The notes below the pieces were generated by a model that saw nothing but the letters and a program-made list of their open reading frames with translations, did not search any database and had not been told where the DNA came from. Positions 1-64,000 of a stretch of DNA of 64,000 nucleotides are shown here, piece by piece; the stretch's first letter is position 1; each line of letters opens with the position of its first letter. The position numbers were made by a program, and so were the translations under genes. The stretch comes from Colwellia hornerae. Lineage in GTDB: Bacteria; Pseudomonadota; Gammaproteobacteria; Enterobacterales; Alteromonadaceae. The stretch spans positions 32,620-96,619 of the forward strand of contig NZ_VOLR01000011.1 in NCBI RefSeq assembly GCF_007954355.1, in the 5' to 3' direction.

Positions 1-414
1 TCGGTTACTTTTAAATGCAATTGAATATCAGGGTAGCACTTTAAAAACTCAACAAAGAGTGGTCGCAATACCCGATTGGCGAGCGATTTCGGTGCCGCCA
101 CTCTCAACAAGCCACTAACCGTCGATGTTGTCGAGCTACTGGCATTAACGGCTTGCTCTGCAGACTCTATCATCTGTTTACAATAATTAAAGGTTAATGT
201 TCCTGACTCTGTTAACGCTAGTTGCCGTGTAGTGCGTTGTAATAGTTTTATGCCTAGAGCATCTTCTAATCGGCTAATTTGACGACTAACCGCTGAGGGG
301 GTTACCCCCAGTTTTATTGCCGCTTTACTAAAGTTGCCCTGCTCAACGACAGTTACCAAAATAGCCATGTCAGACAATAAGGGGATTAGTTTATTTGTGT
401 CCATTAAGCACAAG
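1..414 (-). CDS. LysR-family transcriptional regulator, N-terminal HTH portion; the gene continues beyond the window start
   Basis: My own translation of the reverse strand from the ATG complement at 412-414 gives MDTNKLIPLLSDMAILVTVVEQGNFSKAAIKLGVTPSAVSRQISRLEDALGIKLLQRTTRQLALTESG..., a typical LysR HTH. It is divergent from a LysE-type exporter, the classic LysR/LysE arrangement. It is not in the ORF track because it is truncated. Confidence 0.7.
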
Positions 415-519
415 TCCTTTTACAAATAGGTGTATTGTTTTAAATTTCTCATAGATTAACATAGCCGCACAGTAACAAGTGAGTTGCTACGAAACTATTT
501 TAAATGATGAGAGAGAAAT

Positions 520-1161
520 ATGGAGTTGTTAATAAGTACTTATATGACAGAAATTATTGCAGTAAGCACCATCGCTATTTTTATGGCTATGCTACCTGGT
601 GCTGATTTTGTCATGGTGACTCGCACGAGTATCTATAATGGCCGTTTATCAGGTTTATATATGAGCTTAGGTATGTGTTTATCGGTTTGTATACATGCTA
701 GCTATTCGATTGCAGGATTAGCTGTTGTGATTGCAAATTCAGCGTGGTTATTTTCGACAATCAAATATTTAGGCGCGGCTTACCTTATCTATATTGCTTG
801 GCAGTTATTAACAACACGCGATCTGTTAAATAATGATCAAAACAATCAAACCTTAGCAATGTCGCCCTTAAACGCGATGCGTCGAGGCTTTACTTGCAAC
901 ATATTAAATCCTAAAACATCTATCTTCTTCTTAAGTATTTTTACGCAAGTGGTTTCAGTAGATACCCCAGTGATAATGCAAGTCAGTTATGGGATGATTA
1001 TTATGTTGGCTCATTTTATTTGGTACAGTGGTGTGGCTTTATTGTTATCACATCCTAGTATAATGCCTAGCTTCAATCGTCAAAAAAAGAAGATAGATAA
1101 AGTGGCAGGACTGATATTGATGATAATAGCCGTAAAGCTCATTTTAATGAATGCGGTTTAA
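520..1161 (+). CDS. LysE/RhtB-family amino-acid efflux transporter
   Basis: 213 aa with about six hydrophobic helices. The N-terminal LPGADFVMV and overall composition fit the LysE translocator family. Divergent from the LysR gene. Confidence 0.75.
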   Translation: MELLISTYMTEIIAVSTIAIFMAMLPGADFVMVTRTSIYNGRLSGLYMSLGMCLSVCIHASYSIAGLAVVIANSAWLFSTIKYLGAAYLIYIAWQLLTTRDLLNNDQNNQTLAMSPLNAMRRGFTCNILNPKTSIFFLSIFTQVVSVDTPVIMQVSYGMIIMLAHFIWYSGVALLLSHPSIMPSFNRQKKKIDKVAGLILMIIAVKLILMNAV

Positions 1162-1281
1162 GTAAACCTGCATCCTAGGTTGATTTTGCACGCTATTGCA
1201 TAGTGATAATGTGCGCAATCTGACCAACCGGAGTTAAATCTTGAGACTTAATTTGTGGACGTAAAGTCGTTCTGTATTTAT

Positions 1282-4200
1282 TTAAGTCTGCCAACTCACA
1301 TCAGGCCTCCAGTGACTAAGCCAAGCAGGAAAGTCGCTGGCAGGCATAGGTTTGGCAATGCCGTAACCTTGGGCTAAATCACAACCCATTTTTATTAGAG
1401 CTGTGCCATGTTCTACCGTTTCTACACCTTCAGCAATTACCTCACGTTTGAATGATTTAGCTAAGGCTATCACACTCTCAACAATGGCCAGATCATCAGC
1501 GTTATCCAACATATCACGGACAAAACTCTGGTCTATCTTAATCAGGTTGGCAGGTAATCGTCTCAGGTATGTCAGGGAAGAATAGCCAGTACCAAAATCA
1601 TCTAAGGCAAAATTTACACCTAGCGCCAGACAATCAGTCATTATATCTGAAATATGTGCTACATCATCCAAGGCACTTGTTTCCAAGACCTCTAACTCTA
1701 AATAGCGGGGCTCTACATGAGGGTGTGCTGCTAAAAGCGCGGTTAATCGCTGAGTAAATTCAGGTTGCTGTAGCTGTACGGCTGCAATATTTACGCTAGT
1801 GTTGACAGGGATATCAACACCCATTGCTAACCATTGGCTGATTTGTGTCAGGGTGGCGTCAATAACCCACTCACCTACTTCAATCATCATAGGATTACTT
1901 TCAATGATAGGTAAAAATTCTATTGGATTTAATAGTCCTCGTTCTGGATGCTGCCAGCGAATAAGTGCCTCAGTACCGATCACCTTGCCTGTGCGCATAT
2001 TCACCTTGGGCTGATAATGGAGTACAAATTGCTGATTATCTAATGCGCTGCGAATAGCTTCTAAGCTTTCCCTTCTTATTTTAATCGCGTCATCTTGAAC
2101 CGTATCAAATAAGTGATAACGATTCTTCCCTGACTCTTTAGCCACATACATGGCTTGGTCTGCATGGCGCATGAGTAAATCAGCATCGACATTATCTTGA
2201 GGATAAAGGGTTACACCAATACTAGCTGATACATTTAAAACCACATCACCTATTGTGGCAGGCTCTGATGCGGCCAATAAAAAGCGTTCTAATATCGGCT
2301 CACAATCATCAACGGTCGTTAAATCAGTCAACACAGCAACAAATTCGTCACCACCAATACGAGCTAAGCTATCGCCTTCACGTAACGCCGCTTTCATGCG
2401 AGCAGACAGTGTAATCAACAACTCATCACCCACATCATGTCCATGAGTATCGTTGACATGTTTAAACCCATCTAAATCTAAAAACACAACAGCGAGTGAC
2501 TTCCCGTGTCGTTTGCAGTGCAACTTGGCTTGAGATAATCGGTCTGACAGTAATACGCGATTGGGTAAATTGGTGAGTATGTCGTAATGGGCAATATGCT
2601 CCAATTGGTCTTGATGCGCTTTCATTGGAGTGATGTCGTAACCTAGAGCAACATAATGAGTAGTAACACCATTTTCATCACTTACTGCACTGATCGTTTT
2701 AAATTCGGCATATATTTCATCATTTTTTCGCCTATTCCATATTTCGCCAGACCAATAGCCTTCTTTGAGTAAGGCTTGCCACATCTCCACGTAAAACTCA
2801 GATGATTGTAGTCCAGATTGGAAAATACGTGGGTTGTTGCCCATAGATTCTTCAAGGCTATATCCTGTGGTCTTTGAGAAGGTATGATTAACATCAAGTA
2901 TTACGCCTGAAGCATCGGTGATAGCGATGCTTTCACGTGCGTGCGTAAATACGCTGGCGGCAAGTTTAAGTTTTTCTTCTGATAGTTTACGTTCAGCAAG
3001 TAGCCTTGATTGTTTAATGGCACTAAAACTCGACGTTGAAATAATGTCGGCAAGTTTGGCATAAAAATGCATTCCTTTAGACACTTCTTCATGGGTAAAA
3101 CGAGGGACTTTATCTAATGCGGCAAGGTAAGTTTTTTCGTCAAAACCATAACGCTTTGCTTGCGTTTTAAATAACGCAACATCGGGAACTTCATCCTTAT
3201 AAAAGAATTGGCCAATAAAAACATTACCGAGGTGCTTGCCTCCTATAATAATGGGAGTGGCCATGTCCCACATATTATTCTTACAATGGTATGCCTTAAA
3301 TTTACCGTGTTGTATTCCTAGTGTGAGAATCGTATCACTTTCAATGCAATTTTTTCTCGTTTCATGGTTACAACGATGAAATTGATTACAGATATCCTGC
3401 CAACCAACAGCAACTAAAACATTCCCTTTAATATCAAGTATCGCGCCTAACATGCCAGTGAGGTGATAAAAATCATCCATCAAAGATTGAAGTACCTCAG
3501 CATCAATGATGTCGGATAATTCTAATGCATCAATGTTAGCATCGGGCTCTAATATTGCTTTTAGCTTTTTTCGAATAGTGGCTTCGCTTTGGCGTAAAGT
3601 ATCTTCTGCATTTTTACGCTCAGTAATATCCTGGATAAAACCAGTCATTATTTGGGGTATTCCATCACTGTTAGTGACAACTTTACCTCGAGACTCTATC
3701 CAGCGCTCTTCTCCATCATTGGGTCTAGTAATTCGATATTCGACATGATGCTCATGACCACTAGAGAAACATGCCTTAACGGATGCAATAAAGGTTGGGA
3801 AATCACTTTCATTAATAACATCTCTTAATGTTTCTACGCCAGCGTTAGACTCTCGAACGAGTCCAAATAAAGTATACATTTGATCAGACCAAGAGGCATT
3901 TTCCTGATCAGAATATAACTCCCAAGAACCTATTTTTGCATAAGCTTGGGCCTCTTTTAACTTAGACTCACTTTTTTTAAGTTGTACCAAAGAATTTTTA
4001 TAGTTAGTAATATCTCTGGCGACACCTAATATGCCGATTAAGTTACCATCACTATCTTTTATCGGTGTTTTTATTGTTTCGACAATTTCACTGCGGCCAT
4101 CATCTGCAAAAGTAAGTGACTCTTCATTGATAATCGATCCATCTGCAAGCATGGCATTCTTATCATCTTCCTGAAAAAAATTGGCAAGTTTTTTATCTAC

Positions 4201-5238
4201 AAAATCATTATCAGTCTTACCTATAATGTTACCTTCTTGCTCACCAAACATTCTTGCAAATTTAGAGTTGCAGAAAAGATAAACACCTTTTTTATCTTTT
4301 AGCCAAATCATATCTGGCACAGTATTGATCAATTTATTTATCAGTGCTTGGCTTGATTCTAATTCTCTATAAGAGTTTTTTAGTATTCGCTGTATCGATT
4401 TTTCTGCGCTTATATCCTGAAAAATACCGACTAGTTTAGCTATTTTTCCTGCCTCTTTTTTTACTATGCAGGTCGTTCTTACATCAATTAATTTTCCCTT
4501 TGTGGTGTATGTTTCTAATTCTAAATCATAGCCTATCCCTTGGTTAATCGCGGCATCTAAAGCTTTTGTAATCATGTGTTTTGATTTCGGCGAAAAGTAA
4601 TTTACACCGGCATCTACCGTAGGATTAAATTCTTCCGGAGATGTTTCATATATACGATAAGTTTCTGCTGTCCAAAATAAATCACCTGATAGTAAATCTA
4701 ACTGCCAGCCACCTACTTTTGCGATTTTTTGAGATTCATCTAAAAGATGGCTCGTTGTTATTATTTTTTGATCATTTAGCTTTCGTTGAGCAATATTTTG
4801 ATGAATACCTATCATGCGTTTAGGTAAACCATTTTCATGCCATTCAATCGTTTTACCGGTCGCTAATACCCAAACATATTGCCCTTGTTTGTGCTTCATT
4901 CGTACTTCTACTTCAAAGCGCTTATTTTGTCCTTGAAAGTGCTTTTCTAAAAGCTTATTTGCTATGATAAAATCTTCAGGATGAATATACTCAGTCCATT
5001 TTTCAAATTGAATGGGTTGTAATTCTGTTAAACTATAGCCAATAATATCAGCGCAGTCGCCATTAAAAAAAATCTCACCCGTTTGAATTTGCCAGTCCCA
5101 AAGACCTACTTCTGTAGCTTGTATAACTAATTCAAGATGTTCTAACTTTGATTTTTCAGATTCTTGCATAGAATCAAGATTCCTATAAGAGCGTATTGGT
5201 AAATATATGAACAAGACTAAGTAAGATAACTTAAGCAT
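1282..5238 (-). CDS. Multi-PAS/PAC sensor with GGDEF diguanylate cyclase and EAL phosphodiesterase domains (1318 aa)
   Basis: Several PAS/PAC-like segments. An intact GGDEF motif is present (ARIGGDEFVAVL). EAL signatures are present (EALIRWQHPERG, ELEVLETSAL, DDFGTGYSSL, QGYGIAKP). Confidence 0.9.
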   Translation of the reverse strand: MLKLSYLVLFIYLPIRSYRNLDSMQESEKSKLEHLELVIQATEVGLWDWQIQTGEIFFNGDCADIIGYSLTELQPIQFEKWTEYIHPEDFIIANKLLEKHFQGQNKRFEVEVRMKHKQGQYVWVLATGKTIEWHENGLPKRMIGIHQNIAQRKLNDQKIITTSHLLDESQKIAKVGGWQLDLLSGDLFWTAETYRIYETSPEEFNPTVDAGVNYFSPKSKHMITKALDAAINQGIGYDLELETYTTKGKLIDVRTTCIVKKEAGKIAKLVGIFQDISAEKSIQRILKNSYRELESSQALINKLINTVPDMIWLKDKKGVYLFCNSKFARMFGEQEGNIIGKTDNDFVDKKLANFFQEDDKNAMLADGSIINEESLTFADDGRSEIVETIKTPIKDSDGNLIGILGVARDITNYKNSLVQLKKSESKLKEAQAYAKIGSWELYSDQENASWSDQMYTLFGLVRESNAGVETLRDVINESDFPTFIASVKACFSSGHEHHVEYRITRPNDGEERWIESRGKVVTNSDGIPQIMTGFIQDITERKNAEDTLRQSEATIRKKLKAILEPDANIDALELSDIIDAEVLQSLMDDFYHLTGMLGAILDIKGNVLVAVGWQDICNQFHRCNHETRKNCIESDTILTLGIQHGKFKAYHCKNNMWDMATPIIIGGKHLGNVFIGQFFYKDEVPDVALFKTQAKRYGFDEKTYLAALDKVPRFTHEEVSKGMHFYAKLADIISTSSFSAIKQSRLLAERKLSEEKLKLAASVFTHARESIAITDASGVILDVNHTFSKTTGYSLEESMGNNPRIFQSGLQSSEFYVEMWQALLKEGYWSGEIWNRRKNDEIYAEFKTISAVSDENGVTTHYVALGYDITPMKAHQDQLEHIAHYDILTNLPNRVLLSDRLSQAKLHCKRHGKSLAVVFLDLDGFKHVNDTHGHDVGDELLITLSARMKAALREGDSLARIGGDEFVAVLTDLTTVDDCEPILERFLLAASEPATIGDVVLNVSASIGVTLYPQDNVDADLLMRHADQAMYVAKESGKNRYHLFDTVQDDAIKIRRESLEAIRSALDNQQFVLHYQPKVNMRTGKVIGTEALIRWQHPERGLLNPIEFLPIIESNPMMIEVGEWVIDATLTQISQWLAMGVDIPVNTSVNIAAVQLQQPEFTQRLTALLAAHPHVEPRYLELEVLETSALDDVAHISDIMTDCLALGVNFALDDFGTGYSSLTYLRRLPANLIKIDQSFVRDMLDNADDLAIVESVIALAKSFKREVIAEGVETVEHGTALIKMGCDLAQGYGIAKPMPASDFPAWLSHWRPDVSWQT

Positions 5239-5447
5239 CTAAAAAAAAATTTATTACAGATCAATAAATTGCTGTATTTACAATCATTTCTTCTTGCGTA
5301 ATTTACTGATTTTTTATGGTTGTTTTTATTGTTGGGGGATTTATATTAATAAATTGGCTTACTGAAGCGCTCAAGTTTGATTTAAAGCTGTATTAGCATT
5401 ACATTTATTAGACATGGTTAAATAATAAACATATTTACGGATTAAAT

Positions 5448-7700
5448 GTGGCTGAATCTTTGATATCAGAACTGAAAAGGCGAAATGTTTTCAAGGTTGG
5501 GGTTGCCTACCTTGTACTTGCTTGGGTCGTTGTTCAAATTACGTCTATTGCTGTTCCGGCATTACATTTGCCTAATTGGATTAATACCGCAGTATTTTTC
5601 TTTGGTCTTATTGGTTTTCCCTTTGCTCTTTTTTTTGCTTGGGCGTTTGAAATAACACCCGACGGTATTAAACTTGAATCAGGCATATCATCTGGAGATT
5701 CCACCGCTGCTCTTACGGGGCGTAGGTTAGATTTTATCATTATAGGTCTTATGTCAATTGCCTTGCTCTACTTTATTTATGAGAGCCGTTTTCAATCAGC
5801 CACTGCTCTAGTCTTACCAACGGATCAAGCTGAAGTTATTGCCCAAGTTTCCATCAAGGTTAATACAAATAATCCATCAATATCAGAGTCAAAGGGCACT
5901 TCTATTGCAGTCCTTCCTTTTGTAAATATGTCTTCTGACAAAGAACAAGAATACTTTTCAGACGGTATTTCAGAAGAAATATTAAATGTTTTAGCAAAGA
6001 TACCTAAGTTACAAGTGACCTCTCGTTCTTCTGCGTTTGCCTACAAAGATACCAAGATTAATATTTCGGAGGTTGCCAAAGTCTTAGGTGTAAAAAATGT
6101 ACTCGAAGGCAGTGTGAGAAAATCAGGTGCGAGAGTGCGCATAACCGCACAGCTTATTAATGCGGAAACAGATAAACACTTGTGGTCTGAGTCATATGAT
6201 CGCGAGCTCGACGACATTTTTCAAGTACAAGATGAAATATCAGCAGAAATTGTCGATGCACTAAAGGAAACGTTAGGCATAGTCTTAGTTAAGACCGTAT
6301 CGTCTGTGCAAACCATCAACCCTAAAGCTTATGATTTATATCTGCAAGGGCTGAGGGGACTGCATACCTATACCTTTGAAAGTTTAGATAATGCCGCGGC
6401 TGCCCTTGAGTCAGCAACAGATATAGCACCTGGTTTTTTGATGGCGCGCATTAAGTTGGCTGAAACATATGCACGTCAAATTATTACTGGCAGTCGCTTT
6501 GATTGGCAGATACTTGATAAGGCTGAAGCGCTAATTAAGGATGTTCTTAGTATTAATCCAAACTCCGCAGAAGCTTATTTTGTTCGATCATTAATTATAA
6601 AAACAGATCGTAAGCTACGTAACCAGTATGCCAAAGAAGCTTATCGACTAAATCCTAATAATGTCGACATCATCATCAGGCATGCACAATCTAATGGTGC
6701 TGGCATGGGGGAAGATAATGCCAGAGCCTTATTTAAAAGGGCACAAAAAGTTGACCCTCTTAATGCTGATCTACCGTATTTTTTTGCGGTATATTTAGTA
6801 CAAACATTACAAAAATATTCAGAAGCGGAACAAACCCTTAAGCAAGCTATTAAGGTTAACCCGAAGAATACCTTTTACCCTTTTTATTTAGGGCAAATCT
6901 ATGCGCAGCACATGGGTAAAATTGTTGATGCTATTAAGCTGGCTGAAAATGGTGCAAGATTAGACCCTAACGACCCTTATTTTCCTCAAGCACTGTCGGT
7001 CTACTACTTGTCTTTGGGTTCTGGCCTTAAATCTCTTGAGTATGCAGACAAGGCAATGTCGATTAATGCCAATAACGCGGAAATTATCAATCAAAAAGTG
7101 AATAGCCTTATTTATCTTGGCCAAACAGCTAAGGCGTTGAAACTTATTAACGATACCGTAGCCGATGCTAATACGGTATATCCCAGTAAACAACTGAAAG
7201 AGCGCTTTATTACTGGCGCAATATACGTATTAATTAAGCAGAATAAACTTGCTGAGGCAGAAACACTAATTAATCAACATATCCCCAAAATAATTGAACG
7301 GATTAATCAACCATACCCTGCAACATTGAATGATATAGAAAATATAAATGGTCTTTTGTTACTTGCCTGTGTTTATCAGGCACAAGGTCAATTAGCTAAG
7401 GCTGAAAAGCTTGTCAAGAGAGTAAAGCAACGAGACGAATCTTTTTATCTAACAGGTCAATCACGCTTATTAGGTATTGAATACATGAATCTTGCTATAA
7501 GCAGCTCACTAGAAAATAATGATGAGCAGACTATTAAATATCTCGAAGCTGCCATCGATAATGGTTATTTATATAATTGGCGTGCTCACTTATTACAATC
7601 ACCCTATTTTATCGATCTAGCGCAACGGCCAGATTTTATGGCATTAATTGGCAGACTAGAAACCGAAATGCTAAAACAAATAGCGCTACTTAAGCAATAG
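5448..7700 (+). CDS. Membrane-anchored TPR-repeat protein with TolB-N-like ('adenylate-cyclase-associated') module
   Basis: GTG start. The N-terminus ELKRRNVFKVGVAYLVLAWVVVQ and the block IAVLPFVNMSSDKEQEYFSDGISEEI...GVKNVLEGSVRKSGARVRITAQLINAETDKHLWSESYDREL.DIFQVQDEI match the conserved TolB-N-like domain seen in TPR/cyclase-family proteins. The remainder is TPR-like helical repeats. Confidence 0.7.
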   Translation: MAESLISELKRRNVFKVGVAYLVLAWVVVQITSIAVPALHLPNWINTAVFFFGLIGFPFALFFAWAFEITPDGIKLESGISSGDSTAALTGRRLDFIIIGLMSIALLYFIYESRFQSATALVLPTDQAEVIAQVSIKVNTNNPSISESKGTSIAVLPFVNMSSDKEQEYFSDGISEEILNVLAKIPKLQVTSRSSAFAYKDTKINISEVAKVLGVKNVLEGSVRKSGARVRITAQLINAETDKHLWSESYDRELDDIFQVQDEISAEIVDALKETLGIVLVKTVSSVQTINPKAYDLYLQGLRGLHTYTFESLDNAAAALESATDIAPGFLMARIKLAETYARQIITGSRFDWQILDKAEALIKDVLSINPNSAEAYFVRSLIIKTDRKLRNQYAKEAYRLNPNNVDIIIRHAQSNGAGMGEDNARALFKRAQKVDPLNADLPYFFAVYLVQTLQKYSEAEQTLKQAIKVNPKNTFYPFYLGQIYAQHMGKIVDAIKLAENGARLDPNDPYFPQALSVYYLSLGSGLKSLEYADKAMSINANNAEIINQKVNSLIYLGQTAKALKLINDTVADANTVYPSKQLKERFITGAIYVLIKQNKLAEAETLINQHIPKIIERINQPYPATLNDIENINGLLLLACVYQAQGQLAKAEKLVKRVKQRDESFYLTGQSRLLGIEYMNLAISSSLENNDEQTIKYLEAAIDNGYLYNWRAHLLQSPYFIDLAQRPDFMALIGRLETEMLKQIALLKQ

Positions 7701-7805
7701 TTAAAGCGGCAGAACGTTCGGTTTATTACTGATATTATCGAGGTGACAACGGCATCTAATCGCACTGTGATTTTGATAGTGCGAATGATGCAGTTTTTAT
7801 GGTGT

Positions 7806-8101
7806 TTTTATTCTTCTTGCAAAGCAATAGCAGCCATTTTCATGGTACTTTCAAAAGACTCTGCACCGGTTATAAATAAAACTATTTAAGCGACAAAACT
7901 TTCGGTTTTATCATGTTTTTATTCTTCTTGCAAAGCAATAGTAGCCATTTTCATGGTACTTTCAAAGGATTCTGCACCGGCTATAAATAAATCTATTTAA
8001 GCGACAAAACTTTCGGTTTTATAGGGTTTTTATTCTTCTTGCAAAGCAATAGCAGCCATTTTCATGGTACTTTCAAAGGATTCTGCACCGGCTATAAATA
8101 G
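7806..8101. repeat. Tandem repeat of about 110 bp in three copies (starting near 7806, 7916 and 8027). The third copy is the native 3' end of the MYG1-family gene
   Basis: The strings tttttattcttcttgcaaagcaatagcagccattttcatggtactttcaaaggattctgcaccggctataaata and atctatttaagcgacaaaactttcggttttat recur with a few mismatches. A diverged partial spacer (taaagcggcagaacgttcggtttatt) sits at 7701-7730. Confidence 0.9.
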
Positions 8102-8914
8102 TCCGTTATGACAGAACATTGCATCATCAATGCCGGTTACGGCTTTAAGCGCATCATCAGATAAGCCAGCCCATGCTTTAGGCAGCGATTTTCTATCTTC
8201 GAATGAACCTGGCTCAACAGGCACTGTTTGGATCCTCCATGGACCAGAACCAGAAGGATAAACCATATATAAAGCCTGTGTCGACAAAGCATGAACGGTT
8301 CTTTTCCATGGCGTGTATTTCTCTAATACAATCACTCTTGGATCTTCTGCATTCTCAATCGCTTTAGCAACAATTTCTTTGGCACTAATTCCGCCATTTG
8401 CAGAGGCAATAAATCGTGTCAAAATACGTGTTGCAAACTCAACCGCTTCATCAAAACAGCTATCAAAGTGACTATCTTCTTGCCACGTTGGGTTGAACAT
8501 TGAAATGGTTTGGCTAAGGCTAATGCCTTGGTTTATGCCTTTAGAAGCGCCTTCGGTATAGCCACAGTCAATAGCGTCAATGGTTGAAACTAAACCTGCA
8601 TCAACAGCGTTTGCTACGTCTTGGTTACCCTGACATATTTCTACGCCATATTTCTGCCAAACCAAGCCAAATGAAGAATAAGGAATACCATTTTCGCGCT
8701 CACCGGCACCACCACGTTGATGATGATCGAATCGACCGGCATCTGCGTTATATTCACCACCAACATCAATAACAAGATCTGCTTTACTGATAAGCTCTAA
8801 ATTACGCGTGCGTATGAGGTTAAAGTTAGGAAAAATGTTTTTAAGAGCAGCGATACTAAATACGTCATCTGCATGAAAATTACCGTTGTGAGTTGCTATA
8901 GTTATATCATTCAT
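8030..8914 (-). CDS. MYG1/UPF0160-family metal-dependent hydrolase
   Basis: The N-terminal HNGNFHADDVF plus DVGG...DHHQ motifs are diagnostic of the MYG1 (GAMM1) family. Confidence 0.8.
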   Translation of the reverse strand: MNDITIATHNGNFHADDVFSIAALKNIFPNFNLIRTRNLELISKADLVIDVGGEYNADAGRFDHHQRGGAGERENGIPYSSFGLVWQKYGVEICQGNQDVANAVDAGLVSTIDAIDCGYTEGASKGINQGISLSQTISMFNPTWQEDSHFDSCFDEAVEFATRILTRFIASANGGISAKEIVAKAIENAEDPRVIVLEKYTPWKRTVHALSTQALYMVYPSGSGPWRIQTVPVEPGSFEDRKSLPKAWAGLSDDALKAVTGIDDAMFCHNGLFIAGAESFESTMKMAAIALQEE

Positions 8915-9170
8915 TTTTTATATCATTTTAGAAGGGAATAAGAAGGTGTTGCTAGTTTACTTCACTATTTTGACTGGCCCATTTGGGATAACGTCAAGAT
9001 GTAGAAATTATAAGGCGGATTCTATACGAAGACAGCTCACAAAAACAGTGGGCTATTAATAGCTGTAGTTGCCAAATCCAGTAAATAACATGAGTACACT
9101 TGTTTATAATGTTGATTGAGACTGAGTTTAGTTAAAGGTTAACAGTCGATTTTTATTTTCTAATCATAGG

Positions 9171-9368
9171 TTAAAACGCATCATCTTCGCTGTAAACATT
9201 AACATCAAGGTCACCGTCGATACTTTCAGAAACTAAAAAAATTATTGGTTTACAGCACACTTGGCAATCTTCGATATATTGCTGGTCTACGTCGGCTGAA
9301 TCGATGAGTACTTTAATTGTTTCGCCACAGTAAGGACATCCTATGCGCTTTTTAGTCAATTGATTCAA
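9171..9368 (-). CDS. Cysteine-rich CPXCG-type small zinc-binding protein
   Basis: 65 aa with CPYCGE...CQVCC and an acidic C-terminus, as in the CPXCG family. Confidence 0.55.
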   Translation of the reverse strand: MNQLTKKRIGCPYCGETIKVLIDSADVDQQYIEDCQVCCKPIIFLVSESIDGDLDVNVYSEDDAF

Positions 9369-9505
9369 TTGTTACGGTTTCCTATATTTGTGGGCAATAT
9401 AATCATTTATTATTGAGGCTTATTTCAAATAATGTCTAGATAAAAGTGGGGCACTGATAAAGTCATATTCAAGCACAGCGTTAGGCTATGCTTGAATAGT
9501 TGTGA

Positions 9506-9877
9506 TTAACCGAAATGATTAAAAACGATTTTGTTACCATCTAAATCACGGAAGTAAGCACCATAAAATACGTCGGGTATCCGCTGCCCTGGTTCGCCAT
9601 CGCAGGTCGCACCTAAGGCAATGGCTTTATGATACATTTCATCGCACTGCTCTTTTGAGCCAGGAGAAATAGCAAGCATATTGCCGTTACCACAGTTTTG
9701 AGGTTCTTCGTTATATGGCACACAAATAGCGAGCATGGGTTCTTTCATACTTTTACCAATAAATATAATGCGTTCCATTTTTATTAACGTTTTTGCGCCT
9801 ATAGGTGCCAAGAGTTCATTATAAAAGGCTTCTGATTTTTCTAAATCGGTTACACCGATGGTGGCATAGCTAAGCAT
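9506..9877 (-). CDS. VOC (glyoxalase/bleomycin-resistance) family protein
   Basis: 123 aa. The IGVTDLEKSEAFY N-terminus and its size fit the VOC fold. Confidence 0.7.
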   Translation of the reverse strand: MLSYATIGVTDLEKSEAFYNELLAPIGAKTLIKMERIIFIGKSMKEPMLAICVPYNEEPQNCGNGNMLAISPGSKEQCDEMYHKAIALGATCDGEPGQRIPDVFYGAYFRDLDGNKIVFNHFG

Positions 9878-10059
9878 ATCTATTCCTTTTTAATTCTGAT
9901 TAAGGTGATTCATTTTAAGTAGAATGTTAACTACAACAGGTTAGCCAAATCATGTCAATAATCCTTGTTATTCAGATATTACCCTATGGATTTATAACTA
10001 GTACAAGATAAGGAATATTGGCTGTTATTCAAAATACCGCTATACATTAATTGATTGAT

Positions 10060-10896
10060 TTATTGGTATTTAGCAATGATTTTTTCAATGCTTTTATCGT
10101 TAATCATTTGTTGTAATGCTTTATTTAATCTCGGTATAAGTTCGAGTTTTGTTGGGTGTACACGCATCATAACTTCTACAGAGCTAACCACATCTCCAAC
10201 GACAATATCATTCAAAGCCGGAAGATGTCTTTTCATATATTCTATCGAGGATTTACTGATAAAAATTTGGTCAATGCGCTCAGCCAACAATTGCTTAATC
10301 AGCAAACTTTCTGATTTATTTAATATCCTGTTAATTTCATCCTTGGCAAAGGATGACTCAAATCTAGGATAAATGAAGCCTCTAACTATGCCTACTTTGT
10401 GTCCAAATAAATCTTTTGGTGTTTTTACATCAAATTGATCACCAGCGCGAAAAACAATGACTTCCTCAACCCTTTCATAGGCAATTGAATACAAGCCTAT
10501 TTCTTTTGAATTACTGCGCCAAACAGGGTTAATTCCGGGTTCAATGTCCACTCGGCCAAGATCAAATTCAAGCATAGCTCTAGCGGCAGGCATTTTAACC
10601 ATTATAAAGGTATCGCCGGTAATCTCTCCAATTTGAAGAAACATGTCTGCAAATATGCCTGATATTTTAGTATTGCCTTGTTGATCTATTGTAGAGATAT
10701 TGTGTGGGGGATTTGCAGGGTCGTAAGAAACAACCTTGTAGGTATTAGCAATGACTGACCATGAAGTGATTAGGAGGATATTGAAAAAGCATAAATTTAT
10801 TTTCCTATTGATAGTCATTCTCCTTTTTACAATCACTGATCTTATCGTAAATATAGCAGAATATACGTAGTGAAGCTTATAAAGATCATTGTGCAA
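10060..10896 (-). CDS. Orphan periplasmic solute-binding protein (SBP family 3-like)
   Basis: A hydrophobic signal-like N-terminus, then two-lobe SBP_bac_3-like composition. No adjacent permease or ATPase gene. Confidence 0.5.
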   Translation of the reverse strand: MHNDLYKLHYVYSAIFTIRSVIVKRRMTINRKINLCFFNILLITSWSVIANTYKVVSYDPANPPHNISTIDQQGNTKISGIFADMFLQIGEITGDTFIMVKMPAARAMLEFDLGRVDIEPGINPVWRSNSKEIGLYSIAYERVEEVIVFRAGDQFDVKTPKDLFGHKVGIVRGFIYPRFESSFAKDEINRILNKSESLLIKQLLAERIDQIFISKSSIEYMKRHLPALNDIVVGDVVSSVEVMMRVHPTKLELIPRLNKALQQMINDKSIEKIIAKYQ

Positions 10897-11155
10897 TTAT
10901 AAATGTTGAGTGGGTGTTTAACCCTGCTAAGTAAGTGGTGTTATGGTAGACAAGCTAATATCTATAAGGCTAACTGACTTAAATATATCGCCAAGGTGAT
11001 ACTGCGAAATAATAGCAATCTTCGCTAAAGCTTAGCTAATATAACCAGACCCTTAAGTTGTTGTTTTATAAGTGATTGAAATAATGTTAAAATATATAAG
11101 GAATAGATTTTGCAGTACAACATTTTTATTTAATAAATAATGAGTCAACCTAACC

Positions 11156-11419
11156 ATGAATATAAACCTTTGGGTATTTTTAAGTATCGCTGTGATTTTT
11201 TTAGTGAGTTTTTTAATTATTTTGGTATTAAGTACCAATAAAAAGAAAATAAAAGAATTAGAAGTAGAAGCGTTGAAATTAGAAAAAGCTAATTTAGAGA
11301 CAGAAGTCGCCACAGCGGTTAATAAGATACTCGGTGATCAACTCAGTCGAATAGAGGTATTGGAAGCCATCGTTACCGATAAACAATACGACTTGAACGA
11401 AAAAATAACTCGATTATAA
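11156..11419 (+). CDS. Small single-TM protein with coiled-coil tail (hypothetical)
   Basis: One N-terminal TM helix, then the charged heptad-like KIKELEVEALKLEKANLETEV. Confidence 0.4.
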   Translation: MNINLWVFLSIAVIFLVSFLIILVLSTNKKKIKELEVEALKLEKANLETEVATAVNKILGDQLSRIEVLEAIVTDKQYDLNEKITRL

Positions 11420-11677
11420 GCACTAATCCTATTAATTTTGTTTAATACATTAATAGTATAAAATATTGATGTTGTAGAAGTTAAGAAAGGCTGACCAGCC
11501 AATAAAAATAGGCGATTAGTTAATAGCCATAGAAGGATGTAAAATTCCTGGCGGTCCGGCACATGAAGGCAAAGCACTAATGAGCAAACCCAAAGGGGCT
11601 GCTATTAAATTTAACTCTTTTACGTGCTGACAGCTCAGAATATTCGGTGAGCTTACTGCTAAAATAAGCCCTAATGA

Positions 11678-11866
11678 TTAATCTTTCAGACCTACTTTTT
11701 TTAATAAGACCATCATTGGGCACCATTTGGTGAATGAAGACTGTATTAAATTGGCCGCAATAAAAGCAGTAAACCATAGCCAGTTTATTGATAATGTTAC
11801 GGTTAAAATAAGTGAAATAAGTATCATTGTGCCTGCTATTAGTCTTAATGCATCGTTCTTATTCAT
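11678..11866 (-). CDS. DUF2892 (YgaP-like) small membrane protein
   Basis: 62 aa, two TM segments. The motif NLIQSSFTKWCPMMVLLKKVG resembles the DUF2892 signature. Confidence 0.5.
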   Translation of the reverse strand: MNKNDALRLIAGTMILISLILTVTLSINWLWFTAFIAANLIQSSFTKWCPMMVLLKKVGLKD

Positions 11867-12336
11867 AGTAACTCCGTTATATTGGTATGGTTAAATTAGT
11901 ATTATATTAGGTTTTGTTAAATTAGCAAGTGCTAATGTAGTTATTGGCAGGTCAATAATCAATAGTACTAATAACGGTTTAATATTTATATTAAACGATA
12001 TCGATAGTCGTTAAATATAGAGTACACAGAGTCTTTAATAACAAGCTTAATTTGCAATGATTTTGATAAAGGTATGGCCAAGTTTATTGAAAAATAGTTG
12101 ATCACAGTGAGTGATTTTTTGTGTCACTGCTAATTTGAGTCATGCTCGTAAGATAAAGTCTCGTATTTTTGAGCTCTAGTGCAGTAATCGACAGGAATTT
12201 AATCAAAGGATTGTAGGTAAAAAATGGTAAATATAAAATTTCAGGCATTCACCTTTTGCCCAAAAAATAAAATTGTCACACCTTCTTTAATGTTGCCAAT
12301 CATTTCTTTTGACAACAGTTTATTAGGCAATAATAA

Positions 12337-14274
12337 ATGAATAATAAAGCCATTTGTCGTTCTAGTACTTTCTTCTTTTGTGTTTTTATATTATTTATCA
12401 ATAATGTTGTTGCAGTAGAGTTACCTGTTGAAGCATTTAGTCGATTGCCAAGTATTAAATCGCCAATATTATCTCCCGATGGAAGTAAAATCGCTTATCT
12501 GAAAAATGTAGAAGATCCAGATTTAACGTTACTTATTTATATTGATTTAAAGAGCGGTGAGTTTAAGACGTTACTGCAGACAGATAATCTGACTAATCAA
12601 ATAAGGTGGTTCAAGTGGGCCAATAATGAAACCGTATTACTGGCGGCAAAATTTTCTAGACATATGAATACAGAAAAAGTTGATCACACTCAGTTGTTAG
12701 CTATTGATGTCGGCGCTGAAAAAACAAAACAACGAAGATTAATCAATGCTTCAACGATTTATAGCCGGCGACACTATTCTCAACATGAAGATAATTTGAT
12801 TGATTTATTACCCGATGACCCCGCGCATATCCTTATTGCTCTCGATGCTGAAAATGCAAATTTACCTAGCGTATTTAAACTCAACATAAATACTGCTAAG
12901 GCTAATAAAGTAGAAAACCATAAATTAAAAATTAGACAATGGATGACCGATCAGCAGAGCTTCGTAAGGTTAGGTCGTGCTTTAAACTATAAAACAGGGG
13001 CAGCCAAAATATTTGTCCGTAAAGGTGGTAACCAAAATTGGCAAGTTTTATTTCAATATAACAGTTTGGAAGATGCCCCCATAACGGCGCTTGGTTTTGA
13101 TAACAACCCTAATATTCTTTATTACACTCAATACAATAATGATAAGAAAGCGCTTTATAAGGTTGACCTAAGTACTGATACCCATCAATTAGTCTTTGCC
13201 GATAAAGATTATGATGTTGATGGCACACTTATTTATTCAAAAAAAACACGTAGTGTTATTGGTATTCGCCATATCAGCGGGAATATTTATTGGGATGAAA
13301 GTCGTAAGAGCCTTCAACAAAGGTTAAATACAGCGCGACCTAAAACAACGAATTATCTTGTTGACTTTAGTGAGGATGAATATGTTTATATTTTTTATGT
13401 TGAGAATGATTACACACCAGGTATTTATTATTTAGCTAATAGAAAAACAGGTAAAGTAAATCGTTTGATGACTCAATACCCAGCACTTAAAGATGCTAAT
13501 TTAACCGCGCATAAACTTGTAAAATACACAGCATCGGATGGGACAAAGATAGAGGGTTTTCTTAGCTTACCAATAGGTAATGAAGGGCCAACCGCAACTA
13601 TATTGTTTCCACACGGCGGTCCAGGTGCTCGTGATAGTAACGGCTTTGATTATTGGAGCTCATTTTTTGTTAATCGGGGATATGCAGTATTTCGACCTAA
13701 CTTTCGTGGGTCATCTGGTTACGGCTATGAATTTTCTCAAAGCCAAATGAGAAACTGGGGCTTGATTATGCAAGATGATTTAACCGATGCCGCAAACTGG
13801 TTAGTTACAGAGAAAATTGCTGATCGAAAGCGTATCTGTATTGTTGGCGCAAGTTATGGTGGCTATGCGGCGGCCATGGCGGCGGTCAAAACACCTGACT
13901 TATTTCGGTGCGCAGTCAGTTTTGCCGGAGTGAGTGACCTTCGAAATATTGTTTTTAAAAGTCGTTACTACACTAACAAGAAATTTGTAGAGTACCAAAT
14001 GGGCAAAGATGTTGACAACTTAATCGCCCGATCACCCTTTTATCAGGCAAAGAAAATTAATATACCTATGTTATTACTCCATGGTGCTAACGATACCGTG
14101 GTTAATGTTCGTCAAAGTCAAAGATTTTACCAGCAGCTAATAGACTTAAGTAAGCCAGTTGAATATATTGAATTGGCAGACGGCGACCACTATTTGTCTA
14201 TTCAGCGAAATCGACACAAAGCTTTTACAGCCATTGACGAATTTTTGAAACAACATTTAGTCAGCCCAAAGTGA
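12337..14274 (+). CDS. S9-family serine peptidase (prolyl oligopeptidase/dipeptidyl peptidase-like), secreted
   Basis: Signal peptide and a beta-propeller-like N-half. The C-terminal alpha/beta hydrolase carries the GASYGGY nucleophile elbow and HGGPGARD. Confidence 0.85.
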   Translation: MNNKAICRSSTFFFCVFILFINNVVAVELPVEAFSRLPSIKSPILSPDGSKIAYLKNVEDPDLTLLIYIDLKSGEFKTLLQTDNLTNQIRWFKWANNETVLLAAKFSRHMNTEKVDHTQLLAIDVGAEKTKQRRLINASTIYSRRHYSQHEDNLIDLLPDDPAHILIALDAENANLPSVFKLNINTAKANKVENHKLKIRQWMTDQQSFVRLGRALNYKTGAAKIFVRKGGNQNWQVLFQYNSLEDAPITALGFDNNPNILYYTQYNNDKKALYKVDLSTDTHQLVFADKDYDVDGTLIYSKKTRSVIGIRHISGNIYWDESRKSLQQRLNTARPKTTNYLVDFSEDEYVYIFYVENDYTPGIYYLANRKTGKVNRLMTQYPALKDANLTAHKLVKYTASDGTKIEGFLSLPIGNEGPTATILFPHGGPGARDSNGFDYWSSFFVNRGYAVFRPNFRGSSGYGYEFSQSQMRNWGLIMQDDLTDAANWLVTEKIADRKRICIVGASYGGYAAAMAAVKTPDLFRCAVSFAGVSDLRNIVFKSRYYTNKKFVEYQMGKDVDNLIARSPFYQAKKINIPMLLLHGANDTVVNVRQSQRFYQQLIDLSKPVEYIELADGDHYLSIQRNRHKAFTAIDEFLKQHLVSPK

Positions 14275-14312
14275 TGATATATTGTTAACATAAAAATAGG
14301 CAAAAGAGCTGA

Positions 14313-15119
14313 ATGATGAAAATTTTATTCTTGGCTAATAAAGATTTAGCGAGTAATTTCGCGCTGAATAAATTACTACCAAAGGTCTGTAAAAACCATG
14401 AGGTTCATCTGTGGTTATCCGCTAAAGTAGGTAAGATCAGTGTGTTACCTACGCCATTAAAGACGCTAAAGTTTTTCGAGCAAGACTTGTTTAACCAACT
14501 GCTAAGTCCGCTAATTCCTAGGAATAAAAGTAATAACAATACTTATAGAAACTTTGATGGCTTTAGTGTCTTTTTAAAGTCAGCGATTCTAGACGTCAAT
14601 CAAATCAATTCGCCTGAGATGATTAATGATTTAAAAGCATTGGCGCCTGAACTTATTGTTTCGATACGCTTTGGTGGCATTCTAAAGGAAGCGGTCATTA
14701 ATATTCCTACCAAAGGCATTATTAATCTGCACTCTGGCATATTACCTAAGTATAAAGGCGTGATGGCGACGTTTTGGGCAATGAAAAATAACGACGATAA
14801 AATAGGTACTACACTGCACACCATTGACGATGGTTCGATAGATACAGGACAAATAATCAAGACTTCTACCGTACTGGTTAATAGAGAGAAATCTTATTTA
14901 TGGCATGTGCTTGAGCTTTATAAGCAAGGTGCAATCGATATATTAGCGGCTATTGAAACGCTTGAAAATGATGAGTTACTTTGTTCTCAGCCACAAGAAA
15001 AGAGTGATAGCTATTTTACCTTTCCAAGCGAAAATGAATGTCTAGACTTTGAAAGAAGTGGCTTTAAAATCACCGATGAACAAGAGTACATTGAATTTAT
15101 ACAACAACATTATCTGTAA
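14313..15119 (+). CDS. Formyltransferase-family protein (Fmt N-domain-like)
   Basis: INLHSGILPKYKGVMATFWAMKN...GTTLHTIDDGSIDTGQII matches the formyl-transferase catalytic region (N, H, D triad context). 39 bp downstream of the S9 peptidase. Confidence 0.55.
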   Translation: MMKILFLANKDLASNFALNKLLPKVCKNHEVHLWLSAKVGKISVLPTPLKTLKFFEQDLFNQLLSPLIPRNKSNNNTYRNFDGFSVFLKSAILDVNQINSPEMINDLKALAPELIVSIRFGGILKEAVINIPTKGIINLHSGILPKYKGVMATFWAMKNNDDKIGTTLHTIDDGSIDTGQIIKTSTVLVNREKSYLWHVLELYKQGAIDILAAIETLENDELLCSQPQEKSDSYFTFPSENECLDFERSGFKITDEQEYIEFIQQHYL

Positions 15120-15250
15120 GTATAATAAAGGCTAATTTAACGAATATATTGTTGTCCGGTTAAACCAATCAAGTCCAACGCTTCATTATATCTTAAGTAT
15201 TATTGGTTACTTTAATAGGTTAACTATCCGCTTGATACTGTGTCGTTGCT

Positions 15251-15288
15251 ATCAATAAAAAAGGGGAGCATTATTAATGCTCCCCTTG
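15251..15288 (-). terminator. Rho-independent terminator for the first subtilase gene (minus strand), possibly bidirectional
   Basis: Perfect hairpin aaggggagcat-tatta-atgctcccctt. On the minus strand it is followed by TTTTTTATT. It lies between convergent genes. Confidence 0.75.
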
Positions 15289-15326
15289 GTCTTTACGATA
15301 AATATAATCGCATAATTTATGATGTT

Positions 15327-17696
15327 CTAAGGATTATAAACAACATCCAAGCTTACGCCACTAGCAGCTGAATAACCGTAAATACCGATATGCCAAGTGT
15401 CTGCTGCAGGGTTAGTAAATGCACATGCTTCATTATTGCCACCTTTGTACGGACGACAATCATAAGTAGATGATGTTGGCTGTGCGCCACGTCGAATATA
15501 CAAGTCAGCATCACCAGTGCCACCACTCATAGTGAAGTCTAATGTTGCCATGCCGGCTGGTACGTCAATGGTGTAATAAGTCCATGCTTGACGAGCAACA
15601 CTAATATCCGTTACAGATGCACTGCCACCGGTTGCTCCGCCACCCGTTGCAGGTTCAGTAAAACTACCGGTTAAGTTAACACCGGAGAATGCAGAATAGG
15701 CAACAATTTTCACATAGTAAGTACCTGCTTGTGCAGTACTAATTGGACAGCTTTCACTATTACCGCCAGCATAAGGACGACAGTCATAGCTAGAACTTGT
15801 TGGCGCTGAGCCAAATTTAACGTATAAATCAGCATCACCCGTTCCACCAGCCATAGCGAAGTTTAAATCTGTTGCTCCTGCAGGTACTTCCATGGTGAAG
15901 CTAAGTTCAGTACTAGATGTTAGGCCTGTTTTTGCCACGCCATTATCCAGTGTATTTCCTGTTGGCGGTGGCGGTGTTACGCTGCCACCACAAGTTGCAG
16001 CTAATGCATCAGACGCTGCTTTGGCTTGTACTAAACCAAAACCAGTTTTGTCGTCGCGACCAGCAACATCAAGATCGATAGCTGTTGATTTTAAAGCACT
16101 TCTCACTTGGTCAGCGCTACAATCAATGTTATTACTCCAGACAATTGCTGCGACACCGGTTACATGAGGCGTTGCCATTGAAGTGCCATTGTAATATGCA
16201 TAGTTTTGCGAACCGTTAACCGTTAACGTTGCTGAACTGCCTAACTGCGTTAATAATTGTTGGCCTAAAGCACGACTCACCGAAACACTTGGCACTGAAA
16301 CAGCGTTAGTAGAATCAACTAAGAATGGGTTTTGTAAGCCAGGACGAGTACTGTCACTATAAACAATAACACCAGAGGCACCAGCGTCAGCACAAGCTTT
16401 AGCTGGGTTTATTTCTGGATAATCACTGCCTTTTTGATTGCCATTACGCTCTGCCAAACAAATGTTACCAGCAACATTACTACAGCTGTAGCTACTTCCT
16501 GAAAGTGTACAACTTGCTAGGACTCCGTTGGCGCTACTATCTACATTACTTACTACGAAGCTACCACCGCTTTCAATGTAATGCGTTTGAGGCACGATAT
16601 CGTTAGCATAAGTTGTTGAACCTAAGTTAATAAAACCTAAGCGACCATCACCAGCAACAGTTGATAAAACAGCTTCACCGGGCGCAGAAATTTCAACTTG
16701 TGGAGTGTATTGAGAGAACTCAGCATGTTGATTGTTGCTATCAAGTGCGCCAACAGCCATAACAGCGTCATAAGATGCTGGGTAAGATAATGTGGTGTTG
16801 CCATCGTTACCTGAAGCGGCAACTAATAATACGCCAGAATCTGCAGCGGCTTGTAATGCGTTTTTCTCAGTAACACTTGAACCAGCACCACCTAAACTCA
16901 TGTTAATAACTTTTGCGCCATTATTAACACAAGTATCAACGGCATCACTTAACTCGCCAACATAACCCCAGCCAGCTTCATTAAATACTTTAACAATATG
17001 AAGATTTACATTGGTGTTTGGCATAATACCAACAACACCTTCACTGTTATTAACACCCGCAATAGTTCCGGCTACGTGAGTACCGTGAGAACCCCCGTTT
17101 TGATACCAATTGCCTGTACCTGAATTATTAGTACCTGATGCATTGTTAGCATTTAAATCAGGGTTTGCTTGTTCATAACCAGAGTCGATAATACACACGG
17201 TCATGTTTGCGCCGTCGTTATCAGTTAATTGGTCTGATTGTGTTTGTGCGATACCCCAAGGTTGATTTTGCGCCATTAAAAAGCGTTTGTAATCTGGCTC
17301 GATGAACTCAATTGACGAGTCTTTTTTCATGCGTTTGATCATGTTTTTCACATCTTTAATGTTCTTTTCTTTACCAAAAGAAATAATGTGATGACCATTT
17401 TTCAAAATCTTTTCGTGTTTTAACGACAAGCCTGCTTTCTTCGCTAATCCTGGAGGGATTGCTTTGCCGTTCTTCTTGTTTTTATATTTAACAATTAAAC
17501 GATCAGTAAAATCCTGCTTTTCGAGCATTTGTTGTGCACGCCAATCAGCAAAACTTAATGTTGTTGATTGGGCAGATTCCATTCCGCTTTGATTTACTTT
17601 ATTAATTTTAGCTTGGCTCGCATAACTTGCCGCGCTAGTTACGGTTAGAATAGATAAGGCTATTGCACTAAGTGCAAGGCGTTTGTTATTTCTCAT
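15327..17696 (-). CDS. Secreted S8 subtilisin-like serine protease with two C-terminal pre-peptidase (PPC) domains
   Basis: D/H/S catalytic blocks are present (DSGY, HGTHVAGTIAG, GTSMATPHVTG). Two C-terminal GTGDADLY.. PPC-like modules. The likely start is MRNNKRL (signal peptide) rather than the ORF-track start at 17759. Confidence 0.85.
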   Translation of the reverse strand: MRNNKRLALSAIALSILTVTSAASYASQAKINKVNQSGMESAQSTTLSFADWRAQQMLEKQDFTDRLIVKYKNKKNGKAIPPGLAKKAGLSLKHEKILKNGHHIISFGKEKNIKDVKNMIKRMKKDSSIEFIEPDYKRFLMAQNQPWGIAQTQSDQLTDNDGANMTVCIIDSGYEQANPDLNANNASGTNNSGTGNWYQNGGSHGTHVAGTIAGVNNSEGVVGIMPNTNVNLHIVKVFNEAGWGYVGELSDAVDTCVNNGAKVINMSLGGAGSSVTEKNALQAAADSGVLLVAASGNDGNTTLSYPASYDAVMAVGALDSNNQHAEFSQYTPQVEISAPGEAVLSTVAGDGRLGFINLGSTTYANDIVPQTHYIESGGSFVVSNVDSSANGVLASCTLSGSSYSCSNVAGNICLAERNGNQKGSDYPEINPAKACADAGASGVIVYSDSTRPGLQNPFLVDSTNAVSVPSVSVSRALGQQLLTQLGSSATLTVNGSQNYAYYNGTSMATPHVTGVAAIVWSNNIDCSADQVRSALKSTAIDLDVAGRDDKTGFGLVQAKAASDALAATCGGSVTPPPPTGNTLDNGVAKTGLTSSTELSFTMEVPAGATDLNFAMAGGTGDADLYVKFGSAPTSSSYDCRPYAGGNSESCPISTAQAGTYYVKIVAYSAFSGVNLTGSFTEPATGGGATGGSASVTDISVARQAWTYYTIDVPAGMATLDFTMSGGTGDADLYIRRGAQPTSSTYDCRPYKGGNNEACAFTNPAADTWHIGIYGYSAASGVSLDVVYNP

Positions 17697-18129
17697 CTGA
17701 TATAAACTCCATCGTTTATTTTTACGTTTAATTTGAACGTTTGCCGAGGCTACCTTCAACGTATTTTATTATGTATTGCTTTAATGAGTGAAAACCCATG
17801 CCAAAAATAATGGCTTGTTTACGATGTTTTAACTAGCAATTGACAGACTGTTTTTGCTAATTAAACGACGTTTTTATTTTTTTTAATATTTTATCTTACT
17901 GATAAATATAGTTTTGTCTGTTTTTTGTCGCCTTTGTGCGAAAAGCTGTCGCTATATTACTAGGGATTATTTGCTGAGTTGATATTATCGAATTATGCAA
18001 GATGCACGATACTGATTTAAGCAAAGATAAATAAGTCATCATCAAGATAGTAAGGACTACTCAATACAACATAACGTTGATAATTAAAACAATATAAACA
18101 ACGCCCCTATATAAGAGAGAGTGGAACAT

Positions 18130-19977
18130 ATGAAAGCTTCTAAATTTACGACATCAATTATTGCCTTAGCCGTTACCGCAGCATTTTCAGCACACGCTGC
18201 CGATGATCGATACATTATTAAAGTAGACGAAAGTAAGAAAGGCCTTGTTAAAGCACTTGCTAAAAAATTAGGCGGCGAATTAAAAGTCGATGGCAAAGGT
18301 TTTATCGCGGCTTCATTCGCTGGAAAAGATTTAAGCCAAGTTAAAGGTTTATTAAACAACCCACATATTCAAATGATTGAAGAAGATCAACGCCGTCTAC
18401 CACTTTCTGTTTATAGTGATACCGCAGGCAACCCTGCAACAACACAACTTACTCCTTATGCTGTTGTTCAATCTCAAGCGGACCAAGTTAACTTTAACGC
18501 TGGCGCAGGCATGAAAGTATGTATCATCGATTCAGGTTTAGATCGCTCTAACCAAGATTTTATCTGGAACAACATTACAGGTACTAACGATTCAGGCACA
18601 GGGAACTGGGACGAAAACGGTGGTCCACACGGAACTCACGTAGCTGGTACTATTGGTGCGGCAGATAACGGTTTTGGTGTGGTTGGTATGGCACCAGGCG
18701 TTGATATGCACATTGTAAAAGTATTTAACGAGGCAGGTTGGGGATATTCTTCTGACTTAGCTTACGCAGCAAACATCTGTTCAGGCGCAGGCGCTAACAT
18801 CATTAGCATGAGTTTGGGCGGCGGCGGTGCTAACAGCACTGAAGAAAACGCCTTTAAAGCTTTTACCGATTCAGGTGGTTTAGTGGTAGCGGCAGCAGGT
18901 AACGATGGTAATAATGTCCGTTCATTCCCAGCAGGCTATTCATCGGTAATGATGGTTGGTGCGAACGACAATAACAATGCTATTGCAGACTTCTCACAAT
19001 TTCCAAGCTGTACGTCAACAACGACAACAGGCAAAGGTAAAAATCGCACGACAACGACAACGACAGACGAAACTGTTTGTGTTGAAGTAACAGCTGGCGG
19101 TGTTGACACGTTGTCAACTTACCCTGCAGGAATGGCAACAAGTGCTTCAATGAGTGCCGATGGCGTAGCTTATGCTTCATCTGCTATGGAAAATTCAGGT
19201 TCGGTTACAGCGAACACTTTCTACATGGGCACTGCTGAGTCAACTAATTCAGGCGCAAATGGTAACGTTTGTCTGATTGACCGTGGCGTAATTTCTTTCC
19301 ATGACAAAGTACAAAATTGTCAAAACTCTGGTGGTGTTGGTGCGGTTATCATTAATAATGAAGCAGGTATGTTATCAGCGACATTAGGTGATACGAACGC
19401 GACAACTATTCCTGCAGTAGGCGTAGCACTAGAAGACCGTGCAGCATTATTAGCGTCAAATACAGTAGATATAGCGATTGGCGCTAGCGATTATGGTTTC
19501 ATGAGTGGTACTTCAATGGCGACACCTGCAGTATCAGGTATGGCTGCATTAGTATGGTCTAACCATAATGGCTGTACAGGTACAGAAATTCGTGATGCAT
19601 TAAAAGCAACGGCTGAAGATAATGGCGCTGCAGGCCACGATGACTACTTTGGTCACGGTATTGTTAAAGCAAAAGCGGCTAATGATTACTTAACTGCTAA
19701 TGGTTGTGGTGGTGGTGTTACACCTCCTCCAGTAGAAGGTGGTGATATTACTGCTGACGCATCAGGATACAAGGCTAAAGGTAAAAATAAAGTTGACGTA
19801 ACTTGGTCAGGTGCAGCTACTTCAAGTGTTGACATTATTCGTAACGGTTCTTTAAGAACAACAACGGCAAACGATGGCGCTTATACCGACAGTTTTAGAA
19901 CGTCAGGTTCATTTACTTATAAAGTATGTGATCAAGGAACAAGTAATTGTTCTGCGGACATTACCGTTAATTTCTAG
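18130..19977 (+). CDS. Secreted S8 subtilisin-like serine protease (second paralogue) with PA-like insert and poly-Thr linker
   Basis: Catalytic blocks DSGLD, HGTHVAGTIGA and GTSMATPAVSGMAALV. A signal peptide begins at MKASKF (ATG at 18130, GAGAG RBS-like upstream). A TTTTGKGKNRTTTTTTD low-complexity stretch is present. Confidence 0.85.
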   Translation: MKASKFTTSIIALAVTAAFSAHAADDRYIIKVDESKKGLVKALAKKLGGELKVDGKGFIAASFAGKDLSQVKGLLNNPHIQMIEEDQRRLPLSVYSDTAGNPATTQLTPYAVVQSQADQVNFNAGAGMKVCIIDSGLDRSNQDFIWNNITGTNDSGTGNWDENGGPHGTHVAGTIGAADNGFGVVGMAPGVDMHIVKVFNEAGWGYSSDLAYAANICSGAGANIISMSLGGGGANSTEENAFKAFTDSGGLVVAAAGNDGNNVRSFPAGYSSVMMVGANDNNNAIADFSQFPSCTSTTTTGKGKNRTTTTTTDETVCVEVTAGGVDTLSTYPAGMATSASMSADGVAYASSAMENSGSVTANTFYMGTAESTNSGANGNVCLIDRGVISFHDKVQNCQNSGGVGAVIINNEAGMLSATLGDTNATTIPAVGVALEDRAALLASNTVDIAIGASDYGFMSGTSMATPAVSGMAALVWSNHNGCTGTEIRDALKATAEDNGAAGHDDYFGHGIVKAKAANDYLTANGCGGGVTPPPVEGGDITADASGYKAKGKNKVDVTWSGAATSSVDIIRNGSLRTTTANDGAYTDSFRTSGSFTYKVCDQGTSNCSADITVNF

Positions 19978-20022
19978 ATTTAAACGTTTTAGTACAAGGA
20001 AGTAGTCTCAATTAACTAGTTG

Positions 20023-20062
20023 ATATCCAGTTCATTATTTGAGCTGGATATTTTTATTTTTG
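20023..20062 (+). terminator. Rho-independent terminator after the second subtilase
   Basis: Stem atatccag...ctggatat followed by ttttatttttg. Confidence 0.7.
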
Positions 20063-20270
20063 CAACATGTAATAACTTATAGCTATATATATATATCCAT
20101 AAGTATTGCATGTTAGGTGTCGTTTGGTTTATGTTCACAATCAATGTGTATTTTGTCACTAATGATTAAAAACTGTTTTAATGTACAATTTTTAAAATTT
20201 GAATGACAAACATTAAGTTAAACCACCCTGACGTTTTTAAAAGATGTAACGGGAAAAGGGGATAAATATT

Positions 20271-21971
20271 TTGAATATTTCTGTAAAAAACATTATAAAA
20301 CCACTCTCACTGCTAGGGCTTATTAGTCTTACCGCTTGGTTTATCAATACCAGTATAGATAAAAATGCTGGCGGACAAGAAAAGTCGTATATTATTTCGG
20401 CAAGCAGCTATCAATTATTACAAACAGAGTTAGCCTCACTTAACGTTCAACCAACGCATCAATTAGCTATCATCAATGCTGTTGCCGTTTCCCTTAATAT
20501 TGAACAGTTAGCTCAGTTACATGCACAGTTAGACATTCAGGTTACTGAAAATTATAAAGTAGAAATGTCAGGTGGTAATGCCTGGGGTAAACGTAAATGG
20601 CAGCCAAAGTCTGTCGTGAATGACTTGATTGAAGCCTCTGCGGCGCATTCGGCCTACAATTTTGGCGATGGGGTAACCATTGGCTTTTTGGATACTGGGC
20701 TAGATCAACTAGAAGGAACCTCTTCAGGTCTTGGTTTATCGACTGATTTATACGGAAAAGATAAGTTCTGGGGAACTTATGACGCGATAAATAATAGTAT
20801 TAGTAACTATAGTAATGAAGAAAGTGGCCACGGTACTCATGTCGCCAGTATTGCCGGTAACGCCGATTATGATGTTTACGGTAAAGTTTATGGTGTTGCT
20901 CCCAATGCTTCGTTAGTCGGCATTAAAGCTTTTGATGCCGAAGGCAAGGCAACCTATGCAGATGTAATTCGTGGTATTGATTGGGCGTTACAAGTTAAAG
21001 ATCAAATCAATTTAAAAGTATTGAATATGTCGTTTAGCGGGCCTGCTCGTTCTTACTACTGGGAAGATCCACTAAACCAAGCGGTAATGAAAGCATGGCA
21101 AGCAGGTATCGTTGTAGTTGCTTCTGCAGGCAACAGCGGTCCTGATCCGATGACGATTGGCGTACCTGGTAATGTTCCTTATATAATTACGGTAGGTGCG
21201 ATGACAGATAATTACACTGCCTCTTATGTAAACGACGACAAAGTAGCAACTTTTAGTGCCGCAGGCCCGACAGTGGAAGGCTTTGTTAAGCCAGAAATTG
21301 TTGCGCCCGGTGGTCATCTATCAGGTTTGATGGCTTTTGATACGCAAATAGTTCAAGACCATCCTGAATTTCACGATGGTGGTCGTTATTTTGAAATGTC
21401 AGGCACCTCACAAGCGGCTGGCGTAATATCAGGTGTTGTCGCACTGATGTTAACGCAAGATCCAACGCTAACACCGGATGAAGTTAAATGTCGCTTAATG
21501 GACAGTGCTCATGCGGCATTCAATAATAGTGGTGAGTTAGCCTATAGTGTTTTTCAGCAAGGTTCCGGCATGGTTAATGTTGCGGATGCTTTACTCAGTA
21601 CCGCTTCAGGCTGTGCGAATCAAGCTTTAGATATTGCCCAAGATTTAGCAGGCAGTGATCATTTCTTTGGACCAGCTAACATTAATAGCGATGGTAATTT
21701 TTATGTTGAAGGTTTAGGCGATGAATATGTCTGGAAATTAAATGAAAGCAACCTTGATGGTGATACGATTATCTGGCGGATGAATTATGCTGTAAATGCT
21801 TTAGATTGGAAAAACACAGCCTCTACCGATACGATAATTTGGCGAATGAATGTAGAAACAGATACCATAATTTGGCGGATGAATTTCGAAACGGATACCA
21901 TAATTTGGAGAATGAGTGTAGCGGATAGCTCTACAGGTATCGATGTTAATAATTGGGTTGAACAGCAATAA
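20271..21971 (+). CDS. S8 subtilisin-like serine protease (third paralogue) with C-terminal TDTIIWRMN tandem peptide repeats
   Basis: Blocks DTGLD, HGTHVASIAG and GTSQAAGVISGVVALM. TTG start as in the ORF track, with AAGGGGA upstream. The C-terminus carries five DTIIWRM(N/S) repeats. Confidence 0.8.
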   Translation: MNISVKNIIKPLSLLGLISLTAWFINTSIDKNAGGQEKSYIISASSYQLLQTELASLNVQPTHQLAIINAVAVSLNIEQLAQLHAQLDIQVTENYKVEMSGGNAWGKRKWQPKSVVNDLIEASAAHSAYNFGDGVTIGFLDTGLDQLEGTSSGLGLSTDLYGKDKFWGTYDAINNSISNYSNEESGHGTHVASIAGNADYDVYGKVYGVAPNASLVGIKAFDAEGKATYADVIRGIDWALQVKDQINLKVLNMSFSGPARSYYWEDPLNQAVMKAWQAGIVVVASAGNSGPDPMTIGVPGNVPYIITVGAMTDNYTASYVNDDKVATFSAAGPTVEGFVKPEIVAPGGHLSGLMAFDTQIVQDHPEFHDGGRYFEMSGTSQAAGVISGVVALMLTQDPTLTPDEVKCRLMDSAHAAFNNSGELAYSVFQQGSGMVNVADALLSTASGCANQALDIAQDLAGSDHFFGPANINSDGNFYVEGLGDEYVWKLNESNLDGDTIIWRMNYAVNALDWKNTASTDTIIWRMNVETDTIIWRMNFETDTIIWRMSVADSSTGIDVNNWVEQQ

Positions 21972-21983
21972 CTTATTAACACT

Positions 21984-22013
21984 AGCCACTGTGTCCACAG
22001 TGGCTTTTTTATT
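21984..22013 (+). terminator. Rho-independent terminator after the third subtilase
   Basis: agccactgtg-tc-cacagtggct followed by tttttatt. It lies inside the N-terminal extension of the next ORF in the ORF track, which argues that the next gene starts later. Confidence 0.75.
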
Positions 22014-22068
22014 ACCTATATTTCTTACATTAAATTTCAATATCTCATTACTCTATAAGAGCCCTCTT

Positions 22069-25000
22069 GTGAAAAAAACACTCCTTTTATTATTAATTAT
22101 CTTTAGCTGTAATATTTCGGCACAAGAAGTAAAACTGTTTAAAAACTTTGGTATTGATAACCCGATGTCATACAACTTTGTGAGAACCATCGCTCAAGAT
22201 GAAGATGGCTTTATGTGGTTTGGCTCTTCGGAAGGCTTAGACCGTTTTGATGGTCACCAAACGTTAAGTTTCCATCATGATAGTGCTCAACCACACTCAT
22301 TAAGCTCTAATGTTATTAGCCGTATCCTTATTGATAAGCAACAAAGACTTTGGGTTGGTACCTTCGGTGGCGGCTTAAATTTATATCGGGAGAAAAGCCA
22401 AGATTTCCTCCATTTCACCAGTAAGACAACAAATACTACGCTGACTAATGATACCGTAAATGCCTTATTTGAAGACAGTGAAGGTAAAATTTGGATCGCT
22501 ACCGAAAATGGGGTAAATATTCTCAGTACTGATGAAGGGAAATGGTCAACTCAACACATTTTTCAAGAATTAGGCAACCCGAATAGCCTGACCCATAATG
22601 TTGCGCTGTCAATTATTGAAACCCGTGAGCAAGAAATTTGGGTAGGTACTAATGGTGGTGGGATTTCGGTATTTGATCTACAGGGAAATTTTATTAAATC
22701 GATTAAATATGGCGATCAAAACAGTGCGACTTATATTAATAAATTTGTCAGTAGTTTGTATTTAGATATTAATGGAGATATTTGGATAGGCACAGTTGAT
22801 AGTGGCTTATTAAAATATACCCCGAGTACAGAGCAGTTTATTCACTATCAAAATAATATAGATAATCAGTTAACGATTAGTAGCAATGCAATAAGCAGTA
22901 TTTATCAAGACTCAGCACAAAATATTTGGATTGCTACTGACAATGGTCTATCTATTTATGATTATAAAACTAACCATTTTAGTCGCTATAATAACTCTCC
23001 TAATAACCCTTACAGTATAAGTAATGATTTTGTGCTTACTTTTTATGAAGACAACCATAAGATGATGTGGGTAGGAACTTTTTCAGGCGTTAATCGATGG
23101 GATCCTAATATGGCGACCTTTCGACAATATAGTACGCAAACAAATCCTATTTTAAAAAATCACAATGTCACTAGTTTTACGCAGTTTAATCAAGGAAATG
23201 TATATTTTAGTACCTACAGTGGTGGAATTTATCAGTTGTCAGAAGTGGATAATTCAATATCACCTGTCGCTTTTAATAATGAATTTTTAGAATATAGAAT
23301 CATGGATTTGTTTGCCGATGGCAATATATTATGGATTGGGACGCGAGGCTCTGGATTGTATTCAGTCAATTTAACGACTAATAAAGTGACTGAATATAGG
23401 CATGACGAAGATGAATCTTCTATTTCAGCCAATAGTATTACCGATATTATTAAAGATAGACATGGTAATATTTGGGTCTCTACTTTTCATCAAGGACTCA
23501 ATTTACTTAACAAAAATGGTACTTTTAAACGCTTTATAAGTAATAAGTCAAACCTAGAGAAAGGACCGGGAAGTAACCATGTTGTACAATTACTAGAGGA
23601 TGATCAAGGTTTTATTTGGTTGGCTACCTTTGGTGGTGGTCTTAGTCGTTTTGATCCTAGCCTTGAAACGTTTCGACATTTTAGTCATGAGGCAAATAAC
23701 CCTAATAGCCTTTCTGATGACTTCACTTGGATAATGTTGCTTGACCATGAGCAAAACCTTTGGTTCGGAACCCAGTCTTCTGGTTTGAGTATGTTAAGTC
23801 AAGAAAATCGTTACAATAATAATTTTTCATTTACTCACCTTAATACCAAAGATGGTATGAAAAGTTTAACCGTTTACGGTATTACTCAAGATGTTTATGA
23901 TGATATTTGGTTTAGTACCAATAAAGGCATTTCTCGTTATTCAACCAGTGATAAAAGTTTTAAGCACTTTAACCTGACTCATGGCTTAGTTGACTTAGAA
24001 TACACCCATTCTGCGGTATTTAGTTCAAAGGGTAGCACTTTATATTTTGGTGCGGGTAAAGGAATGAATAGTATTAATCCAGAAAAAATTAATACCAGCC
24101 TTTTGGCTCCAGAAGTACGTTTAACCAGTATTTTAAAGTTAAATGAGCCCATGCCACTTGGCAGTAAATTATCTAATTTAAGTCAGTTGGAATTTGATTA
24201 CAGTGATCAACTGATCTCCTTTGAATATGTCGGTTTAAACTATGCAAATCCAGAATCAACACGTTATAAATATCGTTTATTAGGCTTTGATGAAGAGTGG
24301 ATAGCTGCCGGTAAGTCTCGAAGAGCCACTTATACCAATTTACCGGCGGGTAGTTATCAGTTACAGGTTATTGCCGGTAATAGCGACAATATCTGGAGTG
24401 AACCTAGCCTGTCCCTTAATATTACTGTTCATCCTGCGCCGTGGAATACTTGGTGGGCCTATTTGTTGTATGCGATGGCCGTTGCGACAATTTTACTCGT
24501 CTATTCTCGCTTTTTAAATCGGAAATTGTTATTTGAACAACAACAAAAGTCTTACCTTGAAAAACAAGTAAAAGAGAAAACGCAAAAGCTACAATCGCAA
24601 AATAGCGAGCTTGAACATGCCAATGTATTACTAGAAAAATCGGCAACGGTAGACAAAGTAACTGGGGTGCGAAGTCGCCGTTATCTTGATATTTATATTG
24701 AGCAAACTAGTCAGTTAATGAATCAAATTCATCAAAATATTTTACCGGTACAGCGAGGCACCTTACCTCGTCTTTACGTATTAATGGTTCAGGTTAATGA
24801 GTTAAGCAATGTCAGTAATAGCCAGTTGATTAACATTACTGACTTATTACTGTTTAGCCGTAATAGCGATGATCTAGTGGTACGCTGGTCAGATGATACC
24901 TTTGCTGTCATCGGTTATGAAAAAGATAACAATGCCAGCGAATTAGCGGCACGGCTTGCCAGTAAATTTGAAAAACAATTCGACAATAAAATATCGATGA

Positions 25001-25227
25001 ATATTGCTTATTCTTTTTATCCGTTTAATCGAGAGCAACCTATGGAAATATCGTGGGATCAAGTCAGTGTGATGATTGAGCTTGGTTTGACGTTAACCAG
25101 CGAAGAGCCGGCGATTGCTTGGCTTGGCTTATGTGAGCCTAAGATACAGCCATTTAGCTACTTAGCAGTGGTTCAAGGCGCTGATCTGGCTACACTTAAG
25201 CACAACATCCAAATTAAACAAGGCTAG
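22069..25227 (+). CDS. Periplasmic two-component-regulator propeller (Reg_prop x many) + Y_Y_Y domain, one TM helix, cytoplasmic degenerate GGDEF domain
   Basis: Repeated ..W.GT.gGL..yd beta-propeller units. A TM helix (WAYLLYAMAVATILLVY), then a coiled coil. The C-terminus is GGDEF-like but the motif is replaced by RWSDDTFAVIG. The likely start is the in-frame GTG at 22069 (VKKTLLLLLIIFSCNISAQ signal peptide) downstream of the upstream terminator. The ORF track extends it to 21943. Confidence 0.7.
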   Translation: MKKTLLLLLIIFSCNISAQEVKLFKNFGIDNPMSYNFVRTIAQDEDGFMWFGSSEGLDRFDGHQTLSFHHDSAQPHSLSSNVISRILIDKQQRLWVGTFGGGLNLYREKSQDFLHFTSKTTNTTLTNDTVNALFEDSEGKIWIATENGVNILSTDEGKWSTQHIFQELGNPNSLTHNVALSIIETREQEIWVGTNGGGISVFDLQGNFIKSIKYGDQNSATYINKFVSSLYLDINGDIWIGTVDSGLLKYTPSTEQFIHYQNNIDNQLTISSNAISSIYQDSAQNIWIATDNGLSIYDYKTNHFSRYNNSPNNPYSISNDFVLTFYEDNHKMMWVGTFSGVNRWDPNMATFRQYSTQTNPILKNHNVTSFTQFNQGNVYFSTYSGGIYQLSEVDNSISPVAFNNEFLEYRIMDLFADGNILWIGTRGSGLYSVNLTTNKVTEYRHDEDESSISANSITDIIKDRHGNIWVSTFHQGLNLLNKNGTFKRFISNKSNLEKGPGSNHVVQLLEDDQGFIWLATFGGGLSRFDPSLETFRHFSHEANNPNSLSDDFTWIMLLDHEQNLWFGTQSSGLSMLSQENRYNNNFSFTHLNTKDGMKSLTVYGITQDVYDDIWFSTNKGISRYSTSDKSFKHFNLTHGLVDLEYTHSAVFSSKGSTLYFGAGKGMNSINPEKINTSLLAPEVRLTSILKLNEPMPLGSKLSNLSQLEFDYSDQLISFEYVGLNYANPESTRYKYRLLGFDEEWIAAGKSRRATYTNLPAGSYQLQVIAGNSDNIWSEPSLSLNITVHPAPWNTWWAYLLYAMAVATILLVYSRFLNRKLLFEQQQKSYLEKQVKEKTQKLQSQNSELEHANVLLEKSATVDKVTGVRSRRYLDIYIEQTSQLMNQIHQNILPVQRGTLPRLYVLMVQVNELSNVSNSQLINITDLLLFSRNSDDLVVRWSDDTFAVIGYEKDNNASELAARLASKFEKQFDNKISMNIAYSFYPFNREQPMEISWDQVSVMIELGLTLTSEEPAIAWLGLCEPKIQPFSYLAVVQGADLATLKHNIQIKQG

Positions 25228-25277
25228 CTGGAGTTTTAGCTTAACAAACGAAGACCAGGCTACTATTGCGTAGCTGG

Positions 25278-25340
25278 TTTTATGTGAACCTAAGGCATAA
25301 GCATTTAGCTACACTTAAGCACAACATCCAAATTAAACAA
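25278..25340. repeat. Degenerate direct duplication of the last ~100 bp of the preceding gene (with an internal deletion)
   Basis: ttatgtgaacctaaggcataagcatttagctacacttaagcacaacatccaaattaaacaaggttagc at 25278-25340 matches ttatgtgagcctaagatacagccatttagctac...ctacacttaagcacaacatccaaattaaacaaggctagc at 25130-25230. Confidence 0.8.
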
Positions 25341-25363
25341 GGTTAGCCGGAGTAGCTTTCTGG

Positions 25364-28363
25364 TTAGCTTTTAATGAACTGTTGTTGATATTGTTTTGGG
25401 GTGCAATTAAATGACTCTTTAAAACATCGACCAAAGTACGTTTGTGATGAAAAACCAACATCTAGGGCGATTCTGCCAATTTTAGAACCGTTTTGCAGCA
25501 GTATTTGTGCTTTCGCTAGGCGGAACTCTTTAATGAAATTATTAGGTGTTGTTCCCAAGGTTACTTTCATTTTTCGTTGCAGTTGACGCTCACTCATTGC
25601 CATATTACTGGCTAGCTCTTGAATACCTAAATCAGTTTCCAAGTACATTTTGGCGACAATAGTTTCTAACTTTTCTATAAACTTTTCATCAACGGATAAT
25701 ATTGCACTTTCGCTTGGGGTTAACTGCGACACTTTCTTTACGCTACTTTCTTTTTGTTGTTCTTTTTGATGATCCCTAAATTTATGTAAATAGTTTTGCT
25801 GCAACTGCTTACGATTTTCAATTAAATTTTCAATACGGATCAGTAATTCTTGTTGATTGAATGGCTTACTTAAATACTCATCCGCTTGCAAATTCAGGCC
25901 ATGCAGGCGGCTGTCTAGGTCTGAGCGCGCGGTCAGTAAAATAACAGGAATATGTGAGGTGAGTTCATTTCCTTTTAATTGTTTGAGCACTTCAAAACCG
26001 TCAATACCGGTCAGCATAATATCGCAGACGATAAGGTCAGGAATATATTCTTCAGCTAGAATTAGCCCCTGTTCACCACTAGTCGCCAATAAACAATGAT
26101 GTTGTTGTTCAACTACACGTTTAATATGGTTTTGCATATCAAGGTTATCTTCAATAACCAAAACGACATTTTGTAGGTGATTTTTAGCTTTAGTTTTATT
26201 ATTATTTTGTTCTAGCAAGAGTGAAGAAACTTCGCTTTCTGAGACACTCATCGGTACTTGGGCTTCAATCGCAACCGATTCTTTTGCAGGAATAGATAAA
26301 GAAAATTTACTGCCTTTATTATACTCACTGACTAAATTGATACGCCAGTTATGCGCTTTTACCAATTCATTAACTAGTGATAAACCAATACCAACACCAA
26401 AGACAGCATGATTTTTTTCATCATCGGCTCTTTGAAATCGTTCGAAAATCTTAACTTGTGATGCTTGATTAATACCAATGCCAGTATCGGTAATATCTAG
26501 AATAATATTATCTTGCTCGGCATAAGCGCAAACCTTGATACTGCCACCTGCAGGTGTATATTTAATCGCGTTAGCCAGTAAGTTGAAAATTATTTTTTCA
26601 AAACCTTGAGCGTCACACTCTAGCCAAAGATCATCAGAAATATCAGCGTCAAAGCTTAAATCATTTTGCTTAGCTAAGCGTGAAAATGAATCAATTGGCA
26701 TAGCCATTAGTTGGCTTAACCGATAAGTAGACAGCGAAAGCTTAGGGTTATCGGTCAGGCGCGAAAGCTCTAAAAGCTGTTCAACCATTCGCACTAACCT
26801 TAAACCATTGCGCTTAGCGGTGGTGAGCTCTAATCCTTCTTCTTTACTTTGAGCTTTTAGTAAGTACTGATCTAAAATGCCATTAATAATCGTTAACGGC
26901 GTTCTAAATTCATGAGAAATATTAGCGATAAATTTATCTTTTAAATCTAAAGTTTGTTTTTCAGCTAATTTTCGTGCGGTCAAATTAATAAAGGTAATAA
27001 CAATAAGCGGCTTTTCTTCGCGGTCTGCCCACTGTAATTCCGCCTGTACTGGAAATTCGGTGCCATCTGTTCTGCGCGCCATACACTCTACTGAAATACC
27101 AATATCTTTGCGTTGTAGTGCATAAACATTACTTTTAAAACCAAAAAAGTAATGCATGGTATCTTCAGATGAAAATAAGGTACTAACATTTTTGTCGGTT
27201 AACTCATGTTCTAAGCTCTGGAACATTTGCACGGCTGCAGGATTTGACGATAATATTTCACCGTCAATTGAAGTGGTTAAAATGGCATTACTTGATGCGC
27301 GAACAATGGCCTTATCTTCACTATTGAGGATAGAACTGATTAATTTATGATTCTTTTGTGTTAACGCTTTATTTTCTTTTTGCTGAGTAAAAACTTGTTG
27401 CTTAAAGTCCAAGGTGTGCTTTCTTTTATTGTAAGCAATTAGCACAACCAAAATAAAAGCAATAACACCCCAAATACCAATAACAAAAGACTGCCAGAAA
27501 GAATTGGTTATGTAGAACGTACCAAGTTCTAAACCAGCAACATGAATACTAAAAATAATACTCACCAGTAATAAAATGTAAAGTTCGGGATAGGTGTCTT
27601 TGGCGATAGGTTTAGCTGGGTTTTGTGTATTTAAAGAGGCACTAGCTGCAAAGATAAGCGCGCAATAAGGAATTAGCGCCACTAAACTTTTTATATAATC
27701 ATCGCTGTATAGTGCTTGACCTTGAATGAGAAAATAATAATTAACGTTAGCCATTAATAAGGCAAGTGAGCCAATAAATAGTGGCCAATAAATAGCGCGC
27801 CAAAACTTTTCTCGACAAAAAATAACACAGCTCATTAGTCTGATAAAAATAAGACCAGAAATGGTGATGTGAAATAATAATGACGGTAATAATCTGTGGT
27901 CTAATGCTTTTGAAAATTCTTCTGGCAATAAAACGAAATAACAAAAACAGGTTACGGTAAAAAATAGTGCCGGCATCCGACCAGCAATATATTTATTGAG
28001 AGGGGTTTCGCTGAGGTGTGGGTTGGTTTCTATGGCTAATAAGATAAAGAAGTAACTAAATAATGAGAAAAAATCTTGCAGTACCGGCGTGGTATTAATG
28101 TAGTCACCGGCAAAAATAATACCCGAAATAAGATCAACAATTATAGCGAGAGAGAAAAACTGCCAGAATAACTTTAATGAACGTGACTTGGTCTGTAGAT
28201 AGCTAAAAATAACAAAGAATACTGCAATAGCCTGCAACAAAATAGCGGGCAGCGATAACAAAAAAGAAGATGTAATATTCAAAGCGCTAGCTATCGTGGT
28301 ATAGGGTAATAGGGATAATATTATGGAGATAAATAAAAGGGTTAATTTATTAAAATATAGCAA
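25364..28363 (-). CDS. Hybrid sensor kinase: 7TM (7TMR-DISM-like) + PAS + HisKA/HATPase + receiver + AraC-type HTH
   Basis: About 8 TM helices at the N-terminus. H-box FIANISHEFRTPLT. N, G1 and G2 ATPase blocks (DTGIGI, GVGIGLSL). Receiver VLVIEDNLDM..D. The C-terminus GFSSQTYFGRCFKESFNCTPKQY is AraC-like. Confidence 0.9.
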   Translation of the reverse strand: MLYFNKLTLLFISIILSLLPYTTIASALNITSSFLLSLPAILLQAIAVFFVIFSYLQTKSRSLKLFWQFFSLAIIVDLISGIIFAGDYINTTPVLQDFFSLFSYFFILLAIETNPHLSETPLNKYIAGRMPALFFTVTCFCYFVLLPEEFSKALDHRLLPSLLFHITISGLIFIRLMSCVIFCREKFWRAIYWPLFIGSLALLMANVNYYFLIQGQALYSDDYIKSLVALIPYCALIFAASASLNTQNPAKPIAKDTYPELYILLLVSIIFSIHVAGLELGTFYITNSFWQSFVIGIWGVIAFILVVLIAYNKRKHTLDFKQQVFTQQKENKALTQKNHKLISSILNSEDKAIVRASSNAILTTSIDGEILSSNPAAVQMFQSLEHELTDKNVSTLFSSEDTMHYFFGFKSNVYALQRKDIGISVECMARRTDGTEFPVQAELQWADREEKPLIVITFINLTARKLAEKQTLDLKDKFIANISHEFRTPLTIINGILDQYLLKAQSKEEGLELTTAKRNGLRLVRMVEQLLELSRLTDNPKLSLSTYRLSQLMAMPIDSFSRLAKQNDLSFDADISDDLWLECDAQGFEKIIFNLLANAIKYTPAGGSIKVCAYAEQDNIILDITDTGIGINQASQVKIFERFQRADDEKNHAVFGVGIGLSLVNELVKAHNWRINLVSEYNKGSKFSLSIPAKESVAIEAQVPMSVSESEVSSLLLEQNNNKTKAKNHLQNVVLVIEDNLDMQNHIKRVVEQQHHCLLATSGEQGLILAEEYIPDLIVCDIMLTGIDGFEVLKQLKGNELTSHIPVILLTARSDLDSRLHGLNLQADEYLSKPFNQQELLIRIENLIENRKQLQQNYLHKFRDHQKEQQKESSVKKVSQLTPSESAILSVDEKFIEKLETIVAKMYLETDLGIQELASNMAMSERQLQRKMKVTLGTTPNNFIKEFRLAKAQILLQNGSKIGRIALDVGFSSQTYFGRCFKESFNCTPKQYQQQFIKS

Positions 28364-28483
28364 TGATGTCTTCCAATATTAAAGTGACGTTTATTATGTT
28401 GCCTAATCATGAGGCTTATTATTTTCTCCTTTAATTACTATAGTATACATTAATTTAACACCATATAAATGAATGAAAAATAT

Positions 28484-29014
28484 TCACTGGCTATCTATAA
28501 GGCTAAGTAAAGAAGCTAACTTTTCAATTTTTATATTCGACAATTGGCGATAATCAAAATAGGGACAGACCACTAAATTTTGAGCCTTATCAATAGCAAA
28601 CTCGTCATCTAACCAGATAAAATTAGCCGTTAGCTGGCCTGTTGCTAGCAAATGCTTGGCGTAGGTTTTTCCACAAATAATATGCAGAGTTTGCTTAGCG
28701 GTTGATAACAGAGGAGGAGAAAACAATAAAGCCGTTTGAGAATCTTGTTGCAGTAAAAAGCGCTCTCGATATTTTTGCCAAGTTGGTGCAAGGGTTGAAT
28801 AGGCGAATTGTGCTTTATCGAGTGCGTAAAGCAACTTTGCATAAACATTGAAAACTTTTCGCCAACCATTGCCGCAAGCTTGATTAACCATCTCTATTTC
28901 GCCCAAGGTTAGCGGCGATAGAGAAGATAATTGCTGATATTCAAGCATACTTGGTTTATTACCAATATAAACGGCAATGGTAAATTTTGAGCAACCTACA
29001 CCAATATTTTTCAC
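28484..29014 (-). CDS. Hypothetical protein (176 aa), third gene of a tight three-gene operon
   Basis: No recognisable motif. 22-bp gaps to its neighbours. Confidence 0.45.
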   Translation of the reverse strand: MKNIGVGCSKFTIAVYIGNKPSMLEYQQLSSLSPLTLGEIEMVNQACGNGWRKVFNVYAKLLYALDKAQFAYSTLAPTWQKYRERFLLQQDSQTALLFSPPLLSTAKQTLHIICGKTYAKHLLATGQLTANFIWLDDEFAIDKAQNLVVCPYFDYRQLSNIKIEKLASLLSLIDSQ

Positions 29015-29035
29015 GTGATATTACTGAACAACTGT

Positions 29036-29458
29036 CTATTCATTAGGTAAGGCATTATCTAAGGTTTTTAAAGAACGTAAAAATAAACCTAAGCCACCGA
29101 TGGCTAAAACAAGTATTACAATTAAATCAAAAGAACTCATGGTCTTAAAAGTAAACCTTATTGAAGATATTACCCCAAAGATTAATCCTGATATTGAGCC
29201 AATAGCTAACACCCAGCCTAAAATATTTTTACTGTTATAAAAAATAAGGCCGACACCAAACATGAAAGGGATCATTATCATGCCACTGGTTACATTATAG
29301 TTGCCGCCCATGGCGGAAAAACCATACAGGCGTATGCCCATGCCAAAACTAGAAGTCACTGTGATTGAATTTAGTAGCATATAAAAACCACCACACATCA
29401 TAATGATGCCAATAAAAAAGTGACTTAAGCCACCTGAAGTTCCACCTGCTCCTTTCAT
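29036..29458 (-). CDS. Hypothetical integral membrane protein (140 aa, about 4 TM, Gly-rich)
   Basis: Hydrophobic, Gly/Met-rich helices. Operonic spacing. Confidence 0.45.
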   Translation of the reverse strand: MKGAGGTSGGLSHFFIGIIMMCGGFYMLLNSITVTSSFGMGIRLYGFSAMGGNYNVTSGMIMIPFMFGVGLIFYNSKNILGWVLAIGSISGLIFGVISSIRFTFKTMSSFDLIVILVLAIGGLGLFLRSLKTLDNALPNE

Positions 29459-29479
29459 GGGTATTCCTTATGATCTTTG

Positions 29480-30028
29480 TTATTTTTCGGCTGAGTAGGG
29501 ATCTTCAGCAAGAAGATAAGCTCTTAAATCGGCTTTGTTTGGCTGCTGATATAGCCACTCTCTAAGGGCTTTAACTTTCGCATAATTTTCTTCACCAAAT
29601 TTATCTTGGTATATTTCTGCAAAGTTTTCTTTCGTACTATTAATACGAATGTTACGTTGCCAATGTGCGGTTAGTACCGTATTTAAGGAGCCAGCTAAAT
29701 TTTCTTTTTTGAGTAATTCCCATTCACCTTTGTCTAACCAAACACCACCGACATTTGCGCTGTAGTCGATACGATGATCTGTTGAGGCAGATAGTCGAAA
29801 TTTACGCATGATTGTACCTGTTACCGGGCATAACATTGCTTGTTTAGTTTCAACAACTTGACATTGAAGGTCGTTATCAAAAGAAAACTGCGGATTACGT
29901 TCCTTCCAAGCGACATAATCTTCAATTAAGATCCAATGACCACTACAATTTGAGCAAGTATGTGCTCTAAACAACCCTTCGATAAAACTGGGTGTTAACT
30001 CACCCTGCTTACAACTAGTACATTTCAT
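29480..30028 (-). CDS. Tandem zf-TFIIB-like zinc-ribbon protein (second ribbon degenerate)
   Basis: CTSCKQGEL...CSNCSGHWILIEDYVAWKE, then CPVTGTIM...VGGVWLDKGEWELL, which resembles the C-x2-C...GGvWLD.gEl zinc-ribbon family. The start was chosen at MKC (ATG at 30028) with an AGGGAG RBS 6 nt upstream. The ORF track extends it to 30079. Confidence 0.55.
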   Translation of the reverse strand: MKCTSCKQGELTPSFIEGLFRAHTCSNCSGHWILIEDYVAWKERNPQFSFDNDLQCQVVETKQAMLCPVTGTIMRKFRLSASTDHRIDYSANVGGVWLDKGEWELLKKENLAGSLNTVLTAHWQRNIRINSTKENFAEIYQDKFGEENYAKVKALREWLYQQPNKADLRAYLLAEDPYSAEK

Positions 30029-30299
30029 TATTATCTCCCTATTAAATGTTATCTTTGTAAATTTTACGTAAACCATCATATAATCATTGCTTGATATAAG
30101 TCACGAGTAAAATCAATTAAATCAGAATACTGTAGGCTTTTATTTTTATGATTTAATGTAAACAATATGCTAATTTGGTTTTTTGAAATTTTATAAAAAC
30201 TGTATTGTATTGACATATTATGTCACAGGTGTATGGTAAATATAAAGAATAAACACCATAATAATAGCGGGTGTTCGCTATGCGCTTTAAGGATAAACA

Positions 30300-30938
30300 A
30301 TGGAACAGCTGCTAGAAGTCGCTTCAAAATTTCCCACCGTTCTATATTCGACACTGCTAGGTGTCGTGGTTGTTTATTGGCTTATTGGCATGTTAGGGCT
30401 GGTCGATTTAGGTTTAGCTGGAGATGTAGACCTTGATGTAGAAGTCGATAGTGATGTTGATATTTCTGTCGGTGGCTTGACCGGTTTTATGCTGACCTTT
30501 GGAATAACTGGTGTGCCGTTTACCTTAGTTTTTAGCATTATTATCCTTATTTGCTGGTTAATCAGTTTTTACCTGCAATTCTATATTTTAGCTTGGTTAC
30601 CCGATGGTTGGTTATATTATCTGCTTGGCGCGGTTAGTAGCTTTATCGTATTTTTAATTTCTCTACCGTTAACCGCTATTGTTATTCGCCCCTTAAAAGG
30701 GATGTTTAAAAGTGTCGAAACCTCTAAAAGTAGCGAGTTGGTAGGAAAAAGTGCCACGATTGCTACAGGAACGGTTAGTGAAATTTTTGGTCAAGCTCGC
30801 ATATATAACAACGGCGCAGAAATCTTGCTTGATGTGCGCTGTGACCCAGAACACTGCTTAAAAAAGGGTGATAATGTGCTACTGATAGAATATTTAAAAG
30901 AAAAGCATGCTTACATTGTTGCGCCGTATGCTGACTGA
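30300..30938 (+). CDS. YqiJ/NfeD-like membrane protein with C-terminal OB-fold
   Basis: Multi-TM N-part with an acidic DVDLDVEVDSDVD loop. The C-terminal VGKSATIATGTVSE...GAEILLDVRCDPE...GDNVLLIEY is an NfeD-like OB fold. Immediately upstream of a flotillin, as in yqiJK. Confidence 0.7.
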   Translation: MEQLLEVASKFPTVLYSTLLGVVVVYWLIGMLGLVDLGLAGDVDLDVEVDSDVDISVGGLTGFMLTFGITGVPFTLVFSIIILICWLISFYLQFYILAWLPDGWLYYLLGAVSSFIVFLISLPLTAIVIRPLKGMFKSVETSKSSELVGKSATIATGTVSEIFGQARIYNNGAEILLDVRCDPEHCLKKGDNVLLIEYLKEKHAYIVAPYAD

Positions 30939-31009
30939 ATAACAAATAAATTATAATATACTTGGTCACACAGTAGTGACCATCGAATTTACATAAAAGG
31001 AAAAAAAAC

Positions 31010-32992
31010 ATGGTAATGGAACCACTTTATCTCGCGATTGGCATTGGCGTACTTTTAGTCTTTTCACTGTTAATCATGATGGCTAAGTTTTATCACAAAG
31101 TAGAGCAGGGCCAAGCATTAATCATCAACAAATTAGGCGCTGAACCAGAAATAAGTACCAATGGCGGCATGGTTATTCCGGTTATCCATAAAAAAGAAAT
31201 TATGGATATTTCTACCAAGCGCATGATGCTAGAACGAAAAGGGCGATCTGGGCTTATTTGTCAGGATAACATTCGTGCTGACATTACTATTACCTTTTAT
31301 ATTCGGGTTAATGAAACCAAAGAAGACATTCTACGTGTGGCAAAACAAGTTGGCTGTGAGCGCTCTTCTTTTCCTGAAACCTTGCAAGAACTTTTTGAAG
31401 CTAAATTCTCTGAAGCCCTTAAAACCGTAGGCAAACAATTAAATTTCACTGATCTTTTTACCCAGCGTGATATTTTTCGTGACAAAATTAAAGCGGTAAT
31501 TGGCCAAGATTTATCAGGTTATGTACTCGAAGATGTCGCCATTGATTTTCTTGAACAAACGTCGATAAACGATTTAGATCCTAATAACATTATGGATGCT
31601 GAAGGTATTAGGCGCATCACCGAGTTAACCGCTCAACAAAGTGTTGAAACCAATGACTTAAAACGCCAAGAAGAAATACGCATTAAACGACAAGATATTG
31701 ATGCTAAAGAAAAAGGCTTAGAACTTGATCGCCAATTAGCCGATGCCCAAGCTAAACAGACGCGAGAAATTTCTACCGTAGAAGCTCGAGAAGAAGCCGA
31801 AACGGCTAAAATAGTGCAAGAAGAATTCTGTAAGTCTGAACAGGCAAGAATAGCGACTGAACAGACCGTCGCTGTAGCCGAAGAAAATAAACAACGTGAA
31901 GCTGATATCGCACAACAAAATCGTTTTAGAGCTGTGGCTATCGAAGAAGAAAAAGTGAAACGTGCCCGTCAAGTTGAAGAAATAGATCGTGAAAAAGAAG
32001 TTGAAACACTACGAATCGACAAAGAAAAAGCCCTAGAAATAGAACGTAAAAATATTGCTGAAGTGCAGCGTGAACGCATCATGGTTGAAAAAGGCGTCGC
32101 TGAAGAAGAAGAGCTTATCAAAGATTTACGTGTGGTTTCAGAAGCTAACCGCCAAAAAGATGAATTGGTTATTAAAGCTAAAGGTGAAGCTGAGCAAGCA
32201 TTGGTTAAAGATATTGAATCAGCTAAAGCGCAAGAACAAGCGGCTGAGCATATCGCAAGAAAAATGCAAACCATTGCCGACGCTGAATTAAAAGCCGCGA
32301 GTAAACAGGCAGAGTCGAAGAAAATATTGGCTGAGGGTAACCAAGCAGAAGCGGCATCACAAGGGCTTGCTGAAGCTCAAATTACCTTAGCGCAAGCTGA
32401 TGCACACGAAAGACAAGGTGAGGCTGAAGCTAAAACACTCGAACTTAAGTTGACCGCTGAGGCTAAAGGTATACAAGAAAAAGCCTTAGCAGAAGCGACT
32501 GGTTTACGTGAAAAACAAGAGGTACTTAACGCAATGTCTGAACAAGCCAGAGAGTTTGAAACCTTTGGTTTACGTTTAAATCAAGAGCGTGAATTAACCC
32601 TAGCGAAACTAGAAAATAGTGTTGCGTTAGCTGAGAAGCAAGCGGGTGTATTAGCAACGGCATTAAGTGAAGCCAATATTAATATTATGGGCGGTGATGG
32701 CGAATTCTTGCGTCAGTTTATGAGCTCTATCACGGTTGGTAAGTCTATCGACGGCTTAGTCAATGAAAGTGAAACAGTAAAAACCTTGTTTAAAGATCAC
32801 TTAAATGGCGACCGCAATATTATGGACGATTTGGGTGGAGTGCTAGCAGGTGCTGCTCAAACGAGTGAAACCATGAAAAATTTCAACATGTCTAAGTTAT
32901 TGTCAACATTAAATAATGCCGATGACACCCAAAAAGGCGCATTGGCTAGTTTGTTAAACTTAGCGAACAAAAACTCGTCAGACGAAAAATAG
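31010..32992 (+). CDS. Flotillin-family SPFH (band-7) protein, YqiK-like
   Basis: N-terminal TM, then an SPFH domain, then a long E/A/K/Q-rich coiled coil (EA-repeat region) and a flotillin-type C-terminus. Confidence 0.9.
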   Translation: MVMEPLYLAIGIGVLLVFSLLIMMAKFYHKVEQGQALIINKLGAEPEISTNGGMVIPVIHKKEIMDISTKRMMLERKGRSGLICQDNIRADITITFYIRVNETKEDILRVAKQVGCERSSFPETLQELFEAKFSEALKTVGKQLNFTDLFTQRDIFRDKIKAVIGQDLSGYVLEDVAIDFLEQTSINDLDPNNIMDAEGIRRITELTAQQSVETNDLKRQEEIRIKRQDIDAKEKGLELDRQLADAQAKQTREISTVEAREEAETAKIVQEEFCKSEQARIATEQTVAVAEENKQREADIAQQNRFRAVAIEEEKVKRARQVEEIDREKEVETLRIDKEKALEIERKNIAEVQRERIMVEKGVAEEEELIKDLRVVSEANRQKDELVIKAKGEAEQALVKDIESAKAQEQAAEHIARKMQTIADAELKAASKQAESKKILAEGNQAEAASQGLAEAQITLAQADAHERQGEAEAKTLELKLTAEAKGIQEKALAEATGLREKQEVLNAMSEQAREFETFGLRLNQERELTLAKLENSVALAEKQAGVLATALSEANINIMGGDGEFLRQFMSSITVGKSIDGLVNESETVKTLFKDHLNGDRNIMDDLGGVLAGAAQTSETMKNFNMSKLLSTLNNADDTQKGALASLLNLANKNSSDEK

Positions 32993-33065
32993 TCATCAAG
33001 TATCAATCAGGCCATGCACAGTGATCCGTTCAAGGGTATCTGTGCATTAGCTCATGGAGTCTCAT

Positions 33066-36000
33066 ATGTCAGATAAGGATAGCGTCACTAATCAGGCTGT
33101 TGCAGAAGGAGGTTCATATGAACTTATTCAGCGCAGGTTGTCAGCCTTAGGCAGTGATCTTAATAGCCAAATTAAGCAGCTAAACGACGAGCGTATTGCC
33201 ACGTTTGGCTCCACCGATATGAAAGTTGATGCTCGTGTGCGGGTTAGAACTGAGCATAACTGTGTTGCTAGAGATATTGCCGCCATCGGAGATACCTTAC
33301 TTTTTGGCTATAACGTCTTTCTCGGTTTAAAGCGCAATATTACCGTCTCAGACGTTTTCAGTTTACACCAAATTAAAGGTGATAAAGATGATATTGAGAT
33401 TATTGATCTTCCGGTAAAGGATAGTTTTCTTGACGATGCTGAATTTGTCCGTGATTTTGATGAGTTATACACCTATTACAAAAAAACATTTCTAGCTCAT
33501 GTTTATCGACAAGGCAGTAAAGTATTTGCCATCTTTCGTATTGGTGAACGTCTTGACGATATTAGAGTATTTCGTTGGGGTATCGACGCTGATCAGCAAG
33601 TTAGCTATATCGATAATCGTGGTGAAAGAGATATAAAGCAGCCAGAAAATTTTGACTTTGAATGGCATAAAGTATCTCGAGAGCAACAAGAGCAAGGTAA
33701 ACACCCACATTATAATTTATATGACATCTTGTTTGTTGAAGCTATTGGTGGCTCAATTACCTTAAAAGTTGAGAATAATACCACCGCAGGTCAAGGCATA
33801 TATTCCGAGCCAGTCGAAGATGAACATCAGTCTATAGATGACGCCGAAATTCATTACGCCAGAGTTGGCGAGCTTATTTTATTGAAAATAAAGCCGTATC
33901 GTGAAACTGAGACCCGCCATTTAATTTTTAATGCTAAAACTCAGCAAGTGATCAGGCAAGATGCCATTGCCCATGCCTGTATTCAATTACCTGAAGACCA
34001 CGGTATTATTTTCCCCGGTGGTTACTATTTACAAAATGGCGAACACAAAAGTTTTGAAGATAATGCCGAAGATTTACAGTTACACCGCGTGATGAAATCA
34101 CCAAACGGTGAAGACTTTCTCTATATATTTTATGAACCAAACGAAGGGCAGTACGCTTTGTTCGGTTATAATTTGATCACGAGAACATTACAAAATCCCA
34201 TTTATGGTCATGGTCAAAGTTTATACAACAATGGTAGAGCGGTGGTTTTTAATGCCGAGTCTGAGCCATCACGTGTTCATGCTATGCAAATATGGCAAAC
34301 GCCTTTTTGTAGTGAAGAATTTGCCAGTAATCAACCAGTTGATAATAGCTTCTTTGGTAAAATAGGTAACCCTGAACTGGTTCGTGGTATTTCTGACTTA
34401 TTCAGTGTCGCTAAATTGATCTCGGTGCAAACACCAAGCGCGCAGCATTTTAATGATTTAGTGAAAGAGTCTAAGCAAATTTTTGACAAATATCATTGGC
34501 TTAATGATAAAGAGCTGAGTTTGCTGCATGATCTTATCAAGCAAATCGCGATCACCTCTGAATTGGTTATAGATGAATTTGAAAAAGTCACCAGCATTAA
34601 AGAAAACTCTGATCGGGCCTTAATTCAAGCAAAAGAAAAGCTAGCCAAGCTAGTAACACAAGTTCAAATTTCGGGTTTCGAGCATGCCTCACAATTCGTT
34701 GACTGCTTATCGGTTTTAGCCCAATTTAAAGGTGAATTGATCTCCCATAAAGATTTACGTTATATCGATGTTGACGCAATTAATGCCATGGAAACTCAGT
34801 TAGATACGTTAACGAAAGCACTTAGCCAAGCAACCGCTGATTTTCTCCAACAAGACGATGCTTTAACGCCTTATCAAAAGACCATAGTTGCATTAGAAAA
34901 AGCGATAGAAAAAAGTGAATCGGTTAGCTCATTAAAGCCGATTCGTACGGAAATTGAAGAACTTGTGCAAGGATTAGAATTGCTTAATCGCACTATGTTG
35001 TCACTAAAAATTGAAGATAGCCGACAAAGAACACGTATTCTAGAAGATATTTCCACTGTCTTTAGTCAAATAAACCGCGTTAAAGCTAATGCTGATTTGG
35101 CGGCTAAAAGTGTCGGTAGTGAAGAGGCGCGAGCAGAATTTGGTGCTCGATTTAAACTGTTAAGCCAAAGTGTCACCAGTGCTTTAAATGCCAGTGATTC
35201 ACCGCCAGCATGTGATGAGCAACTTTCTCAAATTTTAATTCAGTTAGAAGATTTAGAAAGCCAGTTTAGTGATTATGATGAATTTTATAATGAAATTATC
35301 ACTAAAAGGGATGAAATATACGATAACTTCGAACAACATAAGCAGCAGCTGATGGATGCACAGCAGCGTCGTTGTTTGAATTTGATGACGGCAGCCGAGC
35401 GTATTATCGAAGGTGTGATCAGACGGAGTCAATCGTTTAGTCTGCAAGACAAATTAAACAGCTATTTTGCTGGCGATCCTATGGTTGCCAAGCTTAGGCA
35501 ACTAATTGAACAGCTTAGAGAGCTTGATGACAATGTTAGAGCCGATGACATTGATGCGCAATTAAAAAATGCTAAAGAGCAAGGCATAAGAGCACTGAGA
35601 GATAAAACCGATATTTACTCTGCTGACGGTAGTTTAGTTAAAATAGGCGACCACCAATTTTCGGTGAATCGTCAAAAATTAGAACTGACCTTATTACCTC
35701 GTGATGGTGCCATGGTCTTGCATATCAGTGGTAGTGAATACTTTGAAACGCTACCCACTGAATTATTTGTTGGTACTGAATACCTTTGGCAACAAGCGCT
35801 GGTCTCAGAATCTGACAAGGTCTACCGAGGTGAGTATTTAGCGGCGACATTATTATTTGAGGCTGAATTTGCTGGCCAAGCGCAACTTGAACATTTAAAA
35901 GCGGCGGTAAAAAACAATGAATTAGGCAAGGTGGTCAGAAAAGCTGCTGAGCCACGTTATCAAGAAGGTTATGATAAGGGCGTACATGATGCCGATGCGG

Positions 36001-38285
36001 CATTAATTCTAACGCAATTACTTGCTTTAAGAGAATCTATTGGCTTGTTAGCTTATCCCGTCGCCGAAAGAAGACTAGCAGTACTTTTTTTCACCACAGA
36101 ATTAGCAGATAACGGCCGAAAAGATTTATTACAACGCAGTCATAATCTCCATATCATGGAAGAAACCTTTGGCGATAATCAATTACGTCATCAGCTTATT
36201 AAAGAACTGGCTACATTATTAGATAGTTATCTTGAAAGTCAGCCTTGGCTGAAATGTGACACGTTACTGTCAGCAACCTACCTATTGCAAGAGTTAGCTT
36301 TAGCCGAGCAGAAATTTGTTATTAAAGAAAGTAGCGTTGAGTTAGCCAACCAACTGAAGAGTCAGCTAAAGCATAAGAGCTTAGAAAAACAACTCAGTGG
36401 CGCATTATCGGGTTGTTTGACACTAGAGCAAAAATATCAACTTTACTGGGCGTGGTTGCAGGCTTTTTCTTCGCATCAGAGCATGAACATCCATCAAGAT
36501 ATTATTGCTGAAGCCGCAATCTTTATGCTGATGCAAGAGCAATGTGAATTCTATACTTCATTGGCTGACACCGAAGGTGTTGTTGATGGTTTATTGGGGC
36601 AGCACGGACAAATATCGGAGAGAAAAATTGCGATAAATTATCAAGAATTTATCACTCGACTACGCCAATTTAAAAATGAGCATGAACCGGCATTCAAAGG
36701 CTTTCATATTCAAAAGCAAAAGGTATTAGCGGCACAACGCAAACGCTTACGCTTAGAAGAGTTTAAACCAAGAGCGCTGTCTTCGTTTGTGCGTAATAAA
36801 TTAATTAATGATGTTTACTTCCCGATTATCGGTATTAATTTAGCTAAACAAATTGGTGCAGCTGGTAATAATAAACGTTCTGATTTAATGGGATTATTAC
36901 TGCTTATTTCTCCACCAGGTTATGGTAAAACAACGCTTATTGAATATGTTGCCAGCAAGCTAGGTATGACCTTTGTTAAAATAAACTGTCCTTCAATAGG
37001 ACACGATCAGTTGTCGCTAGATCCCGCTCAGGCAAATAACTCAACAGCAAAAAATGAAGTTGAAAAGATTAACTTAGCCTTTGAAATGGGTAACAATGTC
37101 ATGTTGTACCTTGATGATATTCAGCATACCAATCCTGAGTTCTTACAAAAGTTTATTTCCTTATGTGATGGCTCAAGAAAAGTGGATGGTGTCTGGAATG
37201 GCGAAAGTAAAACCTATGATATGCGCGGCAAAAAATTTGCAGTTGTCATGGCTGGTAACCCTTATACCGAATCAGGAGAAGCATTCAGTATTCCAGATAT
37301 GTTGGCTAACCGAGCCGATATTTATAATTTAGGTGATACCTTAAGTGGTCGAGAAGAAGAGTTCTCGTTAAGCTTTATTGAAAATAGCTTAACCAGTAAC
37401 CGCTACATCGCGCCACTAGCGACCCGAAATATGGACGATCTCTATAATCTGGTTAAAATTGCCGATGGTCAACAAGTTGCCACAACTGAGCTAAAACATA
37501 ATTATTCGCAAGCCGAAATCAATGAAATAGTTGCGGTTATTCAACGTATTCGTAAAATTCAAGCGACGGTATTAAAGGCTAATCAACAGTACATCGCCTC
37601 TGCCGCACAAGACGATAAATATCGCACTGAACCTTCGTTCAAGTTACAAGGAAGCTATCGCAATATGAATAAGATGGCGGAAAAAGTAGTGCCGGTTATG
37701 ACCGAAGAGGAAGTTGAACAGCTTATTGCCGATCATTATCGCGGCGAAGCGCAAACACTGACCATAGGCGCTGAAGAAAACTTACTTAAATTAGCGGAAC
37801 TGCGCAACAATCAAACCAGTGAAGAAAAAGTGCGTTGGCAACAAATTAAGGCGGATTTTGTTCGTCATCAAAACTTGGGCGACAGTGATAACCCCATTGC
37901 CGCGGTTGCGAGCCAAATATCGTTATTGCAAAAAGGCCTCAATCAAATAGGAGAGGCCTTGTTACAGCCTAAATCTGCAGCGTTAGCTACCTTAAATGAA
38001 ACGCTTGCAAGTCTTAAACTACAAGTGAATATTGAAAAGCCAGATGATTCGGCGTTAGCAGAAACTTTAGCGCTATTCAGCGAAAATATGGCGTCTTTTT
38101 TAACTCCACTGGTTAACACGTTACAAAGTAATAAGAACGTCGATTTGGCGATGATTGATACCTTAAAAACATTGAACCTGACGACTGAGAAATCAGTAAA
38201 AAGTTCTGAAAGCCATATTCAAAAAATTAGTCGAGAATTAGCATCAGGAAAACAACGTAATATTGATGTGCCGTCTGCTGACTAA
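33066..38285 (+). CDS. Giant (about 1740 aa) uncharacterised protein. The N-terminal ~1200 aa have no recognisable domain and include long helical/coiled-coil stretches. The C-terminus is a MoxR/dynein-like (AAA_5-type) AAA+ ATPase module
   Basis: Walker A LLLISPPGYGKTTLIEYVA. Walker B VMLYLDDIQHTNPEFLQKF (DD, not DE). Sensor-1/Arg region VVMAGNPYTESGEAFSIPDMLANRADIYNL. Start preferred at the ATG at 33066 (GGAG 6 nt upstream, MSDKDS..). The ORF-track ATG at 33054 lacks an RBS. 61 bp after the flotillin gene. Confidence 0.75.
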   Translation: MSDKDSVTNQAVAEGGSYELIQRRLSALGSDLNSQIKQLNDERIATFGSTDMKVDARVRVRTEHNCVARDIAAIGDTLLFGYNVFLGLKRNITVSDVFSLHQIKGDKDDIEIIDLPVKDSFLDDAEFVRDFDELYTYYKKTFLAHVYRQGSKVFAIFRIGERLDDIRVFRWGIDADQQVSYIDNRGERDIKQPENFDFEWHKVSREQQEQGKHPHYNLYDILFVEAIGGSITLKVENNTTAGQGIYSEPVEDEHQSIDDAEIHYARVGELILLKIKPYRETETRHLIFNAKTQQVIRQDAIAHACIQLPEDHGIIFPGGYYLQNGEHKSFEDNAEDLQLHRVMKSPNGEDFLYIFYEPNEGQYALFGYNLITRTLQNPIYGHGQSLYNNGRAVVFNAESEPSRVHAMQIWQTPFCSEEFASNQPVDNSFFGKIGNPELVRGISDLFSVAKLISVQTPSAQHFNDLVKESKQIFDKYHWLNDKELSLLHDLIKQIAITSELVIDEFEKVTSIKENSDRALIQAKEKLAKLVTQVQISGFEHASQFVDCLSVLAQFKGELISHKDLRYIDVDAINAMETQLDTLTKALSQATADFLQQDDALTPYQKTIVALEKAIEKSESVSSLKPIRTEIEELVQGLELLNRTMLSLKIEDSRQRTRILEDISTVFSQINRVKANADLAAKSVGSEEARAEFGARFKLLSQSVTSALNASDSPPACDEQLSQILIQLEDLESQFSDYDEFYNEIITKRDEIYDNFEQHKQQLMDAQQRRCLNLMTAAERIIEGVIRRSQSFSLQDKLNSYFAGDPMVAKLRQLIEQLRELDDNVRADDIDAQLKNAKEQGIRALRDKTDIYSADGSLVKIGDHQFSVNRQKLELTLLPRDGAMVLHISGSEYFETLPTELFVGTEYLWQQALVSESDKVYRGEYLAATLLFEAEFAGQAQLEHLKAAVKNNELGKVVRKAAEPRYQEGYDKGVHDADAALILTQLLALRESIGLLAYPVAERRLAVLFFTTELADNGRKDLLQRSHNLHIMEETFGDNQLRHQLIKELATLLDSYLESQPWLKCDTLLSATYLLQELALAEQKFVIKESSVELANQLKSQLKHKSLEKQLSGALSGCLTLEQKYQLYWAWLQAFSSHQSMNIHQDIIAEAAIFMLMQEQCEFYTSLADTEGVVDGLLGQHGQISERKIAINYQEFITRLRQFKNEHEPAFKGFHIQKQKVLAAQRKRLRLEEFKPRALSSFVRNKLINDVYFPIIGINLAKQIGAAGNNKRSDLMGLLLLISPPGYGKTTLIEYVASKLGMTFVKINCPSIGHDQLSLDPAQANNSTAKNEVEKINLAFEMGNNVMLYLDDIQHTNPEFLQKFISLCDGSRKVDGVWNGESKTYDMRGKKFAVVMAGNPYTESGEAFSIPDMLANRADIYNLGDTLSGREEEFSLSFIENSLTSNRYIAPLATRNMDDLYNLVKIADGQQVATTELKHNYSQAEINEIVAVIQRIRKIQATVLKANQQYIASAAQDDKYRTEPSFKLQGSYRNMNKMAEKVVPVMTEEEVEQLIADHYRGEAQTLTIGAEENLLKLAELRNNQTSEEKVRWQQIKADFVRHQNLGDSDNPIAAVASQISLLQKGLNQIGEALLQPKSAALATLNETLASLKLQVNIEKPDDSALAETLALFSENMASFLTPLVNTLQSNKNVDLAMIDTLKTLNLTTEKSVKSSESHIQKISRELASGKQRNIDVPSAD

Positions 38286-38467
38286 CATCGGCTATTGGGG
38301 TCAAAAATATTTCCCCCTTATCAAGAGCGCATCGGCTTATACTGCTCGGTAGAAGTAACATGACTATAGAACCAAAGCCGTGCTTTAAAAAATATGGTGA
38401 CGTCTCTTTTAAAAAGTGAGTAAAACGTCAATAATTAACCTGTAAAATAAAATGATGGAGCGAAGTT

Positions 38468-39280
38468 ATGAATGAAAAAATTGCAGCACTTAAATCAGAC
38501 TTAGCGCTCCTTAAAGCGCAATTTACTAAAAAAATTACCGATGTCGAAATTCGTTTAAAAAATATGATTGAACAAGAAATTTTAGAGAATTCAGTTAAAA
38601 ATAAAAAACAAGCGGCTTCACCCGAACATACACAAACTTTGTCTAATGGCGAGTGTGTTATTTTACTTCATGGACTAGCGCGCTCTGCTAGCTCAATGAA
38701 GGTTATTGAAAAGCGTCTTAGCGAAGAAGGCTACTTTGTTATTAACATTAACTATCCATCGAGGGAGTATTCGATAGAAGAGTTAGCCGAAAAAGTTATT
38801 TCGAGCGCCTTGTTAACCTGTGAAGACCGTCCTGTTAATTTTGTTACCCATTCAATGGGTGGCATTTTAGTGCGTCAGTATTTAAGTGTGCATAAAATAC
38901 CTCATTTAAATAAAGTGGTTATGCTTGGCCCACCCAATAAGGGTAGTGAAGTGGTCGACAAGCTGCGCAATGCGCCTGGCTTTAGTTTTATCAATGGCGA
39001 TGCAGGTATGCAGCTAGGTACCGGTGAATTAAGCGTGCCAAGTAATCTCGGTAATGCGAATTTTGATTTGGGTGTTATTGCCGGTAATCAAAGTATTAAT
39101 TGGATATTATCAACACTTATTCCAGATAAAGATGATGGTAAAGTTTCTGTCGCCAGTACCAAACTTGACGGTATGAATGATCACATTGAAATGGAAACAA
39201 CTCATCCTTTTATGATGAGAAATGACAAAGTTATTGAACAAGTTATTCATTACTTAAAATCAGGTAGTTTTCAAAAATAA
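38468..39280 (+). CDS. Alpha/beta-hydrolase (putative serine esterase/lipase, GHSMGG nucleophile elbow) with N-terminal coiled coil
   Basis: ILLHGLARSASSM ... VTHSMGGILVRQY. The N-terminal ~40 aa are a heptad-like coiled coil. Confidence 0.65.
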   Translation: MNEKIAALKSDLALLKAQFTKKITDVEIRLKNMIEQEILENSVKNKKQAASPEHTQTLSNGECVILLHGLARSASSMKVIEKRLSEEGYFVININYPSREYSIEELAEKVISSALLTCEDRPVNFVTHSMGGILVRQYLSVHKIPHLNKVVMLGPPNKGSEVVDKLRNAPGFSFINGDAGMQLGTGELSVPSNLGNANFDLGVIAGNQSINWILSTLIPDKDDGKVSVASTKLDGMNDHIEMETTHPFMMRNDKVIEQVIHYLKSGSFQK

Positions 39281-39311
39281 TTCTGCTAGAAAGCTTGCCT
39301 TTACTAACGAC

Positions 39312-39349
39312 CTGTATATACTGACAGTAACCACTGTGTAAATTTACAG
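39312..39349 (+). promoter_or_regulatory. Two adjacent LexA (SOS) boxes in the lexA promoter
   Basis: CTGTATATACTGACAG (39312-39327) and CTGTGTAAATTTACAG (39334-39349). Both fit CTGT-N8-ACAG, immediately upstream of the lexA ATG, as for E. coli lexA. Confidence 0.85.
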
Positions 39350-39357
39350 GCTACCCT

Positions 39358-39993
39358 ATGCTAAATGAAATCAGCGAATTACGCCCACTAACGAACCGAC
39401 AACAACAAGTTTTTGATCTGATCAAAGACAAAATAAGCGATACGGGTATGCCACCAACGCGTGCTGAAATAGCAAAGTTTTTTGGCTTTAAATCAGCAAA
39501 TGCCGCAGAGGAACATTTAAAAGCTTTGGCTAAAAAAGGCTATATAGAAATGTTACCGGGCACTTCTCGTGGCATTCGTTTAACTGAAAAGTTAATGGAA
39601 GAAGCCGGTTTACCTCTAATCGGTAGAGTTGCTGCCGGTGAGCCTATTTTAGCTGCAGAGCATGTTGAAGACCATTATAAAGTTGATGGTAATTTGTTTC
39701 ACCCAGCTGCTGATTACTTACTGAGGGTTAATGGCGAAAGCATGAAAAACATCGGTATACTTGATGGTGACTTGTTAGCCGTTCATCAAACTACAGATGT
39801 ACAAAATGGCCAGGTAATTGTGGCTCGTGTCGAAGAAAATGTTACGGTTAAACGTTATAAACGTGAAGGTAATATCGTTTATTTACATGCTGAAAATGAT
39901 GATTTCTCTCCTATTAAAGTCGATTTATCCGCTCAAGAATTTAATATTGAAGGGCTAGCTGTTGGCGTTATTCGCTCGGCAGACTGGATGTAA
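39358..39993 (+). CDS. lexA: LexA repressor
   Basis: Collinear with E. coli LexA: [21 protein letters not shown]...[14 protein letters not shown], the AG cleavage site in VAAGEP, and the catalytic S/K (GESM...VKRYK). Confidence 0.95.
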
Positions 39994-40076
39994 TTAAGTG
40001 AATCTTCTCGACAAAATTACTGTGAACTAAGCTCTCCTACCCCGAAAACTTGTTAATAATTAAGTTGACCTACTCC

Positions 40077-40120
40077 GCAAACTTTAGTGCACAAAGCTGA
40101 CTAAAGTTTGCTTTTCTCTG
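40077..40120 (+). terminator. Rho-independent terminator downstream of lexA
   Basis: 11-bp perfect stem gcaaactttag...ctaaagtttgc followed by ttttctctgcttt. Confidence 0.7.
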
Positions 40121-40558
40121 CTTTCGTATACTTTTCGTGCAAACCTTTCTCTTTACTAAGAATAATTCTCATTCTAAACCCCATTAAGACGACTTTATCT
40201 TTTTTTGTTTAAAAAACAACCAGTGCCTTTTGTTGTTATCGTCGCATTTATACACAGTTGTTTATTTTTAACACTAGGGCTACAGCCCTTTGTTATTAGA
40301 CCTTTGTCTGTATTAGAGTTGATACTCTATTGTTTTTGTTGGTTTTTATTTTGAAATAGCTCTATTTTTAAATTGACCCAGATCAACTTTTAAGTAATTC
40401 TAGTTTGGAAAATGTACAAATATAAATATAAGGCGATGTTGTCGATGCTTACTGGTCGATAACCAAATTGCTAAGAAAATAATAAAAATCCGTACTAAAG
40501 GATGCATTTTGTCCTTGGTATCAAGTTTTAAACTTTTATAGGGTGAAGGAGATGTCGT

Positions 40559-42103
40559 GTGAAAAGACGTAACCTAGGTTGGCTGTCGTTGGGGAGTGTT
40601 CTTTCCAGTTCAGCTTGGGCAGATATGCAATTAAATCTGACCAAGGGTGTAACAGAAGTAAGTAGAGATGTTTACGATTTACATATGCTCGCAATGTATA
40701 TATGTGTAGCAATAGGTGTGGTCGTATTTGGCGCTATGTTTTGGTCAATGGTTTTCCATCGAAAATCCAAAGGGGCTAAATCAGCAGATTTTCATGAAAG
40801 TACAAAAGTAGAAATTCTCTGGACAGCAATTCCTATTGTCATTCTTATCGCTATGGCTGTACCAGCAACAAAAACACTGATCGAAATGGAAAATAACGAC
40901 GACTCTGACGTTACCATTCAAGTTACTGGCTCTCAGTGGAAATGGCATTATAAATATTTTGATCAAGATATTGAGTTTTATTCAGTACTGTCAACGCCTC
41001 GTGAACAATATGAAAATCAAGATGGTACGACCGCGACTAAAGGTGAGAATTATTTACTTGAAGTTGATAAACATCTTGTCATTCCAACTAATAAAAAAGT
41101 GCGTTTTTTAATCACCTCGGATGATGTTATTCATGCTTGGTGGGTACCTGCTTTTGCTGTTAAGCAAGATGCTAATCCAGGGTTCATTAATGAAGCTTGG
41201 ACTAAGGTCGATAAACCGGGTATTTACCGAGGCCAGTGTGCTGAACTTTGTGGTAAAGATCATGGTTTTATGCCGATTGTTGTCGAAGTAAAATCTGAAG
41301 CTGACTATGCAATATGGCTAGAAGAGCAACATCAAATTAATGCGCAAGCCGCTGCCGCTGAAAAAGCATCTCTTAACGCTTCAGTGTCGATGGAAGAATT
41401 AATGACCTTGGGTGAAACCACCTATGTTGCCTATTGTGCTGCATGTCATCAAGTTTCTGGTGCTGGCTTACCTCCTGCATTTCCTGCACTCAAAGGTAGT
41501 ACAGTCGCAACGGGCGACATCGCCGCGCATATTGATATTGTACTCAATGGTAAAGCAGGCACAGGTATGCAAGCTTATGGCAAGCAGTTAAGTATGAAAC
41601 AAATTGCTGCTGTTGTGACATACGAGCGTAATGCTTGGGGTAACAATACCGGCGATGCAGTACAAGCTGCCGATGTTAAAGATGTTGCTAAGGGTTCAGA
41701 AAGTGATACGGCGGCACCTGCAAAAGTGGCAGAAGTCGTCGCCATAGTTGCCGAAGAAGCTCCAGTAGAAGATTTAACTAAAGTGTATAGCGAAGATGAG
41801 TTGATGGTAATGGGTGAGCAAGTTTATATGAAAGCTTGTGCTGCATGTCATCAAGTTTCTGGTGCTGGTTTACCTCCGGCATTTCCTGCACTGAAAGGTA
41901 GTGCAATTGCACTGGGTGACATTGCTGTGCATATAGATATGGTTGTTAATGGCAGCAAGAAAAATCCTGCCATGGCTGCTTTTGGTAGCCAGTTAACTAA
42001 AACCGAAATAGCGGCTGTTGTTACTTATGAGCGTAATGCTTGGGGTAATAACACCGGTGATTTAGTACAACCTGCAGCTGTTGATGCTGCTAGTGCGAAG
42101 TAG
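40559..42103 (+). CDS. coxB: Cytochrome c oxidase subunit II fused to two c-type cytochrome domains
   Basis: GTG start after a GAAGGAG RBS. Signal peptide plus two TM helices. CuA motif HAWWVPAF...CAELCG. Two CAACHQVSG heme-c sites. Confidence 0.9.
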   Translation: MKRRNLGWLSLGSVLSSSAWADMQLNLTKGVTEVSRDVYDLHMLAMYICVAIGVVVFGAMFWSMVFHRKSKGAKSADFHESTKVEILWTAIPIVILIAMAVPATKTLIEMENNDDSDVTIQVTGSQWKWHYKYFDQDIEFYSVLSTPREQYENQDGTTATKGENYLLEVDKHLVIPTNKKVRFLITSDDVIHAWWVPAFAVKQDANPGFINEAWTKVDKPGIYRGQCAELCGKDHGFMPIVVEVKSEADYAIWLEEQHQINAQAAAAEKASLNASVSMEELMTLGETTYVAYCAACHQVSGAGLPPAFPALKGSTVATGDIAAHIDIVLNGKAGTGMQAYGKQLSMKQIAAVVTYERNAWGNNTGDAVQAADVKDVAKGSESDTAAPAKVAEVVAIVAEEAPVEDLTKVYSEDELMVMGEQVYMKACAACHQVSGAGLPPAFPALKGSAIALGDIAVHIDMVVNGSKKNPAMAAFGSQLTKTEIAAVVTYERNAWGNNTGDLVQPAAVDAASAK

Positions 42104-42114
42104 GGGGATATAAA

Positions 42115-43707
42115 ATGACTACAGACGTTATAGAACAAGAATCGCACGACGATCATCATGATGACCATAAAATGAAAGGCATCAAACGTTGGTTGTACAC
42201 AACAAACCATAAAGATATAGGTACGTTATATTTATGGTTTGCTTTTATTATGCTGTTAACTGGTGGCGCTTTAGCCATGGTTATTCGAGCCGAGTTATTT
42301 CAACCCGGTTTGCAAATAGTAGAACCTGACTTTTTTAACCAATTAACTACCGTACATGGTTTGATCATGGTGTTTGGTGCCATAATGCCGGCCTTTACTG
42401 GCTTTGCAAACTGGATGATACCTATGATGGTTGGTGCTCCAGATATGGCCCTACCACGCATGAATAACTGGAGCTTTTGGATTCTACCTTTTGCTTTTGC
42501 GATTCTTTTGTCTACATTCTTTATGGAGTCAGGTGCGCCTAACTTTGGTTGGACATTCTACGCACCACTTTCTACAACCTATTCAAATGGTAGTACGGCA
42601 TTTTTTGTTTTTGCGGTTCATATTATGGGTATCTCATCAATAATGGGCGCAATTAATATTGTTGTTACTATTATGAATATGCGTGCGCCGGGTATGACTT
42701 ACATGAAAATGCCATTATTTGTTTGGACATTTTTTATTACCGCCTATTTATTGATTGCGGTGATGCCCGTGCTCGCAGGTGTGGTGACTATGTTGTTAAC
42801 CGACACTTATTTTGGCACGAGTTTCTTTGATGCCGCTGGCGGCGGTGACCCGGTATTGTTCCAGCATCTTTTCTGGTTCTTTGGGCATCCTGAAGTTTAC
42901 ATCATGATCTTACCTGCTTTTGGTATTGTATCGACGATTATCCCAGCGTTTGCTCGTAAAAAATTATTTGGCTACAGCTCAATGGTTTATGCAACGGCAT
43001 CTATTGCTTTGTTGTCATTTATTGTTTGGGCGCATCACATGTTCACAACAGGTATGCCGTTATTTGGTGAATTGTTTTTCATGTATTGTACGATGTTAAT
43101 TGCTGTGCCTACCGGTGTTAAAGTATTCAACTGGGTCGCAACTATGTGGCGTGGTTCAATGAGTTTTGAAACGCCGATGCTTTTTTCTATCGCGTTTGTC
43201 ATCTTATTTACTATAGGTGGATTCTCTGGCTTGATGTTGGCATTAACGCCTGTTGATTTCCAATACCATGATACCTACTTTGTTGTTGCTCACTTTCATT
43301 ATGTGTTAGTCACCGGTTCATTATTCTCGATTTATGCTGGCGCATACTTTTGGTTACCAAAATGGACAGGCCATATGTATAACGAGTCGTTAGCTAAATG
43401 GCATTTTTGGTGTTCACTGGTTTCGGTTAATTTACTTTTCTTCCCGATGCACTTTTTAGGATTAGCGGGCATGCCTCGTCGTATCCCGGATTATGCGTTG
43501 CAGTTTGCTGACTTCAACAAATGGGTGAGTATTGGTGGTTTTGCCTTTGGTCTTTCGCAATTAATATTCTTAGCAGTAGTTATTAAGTGTATTAGAGGCG
43601 GAGAAAAAGCACCGGCTAAACCTTGGGATGGTGCTGAAGGTTTAGAGTGGACTGTTGCAAGTCCTGCTCCGTACCATACATTTTCAACACCACCAAAAAT
43701 TGATTAA
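42115..43707 (+). CDS. coxA: Cytochrome c oxidase subunit I
   Basis: 12-TM protein with canonical GHPEVYI and WAHHMF motifs. Confidence 0.95.
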   Translation: MTTDVIEQESHDDHHDDHKMKGIKRWLYTTNHKDIGTLYLWFAFIMLLTGGALAMVIRAELFQPGLQIVEPDFFNQLTTVHGLIMVFGAIMPAFTGFANWMIPMMVGAPDMALPRMNNWSFWILPFAFAILLSTFFMESGAPNFGWTFYAPLSTTYSNGSTAFFVFAVHIMGISSIMGAINIVVTIMNMRAPGMTYMKMPLFVWTFFITAYLLIAVMPVLAGVVTMLLTDTYFGTSFFDAAGGGDPVLFQHLFWFFGHPEVYIMILPAFGIVSTIIPAFARKKLFGYSSMVYATASIALLSFIVWAHHMFTTGMPLFGELFFMYCTMLIAVPTGVKVFNWVATMWRGSMSFETPMLFSIAFVILFTIGGFSGLMLALTPVDFQYHDTYFVVAHFHYVLVTGSLFSIYAGAYFWLPKWTGHMYNESLAKWHFWCSLVSVNLLFFPMHFLGLAGMPRRIPDYALQFADFNKWVSIGGFAFGLSQLIFLAVVIKCIRGGEKAPAKPWDGAEGLEWTVASPAPYHTFSTPPKID

Positions 43708-43718
43708 GTTAATAAAAT

Positions 43719-44300
43719 ATGAATAAAGGTGACGAAGTGCAAAATTTAAATAACAAAGATAGCGCTGCTATAACGAAAAACAATCAAGTTATAAAAAAGC
43801 TGGTGTTGATTGTTTTTGGTATGTTTGGTTTTGGTTTTGCACTTGTCCCTTTATATGATGTGTTTTGTGATATTACTGGTTTGAATGGAAAAACGTCAAC
43901 CACTGCCGCCGCTGTCTATAATGTTGAGCAGATTGACACAAAAAGAATTGTTACGGTGCAGTTTATTAGTCGAACCGCCCAAGGTATACCTTGGCAGTTT
44001 GAACCTATGGTCCGTGAAATAAAAGTTCACCCCGGTGAAATGAAACTTGTTAAATTTTATGCAAAAAATGAATCGACCCGCGATATTATTGGCCAAGCAG
44101 TTCCGTCAGTATCGCCCGGTTTAGCGGCCGCGTATTTTCAAAAAATTGAATGTTTTTGTTTTACGCAGCAACCGTTAAAAGCGAATGAAGAGGTAGAAAT
44201 GGCGTTACAGTTTTATGTTGACCCAGAATTACCTGAAGATATTTCAACGCTAACTTTGTCATACACTTTGTATGACGTGACCGGAAAAGTGGAATCGTAA
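43719..44300 (+). CDS. ctaG: Cytochrome c oxidase assembly protein CtaG/Cox11
   Basis: Single TM helix and the CFCF copper-binding motif (IECFCFTQQ). Confidence 0.85.
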   Translation: MNKGDEVQNLNNKDSAAITKNNQVIKKLVLIVFGMFGFGFALVPLYDVFCDITGLNGKTSTTAAAVYNVEQIDTKRIVTVQFISRTAQGIPWQFEPMVREIKVHPGEMKLVKFYAKNESTRDIIGQAVPSVSPGLAAAYFQKIECFCFTQQPLKANEEVEMALQFYVDPELPEDISTLTLSYTLYDVTGKVES

Positions 44301-44352
44301 CAATTTATACCGAGCACTTAATGTGTAACGGTATTTGTTTAGGGGAATAATA

Positions 44353-45237
44353 ATGACAACAAAAGAATATGAAAGTTATTACGTACCATCGCAAAGTCAT
44401 TGGCCGATTGTCGGTGCAGTGGCGCTATTTTTAATTGCTGTTGGCGCAGGGAACTATGTTTCTACGCTAAATAGTGGTGAAGGTGGCATTGGCGGTTATA
44501 TATTGCTTGCTGGGGTATGTTTAGTTATCTACATGCTTTACGGTTGGTTTAGTAATGTGATTAATGAGTCGATGGCGGGTAAGTATAGCCATCAAATGGA
44601 TAACTCATTTCGTCAAGGTATGAGTTGGTTTATCTTTTCTGAAGTGATGTTCTTTGCGGCATTCTTTGGTGCATTATTTTATGCCCGCACTTTATCTGTA
44701 CCTTGGTTAGGTGGTGCAGATAATAATGCTATGACCGGCGCTGTTTTATGGCCTGAGTTTGTGGCAAGTTGGCCGTTATTAGTAACACCAGATGGGACAG
44801 AAACGACTCAAATGGGCTGGTATGGCTTACCGTTAATTAATACTATTTTGTTATTAACGTCTTCGATCACTGCACATTTAGCGCATTCAGCTTTAGAAAA
44901 AGATAATCGTAAAATGCTGAAAATATGGTTAGGTTTTACCATATTACTCGGTGTAGTCTTTTTGTTCTTGCAAGTGGTCGAGTATATGCACGGCTATTCT
45001 GAAGAAATGAAATTGTACTTAACCAGCGGTATCTATGGTTCAACTTTTTACTTACTCACTGGCTTTCATGGTATGCACGTTACCTTAGGTACCATCATGC
45101 TTATTGTGGTGTTTTTAAGAGTGTTAAAAGGCCACTTTACTCCAACAAATGCTTTTGCTTTTGAAGCTGCAAGTTGGTATTGGCATTTTGTCGATGTGGT
45201 TTGGGTAATACTGTTTGTTTTTGTTTATATTGTATAA
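44353..45237 (+). CDS. coxC: Cytochrome c oxidase subunit III
   Basis: 7-TM CoxC-like. Preferred start is MTTKEY (ATG at 44353 after GGGGAATAATA). The ORF track begins at 44335. Confidence 0.85.
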   Translation: MTTKEYESYYVPSQSHWPIVGAVALFLIAVGAGNYVSTLNSGEGGIGGYILLAGVCLVIYMLYGWFSNVINESMAGKYSHQMDNSFRQGMSWFIFSEVMFFAAFFGALFYARTLSVPWLGGADNNAMTGAVLWPEFVASWPLLVTPDGTETTQMGWYGLPLINTILLLTSSITAHLAHSALEKDNRKMLKIWLGFTILLGVVFLFLQVVEYMHGYSEEMKLYLTSGIYGSTFYLLTGFHGMHVTLGTIMLIVVFLRVLKGHFTPTNAFAFEAASWYWHFVDVVWVILFVFVYIV

Positions 45238-45261
45238 ATAAAAATTTATTTAAAAAATTAA

Positions 45262-45308
45262 AAATAATTGTAGGTGAGGCTTGCTTCACCTACAATTTTT
45301 ATTTTTAA
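45262..45308. terminator. Bidirectional rho-independent terminator between coxC and the convergent DUF2909 gene
   Basis: 10-bp stem ttgtaggtga-ggcttgc-tcacctacaa, flanked by A-runs on the left and ttttatttttaag on the right. Confidence 0.8.
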
Positions 45309-45317
45309 GTGAGTAGA

Positions 45318-45533
45318 TTAGAACGGTCGTGGGTGTGGAGTAATAATGCCAGTTAAAATGGCGACTAACATAAGTATAATAATGAAAGCCGAAATCATCA
45401 CGCGTCGGCCAATAAATTTTGACATTGACGGTTTACTTGGGTCGTTTCTGTTTAAAATAAATAGCGCTTGAAACAGACTGAATACCATAAAGAGTAAGCA
45501 GCCAATAATAATTATTTTTATCGCAAATGCCAC
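45318..45533 (-). CDS. DUF2909-like twin-TM small protein (common in cox clusters)
   Basis: 71 aa, two TM helices, basic loop. Its position between coxC and surf1 is typical. Confidence 0.55.
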   Translation of the reverse strand: MAFAIKIIIIGCLLFMVFSLFQALFILNRNDPSKPSMSKFIGRRVMISAFIIILMLVAILTGIITPHPRPF

Positions 45534-45589
45534 TTAAAAATTTCCTATGTTGTAATATTCATGATGAATGTATTTAAGGAATTAATTGT

Positions 45590-46324
45590 TTGAAAAATTT
45601 TATATCAAACATTCGCCTACCTTGGTTGATATTTACCCTACTCGTTTTTTGCGGATTAGTAAAACTCGGATTATGGCAAAATGATCGCGCCTTACAAAAA
45701 GAGCAACGCATTGCAACCATAGCCCAACTAAGTCAAACGCAAGCCTTGTCACTTTCACAAGTACTCTTAGAAAAAAATGAAATTAATGATTTACCGATCA
45801 CTATGTTGGGTGAGTTTGATAATGACATCATTTTTTTATTAGATAACCAAACCAATAAAGGCCAATTAGGTTATCGTGTCTATCAAGTGTTTAATAGCGG
45901 CGAGCACGCGGTTTTAGTAAATTTAGGCTGGGTGTTAGGCTCAATTAACCGCCAAGAAATCCCCGATGTGCAAGCGATCACTGGCCAGTATCAACTTTCG
46001 GGTCACGTACGTAAAATTGAGCAAGGCATAATGTTAATGGAACAAGTCTTAGTCAAAGGTGAGTGGCCATTACGTGTGCAGCAAATAGAATTAGATAAAT
46101 TTTCTACATTAATTTCACGTCAACTCTTGCCCTTTGTCGTTTACTTAGATAAAACAGAGAGTGTCGGTTATGAAAAAAATTGGCAGCCAATTGTTATGCC
46201 ACCCGAGAAACATCGTGCTTACGCCTTTCAGTGGTTTAGTTTAGCGATTGCATGGTTGATGTTAATGATATGGGCGTCGATCAAGTTGGGTAAAAATAGT
46301 GAACAAGCGTTAAACCACAAATAA
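45590..46324 (+). CDS. surf1: SURF1-family cytochrome oxidase assembly protein
   Basis: N- and C-terminal TM helices. The LWQNDRALQKEQRI / GYRVYQVF blocks are typical of SURF1. Confidence 0.8.
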   Translation: MKNFISNIRLPWLIFTLLVFCGLVKLGLWQNDRALQKEQRIATIAQLSQTQALSLSQVLLEKNEINDLPITMLGEFDNDIIFLLDNQTNKGQLGYRVYQVFNSGEHAVLVNLGWVLGSINRQEIPDVQAITGQYQLSGHVRKIEQGIMLMEQVLVKGEWPLRVQQIELDKFSTLISRQLLPFVVYLDKTESVGYEKNWQPIVMPPEKHRAYAFQWFSLAIAWLMLMIWASIKLGKNSEQALNHK

Positions 46325-46347
46325 AAAAAATAATAAGGTGTAAGTGT

Positions 46348-46908
46348 ATGAGTGATGTATCACAGAAGAAATCTCGTCGTAGTATGATCATGGTCTTGGG
46401 CGCTTTTATCCTCCCTATCGTGTTAGCAAAACTAGCATTAACTCAAAATTGGCTTGATTATGGTGTCACCAATAAAGGCACGTTAATTGAAAATGAGCTG
46501 ACCTTAGAAAAGTTAGGCCTTAGTCAACCCGCGTTACAAAAAACCTGGTCAATTATTTATAGTCTGCCACAGCATTGTGACGCTCACTGTGAACAAACCT
46601 TACTCAGTGTTAATAACTCTTACATAGCCTTGGGCAGAGAAATGCCGAGAGTAAAGCGTGTCGCACTTTCTCCTAATCCGCTTTCACCACAACAAACTGA
46701 AAAATTATCAGAAAATAGCTGGGTGATTATTTCTACTCCAAGCCTAGTTAACGACTTTTTATCGCAGCCACAAGTCTTTGTTGTCGACCCTTTAGGTAAT
46801 GTCGTCTTATCACACAAACCACCATCTAATGATGATGCTCAAGCGATGTTTGGGAAAGAGATTTTGGCAGACATGAAGAAATTACTTAAGTATTCAAGGG
46901 TTGGTTAA
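46348..46908 (+). CDS. Hypothetical membrane-anchored protein of the cox cluster (contains CDAHCE motif)
   Basis: One N-terminal TM helix. The CDAHC motif suggests a metal or redox role. Conserved position between surf1 and ctaA. Confidence 0.45.
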   Translation: MSDVSQKKSRRSMIMVLGAFILPIVLAKLALTQNWLDYGVTNKGTLIENELTLEKLGLSQPALQKTWSIIYSLPQHCDAHCEQTLLSVNNSYIALGREMPRVKRVALSPNPLSPQQTEKLSENSWVIISTPSLVNDFLSQPQVFVVDPLGNVVLSHKPPSNDDAQAMFGKEILADMKKLLKYSRVG

Positions 46909-47917
46909 TATGAAAAGTCGTGTCAATCATCGCGTTCGTACCTTAGTTTTAATTAGTATTTTATTAGCGTTAATCGTGGTCAGCTTAGGTGCCTACACAC
47001 GCTTAACGCATGCGGGTTTAGGTTGTCCTGATTGGCCCGGCTGTTACGGCTTAATTGATGTGCCTGCAACCGCAGAACAAATTGTTAAAGCAGAGCAAGC
47101 ATTTCCAGAAAGAAAAGTTGAAACGCATAAAGCATGGAATGAAATGATCCATCGCTACTTTGCTGGTGCGTTAGGTTTATTAATTCTAGCCATCGCTGTC
47201 ATGTCTTACCGGCGTCGCGATCAAGGTACTCCTTTAAGGCTGCCGATGTTAATACTCGCGGTGGTTATTTTCCAAGCGGCATTAGGTATGTGGACCGTGA
47301 CCATGAAATTGATGCCGATCGTTGTGATGGGGCATTTACTCGGTGGCTTCACTACCTTGAGTTTATTGTTTTTACTATACCTACGCTTGGCTGATTTTAG
47401 GGTGCCAGGTGGTGATTTTGCCATTAAAAAATATGGCAGATATGGCTTGATTGGCATTGTACTGTTAACCGCGCAAATAGGTTTAGGTGGCTGGACGTCA
47501 TCAAACTATGCCGCCTTGGTTTGTACTGAATTACCGATTTGTCAATCAGGCTGGCAAGAACAACTGACTTTTGAAGATTCATTTGATTTGATCCCACCAG
47601 AAAAAGACAGTTACGAATTTGGCCACTTATCTCATGCTTCGCGTGTAACGATTCATGTTGTTCACCGATTAGGAGCTATTGTAACTGGGCTTTACCTTTT
47701 TTGGTTAGCGCTAATGGTATTTCGAAAATCTCAATCTGCATTTTTTAAGAATGCAGCTATTAGCTTAGCGTTTATTCTTAGTTGCCAAATATTATTGGGC
47801 ATTAGCAATATTTGGTTCTCATTACCGTTAGCAGTTGCGGTGAGTCATAACGTGGTAGCAGCATGTCTCATGTTGTCTTTGATCACCTTAACCTACAGTT
47901 TACGACGGAAATTATAA
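46901..47917 (+). CDS. ctaA: Heme A synthase (COX15/CtaA)
   Basis: 8-TM protein with conserved His residues. CPDWPGCYG near the N-terminus is typical of CtaA type 2. Confidence 0.8.
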   Translation: MVNMKSRVNHRVRTLVLISILLALIVVSLGAYTRLTHAGLGCPDWPGCYGLIDVPATAEQIVKAEQAFPERKVETHKAWNEMIHRYFAGALGLLILAIAVMSYRRRDQGTPLRLPMLILAVVIFQAALGMWTVTMKLMPIVVMGHLLGGFTTLSLLFLLYLRLADFRVPGGDFAIKKYGRYGLIGIVLLTAQIGLGGWTSSNYAALVCTELPICQSGWQEQLTFEDSFDLIPPEKDSYEFGHLSHASRVTIHVVHRLGAIVTGLYLFWLALMVFRKSQSAFFKNAAISLAFILSCQILLGISNIWFSLPLAVAVSHNVVAACLMLSLITLTYSLRRKL

Positions 47918-47926
47918 GGAATACTT

Positions 47927-48871
47927 ATGAGTGAAACAGTATCAACACAAAGCCCTGACGGGCTAGGAACTACACCTGAAGTGATAGAGGCTAAAACCGC
48001 TATTTGGCGAGATTATTATGAAATCACTAAGCCTCGTGTAGTGGCACTATTAGTGTTAACCGCTTTGGTGGGGATGTGTCTTTCTGTGCCGGGTACCATT
48101 CCATGGCAAGTGCTTATTCCTTCAATGGTGGGTATTGGATTTTTATCATCAGCCGCCGCCGCGATTAATCACATTGTTGATGAACGAATTGACAGTATTA
48201 TGGGGCGCACTTATAACCGTCCGGTTGCTACCGGACGGTTAACGCCAAGAAATGCGACCTTGTTTGCTATGTTCCTAGCAGTCAGTGGTTTTGCCATTTT
48301 ATATAGCTTAGTTAATCCCTTAACAGCATGGCTTACTTTTGCCGGTTTGGTGGGTTACAGCTTCGTTTATACTATGTATTTAAAACGTGCTACGCCTCAA
48401 AATATCACGATAGGCGGCCTAGCTGGAGCAATTCCTCCACTTTTAGGTTGGACAGCAATGACCAATGAAATACATCCTAATGCTCTGTTATTAGTGTTAT
48501 TGATTTTTACTTGGACACCTCCTCATTTTTGGGCATTAGCAATACACCGCAAAGATGAATATGCAAAAGTAAATATTCCCATGTTACCCGTTACCCATGG
48601 GGTAAATTTTACAAAAACGCAAATTTTACTTTATACCGTGTTACTTTTTGTTGTTGGCTTGTTACCTTATTTAGTGGGTATGAGTAACTGGTTATATTTA
48701 ATTGGCGCGGTAACATTGAATCTGATGTTTTTTGCTTACGCATGGAAACTTAAGTTTAATGCCAATGAGAATACGGCAATGGATACCTTTAAATTTTCAA
48801 TCGTACATTTAATGGGCTTGTTTATTATCCTATTGCTTGACCATTATTTATTACCTATGGTGCCAGGTTGA
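47927..48871 (+). CDS. cyoE: Protoheme IX farnesyltransferase (heme O synthase)
   Basis: UbiA-family motifs [18 protein letters not shown] and the [18 protein letters not shown] blocks. Confidence 0.9.
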
Positions 48872-48959
48872 TCAATGACCGGCACATTTTTACGATGAAA
48901 AAGTAGCTCACTACATGAGTCGAATTGGTCTTGCATAAGAGAAACGGAAATAATTAAAT

Positions 48960-49601
48960 ATGAACAAGTTGTTGTATGTCATTGTCGCCCTCGTTGCCGG
49001 TGCAATAGGTTTTTTTGTTTTTCAAAAATCGACAGTATTACCACAGCCCGAACATGCTTTATATTATCAGCAGGTTCGGGAAGTTAAACCGTTTCAATTA
49101 ACTGATCATCATAACCAGGTGTTTACCAAAGAACAGTTAGCCAATAAATGGTCGTGGGTATTTCTGGGGTATACTTCTTGCCCTGATGTTTGCCCGACGA
49201 CATTACAAGAACTAAACTTTGTTTATGACGACTTAAAAGCGATCAGTAAAGATACGCAAATTTTACTGGTCTCTGTTGATCCTAGTCGAGATACGCCAGA
49301 AAAATTAGCTCAGTATATAGCTTACTTTAATGAAGAGTTTATTGCGCTTACGGCTGACCATGGTGTGTTATTTCCGTTTGCTCGTAACCTTGGCATGATG
49401 TACGCGATTAACGAGCCTGAAGGTGATGAAGCCGACAATAATGGTTACTTGGTCGATCACAGTGCTTCTTTAGTGTTAATTAATCCACAGGGAGATATCG
49501 CGGCTATTTTTAAGCCGAGACAAGCCTTGGGTGTATTACCTACCATTGATGGCGAGAAGCTGGTCAGTGATTTTGCAAAAATTGTAAAATTAGCTGAATA
49601 A
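48960..49601 (+). CDS. SCO1/SenC-family copper chaperone
   Basis: Single TM helix. Thioredoxin fold with the CPDVCPTT copper-binding motif and a conserved His (LVDHSASL). Confidence 0.85.
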   Translation: MNKLLYVIVALVAGAIGFFVFQKSTVLPQPEHALYYQQVREVKPFQLTDHHNQVFTKEQLANKWSWVFLGYTSCPDVCPTTLQELNFVYDDLKAISKDTQILLVSVDPSRDTPEKLAQYIAYFNEEFIALTADHGVLFPFARNLGMMYAINEPEGDEADNNGYLVDHSASLVLINPQGDIAAIFKPRQALGVLPTIDGEKLVSDFAKIVKLAE

Positions 49602-49610
49602 AGGAAACTT

Positions 49611-49649
49611 GTCATCCTTAACTTTACTGGCTGACAAGTTTATCAAATC
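49611..49649. terminator. Convergent/bidirectional terminator hairpin between sco1 and the deacetylase gene
   Basis: aaacttgtca...tgacaagttt 10-bp inverted repeat. A T-rich tail on the minus-strand side (cctttattc). Confidence 0.5.
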
Positions 49650-49659
49650 GCTATATTTG

Positions 49660-50709
49660 TTAAAGTGGATACCACTGCATACCTTCTTTTAAGACAAACC
49701 AAGGCTTTGAATACCAGTAATAACGTCCTGGCTCACTAATACTTGGCGCGGTGCAGTTACAGCGAACACGGCCAATGGGCAAGGGGGCGCTATAATTAAT
49801 GGTAAAGCTATTTTCTTCTTGCCATTCTATCTTTTGTCGACCTAAACCTGAAATATAACAGTTCAATTGTGCGGGGTGAAAATCGTCAACAACCACATCA
49901 AAAGTTACTGATTTTGATTGGTTGTACTCGACAATAGTACTCGCATTTTCATTCCTTAAAGTCATAGTGAAAGGCAAAGATTTTAATTTATCACGCAGAC
50001 TAGATATTTGATCATAGGGCTTTGAAGCAGGAAAACGTGGCACACTGGTTAAGTCTGTCGCTAAGCCAACTGCCCCAGATTGTTGTGAAAAAGCAATAAA
50101 ATCGTGCTGTGTTATCCATTCTTGCACTGCTGGTGTGTATTCACCGTAAGGGTAAGCAAAATAGCGCCAACTTTGTCCGGTTTTTTCCTTAATAATACTT
50201 TCGGCATTTAATAACAGTTCAGTATGTTTTACTAGCCACTGTTGCTCAGTTAAACCATCACTAATACGCGCCATAGAGTCATGTTCCATACCGTGGTTGG
50301 CAATAATAACGCCCTGATCAGCCATCGTTTTAAGTTGTTGCCAAGTCAGGTAGTTACTTGAACCACGCTCAACAATGGCGGGATTGATAAAAATAGTAAA
50401 AGGATAATTAAATTTATCGAGAATTGGCTTACCATTGAGTAAAATATCAAGGTAAGCATCATCAAAGGTTATTGCGACCGTTTTGTCAGCAATGGGTTGC
50501 TGTTTTTTGATAGAATTCATTAAATCCGAAAGCGCGATAACATTGAAATTATTATCGGCCAAATACTGCATATGAATTTGAAACTGTTCGGGTGAAATAC
50601 TGGTACTTGCCGGTGTTTTGTCACTAACATGATGATATTGTAAAATTACAGCGGCAAAGCTAGAGAAGTGAAAGCAAGATAGCAGTAATGCGGGTAATAA
50701 AAATTTCAT
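49660..50709 (-). CDS. Polysaccharide deacetylase (CE4) family protein, secreted
   Basis: Signal peptide. The ITFDDAY motif (CE4 catalytic Asp pair) and HGMEHD His motifs. Confidence 0.75.
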   Translation of the reverse strand: MKFLLPALLLSCFHFSSFAAVILQYHHVSDKTPASTSISPEQFQIHMQYLADNNFNVIALSDLMNSIKKQQPIADKTVAITFDDAYLDILLNGKPILDKFNYPFTIFINPAIVERGSSNYLTWQQLKTMADQGVIIANHGMEHDSMARISDGLTEQQWLVKHTELLLNAESIIKEKTGQSWRYFAYPYGEYTPAVQEWITQHDFIAFSQQSGAVGLATDLTSVPRFPASKPYDQISSLRDKLKSLPFTMTLRNENASTIVEYNQSKSVTFDVVVDDFHPAQLNCYISGLGRQKIEWQEENSFTINYSAPLPIGRVRCNCTAPSISEPGRYYWYSKPWFVLKEGMQWYPL

Positions 50710-50803
50710 GAGTGAAGCCCTTGTTTAGTGATTCCTAAAAATAGCGCGTTTTACTTTCTTTTTATAGTAAATTTTCTGGTAATTTTTTATATGGAATACT
50801 TTT

Positions 50804-52171
50804 TTGAACGTTAATACCCTCAGTCAACATAAACAACTATTTCTCATCGCCTTGCCGATGATCTTTTCAAATATCACTATTCCTTTACTGGGCTTAGTTG
50901 ATACCGCAGTTTTAGGGCATTTAGACCAAGCCTATTATTTAGGTGGTAGTACAGTCGGTGCAATGATTATTACCTTTGTTACTTGGTTGTGTGGTTTCTT
51001 ACGTATGTCGACCACAGGTCTTACCGCTCAAGCATTAGGCGAACAAAACGGGCAAAAAAGTTTATTGGTTCTGCTGCGTGGTTTGTTAGTCGCTTGCCTT
51101 ATTGGTGGCACACTGATTCTATTACAGTCTTTTTATCTTGATCTGAGTTTGGGGTTAGCAGGAGGCTCTGAACAAATACAATTTTATGCTAAACAATATT
51201 GTGACATACGCATTTGGGGTTTACCTGCCGCATTATCAAACCTCGTTATTTTAGGATGGTTGTTGGGTAATCATAAAGCTAAGGCAGTAATGTGGATATT
51301 GATCGCGACTAACTTAATTAACTTGTCGCTAGATCTGTTGTTTGTTTTAGTGTTTGATTGGCAAGTTCAAGGGGTAGCGTCAGCAACGTTAATCGCTGAA
51401 TATTCGGGTGTTATTATAGGGTTATTTTATATCATCTTCGCGCAACAGACTGATAGCCAGAAATCACTAAAAAGTATATTAATAACAATGGCTGGAAAAC
51501 TTATTGATATCAAAGCACAGTTATTTGAGCAGTCGGCGCTGATCAATTACTTTCAACTTAACCGAGATATTCTTATTCGAACCCTATGCTTGGAGATTTG
51601 TTTTGTTTTTATTACTTTTCAAGGTGCTAGGTTAGGGGATGATGTTATAGCAACCAATGCCATTTTAATGAATTTTGTTTTGTTAATTTCATTTGGTTTA
51701 GACGGCATTGCCAATGCGGCAGAAGTGTTAGTGGGTAAAGCACAAGGGCAAAGAAATCTTAAAAAGCGGAATTTTGTGGTGAAAATCGCTTTATTTTGGA
51801 CCGGGCTCTTTGCGTTAATTTATAGTGCACTCTTTGCCGTAGCAGGCGATTTTTTGATTGGTTTATTGACGAATATTCCAGAGGTTGTTTTGTCTACCGA
51901 ACAATATGTTCATTGGATGATTATTTTACCTATATTAGGCTGCTGGTGTTATTTGTTTGATGGTGTATTTGTTGGTTTAATGAAAGCTAAAGTGATGCGC
52001 AATAGTATGATAATTGCGACCTTTGGTTGTTTTTTTCCGATGTGGTGGCTATTACAAGATTTTGGTAATCATGGTTTATGGGCTGCGTTCAGTGTGTTTT
52101 TGCTGGTACGTGGGGTGAGCTTGGCTTGGCATTATTATCGCGTTATAGAAAAACAGCCCATTAGCGTTTAA
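50804..52171 (+). CDS. MATE-family efflux transporter (DinF/NorM-like)
   Basis: 12 TM helices. The N-terminus LALPMIFSNITIPLLGLVDTAVLGHL is typical of MATE. Confidence 0.8.
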   Translation: MNVNTLSQHKQLFLIALPMIFSNITIPLLGLVDTAVLGHLDQAYYLGGSTVGAMIITFVTWLCGFLRMSTTGLTAQALGEQNGQKSLLVLLRGLLVACLIGGTLILLQSFYLDLSLGLAGGSEQIQFYAKQYCDIRIWGLPAALSNLVILGWLLGNHKAKAVMWILIATNLINLSLDLLFVLVFDWQVQGVASATLIAEYSGVIIGLFYIIFAQQTDSQKSLKSILITMAGKLIDIKAQLFEQSALINYFQLNRDILIRTLCLEICFVFITFQGARLGDDVIATNAILMNFVLLISFGLDGIANAAEVLVGKAQGQRNLKKRNFVVKIALFWTGLFALIYSALFAVAGDFLIGLLTNIPEVVLSTEQYVHWMIILPILGCWCYLFDGVFVGLMKAKVMRNSMIIATFGCFFPMWWLLQDFGNHGLWAAFSVFLLVRGVSLAWHYYRVIEKQPISV

Positions 52172-52425
52172 TTGTCTTTATTTTCCTGACGATCAAAAAT
52201 ATTGAGTAAGCGATTAGCAAAAATCCCACTATAACCCCAAGCTGAAATTAACAGGCCTACGGCTAAAAAAGCGATACCGGCAATTTGCCAAAAATAGTGA
52301 AAGTAGTAACCGATAAAAATTAAGCAAGCACCAATAGCAAAAAGACCAAGTCCGCGAGTAAAAAGCACTAAGCTTCTTTGCGGGTCTTGGCCTAATTTTT
52401 CAAGTATTCTCTTCACTTTAAGCAA
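52168..52425 (-). CDS. Small two-TM membrane protein (hypothetical)
   Basis: 85 aa with two hydrophobic helices. 10 bp downstream of nfuA on the same strand. Confidence 0.4.
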   Translation of the reverse strand: MLKVKRILEKLGQDPQRSLVLFTRGLGLFAIGACLIFIGYYFHYFWQIAGIAFLAVGLLISAWGYSGIFANRLLNIFDRQENKDN

Positions 52426-52434
52426 ATAAATAAC

Positions 52435-53016
52435 TTAATAGTAAGAATGATCACCACGTTCGTGTTCGGTCATGTCACGAACACCTTTTATTTCGCCAGC
52501 CATTGTTTCAAGCAGTTGTTTTTCGATACCATCTTTTACGGTGACATCAATTTGACTACAACCATTACAGCCACCACCAAATTGTAGAATAGCGAAACCG
52601 TCGTCAGTAATTTCCATTAACGTACACTCACCACCGTGGCCAGCTAACTGCGGATTAACTTCTGCTTTCAAAAAATAATCAACACGTTCAAATAATGGCG
52701 CATCGTCATTTACTTTTCTTAATTTAGCATTTGGCGCTTTTAAGGTTAACTGTGAACCCATTTGATCTGTAGTGAAATCAATTTCAGCATCTTCTAAGTA
52801 CAGCTTACTGTCTCCGTCGATATAAGCAGAGAAGTGTTCGAATTTCATTTCAATATCTTCAGGTTCTATCGCGTCAGCTGGGCAGTAAGACACGCCACAC
52901 TCTGCACTAGCAGTACCTGGGTTAACAACAAATACACGGATACTTGTGCCTTCAGCTTGTTGTTCTAATAATTTAGCGAAATGCGATTGTGCTGTTTCGG
53001 AAATATTGATCATCAC
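52435..53016 (-). CDS. nfuA: Fe-S biogenesis protein NfuA
   Basis: Nearly collinear with E. coli NfuA: [40 protein letters not shown]. Confidence 0.9.
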
Positions 53017-53081
53017 GGTTATTACTCTCTTACACTTGTAGCCAAAATTTCTCTAAAGTTTCTCACGGACCTTAAAGATTG

Positions 53082-53124
53082 AAAATATTAATACCTGACT
53101 AATTTAGTCAGGTATTAATATTTT
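53082..53124. promoter_or_regulatory. 43-bp near-perfect palindrome in the nfuA / M14-peptidase divergent promoter region
   Basis: aaaatattaatacctgactaatttagtcaggtattaatatttt. The arms are exact over about 19 bp each. Confidence 0.6.
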
Positions 53125-53257
53125 ACGCTGTTATCTACCTATACGCTAGTGAAATTATAGTTAATTGAACTAACCATATGATAAAAAGAGACAGTTATTC
53201 TGGTGTGTTTCGATAGATTTTGGTATTTTATTGCTATTGAATTCAAGGATATTTTTT

Positions 53258-55834
53258 ATGTTACCACGATTGTTTTTAGCCGTGCTGGTCGGTTTTTTTA
53301 CTTTGTTACCCATGAGCCATGCGGCAAAAGTTACCAACTATTTGCCAACCGATCACACTTACAATCAAGCTATTCCTACCCCCGAAAGCTCATTAGGCTT
53401 TGGTATTGGCGAACGACATATCCGTCATGATCAACTCCTTAACTACATAAAAGTATTAGCAAGTAGTTCAGAACGGATAACATTGACCGATATTGGACAA
53501 ACGCAAGAGCTACGCCAGCAAGTGTTATTAACTGTTTCTTCTAAAGCTAATCTAGCTAATTTGAATGAGATATTAGCGAAAAAATCGACAACGGCTGCAG
53601 CTGGAGACTCAACATTACCGCTAGTCATTTGGCTTGGCTACAGCGTGCATGGTGATGAAATTAGTGGCGCTAATGCAGCGATGGTCGTGGCATATCACTT
53701 AGCAGCAAGTGAAAATGCTGATATAAAAAAAATGCTAGAAAACACCTTGATTGTTATTGAGCCAAGTATAAATCCTGATGGCATGGATAGATTTGTGCAA
53801 TGGGCAAATATGCATCGTGGCAGTACACCTAATGCGGATCCCAATCATATCGAACATCACCAAGGTTGGCTCACCGGTCGTACTAATCATTTTGGTTTTG
53901 ATCTTAATCGTGATTGGCTATTACTCGCACAAAAAGAAAGCCAAAATAGATTAGCGTATTTTCACCAATACCAGCCCCACGTATTAGGTGACTTTCATGA
54001 GATGGGGGCAAATAATAGTTACTTTTTTCAGCCGGGCATTCCAACACGTACCCATCCATTAACCCCCAGTGCTAATAGTGCATTGACAAAGCTTTTGGCG
54101 ACTTTTCATGCCGCGGCATTAGATAAATCTAATCGCCTTTACTTTAGCGAAGAAAATTTCGATGATTTTTATTATGGCAAAGGCTCTACTTATCCAGATA
54201 TTAACGGTGGAGTCGGTATTTTATTTGAACAAGCAAGTAGTCGAGGTATGCAACAAAATAGTGATAATGGTTTATTAACTTTTGAATTTGGTATTCAAAA
54301 TCACGTGTTAACTTCACTCTCTACCATTGAGGGGGCATGGCAACATAAGGCCAAGCTACTCAGTTATCAGAAAAACTTTTATAAAGAGTCAGAAAAGTTG
54401 GCTAATAAAGAAAGTTTTAGCGGCTACTTATTACATGAAACCCATGATCTTTATCGCTTAAATGTCTTACTCGATAAATTAAAACAACATCAGATTAAGG
54501 CCTATCCACTCACTGAAGATTTTCGTTTAGCCGGCGTTGTTTATGCGAAAGAGCACAGCGTTTATGTGCCATTAGACCAGCGTCAGTATCGAGTTGTTCA
54601 AGCGTTGTTTTCTCAGCAAACTCAGTTCGAAGACAATACCTTCTATGATGTTTCGGGTTGGACAATGCCACTGGCAATGGATATAGACTTTTATCGGGTG
54701 GGTCGTACCTGGGGACTAAAATTGGCAGACAATGCCTGGGAAAAGCCAACAAAAATTGCCGATAACAGCAGTATTGAGCCACAAGCGTATGCCTATGCAT
54801 TTGAGTGGCATCATTTTTTAGCGCCAAAATTACTCAATGACCTGCTTAATAAAGGCATTAAGGCAAAAGTTGCCACAAAACCTTTTTCGTCACGATTAAA
54901 AATTGATGGCAAGATGTCTAATAAGTACTTTGCTCGCGGCAGTATTATTATTCCTGCCGGCATACAAACGCAATTAAATTGGCGAGATATTGTCACGCAA
55001 AGTAGTCAAGAAATTGATATTCCTATTAACAGTTTGTCTACCGGATTAACCGTTAAAGGTATAGATATAGGCAGTGGCTCTTTGCAGTTATTAGCACCGG
55101 TGAAGGTTTTAATGCTGGGTGGTAAAGGCGTTTCTCAATACGAAAGTGCCGAGATGTTATTTTATCTCGATGATACTCTGTCAATCCCTGTAACAGTTGT
55201 AGAGCAGCAGCGTTTAGCAAAAATTGAGTTAAGTGTTTATAGTCATATCATTATGGTCGATGGAAAATACGACTCTCTTGGTCAAGATGATGCTGATAAA
55301 ATAGCGGCATGGATAAAGAGTGGTGGTGTTATTTTTGGGCAAAAGCGTGGCGCTAAATTTTTGTCGGAATATCAATTACTGGCGATGAATTTTGTGACTA
55401 CTAATGAAATTAACCAGTTATTTGATACTGATGATTTACGCTATCAAGACAAAGATAAACTGGCTGGACGTAAACGTATTGCTGGCGCCATCTTTGAGTC
55501 AACACTCGATACCTCGCATCCATTAGCTTATGGTTATACGGATAATCGTTTACCGCTATTTCGCAACAGTACATTAATCTTGCAGCATAGTTCAAAGCCT
55601 TTTATCTCAGTGGCAAACTATAATGCCCGGCCGTTATTGAGCGGCTATGCTGATAAAAACATGGTCAACCGAGTAGCAAATTCTGCAGCTATAGTCGCGC
55701 ATGATTATGGCAATGGGCGAGTGATTGCCAGTACTGACAATTTAGCTTTTCGAGGCTATTGGTTAGGCAGTGCAAAGTTAATAGCAAACAGCTTATTTTT
55801 TGCCAAAGCCTTTAGCGCTTCAGCGACTCATTAA
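53258..55834 (+). CDS. M14-family zinc carboxypeptidase-like protein, secreted (about 860 aa)
   Basis: Signal peptide MLPRLFLAVLVGFFTLLPMSHA. The HGDEISG motif (Zn-binding H.xE of M14) plus NPDG and a large C-terminal extension. The ORF-track start TTG at 53231 is less likely. Confidence 0.75.
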   Translation: MLPRLFLAVLVGFFTLLPMSHAAKVTNYLPTDHTYNQAIPTPESSLGFGIGERHIRHDQLLNYIKVLASSSERITLTDIGQTQELRQQVLLTVSSKANLANLNEILAKKSTTAAAGDSTLPLVIWLGYSVHGDEISGANAAMVVAYHLAASENADIKKMLENTLIVIEPSINPDGMDRFVQWANMHRGSTPNADPNHIEHHQGWLTGRTNHFGFDLNRDWLLLAQKESQNRLAYFHQYQPHVLGDFHEMGANNSYFFQPGIPTRTHPLTPSANSALTKLLATFHAAALDKSNRLYFSEENFDDFYYGKGSTYPDINGGVGILFEQASSRGMQQNSDNGLLTFEFGIQNHVLTSLSTIEGAWQHKAKLLSYQKNFYKESEKLANKESFSGYLLHETHDLYRLNVLLDKLKQHQIKAYPLTEDFRLAGVVYAKEHSVYVPLDQRQYRVVQALFSQQTQFEDNTFYDVSGWTMPLAMDIDFYRVGRTWGLKLADNAWEKPTKIADNSSIEPQAYAYAFEWHHFLAPKLLNDLLNKGIKAKVATKPFSSRLKIDGKMSNKYFARGSIIIPAGIQTQLNWRDIVTQSSQEIDIPINSLSTGLTVKGIDIGSGSLQLLAPVKVLMLGGKGVSQYESAEMLFYLDDTLSIPVTVVEQQRLAKIELSVYSHIIMVDGKYDSLGQDDADKIAAWIKSGGVIFGQKRGAKFLSEYQLLAMNFVTTNEINQLFDTDDLRYQDKDKLAGRKRIAGAIFESTLDTSHPLAYGYTDNRLPLFRNSTLILQHSSKPFISVANYNARPLLSGYADKNMVNRVANSAAIVAHDYGNGRVIASTDNLAFRGYWLGSAKLIANSLFFAKAFSASATH

Positions 55835-56628
55835 TGATTAGGTAACGATAAACAAAGACTTAATACGGTAACTTTTTTAACACCATTAGCTTTCAGTAAA
55901 CGGCAAATTTCATTACATGTAGAACCTGTTGTTACCACATCATCGAGGAGCAATATGTGTTCAGGTAATCGAGATTGTTGATTACTTTTATTGTCTAGAA
56001 ACTCGCTTGAAAGTTTAAAAGCATGACGTAAATTTTTACGGCGGGTAACACCTGTTTGACCCGCTTGGCTTTTATTGTTACTTATACGCTGTAATGCATC
56101 TGGGTAATACGCCATTTGTGCAAGGTGGGCAAAACTTTTTGCCAATAAGTGAGCTTGGTTAAAGCCCCGTGTTTGCCACTTTTTTAAGTGTATTGGTACT
56201 GATAATAGTAAAGGTTGATGAAGTCGGTTTTTATAGGATTTATTTTCATCGGACAACGAACTTTTCCATTGTTTAAATAACAAAGTACTCAGTAAAGCCA
56301 CTAATTCAAAACGGCCATGATACTTCAGTTGTCTAACCCATAAGTCAATGGGCCATTGATAAGGAGATACTGAAATTAACTGATCAAAGATTCTTTTGGG
56401 TAACAAGGTGTTTATTGCCGGCCAGGTCAATAAATTTCCATGTAACTGCCTTAAATCAAAAAGTGGTAAATCAGCCAAGCAAAAATCACAAATTATGGCT
56501 TGGCTTTGACAGCGACCACCACATAAGTCACAACAACTCAGTTGTGCTTTAAAAGATTGTAAACGATCGATAAAGCAAAATGACTTTTGTTTTAAATATC
56601 GGGTAAATTTTAGCTGGTTAAATTCCAT
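55831..56628 (-). CDS. comF: ComF/GntX-family phosphoribosyltransferase-fold competence protein
   Basis: N-terminal Cys4 finger (CDLCGGRC...CDFCL) and C-terminal PRTase motif LLLDDVVTTGST. Between nfuA and bioH, as gntX is in E. coli. Confidence 0.8.
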   Translation of the reverse strand: MEFNQLKFTRYLKQKSFCFIDRLQSFKAQLSCCDLCGGRCQSQAIICDFCLADLPLFDLRQLHGNLLTWPAINTLLPKRIFDQLISVSPYQWPIDLWVRQLKYHGRFELVALLSTLLFKQWKSSLSDENKSYKNRLHQPLLLSVPIHLKKWQTRGFNQAHLLAKSFAHLAQMAYYPDALQRISNNKSQAGQTGVTRRKNLRHAFKLSSEFLDNKSNQQSRLPEHILLLDDVVTTGSTCNEICRLLKANGVKKVTVLSLCLSLPNH

Positions 56629-56697
56629 TTAATACCTTCTTTAAGTAAACTGTCGCTAACTTTCGTTTAATCAAAATTAACGGTAACACTCTCTATT

Positions 56698-57498
56698 ATG
56701 AGCATGGCAGAAACTTTAAAAATATCGAGTCAAGGGCGTGGACTTCCGCTCGTATTTATTCATGGCTGGGGGTTAAACTCAGGCGTTTGGCAACCTAGTG
56801 TTGAGGTATTAAAAGAGTACTTTGAAGTGATCACCGTTGATTTGCCTGGTTTTGGTGCCAATTTAGAACACTCATTATTTCCTTATACCTTAGCTGAAAT
56901 TGCAACCTTGATACAGGGATCTGTAGCCAAACCCGCGGTATATATAGGTTGGTCGTTAGGGGGCTTAGTTGCTAGTGAAATAGCATTGAATTTTCCAAAG
57001 CAAGTAAAAGCATTAATCACTGTCGCTAGTTCGCCTTGTTTCGTTGAGCAAGAAAATTGGTTAGGTATTAAGCCTAATGTTTTAACTTTATTTCATCGAC
57101 AACTAGCAGAAGACACCACCAAGACGATTAACAACTTTTTAAAAATTCAAGCGATGGGCAGTCCTCATTTGCGTCATGATATTAAGTTGTTACGAGAACT
57201 CGTTATGGGGTTTCCGCAGCCAACAAAAACAACTTTAGATGAGTCGCTAAAATTACTGACAACAGTCGATCAGCGCGAAAGTCTTGCTCAAATATCGATA
57301 CCATTTTTACGTTTATACGGAAAACTTGATGGCCTAGTGCCGCGTAAGGCCATTGCAGCTATTACGGCATTATCACCTAACAGTAATGTTGTTATTTTTG
57401 AACAAGCATCACATGCGCCTTTTATTTCTCACCCTGAGGCGTTTATAGAAACAGTCACTACTTGGCTAGCACCTTTAGATAGGCGTATCGATGGATAA
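56698..57498 (+). CDS. bioH: Pimeloyl-ACP methyl ester esterase BioH
   Basis: LVFIHGWGLNSGVW, GWSLGG nucleophile elbow and a C-terminal His. Conserved position next to gntX/comF. Confidence 0.8.
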   Translation: MSMAETLKISSQGRGLPLVFIHGWGLNSGVWQPSVEVLKEYFEVITVDLPGFGANLEHSLFPYTLAEIATLIQGSVAKPAVYIGWSLGGLVASEIALNFPKQVKALITVASSPCFVEQENWLGIKPNVLTLFHRQLAEDTTKTINNFLKIQAMGSPHLRHDIKLLRELVMGFPQPTKTTLDESLKLLTTVDQRESLAQISIPFLRLYGKLDGLVPRKAIAAITALSPNSNVVIFEQASHAPFISHPEAFIETVTTWLAPLDRRIDG

Positions 57499-57655
57499 AT
57501 CGCTGCTTTACTTTTTGATCATATTGTATGATAATTGAACAAAGGTGTTTCAGGATTTAATAGCAAAAATTGAGTACTTAAGCTGGGTATTTAAGTTAAG
57601 TATTTACATTATTTGTTCATTAATATGCTGTTAATGGGTACAGAGGAGTTTGTTA

Positions 57656-57969
57656 TGGAAATACAATCAGCATTAGCAAGTGGTCTACAAGGCTTTCAAA
57701 AAGCGCAAGGCGATGTAACAGAAGCGGCAGCAGATATTACAGCTAACTTAGCGGTTAGCCCTGAAGATTTTGGTATTGGCCAAGAAAATAACACTGATAA
57801 TGCAGCCACCCCAGATACAGCAAATAAGAATGCCAGTTCAGCAGAGTCCACTGACCTTAGCAAAGCCGTCGTTGATTTAAAAGTCGCAGAGTTTCAAGCT
57901 AAAGCTTCAGCCGATGTTATTCAAACGGCTGATGAAACCTTAGGTACGTTATTAGACGTTCGAGCATAA
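57656..57969 (+). CDS. Small acidic Ala/Thr-rich hypothetical protein
   Basis: Start chosen at MEIQSALASG (AGAGGAG RBS 6 nt upstream). Low complexity. Ends 3 bp before the next gene. Confidence 0.4.
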
Positions 57970-57972
57970 TTA

Positions 57973-58953
57973 ATGAATATCACGCCGCAAACGCCTACCC
58001 TGTCTATCCCTACCGCGGTTAATCCGCAAACGGATAGCTTGCGTCGTGAAAATAATATCCGTGAAGTTATTACAAAACCAACGGCCTCAAGCCAGTCCCC
58101 AGCAGAAAAAGGGGTAGCGTCTGATAAAGAAAGAGGCAGAACACCCGCACAGAATAACGAAAATGTTGATTTTGAAAGCATTCGTAAACAAGCTGAATCA
58201 GCAACCAAGACCATTAACGGTGATAGCAACCGCGAAAGTGGTTCATCGGACCAACAGTCGACAACTGACGGTTTTTATGCAAACGAAGATGCTATTGAAG
58301 ATGACAGTGAGAACGGTCAAAGTTCAACAGGGTCTCCTGATGGCACTGCTGCTAGCAGTCGAGAAGCTTTTACCGAACAAAGAATTATTAATGAGCTGCA
58401 ACTAAGAGATCAAGAAGTACGTGCTCATGAACTAGCGCATGCTTCTGTCGGGGGCGCATCGACAGGTTCGCCTTCTTATACTTTTGAAACGGGTCCTGAC
58501 GGAAAAAAGTATGCTGTTGGTGGTGAGGTTTCAGTAGACCTTTCTACGGTTAATGGTGATCCAAGAGCGACCATTAGCAAAATGCAAAAGGTCTATGCCG
58601 CTGCATTAGCACCTGCTGATCCTTCAATCCAAGACACCCGTGTTGCGGCTTCAGCATCAAAAGCTATTTTACAAGCGCAAACAGAACTGGTCGCGATTAG
58701 CTTAGCAGACAGCAGTGAAGCAAAAAATACCACGATTCAAGGTAAGTCTAGCGATGTTTTTTCAGCAGAAGAAAATCAAGAAACAGAAGATTTTGATACA
58801 CTAGTTAATCGCACGTTAGCGTCTCAGGACGAAATTGTACCTAACCGTGATAGCGCTGTTGATGAGCGAGCATTAAGAATTGAAAGCCTTTATTCTGGCA
58901 TAACGACAGCTTATGAAAAAGAACCTAGTTTTCATTTCCAATTAACCGCCTAA
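57973..58953 (+). CDS. SprA-related-family protein with HEXXH motif (putative metalloprotease-like)
   Basis: The LQLRDQEVRAHELAHASVGG...GPDGKKYAVGGEVSVD block resembles the SprA-related family. AHELAH gives an HEXXH motif. The N-terminal half is Ser/Thr/Gln-rich and low-complexity. Confidence 0.5.
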   Translation: MNITPQTPTLSIPTAVNPQTDSLRRENNIREVITKPTASSQSPAEKGVASDKERGRTPAQNNENVDFESIRKQAESATKTINGDSNRESGSSDQQSTTDGFYANEDAIEDDSENGQSSTGSPDGTAASSREAFTEQRIINELQLRDQEVRAHELAHASVGGASTGSPSYTFETGPDGKKYAVGGEVSVDLSTVNGDPRATISKMQKVYAAALAPADPSIQDTRVAASASKAILQAQTELVAISLADSSEAKNTTIQGKSSDVFSAEENQETEDFDTLVNRTLASQDEIVPNRDSAVDERALRIESLYSGITTAYEKEPSFHFQLTA

Positions 58954-58974
58954 AGCCTCTTAATTATTACCCTA

Positions 58975-59020
58975 TAAATAAAAACGCCTCATTATTAATA
59001 AATAATGAGGCGTTTTACTG
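58975..59020. terminator. Bidirectional terminator between the SprA-related gene and pyrE
   Basis: cgcctcattatt-aata-aataatgaggcg stem, flanked by aaaaa on the left and tttta on the right. Confidence 0.65.
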
Positions 59021-59061
59021 TGCTTGTTTAGTTAAGCTAAAGAAATTTTAATGGTTATTAG

Positions 59062-59715
59062 CTAGATACCGTAATTTTCACGGTATGTATTAATGCCGGC
59101 TAAACTTTTCGCTAATGCAGGTTGCAAAGCAAGGTTCTCTTCAAGGTAAGTGACAACATCTGCTAAGGTTACAATCGCGATAACTTGCGTACCAAAGTCA
59201 CGTTCAACTTCTTGAATAGCAGATAACTCACCTTGACCTTTTTCTTGGCGGTCAAGAGCGATTAATACACCTGATAATTCAGCGCCATGGGCTTTAATAA
59301 TTTCCATTGATTCACGAATAGCGGTACCCGCAGTAATAACGTCGTCAACCAACATTATTTTACCTTGTAAAGGTGAGCCAACTAAGCTGCCACCTTCACC
59401 GTGAGTTTTTGCTTCTTTACGGTTAAAGCAATAAGGCATATCCATACCGTGATGATCAGCTAATGCTACTGCTGTGGTAGTTGCAATCGGAATGCCCTTA
59501 TAAGCTGGACCGAAAAGTAAATCAAACTCGATAGTAGAATCAACGAGTGCCTGTGCGTAAAAACGACCCAAACGTGCTAAATCGCCACCAGTATTGAATA
59601 AGCCGGCATTAAAAAAATATGGACTGGTACGGCCTGACTTCAAAGTGAATTCACCAAAGCGTAATACTTCTTTCGCTAGAGCAAATTCAATAAATTCACG
59701 TTGATAATCTTTCAT
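59062..59715 (-). CDS. pyrE: Orotate phosphoribosyltransferase
   Basis: [13 protein letters not shown]..., PRPP-binding [14 protein letters not shown]. Adjacent to rph as in E. coli. The ORF-track start at 59727 adds 4 aa. Confidence 0.95.
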
Positions 59716-59741
59716 CATTATTCCCATTTTAATAAGAGTGT

Positions 59742-60455
59742 TTAGTTAAGCGCTAACTTTTGTATGTCAAATAGCTCATTAATACTGTCTTTTGCTAAAG
59801 CTAGCATGTTGTGCATTTCATCAAAACTAAACGGCGCTTCTTCGGCTGTTCCTTGAATTTCAATCAATTTACCTGTGTCTGTCATAACGACATTCATATC
59901 GGTATCGGCAGCAGAATCTTCTGGGTAATCAAGATCTGAAACAGCTTCACCTTTATAAATACCAACAGAAACTGCTGCTATCATGTGTTTTAACGGGTTA
60001 GTTTTAATAATATCTTTAGCGCGCATATAATTTAAAGCATCGACTAATGCGACACAAGCACCGGTAATTGAAGCAGTACGTGTTCCACCATCAGCTTGTA
60101 TAACATCACAATCAACACTAATGGTATTTTCACCTAGGGCTTTTAAATCGACAGCCGCACGCAATGCACGAGCGATTAAACGAGATATTTCTAAGGTACG
60201 ACCACTTTGTTTACCATTAGCGGCCTCTCTGCGCATACGAGTGTGGGTAGAGCGAGGTAACATGCCATATTCTGCAGTGATCCAACCTTTACCTTGCCCT
60301 TTTAAAAAGCGCGGTACACCGACTTCTACCGAGGCAGTACAAATAACTTTGGTGTCGCCAAATTCAATTAATACTGAACCTTCAGCATGAGTAGTAAATT
60401 GACGAGTAATGGTTACAGGACGTATTTGACCTGGAGTTCTGCCGCTTGGACGCAT
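59742..60455 (-). CDS. rph: Ribonuclease PH
   Basis: From [14 protein letters not shown] it is collinear with E. coli Rph ([36 protein letters not shown]). The ORF-track start at 60518 adds 21 non-conserved aa. Confidence 0.95.
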
Positions 60456-60597
60456 GTTGCTATACCTATGGTGAAATAATTGTTGCGCATTATAATCGTT
60501 CAGCAACAAATTTGACATAATGACGTGAAAACAATTTGAAATATAGTTAATCTAACTAAGGTCTATTTAGCCGTACTTTACAATATCCTATTTTTTA

Positions 60598-61107
60598 TTG
60601 AGTCTATTTATGAAAAGCTTTGCTGTTTTAATGCTTGTTATCTTCACCTCTTTTTTGCTAACAACACCCGCCGCAGCGATTAACGCTGATGATTTACCGA
60701 AATACAGTAAAGTCTATGATGACAAAAGTGATCCCTTTAAAGATGCGAATGCGGCAATTAAGCTCGCCCAACAAACTCAGCGCAATGTGCTAATTGAAAT
60801 TGGCGGCAACTGGTGCACTTGGTGTAAAAAAATGGATGCGTTTTTGGTTGAAAATCCAGAGGTTTATCAAAAGCTTCATAACGAGTTTGTTTTGTTAAAA
60901 GTAAGCGTTAGTGACAGTAATGAAAACGAAGCATTTATGAAATCGTTACCACCCGTTTTAGGCTATCCTCATATGTATGTCTCAACAAGCAGCGGTAAAA
61001 TGATTTTATCAAAAGATACCGCCGAATTGCTCGTTGGTGAACAATATTCTAAAAAACAGTGGTTAGCCTTTCTTAATAAATGGCAAAGCAGTGCGACAAA
61101 AGGGTAA
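60598..61107 (+). CDS. Secreted thioredoxin-fold protein (CxxC: WCTWCKKMD)
   Basis: Signal peptide and a single CXXC in a thioredoxin-like context. Confidence 0.65.
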   Translation: MSLFMKSFAVLMLVIFTSFLLTTPAAAINADDLPKYSKVYDDKSDPFKDANAAIKLAQQTQRNVLIEIGGNWCTWCKKMDAFLVENPEVYQKLHNEFVLLKVSVSDSNENEAFMKSLPPVLGYPHMYVSTSSGKMILSKDTAELLVGEQYSKKQWLAFLNKWQSSATKG

Positions 61108-61111
61108 ATAA

Positions 61112-61831
61112 ATGTCAGTGTCAGCATTAAATAAAATCAACAGCTTTTTTGATAAAAACTATCAAACACCTACGTGGTTATCACATAAATTTTCTCGTCG
61201 TAGATTATTGAAATCAGCAGCGGGAGCAACGGCAATCGCTACACTTCCTGCTTTGGCATTCAGTCAAAATGAGAAAGATAAATTACTGGAAACTTTGCAG
61301 GCTGATCCTTGGTTAACGCTGAATGCAGTGCTTGACCATTTGCTACCAGAATCGAGCAGTGGCCCAAGTGCGAAACAATTAAACGTTGTTATTTATTTAT
61401 ATAATGTTGTCTATCAACAACCGACAGAAAAAAGTGAAATTGACTTTATCTTTAAAGGTGTTGGTTGGTTAAATGGCTACACACAAAACCAATTACAAAA
61501 AACTTTCACTGAATTAAGTACAGTCGAAAAAGAAACCATGTTACGAGGTATTAGCGGCTCGAGAGCGGGAGAAAACTGGCTGAATAATCTATTGGGTTAT
61601 ATTTTTGAAGCCATGCTATCGCCACCTGCTTATGGGGGCAATCCAAAAGGTATGGGGTGGCAATGGTTAGAACACCAAGCGGGCTTCCCATTACCTGAAG
61701 TGGGCCAACGTTATTTCGAGTTACCTAAACGGTCAGTGGCCGGTGATAAAAGCGCCAATAACATCATTCAATCAAAAGACCTGTTAGCAAATAAAAAGTT
61801 GTCGACAGTTAAGGGAAGTAACAAAGCATGA
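61112..61831 (+). CDS. Gluconate 2-dehydrogenase subunit 3-family protein (Tat-exported small subunit of a GMC dehydrogenase)
   Basis: Twin-arginine signal SRRRLLKSAAGATAIATLPALA. Overlaps the downstream GMC gene by 4 bp. Confidence 0.7.
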   Translation: MSVSALNKINSFFDKNYQTPTWLSHKFSRRRLLKSAAGATAIATLPALAFSQNEKDKLLETLQADPWLTLNAVLDHLLPESSSGPSAKQLNVVIYLYNVVYQQPTEKSEIDFIFKGVGWLNGYTQNQLQKTFTELSTVEKETMLRGISGSRAGENWLNNLLGYIFEAMLSPPAYGGNPKGMGWQWLEHQAGFPLPEVGQRYFELPKRSVAGDKSANNIIQSKDLLANKKLSTVKGSNKA

Positions 61832-63537
61832 GTTTTGATATTTGCATAGTCGGCAGTGGTGCTGGGGCCTCACCTGTCGCTTATACGTTAGCGAAAGCGG
61901 GTGCTAAAGTATTAATACTGGAAAAAGGTCCGTGGTTAACCGAGAAAGAATTTTTCAAAGATGAATTAGCCATTAGTTTACGTGATTCCTATAACCCAAA
62001 ACTGGCTGATGAACAGCATGTTATTGAAGAGGAATATCAAACCGCTGACGGAGAAAACTATTGGCAAGGCGAGCCAACAAGTGAATCGGGTTGGAGCTTT
62101 TGGAACGGTAATGTTGTCGGTGGCTCATCTAACTTTATGAGCGGTTATTTTCATCGTTTAAAACCCGTAGATTTTAAATTAAAGTCAACCTTTGGTGATA
62201 TTGAAGGCGCTAATATTGTCGATTGGCCAATCAGCTACGACGAGCTTGAACCTTTTTATGCCCAAGTAGAACGAGATGTTGGTGTCTCGGGGAAAGTTGT
62301 TTCACATCCACACCAAGAGCCACGTTCAACGGATTTTCCTTACCCGCCATTAGTTGATCATCAAGTCTCAGACTGGATTGACAAAGCAGCAAAAAATATT
62401 GGCTATCATTCAATGCCCGTTCCTCGTGCCATCTTATCGACTCCAGCCATGGGACGAAAAAGCTGCGAATACTCAGGGTATTGTAGTAGTTATGGTTGTT
62501 CAACGGGCGCAAAAGGTAGTGGTCGAGCTGCTTTGTTAAACCATGCCGTGGCAACGGGAAATTTAACCATAAAAGCAAATGCTAAGGTTTATCATATAGC
62601 GAGTGATGATGAAGGTAAAATATCTGCCATTCATTATTACGACTCACAAGGTCGAGAGCAAACAGCAACAGCAAAAATTTATGTGGTGGCTTGCCAAGCG
62701 GTGGAGACATCACGTTTATTACTCGCTTCAAAAGGGAAAAAGTTTCCACAAGGGCTGGCGAACAATAGCGGGCAGGTCGGTAAAAACTTAGTGTTTAGCG
62801 GCGGTGGTACCGGCAAGGGTGACTTTTTGTTTGCTGATTTAACCACTGAAAAGCAAGCCCAATTAAAGCAAGTTGGCCCTTTTATAAATCGTGCTTTGCA
62901 AGACTGGTATCAAATTGACGATAAAAGTTTCTCTGGTGCTAATCAACAAGGTCAAGCGAAAGGCGGCACCATAGACTTTCTCTTTTATCAAAATCCTATT
63001 GCTCGTGCACAAGGGCAACAATTCAATGATGAAAATGAATTGGTGTGGGGCGAGCAATTACAGAAAAACTTAAAAGAAGAATTTACCTCCTATAAAACCT
63101 TACGTTTTGAAGTCTTTAATGACTGGTTACCCACCGACGATTGTTTTGTTAGTTTAGACACGGAAGTCACCGACAAATGGGGGCAAGCCGTTGCCAAGGT
63201 AAGAATTGGCGCACACCAGCACGATATGGTGGTTGGAGAGTATCTCGCTAAGAAAGGCGAGAAGTTGCTTGAAAGTATGGGCGCAAAAAATATTACTAGC
63301 TCTGTAAGTAGCTACCCACCAACAAACTTAATGGCTGGAGGTTGCCGGTTCGGTAATGACCCCAAAACCTCAGTATTGAATAAATACTGCCAAGCCCATG
63401 AAGTCAATAATTTATATGTTACCGATGGCTCATTTATGCCCACAGGGGGCAGTGTGCCTTACACATTTACCATTTATGCCAATGCCTTTCGAGTTGCAGA
63501 GCATATTAAACACCGTTGGCAGGAGTCTATTATTTAG
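61828..63537 (+). CDS. GMC-family FAD-dependent oxidoreductase (flavoprotein subunit)
   Basis: N-terminal Rossmann DICIVGSGAGASPVAYTLAKAGAKVLILEKG and C-terminal GMC block (NLYVTDGSFMPTGG). Confidence 0.85.
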   Translation: MSFDICIVGSGAGASPVAYTLAKAGAKVLILEKGPWLTEKEFFKDELAISLRDSYNPKLADEQHVIEEEYQTADGENYWQGEPTSESGWSFWNGNVVGGSSNFMSGYFHRLKPVDFKLKSTFGDIEGANIVDWPISYDELEPFYAQVERDVGVSGKVVSHPHQEPRSTDFPYPPLVDHQVSDWIDKAAKNIGYHSMPVPRAILSTPAMGRKSCEYSGYCSSYGCSTGAKGSGRAALLNHAVATGNLTIKANAKVYHIASDDEGKISAIHYYDSQGREQTATAKIYVVACQAVETSRLLLASKGKKFPQGLANNSGQVGKNLVFSGGGTGKGDFLFADLTTEKQAQLKQVGPFINRALQDWYQIDDKSFSGANQQGQAKGGTIDFLFYQNPIARAQGQQFNDENELVWGEQLQKNLKEEFTSYKTLRFEVFNDWLPTDDCFVSLDTEVTDKWGQAVAKVRIGAHQHDMVVGEYLAKKGEKLLESMGAKNITSSVSSYPPTNLMAGGCRFGNDPKTSVLNKYCQAHEVNNLYVTDGSFMPTGGSVPYTFTIYANAFRVAEHIKHRWQESII

Positions 63538-63778
63538 TCATTTTTTTATTAGGAGAGCGCTGAAAGGGGATAAAGGTATTCCCTTTTAGCTGTGTGATGA
63601 TTAGATGCTAACGAGGAGATAAACTTTTCAATGGCTAATTGATAAGTCTGATCTGAATTCGCTATTGCCACGTATTATTAATGGTTGTAAGAACAACCCA
63701 GTGTAATAAATTGCTAATCACAGCCAATATCATTATTACACTCAATGATTTTGTTCGAAATTGAGGAGTAATACAGTA

Positions 63779-64000
63779 TTGTTAGCACATAAACCGTTGG
63801 GCATTATATTTGATCTCGACAACACCTTGGTCTCTTCATCTTTAGATTTTGACAGTATAAGAGCTTCTTTAGGTTGTCCGAAAGGCATAGATTTATTAGA
63901 CTTTATTGATGCTTTACCCGCAAATCATCAAGTCGAAGCTAATGAGCTAGTAATAGAGTATGAAATTAATGATGCTCTGACGGCAAAGAAGTTGGCGGGC
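63779..64000 (+). CDS. HAD-superfamily hydrolase, N-terminal part (truncated by window end)
   Basis: My translation from the TTG at 63779 (GAGGAG upstream) gives LAHKPLGIIFDLDNTLVSSSLDF..., the HAD motif I DxDxT. Confidence 0.55.
   Translation, partial: MLAHKPLGIIFDLDNTLVSSSLDFDSIRASLGCPKGIDLLDFIDALPANHQVEANELVIEYEINDALTAKKLAG

What the first reader, a model, noticed from the sequence alone, without database searches (positions are those of the whole stretch)
33066..38285. Giant protein: AAA+ module with a DD (not DE) Walker B and an enormous non-ATPase N-terminal region
Walker A is canonical (SPPGYGKTT). In the Walker B position the sequence reads LYLDDIQ, where MoxR/AAA_5 proteins have hhhhDE. 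Replacing the catalytic Glu with Asp would be expected to slow ATP hydrolysis, as in engineered 'Walker B trap' mutants. The sensor-1 Asn (GNP) and the downstream Arg (ANRAD) are retained. Together with the single ATPase module at the far C-terminus of a helix-rich ~1200-aa region, this looks like a switch or scaffold rather than an unfoldase. I recognised no domain in residues 1-1200.
Basis: partly seen in the sequence, partly recalled or inferred. Interest (0 to 1): 0.7.

Follow-up and report, generated by a model that had tools for sequence, protein, structure and literature searches.

The report
Flotillin-linked giant AAA+ ATPase
This 1743-residue protein belongs to a large, unstudied bacterial family that databases call "DNA repair ATPase"; it is always encoded next to a flotillin-like membrane scaffold, so it probably works at the membrane rather than on DNA.

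Summary
ORF 33054/33066..38285 (+) is real and carries Walker A SPPGYGKTT, Walker B LYLDDIQH, sensor-1 AGNP and an ANRAD arginine. The Asp-Asp Walker B is a family trait. It is D-D in about 380 of 383 homologues and never Glu. In 34 DNA loci the codons vary GAT/GAC but are never GAA/GAG.

- Residues 1-1200 are not unrecognisable. They match Pfam DUF3686 (E 2e-192) and DUF7902.
- They are not uniformly helical. Residues ~55-415 model as a beta-propeller, followed by helical bundles.
- DD has a natural precedent in DnaA (LLIDDIQF).
- All other catalytic residues are invariant, which suggests a working, possibly slow or partner-gated, ATPase.

The main new point is gene context. In all 34 loci with enough upstream DNA, from seven phyla, the gene follows a ~650-aa SPFH/flotillin protein. 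In 33 of them a small YqiJ/NfeD-like membrane protein precedes that.

Nothing supports DNA repair. I found no publication on the family. Function remains inferred.

The parts
30210..30237 (+). Candidate sigma-70-type promoter (TTGACA-16-TATGGT) upstream of the three-gene cassette
   Evidence: Consensus scan, 10 of 12 matches. It is a pattern match only. The number of such sites in the region equals the chance expectation.
30300..30938 (+). Gene 1: 212-aa multi-pass membrane protein with a C-terminal OB-like domain, probably of the YqiJ/NfeD family
   Evidence: Orthologues sit in the same position in distant phyla. Profile hits are all sub-threshold: YqiJ_OB E 0.047 in the window protein, YqiJ_N E 0.068 and NfeD E 0.0078 in orthologues. 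The Hymenobacter orthologue is annotated as a 'DUF1449 family protein'.
31010..32992 (+). Gene 2: 660-aa SPFH/flotillin-like protein with an N-terminal TM helix, an SPFH domain, a long Glu/Ala-rich coiled coil and a C-terminal domain
   Evidence: 100% identical to a Colwellia hornerae 'flotillin family protein'. 44% identical (E 1e-153) to the pQBR103 SPFH protein, which passes the Pfam Band_7 cut-off at 42.5 bits versus 23.6. 45% identical to the Planctomycetota orthologue. The window protein itself has no Pfam hit.
33054..38285 (+). Gene 3: giant DUF3686-DUF7902-AAA+ protein, 1743 aa (probable true start 33066, 1739 aa)
   Evidence: ORF and translation; Pfam domains; more than 4000 homologues, named 'DNA repair ATPase' by PGAP.
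33156..34496 (+). DUF3686 region (aa 35-481); aa ~55-415 are predicted to be a beta-propeller, probably with 7 blades
   Evidence: Pfam PF12458, E 2e-192. The AF2 model has 28 beta-strands in aa 57-415, pLDDT mostly 80-90. Foldseek PDB hits are propeller proteins: IFT-A, Elp1, CyRPA, WDR91, YncE, EED, DDB1. The blade count is inferred from the strand count.
34314..36533 (+). Middle region (aa ~421-1160): long helical bundles including DUF7902 (aa 602-682), a small beta domain (aa ~861-899) and a second helical domain (aa ~925-1160)
36888..37373 (+). AAA+ alpha/beta core (aa ~1279-1440), MoxR-like
36909..36935 (+). Walker A SPPGYGKTT (K1292)
   Evidence: Translation. Invariant in the family.
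37104..37127 (+). Walker B LYLDDIQH (D1354, D1355)
   Evidence: Translation. D-D in ~380 of 383 sequences, never Glu. Codons are GAT or GAC only in 34 loci. The motif sits at the end of beta-3 in the model. It aligns with RavA LDEIW.
37176..37229 (+). Pre-sensor-1 beta-hairpin RKVDGVWNGESKTYDMRG, with invariant G1379, W1381, Y1388, D1389
   Evidence: The model shows two strands at aa 1376-1381 and 1384-1389, between helix 3 and strand 4. Invariant columns come from alignment A1.
37251..37262 (+). Sensor-1 AGNP (N1402)
   Evidence: Follows beta-4 in the model. Invariant.
37305..37319 (+). ANRAD, R1420, the putative arginine finger
   Evidence: Invariant. It lies just before beta-5 in the model. 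This is where MoxR proteins carry the arginine finger (PMC7159879).
37647..37673 (+). QGSYRNMNK with invariant R1536, a candidate sensor-2 at the start of a lid-domain helix
   Evidence: Invariant columns. The helix starts at aa ~1535 in the model. Assigning it as sensor-2 is an inference.
37911..38282 (+). Variable, low-confidence helical C-terminal tail (aa ~1620-1743)
   Evidence: Conservation profile; pLDDT below 60. The block conserved across representatives ends at about aa 1640.

Best explanation
The gene encodes an ordinary member of a large, phylogenetically broad and experimentally uncharacterised family, DUF3686-DUF7902-AAA+, which is auto-annotated as 'DNA repair ATPase'.

**Architecture.** It is a soluble, ~195-kDa protein. 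An N-terminal beta-propeller is followed by spectrin-like helical bundles and then one MoxR-clade AAA+ module. The Walker B of that module is hhhDDIQH in essentially every member.

**Operon.** It is the third gene of a cassette conserved across seven phyla:
1. a small YqiJ/NfeD-like membrane protein;
2. an SPFH/flotillin-like scaffold;
3. the giant ATPase.

**Most likely mechanism (inferred).**
- The SPFH protein and its NfeD-type partner form a cage or ring on the cytoplasmic face of the inner membrane, as other SPFH-NfeD pairs do.
- The giant ATPase oligomerises through its AAA+ ring.
- Its propeller and helical arms dock on the scaffold or on its clients.
- Nucleotide binding and hydrolysis then assemble, remodel or release that membrane complex, probably as part of a membrane-stress function.

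**Role of the Asp.** The Asp in place of the catalytic Glu is a selected property. It most plausibly makes hydrolysis slow or dependent on a partner, as in DnaA. It does not mark a dead enzyme.

**Shown versus inferred.**
- Shown: domain content, motif conservation, fold class, gene linkage.
- Inferred: oligomeric state, physical interaction with the flotillin, ATPase kinetics, physiological role.
For: **Family and domains.** Pfam DUF3686 at 640 bits, DUF7902 at 80 bits, AAA and AAA_5 above cut-off. More than 4000 homologues. 374 clusters at 50% identity with E below 1e-30.

**Catalytic set is invariant.** K1292, D1354, D1355, N1402 and R1420. R1536 and the beta-2-end N1311.

**Asp is specifically selected.** No Glu among 383 sequences. 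Synonymous GAT/GAC variation only, in 34 loci from seven phyla.

**Register and clade.**
- D1354 ends beta-3 in the model, and a pre-sensor-1 hairpin is present.
- hhalign pairs D1355 with RavA E115. The RavA sequence was verified against PDB 6q7l.

**DD precedent.** DnaA PDB sequences read LLIDDIQF and LLIDDVQF.

**N-region.** Propeller plus helical bundles.

**Gene linkage.**
- The SPFH gene lies directly upstream of the giant gene in all 34 loci with enough upstream DNA, and the small protein precedes it in 33 of them. A 35th locus, L013, keeps only the SPFH gene's 3' end at a contig edge.
- Lineages: Colwelliaceae, Psychrobium, Acidobacteriota/Thermoanaerobaculia, Planctomycetota, Pseudomonas, Proteus, Streptomyces, Nonomuraea, Deinococcus, Hymenobacter and two metagenomic lineages.
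- Flanking genes are not conserved.

**SPFH identity of gene 2.**

**Membrane-stress hints.** PspA/IM30 genes abut the cassette in L031 and L035. A yjfLMC-like set (DUF350, DUF1190, glutathionylspermidine synthase family) abuts it on pQBR103.

**Background from papers.** SPFH-NfeD pairs form cytoplasm-facing cages, and FloA-NfeD stabilises unfolded proteins (PMC13086221).
Against: - There is no experimental datum for any family member, and no paper was found.
- Interaction with the flotillin is inferred from gene order alone.
- Model coordinates could not be inspected, so the geometry of D1355 relative to the gamma-phosphate is untested.
- The hhalign match to RavA is weak (probability 11%).
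- MoxR-clade proteins normally pair with a vWA partner (PMC7159879), and none is present here.
- The helix-2 insert that defines that clade appears in the model only as an ordered 18-residue loop, not a clear hairpin.
- The YqiJ/NfeD assignment of gene 1 rests on sub-threshold hits.
- PspA adjacency occurs in only 2 of roughly 12 independent lineages.
Confidence: 0.55

Rival explanations
1. Pure nucleotide-bound switch or scaffold. The DD Walker B makes hydrolysis negligible. The protein acts as a long-lived ATP-bound platform with no mechanical remodelling.
For: The catalytic-Glu position holds Asp in every member. The nearest natural precedent for hhhDDIQ is DnaA, which by established knowledge is a slow, partner-stimulated switch. 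The large propeller and helical-bundle N-region looks like an interaction platform.
Against: The sensor-1 Asn, arginine finger, candidate sensor-2 Arg and beta-2 Asn are all invariant, which would be unnecessary for a binder that only holds ATP. The pre-sensor-1 hairpin carries invariant aromatic residues, as expected of a working AAA+ ring. Asp can still act as a general base.
Confidence: 0.2
2. A true DNA repair ATPase, as the database name says, for example an SMC/Rad50-like or RuvB-like factor.
For: PGAP and Pfam call it 'DNA repair ATPase' or 'ATPase involved in DNA repair'. In this window lexA lies 1 kb downstream. There are weak RuvB_N hits at the Walker A.
Against: The RuvB hits cover only the P-loop and fall far below cut-off, at 19 bits versus 282-299. 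No DNA-binding, nuclease, SMC or Rad50 domain was found by Pfam or by fold search. SOS boxes lie only in front of lexA and none lies upstream of the cassette. The window's lexA neighbour recurs only in the closest relative L001; an unrelated LexA-family gene about 4.6 kb upstream in Hymenobacter is the only other one seen. The conserved partners are membrane proteins.
Confidence: 0.05
3. An anti-phage or conflict system in which a MoxR-like ATPase gates a membrane-acting effector.
For: MoxR-like ATPases are core parts of several conflict systems, some of which include beta-propellers (PMC7159879). The cassette occurs on some megaplasmids such as pQBR103 and a Streptomyces linear plasmid. One locus sits next to IS66 genes.
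Against: PADLOC gives no significant hit for any of the three proteins. No phage record carries a homologue. There is no vWA partner and no recognisable effector. The position is syntenic across Colwelliaceae among housekeeping genes. Sequence conservation between phyla is high, 41-51% identity, which is unlike fast-evolving defence genes.
Confidence: 0.1

Closest known systems
MoxR-clade AAA+ ATPases (CbbQ, NorQ, RavA; Pfam AAA_5/AAA_3)
   Different: RavA has D-E where this family has D-D. There is no vWA partner, which is the usual MoxR companion. The module is fused to ~1250 N-terminal residues (propeller plus bundles) and a ~200-residue conserved post-lid block. AAA_3 scores below its cut-off.
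HflK/C-FtsH and other SPFH-AAA+ pairings; SPFH-NfeD cages (QmcA-YbbJ, YqiK-YqiJ, FloA-NfeD)
   Same: An SPFH scaffold and an NfeD/YqiJ-type small membrane protein are encoded together. An AAA+ enzyme is functionally tied to an SPFH scaffold, as with FtsH (established knowledge).
   Different: This ATPase has no TM segment and no protease domain. It belongs to the MoxR clade rather than the classical FtsH clade. It is encoded in the same operon as the SPFH gene. No interaction has been shown.
DnaA (initiator-clade AAA+)
   Same: The Walker B is nearly identical: LLIDDIQF in DnaA versus LYLDDIQH here. This is a natural Asp-Asp Walker B in an AAA+ protein that behaves as a nucleotide switch (established knowledge).
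Beta-propeller plus alpha-helical 'coat-like' proteins (IFT-A subunits, clathrin heavy chain, nucleoporins)
   Same: Foldseek's top hits to residues 1-1200 are IFT-A subunits (E 2e-7 to 1e-5) and clathrin heavy chain. These proteins have a propeller followed by helical repeats and associate with membranes.
   Different: TM-scores are about 0.1, so only the architecture matches, not the global fold. The helical part here consists of long bundles rather than a solenoid. There is no evidence of homology.

Membership tests
AAA+ superfamily | Walker A GxxGxGK[ST] | tested here: met
   SPPGYGKTT, invariant.
AAA+ superfamily | Walker B hhhhDE at the end of beta-3 | tested here: inconclusive
   The position and the first Asp are met. 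The second residue is Asp rather than Glu in 380 of 383 members.
AAA+ superfamily | Sensor-1 polar residue after beta-4, and an arginine finger before beta-5 | tested here: met
   N1402 and R1420 are invariant and sit at those positions in the model.
AAA+ superfamily | Alpha/beta core plus helical lid fold | tested here: met
MoxR / AAA_5 clade | Profile match above the curated threshold | tested here: met
   AAA_5 scores 28.8 bits against a cut-off of 22. AAA_3, the MoxR-proper model, scores only 12.4 against 27.
MoxR / AAA_5 clade | Pre-sensor-1 beta-hairpin | tested here: met
   Two strands at aa 1376-1381 and 1384-1389, between helix 3 and strand 4 of the model.
MoxR / AAA_5 clade | Helix-2 insert (the clade-defining feature, per PMC7159879) | tested here: inconclusive
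   There is an 18-residue conserved, ordered insertion between beta-2 and helix 2 (aa 1312-1329). It is not modelled as a hairpin, and coordinates could not be inspected.
MoxR / AAA_5 clade | vWA-domain partner protein | tested here: not met
   No vWA domain in the giant protein or in any cassette gene.
Pfam DUF3686 (PF12458) / DUF7902 (PF25472) family, named 'DNA repair ATPase' by PGAP | Profile matches above gathering score, with the DUF3686-DUF7902-AAA architecture | tested here: met
   640 bits against a cut-off of 25, and 80 bits against 26. The same architecture is seen in homologues from other phyla.
DnaA / initiator clade | DnaA-type AAA+ profile and an initiator-specific fold as the best match | tested here: not met
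STAND NTPases (which also use hhhhDD) | STAND/NACHT/NB-ARC profile match | tested here: not met
   nSTAND3 scores 12.6 bits against a cut-off of 27.2, over the P-loop only. An arginine finger and sensor-1 Asn are present.
Known anti-phage defence systems (PADLOC-DB) | Significant match of any cassette protein to a defence-system model | tested here: not met
   The only hit is mad8 at E 0.01 over the P-loop. The other four proteins scanned have no hit.
SPFH/flotillin family (gene 2) | Band_7/SPFH domain | tested here: met
   Met by transitive homology. The window protein has no direct Pfam hit. It is 44% identical to the pQBR103 protein, which scores 42.5 bits against the Band_7 cut-off of 23.6. 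It is also about 50% identical to a Band_7-annotated orthologue. Sources name it flotillin or YqiK.
NfeD/YqiJ family (gene 1) | NfeD/YqiJ C-terminal OB domain after TM helices | tested here: inconclusive
   Hits are sub-threshold but consistent: YqiJ_OB E 0.047, YqiJ_N E 0.068, NfeD E 0.0078. PGAP names the Hymenobacter orthologue a 'DUF1449 family protein'.

The most novel reading that the evidence does not exclude
The cassette encodes a previously unrecognised, ancient membrane-remodelling or membrane-quality-control machine. A subfamily of bacterial flotillins, with its NfeD partner, would have a dedicated ATP-driven partner of more than a megadalton. This partner has a coat-like beta-propeller plus helical-bundle arm and an Asp-type, partner-gated Walker B. 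It would assemble, disassemble or load the flotillin cage. That would give bacterial flotillins an energy-dependent cycle analogous to ESCRT-III/Vps4 or HflKC/FtsH.
Probability: 0.3. Interest if true: 0.85.

Novelty: new variant of a known kind. Interest (0 to 1): 0.6.

Why it matters
- **An open question becomes testable.** What bacterial flotillins do is unresolved, and published work describes them as ATP-independent scaffolds. A giant AAA+ ATPase strictly co-encoded with one flotillin subfamily, in at least seven phyla, gives a concrete hypothesis: an energy-consuming partner. Tractable organisms carry it, including Proteus mirabilis, P. fluorescens pQBR103, Streptomyces, Deinococcus and Vibrio.
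- **An annotation looks unfounded.** Thousands of database entries called 'DNA repair ATPase' have no support for that name in the evidence gathered here.
- **A natural experiment in AAA+ enzymology.** A MoxR-type module has held Asp at the catalytic-Glu position under strict selection. This can show how Walker B chemistry tunes hydrolysis.

Tried and rejected
**Sequence searches that did not settle the register.**
- A PDB search with the whole protein, and one with a family profile, aligned only the P-loop to Rix7, NVL, RuvB and p97.
- A PDB search with the Walker B to sensor-1 segment alone found nothing relevant.
- A regex search for a MoxR gene in the window and fetched loci, to use as an in-session comparator, found none.

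**Neighbouring genes.**
- The downstream alpha/beta hydrolase, lexA, and the upstream Zn-ribbon, orf140 and DUF6942 genes were tested as possible cassette members. All were rejected because they are conserved only within Colwelliaceae or absent elsewhere.
- PspA and a second AAA gene next to the cassette in L031 were tested for conservation. They are not conserved.

**Regulation and databases.**
- No SOS box lies upstream of the cassette.
- PADLOC and PHROGs gave no meaningful hits.

**Literature.** Searches for DUF3686, PF12458, DUF7902, flotillin with 'DNA repair ATPase', YqiK/YqiJ with ATPase, MoxR with flotillin, and bacterial flotillin with AAA+ found nothing on this family.
Full report
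**1. The observation**

The ORF exists at 33054..38285 on the + strand and is 1743 aa. It is therefore probably the real start.

- Walker A SPPGYGKTT, aa 1286-1294
- Walker B LYLDDIQH, aa 1351-1358
- sensor-1 AGNP, aa 1400-1403
- ANRAD, aa 1418-1422

**2. DD is a family trait, not a local oddity**

Two searches of the 5.8-billion-protein collection found more than 4000 and more than 6000 relatives. An exhaustive HMMER search of 1.8 billion cluster representatives with aa 1200-1743 found 374 clusters below E 1e-30.

In 390 aligned sequences the Walker B reads hhhDDIQH. D1354 is present in 381 of 383 and D1355 in 380 of 383. The exceptions are N, H and T, and none is Glu.

At the DNA level, 34 loci from seven phyla use GAT or GAC in all combinations at both codons and never GAA or GAG. 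Glu is one transversion away, so Asp is being actively maintained.

The following are equally invariant:
- Walker A lysine K1292
- sensor-1 N1402
- R1420
- R1536, at the start of a lid helix (candidate sensor-2)
- N1311, at the end of strand beta-2. In other AAA+ proteins this is the position of the 'glutamate-switch' Asn (my knowledge, not tested here).

**3. Register and clade**

Sequence searches against the PDB align only the P-loop, so I used structure.

An AlphaFold2 model of aa 1151-1743, built from a 64-sequence alignment, has mean pLDDT 76.7 and 82-92 across the core strands and helices. It places strand beta-3 at aa 1349-1354. D1355 therefore occupies exactly the slot after the Walker B Asp. 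The model also has a two-stranded hairpin (aa 1376-1389) between helix 3 and strand 4, which is a pre-sensor-1 hairpin.

hhalign of the family profile against it pairs VMLYLDDIQHTNPEFLQ with EIVFLDEIWKAGPAILN. That aligns D1354 with D114 and D1355 with E115. This match is weak, with E 0.0027 and probability 11%.

The limitation is that I could not inspect coordinates, so the side-chain geometry is untested.

**4. Precedent for DD**

PDB sequences of DnaA read VLLIDDIQFLA (B. subtilis, 8bv3/8btg) and ILLIDDVQFL (2z4r). An Asp-Asp Walker B followed by I/V-Q therefore exists naturally in an AAA+ protein. By established knowledge, DnaA is a slow switch whose hydrolysis is stimulated by a partner.

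Within a MoxR-type fold the motif is unusual, since RavA has D-E. STAND NTPases also use hhhhDD, but there is no STAND profile match and an arginine finger is present.

**5. The N-terminal 1200 residues**

They are not unrecognisable. Pfam DUF3686 covers aa 35-481 (E 2e-192) and DUF7902 covers aa 602-682 (E 1e-22). Both are domains of unknown function, so the match does not explain the architecture.

The AF2 model of aa 1-1200 (mean pLDDT 84) shows the following:
- 28 beta-strands in aa 57-415
- very long helices in aa 420-855
- a small beta domain at aa 861-899
- a second helical domain at aa 925-1160

DUF3686 is therefore a beta-propeller. Seven blades is my inference from 28 strands. The rest is bundle-type helical scaffold.

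Conservation is highest in three regions:
- the AAA core and lid, aa 1231-1590
- the propeller
- aa 691-900

The last ~120 residues are variable.

**6. Genomic context, the most informative result**

Directly upstream on the same strand lie two genes:
- a 212-aa multi-pass membrane protein (30300-30938)
- a 660-aa protein (31010-32992) with an N-terminal TM helix and a long Glu/Ala-rich coiled coil

The 660-aa protein is SPFH/flotillin-like on three lines of evidence:
- It is 100% identical to a Colwellia hornerae 'flotillin family protein'.
- It is 44% identical (E 1e-153) to the pQBR103 'SPFH domain-containing protein', which passes the Pfam Band_7 threshold.
- It is about 50% identical to a Band_7-annotated orthologue.

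The small protein gives only sub-threshold hits, but they are consistent: YqiJ_OB, YqiJ_N and NfeD, spread over three orthologues. In Hymenobacter its orthologue is annotated 'DUF1449 family protein'.

tblastn and record annotations show the SPFH gene directly upstream of the giant ATPase gene in all 34 loci that hold enough upstream DNA. In 33 of them a small-protein match precedes it, in the order small protein, SPFH protein, giant ATPase; L027 gave no small-protein match. L013 keeps only the 3' end of the SPFH gene at a contig edge. The loci come from:
- Colwelliaceae and Psychrobium
- Thermoanaerobaculia/Acidobacteriota
- Planctomycetota
- two metagenomic lineages
- Pseudomonas pQBR103
- Proteus
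- Streptomyces and Nonomuraea
- Deinococcus
- Hymenobacter

Flanking genes are not conserved. This is strong evidence for a three-gene functional unit.

**7. What argues against the database name**

- The RuvB hits are P-loop only and fall more than 260 bits below cut-off.
- No DNA-binding or nuclease domain was found.
- Perfect SOS boxes occur in front of lexA at 39312 and 39334, but none lies in the 220-bp region upstream of the cassette.
- The window's lexA neighbour recurs only in the closest relative, L001. The only other LexA-type gene seen is an unrelated one about 4.6 kb upstream of the ATPase gene in Hymenobacter.

**8. Defence-system rival**

- PADLOC gives nothing significant.
- No phage record carries a homologue.
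- Plasmid hits are mostly chromids and megaplasmids.
- The locus is syntenic within Colwelliaceae among housekeeping genes.
- There is no vWA partner, although MoxR conflict systems are built around the MoxR-vWA couple (PMC7159879).

**9. Proposed mechanism**

Shown:
- a soluble protein made of a propeller, helical bundles and one MoxR-like AAA+ module
- a complete and invariant catalytic set, except for Asp in place of Glu
- obligate co-encoding with an SPFH scaffold and a small membrane protein

From the literature:
- SPFH-NfeD pairs form large cages facing the cytoplasm. The QmcA-YbbJ complex has 26 heterodimers.
- S. aureus FloA-NfeD stabilises unfolded proteins without ATP (PMC13086221).
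- SPFH scaffolds such as HflK/C partner with the AAA+ protease FtsH (established knowledge).

Inferred:
- The giant protein forms an AAA+ ring.
- Its propeller and bundle arms dock on the flotillin assembly or on its clients.
- A slow or partner-gated ATP cycle assembles, remodels or releases that complex.

A membrane-stress role is hinted at by PspA/IM30 genes abutting the cassette in two lineages, and by a yjfLMC-like gene set on pQBR103. This adjacency is not general.

**10. Novelty and verdict**

The window's gene is a typical member of a catalogued family. It is 84-97% identical to Colwellia proteins. The window is Colwelliaceae, probably Colwellia hornerae or a close relative.

Nothing is published on the family in the searchable library.

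I class the system as a new variant of known kinds, namely a MoxR-type AAA+ and an SPFH/NfeD scaffold. Three features are unusual:
- the invariant Asp-type Walker B
- the propeller and bundle arm
- the flotillin linkage

Interest is 0.6.

Noticed in passing
window 39312-39327 and 39334-39349: Two perfect SOS boxes (CTGT-N8-ACAG) lie immediately upstream of lexA (39358-39993), the expected autoregulation sites. None lies upstream of the cassette.
   Followed up: yes
L031 11453-14026; L035 1272-1976; L032 9-2384: PspA/IM30 genes abut the cassette in a metagenomic genome, where a 588-aa classical AAA protein follows, and in a Hymenobacter plasmid. On pQBR103 a DUF350, DUF1190 and glutathionylspermidine-synthase-family set precedes it; this resembles E. 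coli yjfLMC, which I recall from memory. The link to membrane-stress genes recurs but is not universal.
   Followed up: partly
L029 5322-5816: An extra 164-aa Band_7 gene lies between the small membrane protein and the 664-aa flotillin-like gene. It is 66% identical to the SPFH domain of that neighbour, so it looks like a partial tandem duplication.
   Followed up: partly
window 33054 vs 33066: There are two in-frame ATGs four codons apart. Only the second has a Shine-Dalgarno-like GGAG at the right spacing, so the mechanical ORF start is probably 12 nt too early.
   Followed up: yes
window 25364-28363 (-), 28484-29014 (-), 29036-29458 (-), 29480-30079 (-): Upstream on the opposite strand lie four genes: a 999-aa hybrid PAS-histidine kinase-receiver-AraC protein, a DUF6942 protein, a 140-aa ORF with no family, and a Zn-ribbon (TFIIB-type) protein. 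They are conserved only within Colwelliaceae and are not part of the cassette.
   Followed up: partly
window 31010-32992: The flotillin-like protein is 100% identical to a Colwellia hornerae protein. The giant ATPase is only 96.7% identical to that of Colwellia sp. MB3u-41 (L001). The window therefore probably comes from C. hornerae or a very close relative.
   Followed up: no
window 36963-37070 (aa ~1304-1339): The stretch between strand beta-2 and helix 2 carries invariant or near-invariant residues: G1316, H1317, S1321, D1323, P1324, T1331. This is an ordered 18-residue insertion where MoxR proteins have their helix-2 insert. Its role, possibly partner or substrate contact, is unknown.
   Followed up: no
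window 29900-39500: Terminator-like hairpins are about twice as frequent as in shuffled sequence (16 versus 8.2 ± 2.3). None lies in the 182-bp gap after the giant gene's stop at 38285.
   Followed up: no
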